A stretch of DNA of 12,353 bases from Candidatus Bathyarchaeia archaeon (GTDB taxonomy: Archaea > Thermoproteota > Bathyarchaeia > TCS64), in assembly GCA_050014495.1 (NCBI GenBank), contig JBEKDF010000056.1:1-12353 (forward strand), given 5' to 3'. Below the pieces are notes generated by a model that ran no database searches, was not told the DNA's origin, and saw only the letters and a program-made list of their open reading frames with translations. Made by a program: the position numbers and the translations under genes. How positions within the stretch are numbered: the stretch's first letter is position 1; every line of letters starts with the position of its first letter. Shown piece by piece: positions 1 through 12,353 of this stretch.

Positions 1-467
1 AAACGATTGTATAGAAACTCAGTCTGATCCATAAAACGAGAATACCCCTGCTCCTCCCTTAACTCACTCAAAACTGGCTTAAGCTTCTCAAAATATTTTA
101 TGGTAACACCGGCGAACAGGAGGGCAACGTGGCGAATATCCAGTAAACCATCCCTTACAAGGAGGCCAAATCCCTCGAACCGCATCGCCATGATGTAGAG
201 GGCTTTAAGCATCTCCGGGTTTTCGACGAATTTCTTCTTGAATTCGGAGAAGTTCGTGTAATCTGTATTCACGACGTTGACCCACATCTCAACAAATTGA
301 GGTTCAGCGAGTTTATCGTAAACCGCCATCAACAGTTGTGCCTGCCTGGTCTCGAGGTTCGCCTTGAGGTTTCTCTGGTTCGTCCTCAGGGTGAGGACGT
401 AGTAGATAGCTGCTACCGTCACGCTTGCTGCTGTCACCAATACTCCAATTGTTTGAACGTCAACCAA
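1..467 (-). CDS. DUF4760-like membrane-anchored protein (partial, 3' end off window; missing from the ORF track)
   Basis: Manual translation from TTG at 467 is open to the window edge: MVDVQTIGVLVTAASVTVAAIYYVLTLRTNQRNLKANLETRQAQLLMAVYDKL...FEGFGLLVRDGLLD...YFEKLKPVLSELREEQG...TEFLYNR. It has an N-terminal TM helix plus the FEGxGxLVxxGxxD and ExLY motifs I associate with DUF4760. Paralog at 3560-3823. Confidence 0.85.
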   Translation of the reverse strand, partial: MVDVQTIGVLVTAASVTVAAIYYVLTLRTNQRNLKANLETRQAQLLMAVYDKLAEPQFVEMWVNVVNTDYTNFSEFKKKFVENPEMLKALYIMAMRFEGFGLLVRDGLLDIRHVALLFAGVTIKYFEKLKPVLSELREEQGYSRFMDQTEFLYNR

Positions 468-494
468 TACATCTCACTTGGTTAGAGTCAGATA

Positions 495-518
495 GAAGTG
501 AGGATAAGGCTATTGAGT
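495..518 (-). promoter_or_regulatory. Shared promoter block, copy 1 (minus strand ACTCAATAGCCTTATCCTCACTTC)
   Basis: Core TGAGGATAAGG at 499-509, 32 bp from the TTG start at 467. The same core recurs at 3855 and 4442 with matching spacing. Confidence 0.7.
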
Positions 519-735
519 GGACTCTTTTTGAGGGTTATTATCATAGACCGAATTGCATGGTGTAGACACGTGTTTTTTCCTTACAATTGATGCAACTCAT
601 TCAACACTTCTATTGTCGGGTTGCATGAGTCTTTACCTTTGCTTGGCTCTTCTTAAAGACATACGAGCGATATTGCTTTTCCGATGTAAACCATGATGAT
701 AGATATGGTTATACTCGCATTCACTAGCCCTTTAA

Positions 736-861
736 ATTGGCTGGGTCGCTAGCCTCGACTCATCCAGAAACCCCGAAACCGTGGCACCTGCAAAGTCACC
801 GGATACGACGGGCCAATGGATGAGGGTGGGCCACTCATTGAGTAACAGCGACCCAGCCACT
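736..861 (-). ncRNA. Candidate structured ncRNA of unknown family (~125 nt, paired 5'/3' ends, multibranch)
   Basis: Perfect 13-bp inverted repeat (IR) TGGCTGGGTCGCT (738-750) / AGCGACCCAGCCA (847-859). Nested perfect 8-bp IR CTCATCCA (759-766) / TGGATGAG (817-824). Inner CCCG/CGGG (772-775 / 809-812). Hairpin GTTACTC-AAT-GAGTGGC on the minus strand (846-830). A minus-strand TATA (TTTATATG, 891-884) places the transcription start at ~860. Confidence 0.55.
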
Positions 862-883
862 ATTCAAGGGGTCAGCATCTAGA

Positions 884-900
884 CATATAAAAAAATTCTC
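884..900 (-). promoter_or_regulatory. BRE/TATA-like promoter for the candidate ncRNA
   Basis: Minus strand reads GAGAATTTTTTTATATG. The TATA ends ~24 nt upstream of the first base of the terminal stem. Confidence 0.45.
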
Positions 901-1083
901 TCATGGGTTGAGAGAGACGAATGAAAAGTGAAAGTGAAGTCACCGTAATCAGGAAGTTCTCTCCATCTAGTGTACTGGGAATTGCTTCCCGAAGTTCCCT
1001 CCAAACCCACTAGATTAAATGGGTCGTAACTCCGAGAAAAAATACCGAATATGTGCAGTTTCATTCTATCGCCCGTCTTCTTG

Positions 1084-1098
1084 GCGCGCGCGAAAAGC
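1084..1098 (+). repeat. GCGCGCGCGAAAAGC junction motif, copy A
   Basis: 14/15 identical to 1697-1711. The first 13 nt are identical to the minus-strand copy at 3580-3568. Confidence 0.75.
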
Positions 1099-1139
1099 AT
1101 TCTCGGGTCCTCATAAAGTACTTACAAAAAAGAAAACCT

Positions 1140-1170
1140 CCTCAGTGATTAACATATTAATTGACTGAGG
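1140..1170. repeat. Imperfect inverted repeat, operator-like
   Basis: CCTCAGT (1140-1146) / ACTGAGG (1164-1170), with inner ATTAA (1148-1152) / TTAAT (1157-1161). Lies upstream of the TATA (TTTTATA at ~1202) of the 1242 gene. Confidence 0.55.
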
Positions 1171-1241
1171 TTACTGGCTGCCCGCACGCATATGTGTTAA
1201 GTTTTATACATGAAAGATAAAATTAAAATTGGCGAAAATAA

Positions 1242-1655
1242 TTGCCAGAGGAAAAAAAGGAACCAACTTTTAAAAAAATAGAAAAAGCTATGGTATATTT
1301 AGATTCTGAAGGAAAAGCAGTCTATCTTGGTTTGCCAACTAAAATAAAAGAGATGAAAGGAGGCAAAGCTGGGATATCATTAAAAATATCAGAAGGACTT
1401 GGAGGAGAGGTTGCGGGAAGTACATATTCAGAGGTAGATTATAAATGGACAAAAATTACAGATGAACCAGTTACGGAACAAGATTTAGTAGAATCTACGA
1501 AAGCGGTTGCTACCACTTCAGGGACTACAATAGTAAGTTCCGGATCTGCTGTGACAAATCCACCGATAGCATATGTTGATTATTGTTCGTCGTGTAAATC
1601 GATGATACTCAAGGGATCTAAATATTGTAACCAATGCGGAGCAAAAATTGAGTGA
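1242..1655 (+). CDS. Hypothetical protein with C-terminal zinc ribbon (CxxC...CxxC)
   Basis: 137-aa ORF with a Ser/Thr-rich linker followed by CSSC-x10-CNQCG. TATA-like TTTTATA at 1202-1208. AT-rich. Confidence 0.75.
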   Translation: MPEEKKEPTFKKIEKAMVYLDSEGKAVYLGLPTKIKEMKGGKAGISLKISEGLGGEVAGSTYSEVDYKWTKITDEPVTEQDLVESTKAVATTSGTTIVSSGSAVTNPPIAYVDYCSSCKSMILKGSKYCNQCGAKIE

Positions 1656-1696
1656 ATCTTTCTTAAGTATTCTACAAAATTTTATCTGTACCGAAT

Positions 1697-1711
1697 GCGC
1701 GCGCGAGAAGC
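1697..1711 (+). repeat. GCGCGCGCGAGAAGC junction motif, copy B
   Basis: Direct repeat of 1084-1098. Sits where AT-rich sequence gives way to visibly more GC-balanced sequence. Confidence 0.75.
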
Positions 1712-1874
1712 TGTTCGTGTACTTCAATAAGCGGTTCCCGGTTCCGAGTATTCGGCGTGGCAGTAAGATAGGGTTGAACACCATCATTAAGGAGGAGTCA
1801 TCAAGGATGTGGTTCTATCTGTTGGGAACTAAAACGGCTGAATGGGTTCCTAAAATTCCTAGTCCTTAACGATA

Positions 1875-2699
1875 TCAAGTTACATAATCTTCAGTTTTTT
1901 CAAATCCCTTTTTCCTAAATCTTTCTAATTCATACTCTTTCATTTTGTCCCTGGCTTCACTGTGGTCATAAAAAGCAACAGCAATCTCAACTGATGCAAA
2001 AAACAACACAAAATATGTTAAACTGAGATTCAAGTTGTTACTTTCCTGTTGAACCGCTACTTCTCCCGATGCAATTTGAATCGGCTCAAATAAAACATTC
2101 AATACGTATTCATTATCCGGAAACATAGCACTAAACTCAGACCACGAATCTGGAGCCCTAAGCAAATCGAATGTTGGAATTAAGTCTATAGTGACTGTAA
2201 GCTCAACTGGTCCTACCGCTTGAAATTGTACCCAATCACCGCCAGACCACATTTGAGAGAGTGTAATATTATTTGTGGTTCCTCTTTGCATTAGAGAAAA
2301 ATGGCTTTGAGTCGGAGGCTCCATTAAAGGAAAATTTTCGAAAGCGATTGGCTCGCATCTTAGAGCATTTTTAGCACTTACTTCGATGTTTATGATATTA
2401 TAAATAGGACTAGTTGTTTCTGCTACAAAAACTATGGATGTTGGGTTTCCTACACTGAGACTTGGCGAAGATACGTTACACCATATTGTTAATGTATTTG
2501 GTGTTCCCGCGTGAATGAAATTAGGAAGAGTATATTCCTGTGTCCCTATTTTCCACTGTAAAGAAGTTGACTTCTTGGAAGATAGTTTTGGAAGATAGGG
2601 ATTTGTAAGATAGCCTGCCGATAGGAAATAGCTTGCAGCTATTGTTGAAATTATGAATAATACAAAGATAGGAAACTTCCGAGTTTGTAACCAGTGCAT
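1875..2699 (-). CDS. Hypothetical membrane protein (N-terminal and C-terminal TM helices flanking a probable beta-rich extracellular domain)
   Basis: 274-aa ORF. Hydrophobic segments FPIFVLFIISTIAASYFLSAGYL and LSLTYFVLFFASVEIAVAFY, a charged C-terminal tail, and several NxS/T sequons. Confidence 0.8.
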   Translation of the reverse strand: MHWLQTRKFPIFVLFIISTIAASYFLSAGYLTNPYLPKLSSKKSTSLQWKIGTQEYTLPNFIHAGTPNTLTIWCNVSSPSLSVGNPTSIVFVAETTSPIYNIINIEVSAKNALRCEPIAFENFPLMEPPTQSHFSLMQRGTTNNITLSQMWSGGDWVQFQAVGPVELTVTIDLIPTFDLLRAPDSWSEFSAMFPDNEYVLNVLFEPIQIASGEVAVQQESNNLNLSLTYFVLFFASVEIAVAFYDHSEARDKMKEYELERFRKKGFEKTEDYVT

Positions 2700-2768
2700 T
2701 CAGCTATCTATAAAAATTACATCTAAACGATTCTTATAAAATACTCGTGACTTTTTTCGTTCCTGTTT

Positions 2769-2792
2769 TACGTGTATGCGTACGCACGTGTG
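2769..2792. repeat. 24-nt alternating purine/pyrimidine tract with a central palindrome
   Basis: TACGTGTATGCGTACGCACGTGTG, containing the palindrome TGCGTACGCA (2777-2786). Lies between two divergently transcribed genes. Confidence 0.7.
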
Positions 2793-2845
2793 ACTCGATG
2801 ATGCACTAAAAAGTTAAATTCAAAGTTATTAAAGACTCAATATAC

Positions 2846-3472
2846 ATGCCTTCGATTTTAAAGTTCATCCGAGGACCAAAAGGTATCGCAATAGGTCTAT
2901 TTCTCTTGGTGATAATATTTGTTTTCTTCTCTATAGATTCAATGTTAACAACAGTTGAACTTAATGGATGGGAATATTTCTATGGCAGCTTAAAAATTGG
3001 TGACATAATCGTAGGTTTAGGAACTGTGCTTTTAGCCGTTTTTACCGGACTGCTTGCCTTTACATCAAGTCGAGACGCAAGAAGAGAGCGAAGAGTTATG
3101 CGAATTAAAGAGCAGTTGGAAGGATTATATTCACCATTAATGGCATACATAAAATATTTTGACAACGTTGATGAACATTTTTCGTTATCCGAGCGTAAAA
3201 TCAATGCAGTAAGAAAAGCTGGTGAAACAAAGGTTTGGTTATTAATGCACGAGATAAGAAGTAAATATGAATTCTTAGCTGAGCCAGAATTAAAACGAAA
3301 GCTCAGAGAATACTATATTGAAAAGGATACACCGCCTTATGATATGGTAGGCAGCATTATTTATAATAAAGGACTTGAATGGAGAGAACGACTGGTTCAT
3401 ATCAAAACCTTAATAGAGAATGATTATCAAAAATTAACACAAGAATACGAAAAATTATATTCGATTCCATAA
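2846..3472 (+). CDS. Hypothetical membrane protein (two TM helices plus a helical soluble domain)
   Basis: 208-aa ORF. TM segments IAIGLFLLVIIFVFFSI and IIVGLGTVLLAVFTGLLAFT, followed by a basic patch and QLEGLYSPL. Confidence 0.8.
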   Translation: MPSILKFIRGPKGIAIGLFLLVIIFVFFSIDSMLTTVELNGWEYFYGSLKIGDIIVGLGTVLLAVFTGLLAFTSSRDARRERRVMRIKEQLEGLYSPLMAYIKYFDNVDEHFSLSERKINAVRKAGETKVWLLMHEIRSKYEFLAEPELKRKLREYYIEKDTPPYDMVGSIIYNKGLEWRERLVHIKTLIENDYQKLTQEYEKLYSIP

Positions 3473-3559
3473 AATCGCTTCTAAAAATAGACTTATTAGG
3501 TATTCTGTTAATAATATAATCATCATGATTAAAACTGCCTGATTGCGCTAGTCTTTTTC

Positions 3560-3823
3560 CTAGGTCATTTTCGCGCGCGCGTAAGCGTCGGGGTTGTTGT
3601 CGGACCTGTACTTCTTCTCGAAGTCGTCGTAGTCCTTCCACTCCATGTTCATCATCGTGACGTACTGTTTATACGCGTCTCCGTTCTGGAGGTAGTTTAC
3701 AGTTTGTAGTAGTAACTGTATGTGTCTGCTTCTTCTCGCCTCGCCGAGTGTACTGGCGTAGTAAATCGCCGCAACCGTCACGCTTGCTGTGACCAATACG
3801 CCAATCGTCTGCGCATCAACCAT
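3560..3823 (-). pseudogene. 3'-truncated DUF4760-like paralog
   Basis: N-terminus nearly identical to the 1-467 gene (MVDAQTIGVLVTA-SVTVAAIYY). It ends after 87 aa and lacks the FEGxGxLV half. The apparent homology stops at the GCGCGCGCG motif. Confidence 0.75.
3566..3580 (-). repeat. GCGCGCGCGAAAATG junction motif, copy C (inverted relative to A and B)
   Basis: Plus strand CATTTTCGCGCGCGC. Coincides with the truncation point of the DUF4760-like gene and with a composition shift. Confidence 0.75.
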
Positions 3824-3850
3824 TATTCATCACTGGAGAAGAATCGTGTG

Positions 3851-3870
3851 GAAGTGAGGATAAGGCTGTT
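3851..3870 (-). promoter_or_regulatory. Shared promoter block, copy 2
   Basis: GAAGTGAGGATAAGGCTGTT. Core at 3855-3865, 32 bp from the ATG at 3823. Confidence 0.7.
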
Positions 3871-4409
3871 TATTCGCAAACGCTAGAAAAATTCCATGCT
3901 TTGTATTGATTCAAATTTAAAGGGGTACCTAAGTATTTTTTAAAAGCTTCAAATTTAAACAGTTTTTCAGATGCGGGAAACTTCCGCATTCTATTTTCCT
4001 TGGAATGTTCTATCCCATTTCTACCAGGAGTTTCTTTCCAAGCCTTAAAACCCAATTCAACTTGTTCTTTAACAACTTTACTGGGAACAATGTAGTACTG
4101 GGGATTGTTAACTCCATTTTTTAGATTGACAAATACAAAAAAGAAGTCTGGTTTAGGAAGTATTTTTTCCTCGGGAGGACAAAACCATTCATCTACACTC
4201 CAAGATGTTTTTACTTGAAGCTCAATTTTTTCTCCCTTTGGTGTCTTAATAATTATGTCGACACCAGATGTGTTTCTAATAGTCGGTAACGCGATGTAAC
4301 CTCTACGGCTTAGTTCGCCACAGACAAAATGGACACCTGATGAACCTACCAGAGAATTATCAGGTTTGGGGAGAGGCATGAGCGACGGAGGCAGAGCTAA
4401 GTCAGCCAA
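3870..4409 (-). CDS. PD-(D/E)XK superfamily endonuclease (restriction-endonuclease-like)
   Basis: Motifs GxxGxHFVCGELSRRGY, GVDIII and ELQVKT (D...QxK variant), plus FFFVFV and QYYIVPS. Alternative start ATG at 4379. Confidence 0.8.
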   Translation of the reverse strand: MADLALPPSLMPLPKPDNSLVGSSGVHFVCGELSRRGYIALPTIRNTSGVDIIIKTPKGEKIELQVKTSWSVDEWFCPPEEKILPKPDFFFVFVNLKNGVNNPQYYIVPSKVVKEQVELGFKAWKETPGRNGIEHSKENRMRKFPASEKLFKFEAFKKYLGTPLNLNQYKAWNFSSVCE

Positions 4410-4415
4410 ATTATA

Positions 4416-4461
4416 ACACCTGAATTAGCAACAGGTGTAAATGAGGATAAGGTTATTGAGT
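4416..4461 (-). promoter_or_regulatory. Shared promoter block, copy 3, with a downstream 7-bp inverted repeat
   Basis: TAAATGAGGATAAGGTTATTGAGT (4438-4461), core 33 bp from the TTG at 4409. IR ACACCTG (4416-4422) / CAGGTGT (4432-4438) lies between the promoter and the start. Confidence 0.7.
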
Positions 4462-4540
4462 CAACATTCACTCGACCGCCTCCTTTGCTGGTGTGCCTAG
4501 GTTTTAAGAGGCTTGGTGAGCTGCCAATTGACGAGACTCC

Positions 4541-4822
4541 TTGATTCCTGAAGCTGAAGTTGTAGAGTTCGTAAATGAGATGAGCAGAACCACGGGTGTT
4601 CTCGTCTCATTCGGAGTGAATGCTTACTATGTGGACCCTGAGCCCGGAACAGCTTTCGTGGTCTTCATCGATCCAGCGTATCTGGATGGGGTAGCGGTGT
4701 CTAAGATGGAGGCATACGCTGAGAGGAAGGGGCTCAATGTGGTTGAGGAGTGGAGTGACTGGGGTAGATTCCTCAAGATCATGAAGTTGAGGACTGAGTT
4801 TGTATCTGCATTCTCACCCTGA
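4541..4822 (+). CDS. Hypothetical protein
   Basis: 93-aa ORF with protein-like composition. TATA-like TTTTAAG at ~4502. Confidence 0.7.
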   Translation: MIPEAEVVEFVNEMSRTTGVLVSFGVNAYYVDPEPGTAFVVFIDPAYLDGVAVSKMEAYAERKGLNVVEEWSDWGRFLKIMKLRTEFVSAFSP

Positions 4823-4902
4823 GCCTCATCCATTGGGGCGGTGATATTGGCGCATAAAGATCGGGGGCGGAGCGGGGGTGAGGCTATGAGGCCCCACGAC
4901 AT

Positions 4903-5199
4903 CTAGCGTGCCATAATTGCCCGGAGAGCATGTGCGGTTCTTTTAATGCACGTTTCATCAAGTTCCTTCAACTTCGAATGAGTTCCCCAACTTGTTCTAT
5001 TCCAGAACCTTTCATGAACATAGTATGCTACACTTGTGTAAATATTACTTCCAAGCATAAACCAAAACGCAGTTTGATATTGTCCGGTGAGCAGATAAAT
5101 AAAGGTAAAATCTAATATTATAATCAAAGCTCGATAAGTAATTGTTTTCACTAACGACCTTGTCCAAGGTTCTTTGACCTTACGATCCTCACCTACCAT
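4903..5199 (-). CDS. DUF2061 domain small membrane protein
   Basis: E..TRSLVKTITYR...YLLTG...YYVHERFWNRTSWG matches the DUF2061 signature as I recall it. ATG at 5199 has a GAGTGAG ribosome-binding site. The ORF can extend to GTG at 5265. Confidence 0.85.
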   Translation of the reverse strand: MVGEDRKVKEPWTRSLVKTITYRALIIILDFTFIYLLTGQYQTAFWFMLGSNIYTSVAYYVHERFWNRTSWGTHSKLKELDETCIKRTAHALRAIMAR

Positions 5200-5329
5200 C
5201 TTTAACTCACTCAAAAAATGTTCTGCACCCGTGCAGATAAGTGCACAGACTTTATTATGTTTCACCTCACCTCGCGTAAAATCGGATCTACTTAAACTAG
5301 TGGACGTTCTCCGCTATCCTGATTGAAAG

Positions 5330-5593
5330 ATGAACGAAGTTGAGGAAGCATCTAGGAAGGTTTGCGAAGATTCCTTGTGGAGGTTTGAGGGAGACGCGAT
5401 GAAGGCGTTAACAAACCCGGAGGACCACCAGGCACTTGTGGACTTGATTAACGAGTGGAAGCGACTAGGTGAACACACCTTACGGAAGCTCTCCTTGAAT
5501 GAACCCTGGAACATGCCGCTATACTTCGCTCTCTCCGCTGCGGTGCTTAATCGAAGGGAGATCAACGAACTCAAGAAGAATCTTAAAATTTAG
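5330..5593 (+). CDS. Small helical hypothetical protein, possibly related to PolB2-associated small proteins (arCOG07300-like)
   Basis: 87-aa ORF. The pattern ALxxPEDHQALVDL...P...LSAAVLNRREINELK resembles that family from memory. The family call is weak. Confidence 0.65.
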   Translation: MNEVEEASRKVCEDSLWRFEGDAMKALTNPEDHQALVDLINEWKRLGEHTLRKLSLNEPWNMPLYFALSAAVLNRREINELKKNLKI

Positions 5594-5684
5594 TAAGTGT
5601 GCGTTGTCATAAAAAATCCTTATTAGAGTAGTTTGACCAATAAGCGTGAGAAACTTTAAATTTAAAAGTAACTCATTAAATTTT

Positions 5685-6473
5685 ATGGTTTATAGAACAC
5701 TTCAACATACCAAGGATGCAACATATGCTGTATGCCCACCTCATCCTATTCCTGCTTGGAAAGGCTTTCCTTACCCCGCAGGGACCGGTTTTTTCATAAG
5801 TCCTGATGGATATTTTATAACAGCTAGACATGTAGTTGAGATGTTAGAACTAGTAAATAGCAGACTTGTTCCCAAACTAGACGCGGGACTGAAACCAACT
5901 CTAGTCCCAGCTACTTCTATTTGGTTACAAAAACCAGAGGGGGAGTTGATCCAGAATCTTACTCTTGTGCACGATTGGCCCAAATTTGACATGGTTTTAT
6001 TAAAAGCAGATTTTGATAAGGTTAAAGGTCAGAGAAGATTCGAAAAAAAGACACATTTCGACTACTTAGAAGTTGAATTAGAAATTATCCCTGAAGGGTA
6101 TGATGTGTATTCCTTCGGATATCCCTTATCAGATCCTCAAGTACAAGGGATTGGCGGACCCGTAATGATAGGTATAGTTAACTGGTTTCCACGAGCAACA
6201 TCTGCAATAATATCTTCACATCATAATGTTATTGGCATGATTTATGGTGCTGGACCTTCCCCCTATTATGTCATTGACAAAGCATTAAATCCTGGAAACA
6301 GTGGGGGACCAATAGTTGTTAATGAAAATGGTCGGGTTATCTCGGTGTGCACTGCAATTAGTACATTCCAATTAACTGGACAAGCACAAGTAAAACTCCC
6401 CACAAATTATACTGTTACAACTGCGATTAGAAATGTTTACAAAGAATTAAAGGATTTAGGGATTGTTGGATAA
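5685..6473 (+). CDS. Trypsin-like (S1/Trypsin_2) serine protease, probably cytoplasmic
   Basis: AGTGFFISPDGYFITARHVV (His), FDMVLLK (Asp) and NPGNSGGP (Ser). No signal peptide or PDZ domain seen. ATG at 5685 lies ~20-25 nt after TTTAAA boxes, suggesting a leaderless start; the ORF track starts at 5646. Confidence 0.9.
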   Translation: MVYRTLQHTKDATYAVCPPHPIPAWKGFPYPAGTGFFISPDGYFITARHVVEMLELVNSRLVPKLDAGLKPTLVPATSIWLQKPEGELIQNLTLVHDWPKFDMVLLKADFDKVKGQRRFEKKTHFDYLEVELEIIPEGYDVYSFGYPLSDPQVQGIGGPVMIGIVNWFPRATSAIISSHHNVIGMIYGAGPSPYYVIDKALNPGNSGGPIVVNENGRVISVCTAISTFQLTGQAQVKLPTNYTVTTAIRNVYKELKDLGIVG

Positions 6474-6487
6474 TACTTTTTGCAAAG

Positions 6488-6805
6488 TCAGAAGAATAAG
6501 TTAATTATATCAAAAATAGCCATCGATGCTACCGCTATGGCCAGCACAATGAATTCTACCCGACCTTCACCTTTCTTCGTTATCATAGCGAGGCTCGCTG
6601 GGATTGGAACCGTGACGAGCATCCCAGCCAAGTTGAATAGGACGTGACCACGACCTTCGACCACTACACTTGGTGAAAGCCCTATTAGCTGAACGTTGAG
6701 GATTGTCAATCCCTGTGCATAGGCGACCGCCAAGTGACCAAGCTCATGTAACGGGATGAGCAGAACGAATAGGGCGAAGTAGCACAACCACCACATTCTG
6801 GACAT
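6488..6805 (-). CDS. Small membrane protein with an HExxH motif (M50/zincin-like metallopeptidase)
   Basis: LIPLHELGHLAVAYAQG lies in a TM context, followed by LAGMLV and a C-terminal AIFD. Third gene of the integrase operon. Confidence 0.7.
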   Translation of the reverse strand: MSRMWWLCYFALFVLLIPLHELGHLAVAYAQGLTILNVQLIGLSPSVVVEGRGHVLFNLAGMLVTVPIPASLAMITKKGEGRVEFIVLAIAVASMAIFDIINLFF

Positions 6806-6806
6806 T

Positions 6807-7043
6807 TCATTTCACCGCTATGATAAATTCTAGACCGCACTTAGGGCACTTGGCCCTTCTTGTGGAGGCATGATTCAGGAGGTTGGTGTTAATACGCCAC
6901 ATGGGTTGGAGCCCATCCCACTTGATTGAAGAGAAAAAATCCAACGTGTTTTCCACATCTATCTCCCGGCCCATATGTTTGTTGGGGCATAGGAGCTTGT
7001 AGACGCCTGAGTTGAGCTTAATCTCTAAGATCGGGACGCTCAT
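6807..7043 (-). CDS. Small zinc-finger protein (CPNKH...CPKC)
   Basis: 78 aa. Its start overlaps the integrase stop (ATGA), and its stop is 1 nt from the next start. Confidence 0.7.
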   Translation of the reverse strand: MSVPILEIKLNSGVYKLLCPNKHMGREIDVENTLDFFSSIKWDGLQPMWRINTNLLNHASTRRAKCPKCGLEFIIAVK

Positions 7044-8341
7044 GCTCTCACCGCCTGATCTACGAGTAGTTCGCCGAGCCTCTTCTGACGGGCCTCATAA
7101 TCAGATTGGTTGAAGTTTTTCGGAACCAGGACTGGCGTACCCTCTGCAGCAGGCAGCTCATCAGTATGTTGAATCTGAGCCCTTAGCTCAGAGACTTCGG
7201 TCATCAGAGATTTCACGGCGTTAATCCATTCGGCTTGCTCCTGCTGTGTCTTGGCGATGAAGGTATCGTGTAGCTGATTCATCTCAACCTCAAGTTTAGC
7301 GTTCCTCAGCTCGTAAGCCCTAATCCGAATGTCGATCTCGTTGTTCTGCTTCTCCGCTTTCTCTCTAAGATCGATGATGGTCTTTGAGCCTGCGAAGATA
7401 CTCAGGTGTGGTTCAGCTTCGAGGTATCCCTTCTCAAGGAGTTCCTCAGCCTGATCAAACCGAGCGTAGATCGCCATCAGCCCGCTGGTGTGGCCCATCA
7501 AAGCTTCCGGTATGTCGGGATTCGTCCACTCGCCACGAGTCCTGAAGTATTTTCGGAGGTTGTGGGGCCTAATGGTCATCCGCCTTGTGGCGGAATCGAT
7601 CTTGAGTAGTTTCGCCCTCTCCAGAGCTTCACGCCAGAGGAAGAGATATGTGTCTGATCCGAAGGGGAAGATTCGGTCGTCCTCAGGGTCGAAGGGCATA
7701 CCACATCTAGCGGAAGCCTGTCGGAGGTAGTCAAGGCGAAATCCCAACCATTCCCCGAGCAGGCTCTTAGCCTCATCGGAGAACAGGACGAATCTTTTCC
7801 TCTTAGTCTTCGTTGTCTGATATCTAAGATTGAGCCTCGGTGGCTTACGGTCAAGCTCCATGTCTCCGAGTCTAAGTTGTAGGGCCTCCCCAACCCGCAT
7901 CCCAGATGAGGCGAGTACCAGCGTCAGGGTCTTGGCGCCGATTGGCATGAACTCAATGATCCTAGCCAGTTCGGCTGAGGTCGGTACGTGTTCTTCGCTT
8001 ATTGCCTCGTCAGCCTTGCCCAGGAGGTTCCTAGTGAAGTTACGGCTGAAGGTGATCTCGTTATCTTGGAGGTACCGTAGGATAGCAGAGAATCTGGCCA
8101 TCGTCGTCTTCGGTGCATCGTCTTTGGTCTGGTCTCGGAATCTCAGAAGGTCTCCCCGGAAGTCCCGAGGAGTTGAGACGTATTGTAGACTGAATTCGTC
8201 ATATCGTTTCTCGTCATCGCTTTTCTTGAGTTCTGGGTAAAGGGTCCGAAGGTAGCACCGGATGATGCTCTTGTAGAGGTTATGTGTGCTCTTCATCTGG
8301 TATTGGGCCAAGAATTGGCTGAGGTTGTACTTCTCGGTCAT
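7040..8341 (-). CDS. Tyrosine recombinase/integrase with a C-terminal coiled-coil extension
   Basis: Catalytic set present: SSGMRVGE (R), TTKTKR (K), HNLRKYF (HxxR), LMGH (H) and AIYAR (Y). A ~120-aa helical tail follows. Confidence 0.95.
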   Translation of the reverse strand: MTEKYNLSQFLAQYQMKSTHNLYKSIIRCYLRTLYPELKKSDDEKRYDEFSLQYVSTPRDFRGDLLRFRDQTKDDAPKTTMARFSAILRYLQDNEITFSRNFTRNLLGKADEAISEEHVPTSAELARIIEFMPIGAKTLTLVLASSGMRVGEALQLRLGDMELDRKPPRLNLRYQTTKTKRKRFVLFSDEAKSLLGEWLGFRLDYLRQASARCGMPFDPEDDRIFPFGSDTYLFLWREALERAKLLKIDSATRRMTIRPHNLRKYFRTRGEWTNPDIPEALMGHTSGLMAIYARFDQAEELLEKGYLEAEPHLSIFAGSKTIIDLREKAEKQNNEIDIRIRAYELRNAKLEVEMNQLHDTFIAKTQQEQAEWINAVKSLMTEVSELRAQIQHTDELPAAEGTPVLVPKNFNQSDYEARQKRLGELLVDQAVRA

Positions 8342-8342
8342 G

Positions 8343-8385
8343 TAATTATTATATTGGTAGTGTTATATAATTGTTATTGGTAGAG
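8343..8385 (-). promoter_or_regulatory. Integrase promoter: TATA box flanked by direct repeats
   Basis: TTATATAA at 8363-8370, 22 nt from the ATG at 8341 (leaderless spacing). TATTGGTAG occurs at 8352-8360 and 8375-8383. Confidence 0.6.
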
Positions 8386-8413
8386 TCTCAAATAAGATAG
8401 AACTTATAAAAGA
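8386..8413. other. Candidate att core site (11-6-11 imperfect palindrome) overlapping the rpl21e TATA box
   Basis: TCTCAAATAAG-ATAGAA-CTTATAAAAGA. The arms match at 8/11 positions, including the inner 5. TTATAAA at 8404-8410 is the probable rpl21e TATA. Confidence 0.4.
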
Positions 8414-8474
8414 GTGTGTTGATTAAAGGTGGTGCTCAGCCGGGGGCTATACCGCCGGAGATGGGGCGAATATA

Positions 8475-8768
8475 ATGGGAAAGAGTCAAGGATTACGCAG
8501 AAAGAGTAGAGCTGCCCTCACAAAGAAGGTCAGGGAGCGTGGCAAGATTCCTCTAACGAGGCTCCTGACAGAGTACAAGGAGGGTGAGAAGGTCATCATA
8601 AAGATCGACCCAGCCATACACAAAGGCATGCCCCACAAGAGATTCGCGGGGCAAGTCGCCACGGTAGTTGCCAAACGCGGGAAGGCATACGTCCTGGAGA
8701 TCCCACAGACGAAAATAGTAAAGACCATCATAGCACTACCCCAGCACATAAGGAAGCACGTGGACTAA
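8475..8768 (+). CDS. rpl21e: 50S ribosomal protein L21e (eL21)
   Basis: SQGLRRKSR and IKIDPAIHKGMPHKRFAGQVATV motifs. Known synteny with rpo4 and DUF655. Confidence 0.97.
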   Translation: MGKSQGLRRKSRAALTKKVRERGKIPLTRLLTEYKEGEKVIIKIDPAIHKGMPHKRFAGQVATVVAKRGKAYVLEIPQTKIVKTIIALPQHIRKHVD

Positions 8769-8781
8769 GGGGTCAAATGCG

Positions 8782-9108
8782 ATGTCTGTAGTTGAGAAGA
8801 AGGAGATAACCGTCGCGGAGGCGAAGGCGCTTTTGGAGGCGAAGGCCGAGGAATTGGATCCTCTCCAACGTAGGGTACTCGACTACACGGTTCGCTTCGC
8901 GAAGACGGGAAGCGCTGACTCGGACAAGCTTGTGGCCGAGCTGATGGATAAGGGCGAGATCGATAGGCAGCTGGCTGTTCAGTTGGCAAATTGCATGCCA
9001 GGTAGCATCGCGGAGATCCGTACATTCCTGGGTCGCCAGAGGATCATATCCGAAGAGGCCGTAGGCAGTATTCTGACAATAATTAAGAAATACAGGGTCA
9101 CGCCATAG
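8782..9108 (+). CDS. rpoF: DNA-directed RNA polymerase subunit Rpo4/F (Rpb4 family)
   Basis: ITVAEAKALL, QRRVLDYTVRFAK and AVQLANCMPGSIAEIRTFL motifs. Directly follows rpl21e. Confidence 0.93.
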   Translation: MSVVEKKEITVAEAKALLEAKAEELDPLQRRVLDYTVRFAKTGSADSDKLVAELMDKGEIDRQLAVQLANCMPGSIAEIRTFLGRQRIISEEAVGSILTIIKKYRVTP

Positions 9109-9130
9109 TTCCTTAGAGACTAGCCCGGGT

Positions 9131-9727
9131 GTGAATATTTTGTATAGGGATCAGAAGAAGTACGAGGAGTACGCCTACGTTTTAGATTACCTCGAACATG
9201 GCCGTCCCGGGGCGCCGAGGACCCCACACTCCTCAAGTGGGGTTATCCAGATGGTCGGCGAGTCTTACTTCACCCTACTAGAAGCTTCTCCGAAAATTGA
9301 CGCTGAATACAATCCCCGCGATAGGATATTTGTAGGCAAGGGCGACAGGGGTCTCGTCTCCCACATCATAGGGAGAGTCACTTACTCCGAACTCACCAAC
9401 TCAGCGAGGGCCGAGCTGCCGGGGGTAGTAGAGATAATTGTTAGGGCGAGTGAGCCATTCTTCGTCAACTTCTTTAATACAAGTCAGTCCGTCACGCCTC
9501 GGATGCACAGCCTCGAGCTTATCCCGGGTATAGGGAAGAGGTTAATGTTCCAGATCCTCGATCTCAGGGAAAAAGCCCCTTTTACAAGCTTCAGGGACAT
9601 CGAGGAGAGAGTCAATTTAAAGGATCCAGCGGCACAGCTCGCCAAGAGAGTCCTTGAGGAGCTCAGCCAGGAGGAGAAGTACCTCCTCTTCACTAGGCCA
9701 AGCGCCGACCATGTCTATCAGCAGTAA
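9131..9727 (+). CDS. DUF655 family putative RNA-binding protein
   Basis: YEEYAYVLDYL, GESYFTLLE, FFN...TPRMHSLELIPGIGK and FTSFRDIEERV motifs. Known rpl21e-rpoF-DUF655 order. Confidence 0.93.
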   Translation: MNILYRDQKKYEEYAYVLDYLEHGRPGAPRTPHSSSGVIQMVGESYFTLLEASPKIDAEYNPRDRIFVGKGDRGLVSHIIGRVTYSELTNSARAELPGVVEIIVRASEPFFVNFFNTSQSVTPRMHSLELIPGIGKRLMFQILDLREKAPFTSFRDIEERVNLKDPAAQLAKRVLEELSQEEKYLLFTRPSADHVYQQ

Positions 9728-9772
9728 CCGCTGACTATCTTTTTAACCCTGAGGGGTATTTTCTCTCCCTGA

Positions 9773-10120
9773 TTGGTCTTGAGGCCCGACGAAGAGATCG
9801 GGGAGCTCAGGAAGGAGCTTCAGAGCTTCCGCACTGAGACGCAACAGAGGCTCGAATTGATATAGGGTGAGGTCACGAAGCGGGTCAGCCTGAACTACAA
9901 CAGGGCGATCGTCGATTACCTAAAGCGCGCGGTCAACTCACAATGCTCCAGGAACCGATTGTCCCAGTCTGGAAATAATATGATAGAAATGCTCGATCCT
10001 GTAGCCATGGAACAGGGTGTTCTCATCCCCGTCGTCCATAGGGTGCGACTGCAGGTCATGCTCAGCATCTTTAAGGGGGGAGAACACGTCGCTGACTTCA
10101 CAGCTGCAACCCACAGTTGA
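9773..10120 (+). pseudogene. Decayed ArsR-like winged-helix regulator
   Basis: One frame from TTG at 9773: MVLRPDEEIGELRKELQSFRTETQQRLELI*(TAG 9863-9865)GEVTKRVSLNYNRAIVDYLKR...LDPVAMEQGVLIPVVHRVRLQVMLSIFKGGEHVADFTAATHS*. The 'LxPxxHxxRLxxxxxxxxG' segment resembles an ArsR start, but the frame stops before the recognition helix. Confidence 0.6.
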
Positions 10121-10226
10121 TTAATTTACGTTATCACTTATATTGTAAAATATTTTTCCGAGTCCACATGTTGTGGAGAGCCATTATGTTTTTAAGAATC
10201 CTGATGTGCATGTCTGTGGATAAACC

Positions 10227-10727
10227 TTGAATGCCAGGAACTTCAGAAACCCGGATCGCATGGCTTACACGCGGCGAAAGTTCATGGGCGGCATCCCCGG
10301 AAGCAAGATCGTAAAGTTCACCATGGGTAACACGGGCAAGAAGTTCCCGATGAGGGTGGAGCTCGTAAACCTCGAGCATGGTCAGATCAGGAACAATAGC
10401 CTCGAGTCCGCCCGAATAGCCGCCAATAGGCAGCTGGAGCTCCAGTTAGGCAAGGACCTCTATATGATGAAGGTGGTACCATTTCCTCATATAGTGCTCA
10501 GGGAACACAAGAGGATTAACGTCGCCCAGGCTGACCGTTTCCAGGAGGGAATGAAACGCCCATACGGCAAACCCACCGGTACCGCAGCGCGCGTGAAGCG
10601 CGGCGAGTCCCTGATCGTTATCGAAGTCGAACAGGAGGGTGTCGAGGTCGCGAGGGAAGCTCTGAAGAGGGCGATGGACAAGTTCCCGCTACCGAGCAGG
10701 ATCTTCGTCACAGAGAACACAGAGTAA
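10227..10727 (+). CDS. rpl10e: 50S ribosomal protein L10e (uL16)
   Basis: AYTRRKFMGGIPGSKI, QIRNNSLESARIAANR, FPHIVLREHK and ADRFQEGMKRPYGKPTGTAARV motifs. Confidence 0.97.
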   Translation: MNARNFRNPDRMAYTRRKFMGGIPGSKIVKFTMGNTGKKFPMRVELVNLEHGQIRNNSLESARIAANRQLELQLGKDLYMMKVVPFPHIVLREHKRINVAQADRFQEGMKRPYGKPTGTAARVKRGESLIVIEVEQEGVEVAREALKRAMDKFPLPSRIFVTENTE

Positions 10728-10932
10728 GTAAAGTCTTTTCGACTAAATCTTCTTAGATTTTGCCATCTTCCAGTGGAATAAGGCACAAATCTTAGCTGTT
10801 ATTATTAACTATTCGATGCTGCCAAGCGTTTTTTAGTTGTAGTCTAACTGTTTGTACATTTTGATATATTGTTCCCAGAGGCATGCTCCTTCCCGGAGCC
10901 TATTTTAACGTTACAACCCATCTTCTTTTTGC

Positions 10933-11934
10933 ATGTACGAGCTCGAGCTTGAGAAGGTTGCAACTGAAATTGGGAAGCGCGGTGCTAGGAGGATTCTACT
11001 TCAGCTTCCTGATGGTATGCGCCCGTTCGCGTTTCAGATGGCGGAATATATTCAAAAAGCCACCTCAGCCGAGGTGATTATTAGCGGTGACTCCTGTTAC
11101 GGTGCCTGCGACCTCGCTTCTAGGCAGGCAGTAGAGCTTGGCGTCGAACTGCTGATCCATTACGGCCATACATCCTTCGTCACCGAGGTAAGCATCCCCG
11201 TTCTTTATGTGGAGGCGAGGATACCGATCGATGTCTCGAAGATCGTTGAGGCGATTCTCCCGAGCATTGAGGGTTGGGGGAAAGTCGGTTTGACGAGTAC
11301 GGTTCAGCATACCCCCCAGCTTAGGGAGGTAGCTGAGGAATTAGGTCTGAGGGGGGTTAAAGCATTCATCGGTGAAGGAGCGGGGATAACCCCCGAGGCA
11401 GGGCAGGTCCTCGGGTGCAGCTACTCCGCAGCCACTAGACTTCCGGAGGTCGTCGATGGCTACATTTTCATAGGCGGTGGGAGGTTCCACGCACTCGGCC
11501 TCGCCTTGGCAACGGGGAAGCCAATCGTCGTTGCCAACCCCTATAACTGCAGCGTCACGAGGTTCGACGAGTCGGAGCTCATGCAGCTCGCAAAGAGAAG
11601 GATGGCGGCTATAAATGCAACCAGAACAGTGAAGACGATCGGAGTGCTTGTAAGCTCCAAACCGGGGCAAAGCGCCCTCACCGAGGCCATGATCATCGCT
11701 GAGAAGCTTAGGAACATTGAAAAGACCTCCTTCCTTATCTACCTTGACGAGGTTCGAGCCGAGCAGTTAAACAACTTCACCGAGCCTGAGGTCTTTATCG
11801 AGACCGCTTGCCCCCGCATAGCTATAGATGGAGTCGCTGGGGTCGAACGCCCGATACTCACGACTGTCGAGGCACGCATCCTTCTCGGGGAAAGGACTTG
11901 GGAGGAGATGTGGGGACCCGGCTACCTCGGTTAG
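10933..11934 (+). CDS. dph2: Diphthamide biosynthesis enzyme Dph2
   Basis: LQLPDG, CYGACD, HYGH, STVQH, GQVLGC, GGGRFH, SKPGQ and ACPRI motifs, including the three expected Fe-S cysteines. Confidence 0.96.
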   Translation: MYELELEKVATEIGKRGARRILLQLPDGMRPFAFQMAEYIQKATSAEVIISGDSCYGACDLASRQAVELGVELLIHYGHTSFVTEVSIPVLYVEARIPIDVSKIVEAILPSIEGWGKVGLTSTVQHTPQLREVAEELGLRGVKAFIGEGAGITPEAGQVLGCSYSAATRLPEVVDGYIFIGGGRFHALGLALATGKPIVVANPYNCSVTRFDESELMQLAKRRMAAINATRTVKTIGVLVSSKPGQSALTEAMIIAEKLRNIEKTSFLIYLDEVRAEQLNNFTEPEVFIETACPRIAIDGVAGVERPILTTVEARILLGERTWEEMWGPGYLG

Positions 11935-12038
11935 GAAGCTTCACCAATCAGTTTATTAAAAAGCGGGAGCATAACAGGACCGGTCCCTAGTGGATTAGCT
12001 CGTAATGTAACGGTTGCCAACGTAGTAGGTGTGAAGAA

Positions 12039-12353
12039 ATGTCTAAAGCAGGAAACGTCAAAAGGAAGGTCTTCCCTGGCGATGAACTCGCAGTAATCGA
12101 GGAATACAACGACGGGGAGGGCAGTTACCAGGAGGATGGGCTGGTCCGCTCTGAGGAACTCGGTGAGACGAGGCTTAATAGAGAGAAGAGGGCGTTAGAG
12201 GTTAAGAAGGTAACAAAGCCCCTCAACCTACCACTTGAGGGTGTCGTCGTCATTGCAGAGGCTGGCTCTGTCACCCGAAGGGACGCTCGAGTAGATATCT
12301 TCCGCATCGATGGTAAGAAGATAGAACCCACTTATACTGGAGTTATCCACATA
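12039..12353 (+). CDS. csl4: Exosome complex RNA-binding protein Csl4 (partial; missing from the ORF track)
   Basis: Manual translation: MSKAGNVKRKVFPGDELAVIEEYNDGEGSYQEDGLVRSEELG...LPLEGVVVIAEAGSV...YTGVIHI. AGGTG ribosome-binding site upstream; follows dph2. Confidence 0.92.
   Translation, partial: MSKAGNVKRKVFPGDELAVIEEYNDGEGSYQEDGLVRSEELGETRLNREKRALEVKKVTKPLNLPLEGVVVIAEAGSVTRRDARVDIFRIDGKKIEPTYTGVIHI

Follow-up and report, generated by a model that had tools for sequence, protein, structure and literature searches.

A Previously Uncatalogued Family of Small Folded RNAs in Bathyarchaeia, Some of Them Beside GINS-MCM-Type Promoters

The locus described here raises the question of whether a stretch without a convincing gene, located between a DUF4760 gene (3-467, minus strand) and an open reading frame at 1242, encodes a structured RNA, from which strand, and for what function. 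The window, the entire stretch of 12,353 nucleotides that was analyzed, is contig C56 of a Candidatus Bathyarchaeia archaeon genome (G000), and its features are collected in Table 1. A discrete, promoter-driven, end-paired small RNA that is absent from Rfam had originally been predicted, and this description is now supported for the predicted transcript. The element belongs to a previously uncatalogued family of small folded RNAs in Bathyarchaeia, and it is very probably a functional noncoding RNA.

Table 1. Features of the window and of the RNA element
Feature	Position	Strand	Remarks
Accessory island of small genes with a tyrosine integrase	left part of window; integrase 7040-8341
Decayed 5' end of ogg (N-glycosylase/DNA lyase)	577-626	-	homologous to G000:C21:25610 onward; in-frame stop
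Copy of the divergent ogg/GINS-MCM promoter of the host genus and first ~16 nt of the GINS leader	627-754	+
TATA box	709-714	+	start predicted at G739 (+31), where the stem has its first G; unchanged across 6 aligned loci
Terminal stem, 5' arm	738-750	+	pairs with 847-859; sequence derived from the GINS leader
Predicted ~121-nt noncoding RNA, type A member	739-859	+	family model, folding, covariation
Helix P1b (752-755/828-831), 3x3 loop, helix P2 (759-766/817-824)	752-766 (5' strand)	+
Core, 5' strand	767-780	+	lower loop GAAA; 2-bp helix 771-772/811-812; upper loop GA-N-A; helix P4 779-780/801-802
Variable tip hairpin	781-800	+
Core, 3' strand	801-816	+	AUAC, purine-rich run, CCAA
Side hairpin, insertion specific to the window copy	832-846	+	gap in L036; absent from the family model
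Terminal stem, 3' arm	847-859	+	pairs with 738-750
Convergent g12-type GINS-MCM promoter (short palindrome, then TATA)	884-917	-	antisense start predicted at ~861-860
Housekeeping genes rpl21e, rpoF, DUF655, rpl10e, dph2	right part of window

The element is present as a single copy in G000 by own-genome searches in which the model scored 150 of 962 candidates. One Logan contig, which may be the source of this very DNA, covers 560-1000 with zero differences, and no variants were found inside the element in eight DNA sequencing runs aligned to the window. The island integrase abuts rpl21e; the window contains no tRNA, and no attachment repeat was found. A fragment of a related integrase, together with one of the next small gene, is located at approximately 36443-36909 of contig C21, which also holds the ogg/GINS locus. 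A repeat of approximately 45 bp occurs just upstream of small gene starts at 474-517, 3838-3874, and 4425-4461. There are 156 copies of this repeat on 46 contigs of G000 (at most 3 mismatches), in co-oriented arrays with a spacing of 0.4-1.3 kb and an integron-like layout, and the window runs on into an array on C86. A truncated paralogue of the DUF4760 gene occupies 3560-3823, the DUF2061 gene at 4903-5265 has a copy on C71 that is 87.5% identical, and C40, C53, and C80 hold further copies of several island genes. Alternating GC runs at 1084-1098, 1697-1711, and 3564-3584 are found at junctions between island modules. The 500-bp gap between DUF655 and rpl10e (9727-10227) contains short broken frames that resemble a decayed small regulator gene, with no Rfam hit.

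Searches of Rfam 15 gave nothing near threshold on the RNA, using the window, 690-930 alone (best 8.8 bits, E 9.5), or seven homologous loci. ARAGORN found no tRNA or tmRNA genes in the window. The earlier failure to match the element to tRNA, 5S, SRP, or RNase P RNA was also borne out; RF00001, RF01857, and RF00373 match real genes elsewhere in G000 and not this one. Likenesses to SAM, FMN, hammerhead, and hairpin-ribozyme RNAs were discarded for lack of Rfam support. Archaeal guide RNAs carry C and D boxes (C/D type) or a K-turn and an ACA tail (H/ACA type), and by inspection none of these features is conserved in our alignments. No published description of the family was found in literature searches, and it is conceivable that the supplements of the 2017 and 2021 motif catalogues hold an entry that never reached Rfam.

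The 13-bp terminal stem and the 8-bp helix P2 are perfect Watson-Crick helices, as had been predicted. Two inner stems required amendment. Pairing of 772-775 with 809-812 is perfect, but the homologues conserve the register 771-772/811-812, and the stem 779-785/795-802 is present but contains one bulged base and one G-U pair. The alternative local pairings noticed at 739-754 and 743-761 exist, but each needs a G-U pair on the plus strand. The folding energy of 738-859 was -58.0 for the plus strand (z -5.27) and -59.7 for the minus strand (z -4.46), with 0 of 200 shuffles as good in either case, and a value of -58 was reached by 1 of 4000 random 122-mers of G000 with the same GC content. However, 755-830, the inner part, gives ordinary values when folded by itself (z -1.35 and -1.06), and G000 contains 39 perfect inverted repeats of at least 12 bp at a spacing of 60-200 nt; for these reasons, the strong evidence is comparative and not energetic.

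A BLAST search over 79 genomes of the order gave a single short hit outside G000. A single-sequence covariance model found three homologues, and the set was then extended using patterns and two further models. Given the filters used and the incompleteness of the genomes, absence below means not found. In the end, 17 distinct sequences were retained; type A accounts for 15 of them and type B for a tandem pair in locus L156, where L-numbers denote individual loci and types A and B are two forms of the family. The family model R3, the alignment of which includes 739-859 itself, scores this segment at 72.1 bits. All members fall within a single Bathyarchaeia family or next to it, and among the 79 genomes of the order they were found in 7, from three genera. 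None were found in 150 other genomes of the phylum, with 29 candidates scored per genome, and a class-wide pattern scan gave true members in 6 of 401 genomes, all from one family. The exact pattern matched 12 times across GTDB, six of these being true by the model and six due to chance; five of the true members are titled Bathyarchaeia, and one is titled bacterium yet has the same archaeal flanking genes. The L079 record, titled as a bacterial MAG, holds an archaeal dppA-RNA-TackOD1 locus and is likely mislabelled or misbinned. Metagenome contigs contributed 15 pattern matches, of which two repeat the window and one is due to chance.

The type B pattern was matched in G049 only, four other hits being at control level. 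Four pattern scans of viral contigs were empty, and a fifth gave six matches, all inside coding regions and not scored by the family model. A pattern allowing three mismatches was swamped by chance, with 28 of its loci scoring 17.4 bits or less. L026, L042, L046, L047, and L058 were dropped as chance matches, L032 and L041 repeat the window, and L030, L033, L035, and L039, which are repeats or near-repeats of other members, were excluded from the final count. A weak model hit of 14 bits at L168:1660-1766 (minus) has the outer helices of the family with a different core and is possibly a third type.

What is conserved in the RNA is a rod whose two A-rich internal loops, GAAA facing CCAA and GA-N-A facing AUAC, are set apart by a 2-bp helix. 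With the exception of N, the loop letters are identical in 15 of 15 type A members, and the 17 invariant unpaired positions of this type are 10 A, 4 C, 2 G, and 1 U. When the 17 sequences were aligned by fitting to the family model, 96.1% of the cells paired and 10 of the 19 pairs showed compensatory change; 0 of 500 shuffles were as good, and 36-47% of the cells paired when the partners were slid. In the unfitted MAFFT alignment of 14 sequences, the corresponding values were 95.0% and 8 of 19 pairs changed on both sides, and RNAalifold recovered the same helices unaided from the plain MAFFT alignment. The covariation that had originally been named as a check is found among the homologues. The compensatory changes are spread over four helices and several lineages (3 of 4 pairs in P1b, 3 of 8 in P2), and the helix pairs of the core change together in L045 and L156. 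Because many members are close kin, the compensatory cells amount to perhaps a dozen events.

The terminal stem, tip, and side hairpin are variable, and the long terminal stems of the other stand-alone members are unrelated in sequence. The distance between the P4 arms in type A is 20, 21, 22, 30, or 43 nt, and the tip sequence is not conserved. Since the tip length varies by non-multiples of three, the RNA is judged to be noncoding; a small peptide was rejected because the frame is not kept. Type B differs in its lower loop, which is reversed end to end relative to that of type A, and a UAA strand lies opposite GA and a bulge in the upper loop. The tandem type B copies, L156:714-820 and 1028-1135 (minus), directly follow the gene for the terminase large subunit; their 64-nt inner parts are identical and their outer stems differ, which suggests a recent conversion or duplication.

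Region 577-754, which leads into the RNA of the window, is a decayed copy of the divergent ogg/GINS-MCM region of the host, and its promoter part (627-754) is 73-76% identical to the ogg/GINS-MCM region of G000, G071, and G074. The ogg gene on C21 matches NF002305 above its cut-off, the gene behind the real host promoter matches Gins23 (E 2e-16, below cut-off), and MCM is next. Using an own-genus matrix trained on three relatives, the promoter copy in the window scored 32.8 bits, second-best in G000 after the real GINS promoter, and metagenome member L036, which has the same ogg/GINS-MCM promoter copy, scored 34.2 bits. The homology to the GINS region reaches +46, with background beyond; the likeness to the GINS leader over 16 nt is 12/16 for L036 and 9/16 for the window, compared with 3-5/16 further on in the same register. 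Because this likeness continues for 16 bases past G739 and then stops, we conclude that the 5' arm of the terminal stem was built from the GINS leader.

The minus-strand TATA of the original prediction is present, and the promoter to which it belongs is probably real. With a matrix trained only on five GINS-MCM promoters of g12, the sister genus, 917-884 is the best of 6.2 million sites in G000 (21.6 bits). The same matrix gave 38.8 bits for L020, also on the minus side, and 39.9 bits (downstream copy of L156) and 17.1 bits (L045) on the plus side. Five other loci match, at 83-93%, the stretch that precedes the second type B copy, and every one of them is a g12 ogg/GINS-MCM junction. A GINS-MCM-type promoter is thus located beside the RNA in five independent loci (window, L036, L156, L045, and L020), and convergent promoters of this type on both sides are seen in the window only. 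No g12-type GINS promoter was found on either side of the 10 chromosomal g12 copies scored, and the link to the helicase is therefore not universal. What these chromosomal copies have in common is another element, palindromic and TATA-like, which lies on the plus strand 53-56 nt ahead of the stem. Judged from these sequences, the RNA gene appears to have repeatedly acquired copies of the host GINS-MCM promoter, in chromosomes, in islands, and in a provirus-like locus.

Two further observations concern these promoters. In L021, L022, L023, L028, L029, and L034, a conserved palindrome overlaps the TATA-like box 53-56 nt before the stem; it is present at filled dppA-TackOD1 sites and not at empty ones, and half of it recurs in L036. 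The ogg/GINS-MCM promoter (L164-L167 and L169; window 672-715 and 884-917) shows conservation well above that of ordinary intergenic DNA. Its g12 version has a short palindrome, with two 6-base arms around a 5-base gap, immediately before the TATA, and this is a candidate operator of the helicase operon.

The functional strand is probably the plus strand, as far as can be told from the sequences. The minus strand had been put forward originally, and the plus TATA within the copied GINS-MCM promoter was overlooked. The distance from the plus TATA to the first G of the stem is 30 nt in 5 of 6 stand-alone copies and 33 nt in the sixth, with stem ends set by hand, while the minus TATA offsets scatter from 31 to 38 nt or are missing (2 of 6 copies). 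The derivation of the 5' arm from the GINS leader and the A-rich composition of the invariant loops also speak for plus. G-U pairs outnumber A-C oppositions 4:1 in favor of the plus strand in the model pairs, with one more G-U in L156; an unrestricted wobble count that includes the flanks is 10:9 and therefore does not separate the strands.

In the leading alternative, the family is the same, the working molecule is the minus strand (from ~860 to 738), and the plus promoter makes the antisense RNA. The folding energy favors this assignment by a mean of 8.6 kcal/100 nt over 15 members, the minus strand being better in 13 of 15, and RNAalifold gives -21.4 for minus versus -15.7 for plus. The true strand folded better for 32 of 40 tRNAs and 24 of 29 RNase P RNAs used as calibration; the J11/12-P12 piece of RNase P RNA has almost no strand advantage. 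In addition, two invariant A-C oppositions would turn into G-U pairs, the window and L020 have a GINS-type promoter directed at the RNA from the minus side, and the side hairpin pairs fully on the minus strand only (-6.1 versus -1.6 kcal/mol on plus), as originally noted; this hairpin is missing from the closest homologue, L036. However, the energy gap is a matter of composition, because every A or C of one strand is a U or G of the other. The covariation term is higher for plus, a minus-strand RNA would have invariant loops rich in U, and the TATA offsets are regular on plus only. We consider a functional minus strand doubtful.

The conservation is found in unpaired purine-rich loops and not in a single-stranded seed, as one would expect if the RNA is recognized by its shape, and on this basis we favor a protein-binding decoy or scaffold in trans. 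Our main reading is that the plus-strand RNA acts in trans by binding protein through the two A-rich internal loops, and we place its probability at roughly 0.5. Bacterial 6S RNA is an end-paired rod with a poorly paired center that serves as a protein decoy. The RNA described here may resemble it in its end-paired form and poorly paired center, as a functional analogy only; it is shorter, accessory, and archaeal, without an Rfam hit, and where 6S RNA has one large bubble it has two small A-rich loops, short conserved helices dividing the center. In vertebrates, Y RNAs take part in the initiation of replication through protein binding (PMC4726728), and this is the role that the promoter would suggest here. 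Y RNAs and nematode stem-bulge RNAs (sbRNAs) share with this family a size of approximately 100 nt, ends paired in a long stem, and a variable loop, and differ from it in having a conserved bulged-C Ro60 site, GUG-CAC, and UUAUC (PMC4726728). The terminal stem in the window is perfect, with no Ro60-type bulge, and GUG-CAC occurs in the tip stem of the window only and is not conserved across members. No TROVE/Ro60 gene (PF05731) was found in G000, which is 96% complete.

It is also possible that the RNA is a regulator that acts by base pairing, with a C-rich tip that targets the ribosome-binding sites of mRNAs and a core that only binds a chaperone. The tips are C-rich and weakly folded, and that of L020 contains CCUCC. 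However, the tip is the least conserved part in both sequence and length and has no shared seed, whereas the internal loops are invariant, and we regard a base-pairing regulator as improbable.

The letters of the internal loops led us to consider a free-standing offshoot or mimic of the J11/12-P12-J12/13 module of RNase P RNA that would bind tRNA elbows or RNase P proteins. In the RNase P RNAs of the order, the GAAAC and GA-N-ACC of the element recur, N being variable there as well, together with a 3' block much like its own, and the double T-loop module at J11/12-J12/13 (PMC3664808, PMC4919913, PMC4810234) has comparable letters, a variable N among them, at the foot of a variable helix. A descriptor composed to fit both picks out nothing in 6.2 Mb except the RNase P gene and the element and is found in 15 of 15 members, 25 of 26 RNase P RNAs, and 1 of 20000 shuffles, but it was written after both sequences were seen. 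Neutral matrices rank RNase P 73rd in the genome and the reciprocal test ranks the window 186th, so that the likeness is not significant under neutral scoring; the element has no catalytic domain, model R2 does not align to the module, and the lower loop is reversed in type B. The signature of interdigitated double T-loop RNAs (RNase P, T-box, L1 stalk) is AGNNA...UGNNA (PMC3664808), and the family lacks it. AGAAA occurs in the window only and GGAAA in 14 of 15 type A members; that first base covaries as part of a Watson-Crick pair, and UAC-R is found in place of UGNNA in 15 of 15. An offshoot or mimic of RNase P RNA is quite unlikely. Another point of comparison is UAA/GAN, an internal-loop module that docks on other helices (PMC8284323). 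Its signature (PMC2615604), UAA facing GA and a bulged N between closing Watson-Crick pairs, fits the two type B copies with their canonical UAA, and the family has GA and a variable bulged base opposite a UA strand; UAA/GAN is a structural module and not a family, the type A upper loop has UAC and not UAA, and the geometry here is a predicted one.

The genomic contexts bear on the two weakest readings. In g12, the RNA is flanked on one side by dppA, in some loci accompanied by a Na/Ca exchanger gene, and on the other by a TackOD1 gene or purN. It occupies a fixed chromosomal site among housekeeping genes in five g12 genomes, and in 10 others dppA and TackOD1 are adjacent and the site is empty of RNA. 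In G015, the RNA is located between a tRNA methyltransferase (TrmI) and an M42 peptidase, and in L156 it follows a terminase gene in a provirus-like locus. Since the neighbors differ between loci and the dppA-TackOD1 site exists without it, the RNA is a stand-alone gene. The description as mobile-element-encoded holds for the window copy, which is located in an integrase island, but not for the five g12 genomes with the fixed chromosomal site. A MITE was rejected (no target duplication, ends not conserved), as was an attC-like site, since by inspection the element has no end motifs.

The original suggestion of a single-stranded DNA origin or recombination substrate corresponds to a DNA-level hairpin opened by transcription from both convergent promoters. 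The element does fold as DNA (z -4.6 and -5.2), and two copies are in mobile contexts, the integrase island and the site beside the terminase gene. However, no Rep, relaxase, or recombinase was found among the ORFs listed around the chromosomal copies, the ends are not conserved in sequence and show no visible target duplication, and the start of the stem is tied to the TATA at a fixed distance; a DNA hairpin is thus very improbable. Least probable of all is a cis-acting leader, either riboswitch or attenuator, for a downstream gene. In its favor, the RNA precedes a TackOD1/response-regulator gene in most g12 loci, but the neighbors share nothing and no consistent downstream gene family was found in the same orientation, and the stretch further down that is complementary to the core, once considered as an expression-platform pairing, is part of the TackOD1 promoter and is present at empty sites with one change.

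We return to the plus-strand, protein-binding RNA. Because unrelated copies adjoin GINS-MCM-type promoters, the RNA would be made when the helicase operon is on. Transcription would start at G739, with the long terminal stem protecting both ends, and the invariant loops, one of them UAA/GAN-like, would form a noncanonical surface for which the stems and tip serve as the scaffold. If it is co-expressed with the helicase operon, the RNA would most likely sequester or recruit a protein of the replication or growth stage. The promoter at 917-884 may produce a full-length antisense RNA that pairs with the sense RNA and switches it off. RNA I and RNA II of ColE1 are a convergent sense-antisense pair of overlapping complementary RNAs in replication. 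The arrangement in the window would be analogous in its convergent promoters, overlapping complementary RNAs, and replication-related setting; unlike ColE1, both promoters here are copies of the promoter of the host helicase operon, and no origin is evident. Our reading assumes regulation of the GINS-MCM promoter by growth or the cell cycle in these archaea, for which no literature was found. A direct role of the RNA in replication control is at present unlikely, and we hold with equal reserve the complete scheme of an archaeal riboregulator wired into the replication program, timed with the helicase, bound to a replication or cell-cycle protein, and switched by an antisense RNA.

Few structured noncoding RNA families have been catalogued for uncultured archaea, and this one offers a fold backed by covariation, natural empty and filled sites, and a variant with a flipped loop. 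The surprise is the promoter. Beside the RNA stand near-copies of the promoter that serves GINS-MCM, an essential operon. They occur across genera and contexts, come in two versions, each specific to a lineage, and face either way. A candidate for the operator of the helicase operon emerges as well, and the finding frames the question of whether archaeal replication control has an RNA partner. We know of no archaeal functional counterpart of Y RNA or 6S RNA. If the proposed scheme is true, this RNA would be such a counterpart, and it would provide mobile elements with a tool to tune the replication of their host.

Follow-up and report, generated by a model that had tools for sequence, protein, structure and literature searches.

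Archaeal integrons are reportedly the subject of a bioRxiv study (10.1101/2022.02.06.479319), and alternating G/C tracts are classic formers of Z-DNA. Ku/LigD is not known to leave an alternating patch. According to a study on HIP sequences (PMC4390886), their abundance accompanies matching methylases, and a report on IS1272 (PMC5678879) provides a precedent for mobile elements that seek palindromes. In Saccharolobus, the replicative primase PriSL anneals ends with 2 to 4 G-C pairs and adds bases without a template, and C insertions are favored beside G/C at repaired breaks (PMC12019639). The short alternating G/C runs analyzed here are relevant to template-free double-strand break repair in archaea and to the fixation of foreign genes without homology. 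A search of the accessible literature found no publication on such runs in these archaea.

The window, which is the whole stretch of DNA that was analyzed (12,353 nucleotides), is the entire contig C56 of a Bathyarchaeia genome (G000; 3.11 Mb, 92 contigs), and its DNA is contained in sequencing runs of peat and wetland metagenomes. ORF calls and Pfam searches place an island at bases 1 to 8341, with a tyrosine recombinase at its end and core genes beyond. Three alternating G/C runs, designated A, B, and C, lie among the following features.

3 to 467, minus strand: DUF4760 gene (PF15956, E value of 3e-7, over the cut-off), a paralogue of the gene severed at run C, extending past the window edge
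1084 to 1092, no strand: run A, GCGCGCGCG (9 letters), likely a junction patch, ahead of the Zn-ribbon gene
1242 to 1655, plus strand: AT-rich gene for 137 amino acids with a C-terminal zinc ribbon (Pfam Zn_Ribbon_1, E value of 2e-4, below the cut-off)
1697 to 1705, no strand: run B, 9 letters, 41 bases past the Zn-ribbon stop codon, likely a junction patch
1875 to 2699, minus strand: cargo gene for 274 amino acids between B and C, with neither a Pfam family nor a genomic paralogue
2846 to 3472, plus strand: cargo gene for 208 amino acids between B and C, with neither a Pfam family nor a genomic paralogue
3560 to 3823, minus strand: 5' fragment (87 amino acids) of a DUF4760-like gene severed at run C, recognized by DNA likeness to 3 to 467 (D1 and D7) and to paralogues, itself with no Pfam match
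3572 to 3581, no strand: run C, the 10-letter palindrome CGCGCGCGCG, truncating the DUF4760-like gene according to paralogue comparison
7040 to 8341, minus strand: tyrosine recombinase (PF00589) at the island edge, next to the L21e cluster

A tRNA scan of the window found none, and promoter and terminator scans gave chance levels only.

The sequence-only reading had described a motif in three copies that bracket genes of the island, and its description of the copies was borne out. The 13-mer GCGCGCGCGARAA occurs exactly at 1084 to 1096 (+), 1697 to 1709 (+), and 3580 to 3568 (−), and with up to 2 mismatches it has 6 matches in the window versus a shuffle mean of 0.27. A and B are identical at 14 of 15 positions (repeat family D11). 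As stated there, no further 9-letter copy exists, A, B, and C being the only alternating G/C runs of at least 8 letters in the window; two 7-letter runs lie at 9925 and 10587. The Zn-ribbon ORF is indeed bracketed, with A ending 149 bases ahead of it and B beginning 41 bases behind it. The DUF4760-like gene is cut at C, where the likeness to the intact paralogues C52 and C84 stops inside the run, at 3578; beyond that point these paralogues carry on as an intact DUF4760-like gene, and the parent contributes about 4 of the 10 letters of the run. Misassembly had been named as a possible source of the copies. X2 contigs span A and B (415 to 2201) and C (3263 to 3637) without difference, and the loci L123 (A, B, and C) and L124 (A) are 100% identical; A, B, and C are therefore not misassembled.

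No genome paralogue reaches either edge of run A or run B. In the search for parents, the ORF left of A (879 to 1100) gave weak, mixed matches only, the frame right of B gave no parent and one spurious match, and a 3.3-kb DNA search of the family genomes returned DUF4760 and promoter pieces only, with no parent of A or B. Because these parents were not found, the junction status of A and B is taken from the class of runs to which they belong, and on that basis both are likely junctions. The Zn-ribbon gene between them is likely captured cargo. A homologue with 47% identity, retrieved from another metagenome (L125), has runs on both sides too, spaced differently and lacking ARAA, a pattern that fits two independent captures closed in the same manner.

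The motif as first defined, and its supposed rarity, did not hold up on the genome scale. The ARAA tail lies outside the signal, which is the alternating G/C run: of the 222 runs that end in G, 13 have ARAA behind them, and beyond this tail the 13 copies in the genome have nothing in common. Genome-wide, GCGCGCGCG has 420 copies and the 13-mer GCGCGCGCGARAA has 13, and the abundance of such runs throughout the genome invalidates the earlier estimate of chance occurrence. Among 87 triples of successive runs, 1, the window's own, agrees in 3 of 4 tail letters, versus 0.39% of random triples, and one case in 87 triples is near the 0.34 expected. The likeness of A and B over 30 bases downstream ranks within the top 0.44% when compared with random pairs of flanks. 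The common tail and the downstream likeness are probably due to chance and are left as a residual oddity, since about one such case is expected over that many triples.

The G000 genome contains 459 alternating G/C runs of at least 8 letters, of which 12 exceed 10 letters. By length, 186 runs have 7 letters, 192 have 8, 144 have 9, 111 have 10, 5 have 11, 4 have 12, and 1 each has 13, 16, and 18, unlike the other five letter pairs, which decay smoothly with length. GCGCGCGC is the most over-represented 8-mer (1,024 copies versus 60.5 expected). On both strands together, A-GCGCGCGC-T occurs 22 times versus 92 for T-GCGCGCGC-A, the A..T form being the rarer. Inner variants of the runs are mostly transitions. 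With gene boundaries from our own ORF caller, 415 of the 459 runs lie outside called ORFs or no more than 30 bases from ORF ends, versus 1,081 of 5,000 random places (22%). Between successive runs there are 0 to 6 or more genes in all four orientations, with no orientation rule. No conserved arms or flank were found beyond the run around the 459 runs, and flank palindromy is at the chance level.

To compare the runs with paralogues, the 120-base flanks of all runs were searched against the genome, and agreement in 17 or more of the final 20 bases was required. A close paralogue reached the edge on 86 of 918 run sides, and the likeness broke at the run on all 86, versus 30 of 113 control sides. 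These 86 sides comprise 24 IS ends and 62 non-IS sides, the latter breaking at the run in 62 of 62 cases. The same test in the G047 genome gave breaks on 2 of 2 sides versus 7 of 42 controls. Paralogues lack the run and stop matching there, which indicates that the run was not present before the join. The parents in this comparison are paralogues, mostly 75 to 95% alike, rather than true ancestors, and on the 62 non-IS sides they supply 0 run letters in 15 cases, 1 in 28, 2 in 8, 3 in 1, 4 in 4, 5 in 2, 6 in 1, 7 in 1, and 10 in 2, that is, 0 to 2 letters on 51 sides, at least 1 on 47, and at least 4 on 10. The side with 6 letters is a variant IS end, and both sides with 10 belong to one duplicated pair. 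Runs measure 8 to 10 letters in total regardless of whether 0 or 2 of them come from the parent. On about 5 to 7 of the 62 sides, a GC tract stands at the same edge in the paralogue too, so that older runs at times serve again as sites of breakage or crossover.

The two-sided set, comprising 37 runs of at least 7 letters, contains 30 joins of different parents, 4 deletions (167, 317, 455, and 1,255 bases), 2 mutual duplicates, and 1 replacement in which 7 bases gave way to as many (1 of 7 collinear cases), and none of the 37 is a clean insertion. Some junctions are recent, with parents that are 98 to 100% alike. No pre-junction alleles were seen among the joints listed in the contigs of the sequencing runs, contigs being liable to drop rare variants. 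Since the run is absent from the parents, it is a product of joining and not a pre-existing crossover site.

Across 71 genomes of the family, GCGCGCGCG has 0 to 429 matches. In five relatives the counts also drop after 10 letters, with 9 to 45 matches for the 11-mer versus 160 to 429 for the 9-mer; in G021, where the stretches were picked for containing runs, the drop is softer. G047 has 41 runs of 8 letters, 30 of 9, 7 of 10, and 1 of 11, and no run of 7 was found in 445 kb of G055. The run trait is clustered on a PriS tree and needs 8 changes (quick method, 50 of the 71 genomes). Among 151 sampled genomes of the class, high counts, raw and not corrected for G+C, were also found in families f17, f26, and f27. 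Sister genomes differ as well, run-rich G007 contrasting with run-free G001 and G010, and G057 and G082 with G060 and G072. The runs stand at junctions, are of nonparental origin, are capped in length, and are patchily spread.

It is reasonably probable that the runs are patches written by an end-joining route of the host where DNA has been cut, deleted, or joined. We infer every enzymatic step of such patch writing as follows. A broken DNA end would be trimmed, and a polymerase would add alternating G and C to the 3' end, continuing from a terminal G or C if present. The tails would be self-complementary, so that any two tailed ends could pair; pairing would become stable at about 8 to 10 base pairs, a threshold that would account for the length cap, and gap filling and then ligation would follow. 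Such patches would act as a universal glue, closing deletions and taking up foreign pieces of DNA, among them the Zn-ribbon gene. Elements of the IS5/IS1182-like family then likely take the patches as insertion targets. We advance only tentatively that several Bathyarchaeia lineages may possess a dedicated, previously undescribed end-joining system, in which a polymerase would provide any DNA end with a self-complementary GC linker of fixed length, so that breaks are glued and foreign genes captured with no need for homology or recombination sites, and that one transposon family has specialized on the scars.

PriSL is proposed as the most plausible writer of the patches on account of the Saccharolobus enzyme, with its annealing via 2 to 4 G-C pairs, its untemplated addition of bases, and the C insertions that remain next to G/C; this candidacy is rather doubtful. 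PriS is present in 69 of the 71 family genomes, run-rich or not, and no PriS residue separates run-rich from run-poor genomes. Ku/LigD was rejected as the writer on the distribution of Ku, which is present in the run-free genomes G001, G010, and G081 and missing from 5 of 5 g5 and 5 of 5 g21 genomes, the majority of which are run-rich; it is missing from single-contig G021 (92% complete, 182 matches) and present in G001 (0 matches). The G000 genome has an NHEJ operon of Ku, LigD polymerase, and ligase-phosphoesterase at C3:64206-67463. Other candidates that do not follow the runs over the 71 family genomes are two PriS-like paralogues (C20 and C53), a PolB2-like polymerase, a second Mre11-like nuclease, the IS transposase, and the window integrase. 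In five chosen genomes, the same applies to PolX and two conserved proteins of unknown function (each in 5 of 5), RusA (4 of 5), Cas1 (1 of 5), and a cytosine methylase (0 of 5). No reverse transcriptase (PF00078) was found in G000. Proteins common to G000 and G047, minus those in the 445 kb of G055 that were available for comparison, roughly 28% of its genome, amounted to 465 soluble proteins, and a Pfam search of 125 hand-picked ones gave no clear writer. A snap-back hairpin origin of the runs was discarded, flank palindromy being only at the chance level.

The ends of an IS5/IS1182-like family bring transposition into question. Its elements are 1,266 to 1,285 bases long, and encode a 280-amino-acid DDE transposase that scores below all NCBIfam cut-offs. 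Of 72 IS/MITE end matches, 61 adjoin 4 to 10 alternating G/C letters, always G first, and GC letters stand beside such ends in relatives too. All 61 well-formed IS ends adjoin a GC tract, and a shared origin with transposition is thus conceivable: the runs might be tips or target duplications of these elements, which were lost or deleted neighboring DNA. The transposase occurs in 35 of the 71 family genomes and is absent from run-free G001 and G010 and from genus g23, and IS1272 replaces inverted-repeat targets without duplication, according to PMC5678879. We nevertheless consider such scars unlikely. A target duplication needs the target in the parent, and at least 4 parent letters were found on 10 of 62 sides only. 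A fixed tip on random targets would rarely produce 8 letters, yet 26 of 61 IS flanks have at least 8 alternating letters, and a fixed GCGCGCGC scar cannot yield both run phases as observed, namely, 46 CGCGCGCG and 78 GCGCGCGCGC with only 5 runs of length 11. In addition, 0 of 37 two-sided cases is a clean insertion, and IS copies are themselves severed by runs (C33:31598 and C11:71519). Six run-rich genomes, G013, G057, G015, G003, G082, and single-contig G047, yielded no match to the transposase, and single-contig run-rich G021 has a distant partial match only; elements present in many copies tend to be lost from fragmented assemblies, so that these negatives carry little weight outside G015, G021, and G047. 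Conversely, the transposase is intact in run-poor G067, G084, and G045.

Considerably less probable is a motif that was already in place, whether selected or built by mutation (a HIP1-like palindrome, Z-DNA, or a protein-binding site), and that attracted breaks. The strong over-representation of the G/C palindrome and the predominance of transitions among inner variants would suit it, but paralogues lack the run and their matching ends at it, same-length replacement occurs in only 1 of 7 collinear cases, and the cytosine methylase PF00145 was found in 0 of 5 genomes searched. Most improbable of all, and already largely refuted, is the proposal of the sequence-only reading that GCGCGCGCGARAA serves the resident tyrosine recombinase as a site for cassette insertion, excision, or inversion. 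Its claim of junctions stands insofar as the runs mark junctions and C truncates a gene; the 13-base site, the cassette shuffling, the inversion, and the role of the resident recombinase are not supported. In its favor are the ARAA tail common to A, B, and C and the A/B downstream likeness (each in the top 0.4% of random comparisons), the single gene bracketed by A and B as well as the bracketed L125 homologue, and the re-use of an older run on about 5 to 7 of 62 sides. Against it, no binding arms are conserved around the 459 runs, flank palindromy does not exceed chance, and the site is absent from the parents and has no tie to integrases: six integrase homologues have only 17 of the 459 runs at distances of up to 10 kb, and close relatives of the resident integrase occur in 5 of 71 genomes, with none in the five run-richest relatives tested (G011, G013, G016, G021, and G057). 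The integrase at 7040 to 8341 is below the XerA cut-off, with weak XerA/XerC matches only and no match to the integron-integrase model. The window tyrosine recombinase is a bystander, unlinked to the runs. No joint indicating inversion or excision at A, B, or C was found among those listed in the contigs of four sequencing runs, nor at the 15 runs of contig C51 among those listed in the contigs of four more, a check that rests on contigs, which drop rare variants, and that shows no absence. X4 contigs span all 15 runs of C51:4300-13400 without difference.

If the runs are end-joining patches, an enzyme that writes self-pairing GC tails would represent a new polymerase activity and possibly a universal DNA-joining tool. 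Each run would date and locate one past join, and the run-rich and run-free sister genomes may point to the responsible gene.

Similar to integrons and shufflons, the island gathers small foreign genes between short repeated marks near a tyrosine recombinase. The window differs from them in having no attC-like arms, one-gene periodicity, or IntI-type match, in showing no inversion among the joints listed, and in that the marks occur throughout the genome. Binding arms or an attC hairpin and a linked IntI- or Rci-type recombinase were not found, nor were one-gene same-orientation cassettes or polymorphic invertible segments among the joints listed in the contigs of 8 sequencing runs. The runs resemble HIP1 of cyanobacteria (PMC4390886) in being a short G/C-rich palindrome with hundreds of copies and a patchy distribution among relatives; however, they avoid genes, vary in length and phase, and mark junctions, and PF00145 was not found in five genomes. 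As with IS5/IS1182-family elements and IS1272 (PMC5678879), the ends of the elements in the window genome adjoin palindromic GC runs, whereas most runs have no adjoining element, runs cut elements, and the transposase was not found in some run-bearing genomes. Prokaryotic NHEJ likewise requires little homology between the ends that it joins and is capable of adding bases, and its operon is present in G000, but the distribution of Ku does not follow the runs. The runs carry no target-duplication footprint and lack the defining traits of Ku/LigD NHEJ and of HIP1-type motifs. PriSL end joining (PMC12019639; reportedly also PMC3333859) shares with the runs archaeal break repair, few G-C pairs, untemplated bases, and G/C-biased insertions; its known products are indels of 1 to 2 bases, in contrast to the stereotyped alternating patch of 8 to 10 letters that joins unrelated DNA here. 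The junctions answer to the description of microhomology end joining with filler DNA, with shared letters, nonparental bases, and deletions of 167 to 1,255 bases, and the runs likely represent a variant of end joining, with PriSL as a candidate writer.

The ends of IS/MITE elements in the genome under study (G000) fell into two families, and alternating G/C stretches (GC runs) always adjoined them. They are located as follows, L-numbers denoting loci and C-numbers contigs:

L021:644-1909 (G000 C61:6043-7308) and contig ends: the two IS/MITE end families

Arithmetic on the flanks of 11 intact elements indicated that both flanks yield a run of 7 to 10 letters only on the condition that the duplication is of 4 letters in seven elements and of 8 (or 6) letters in the other four. 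GC runs also cut pieces of a PriS-like gene of the C53 type at C13:37385 and C24:4356; two PriS-like paralogues with patchy distribution lie at C20:26047-27366 and C53:7058-7864.

Downstream of runs A and B, window positions 1093-1122 and 1706-1735 share approximately 18 of 27 letters, a likeness that ranks in the top 0.44% among random flank pairs. The window also carries a repeated element, and GGATAAGG is among the most overrepresented 8-mers of the genome.

482-518, 3838-3874 and 4425-4461: repeated upstream element AGTGAGGATAAGGCTATTGAG, preceding DUF4760-like and other island genes

Contigs from other sequencing runs skipped window positions 4513-4812 and 4892-5329, with 26 to 34 different letters in between; these would likely represent paralogous islands.

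The following gene clusters were also noted, with names in the second operon read from the sequences:

C2:92203-98407 and L230:3853-7166: second operon, NurA-like (428 aa), HerA-like (539 aa), Mre11-like (414 aa) and short Rad50-like (686 aa)
C9:6681-10600: Mre11/Rad50-like pair, apart from the second operon
C3:64206-67463: Ku, LigD-polymerase and ligase-phosphoesterase cluster, apparently complete

Among the 71 family genomes, the Mre11-like gene of the second operon was present in 32 and Ku in 29.

Six Cas1 matches were found in G000 (C80, C18, C46, C6, C79 and C24), several of which are broken beside GC runs or IS ends; these are possibly casposon remnants.
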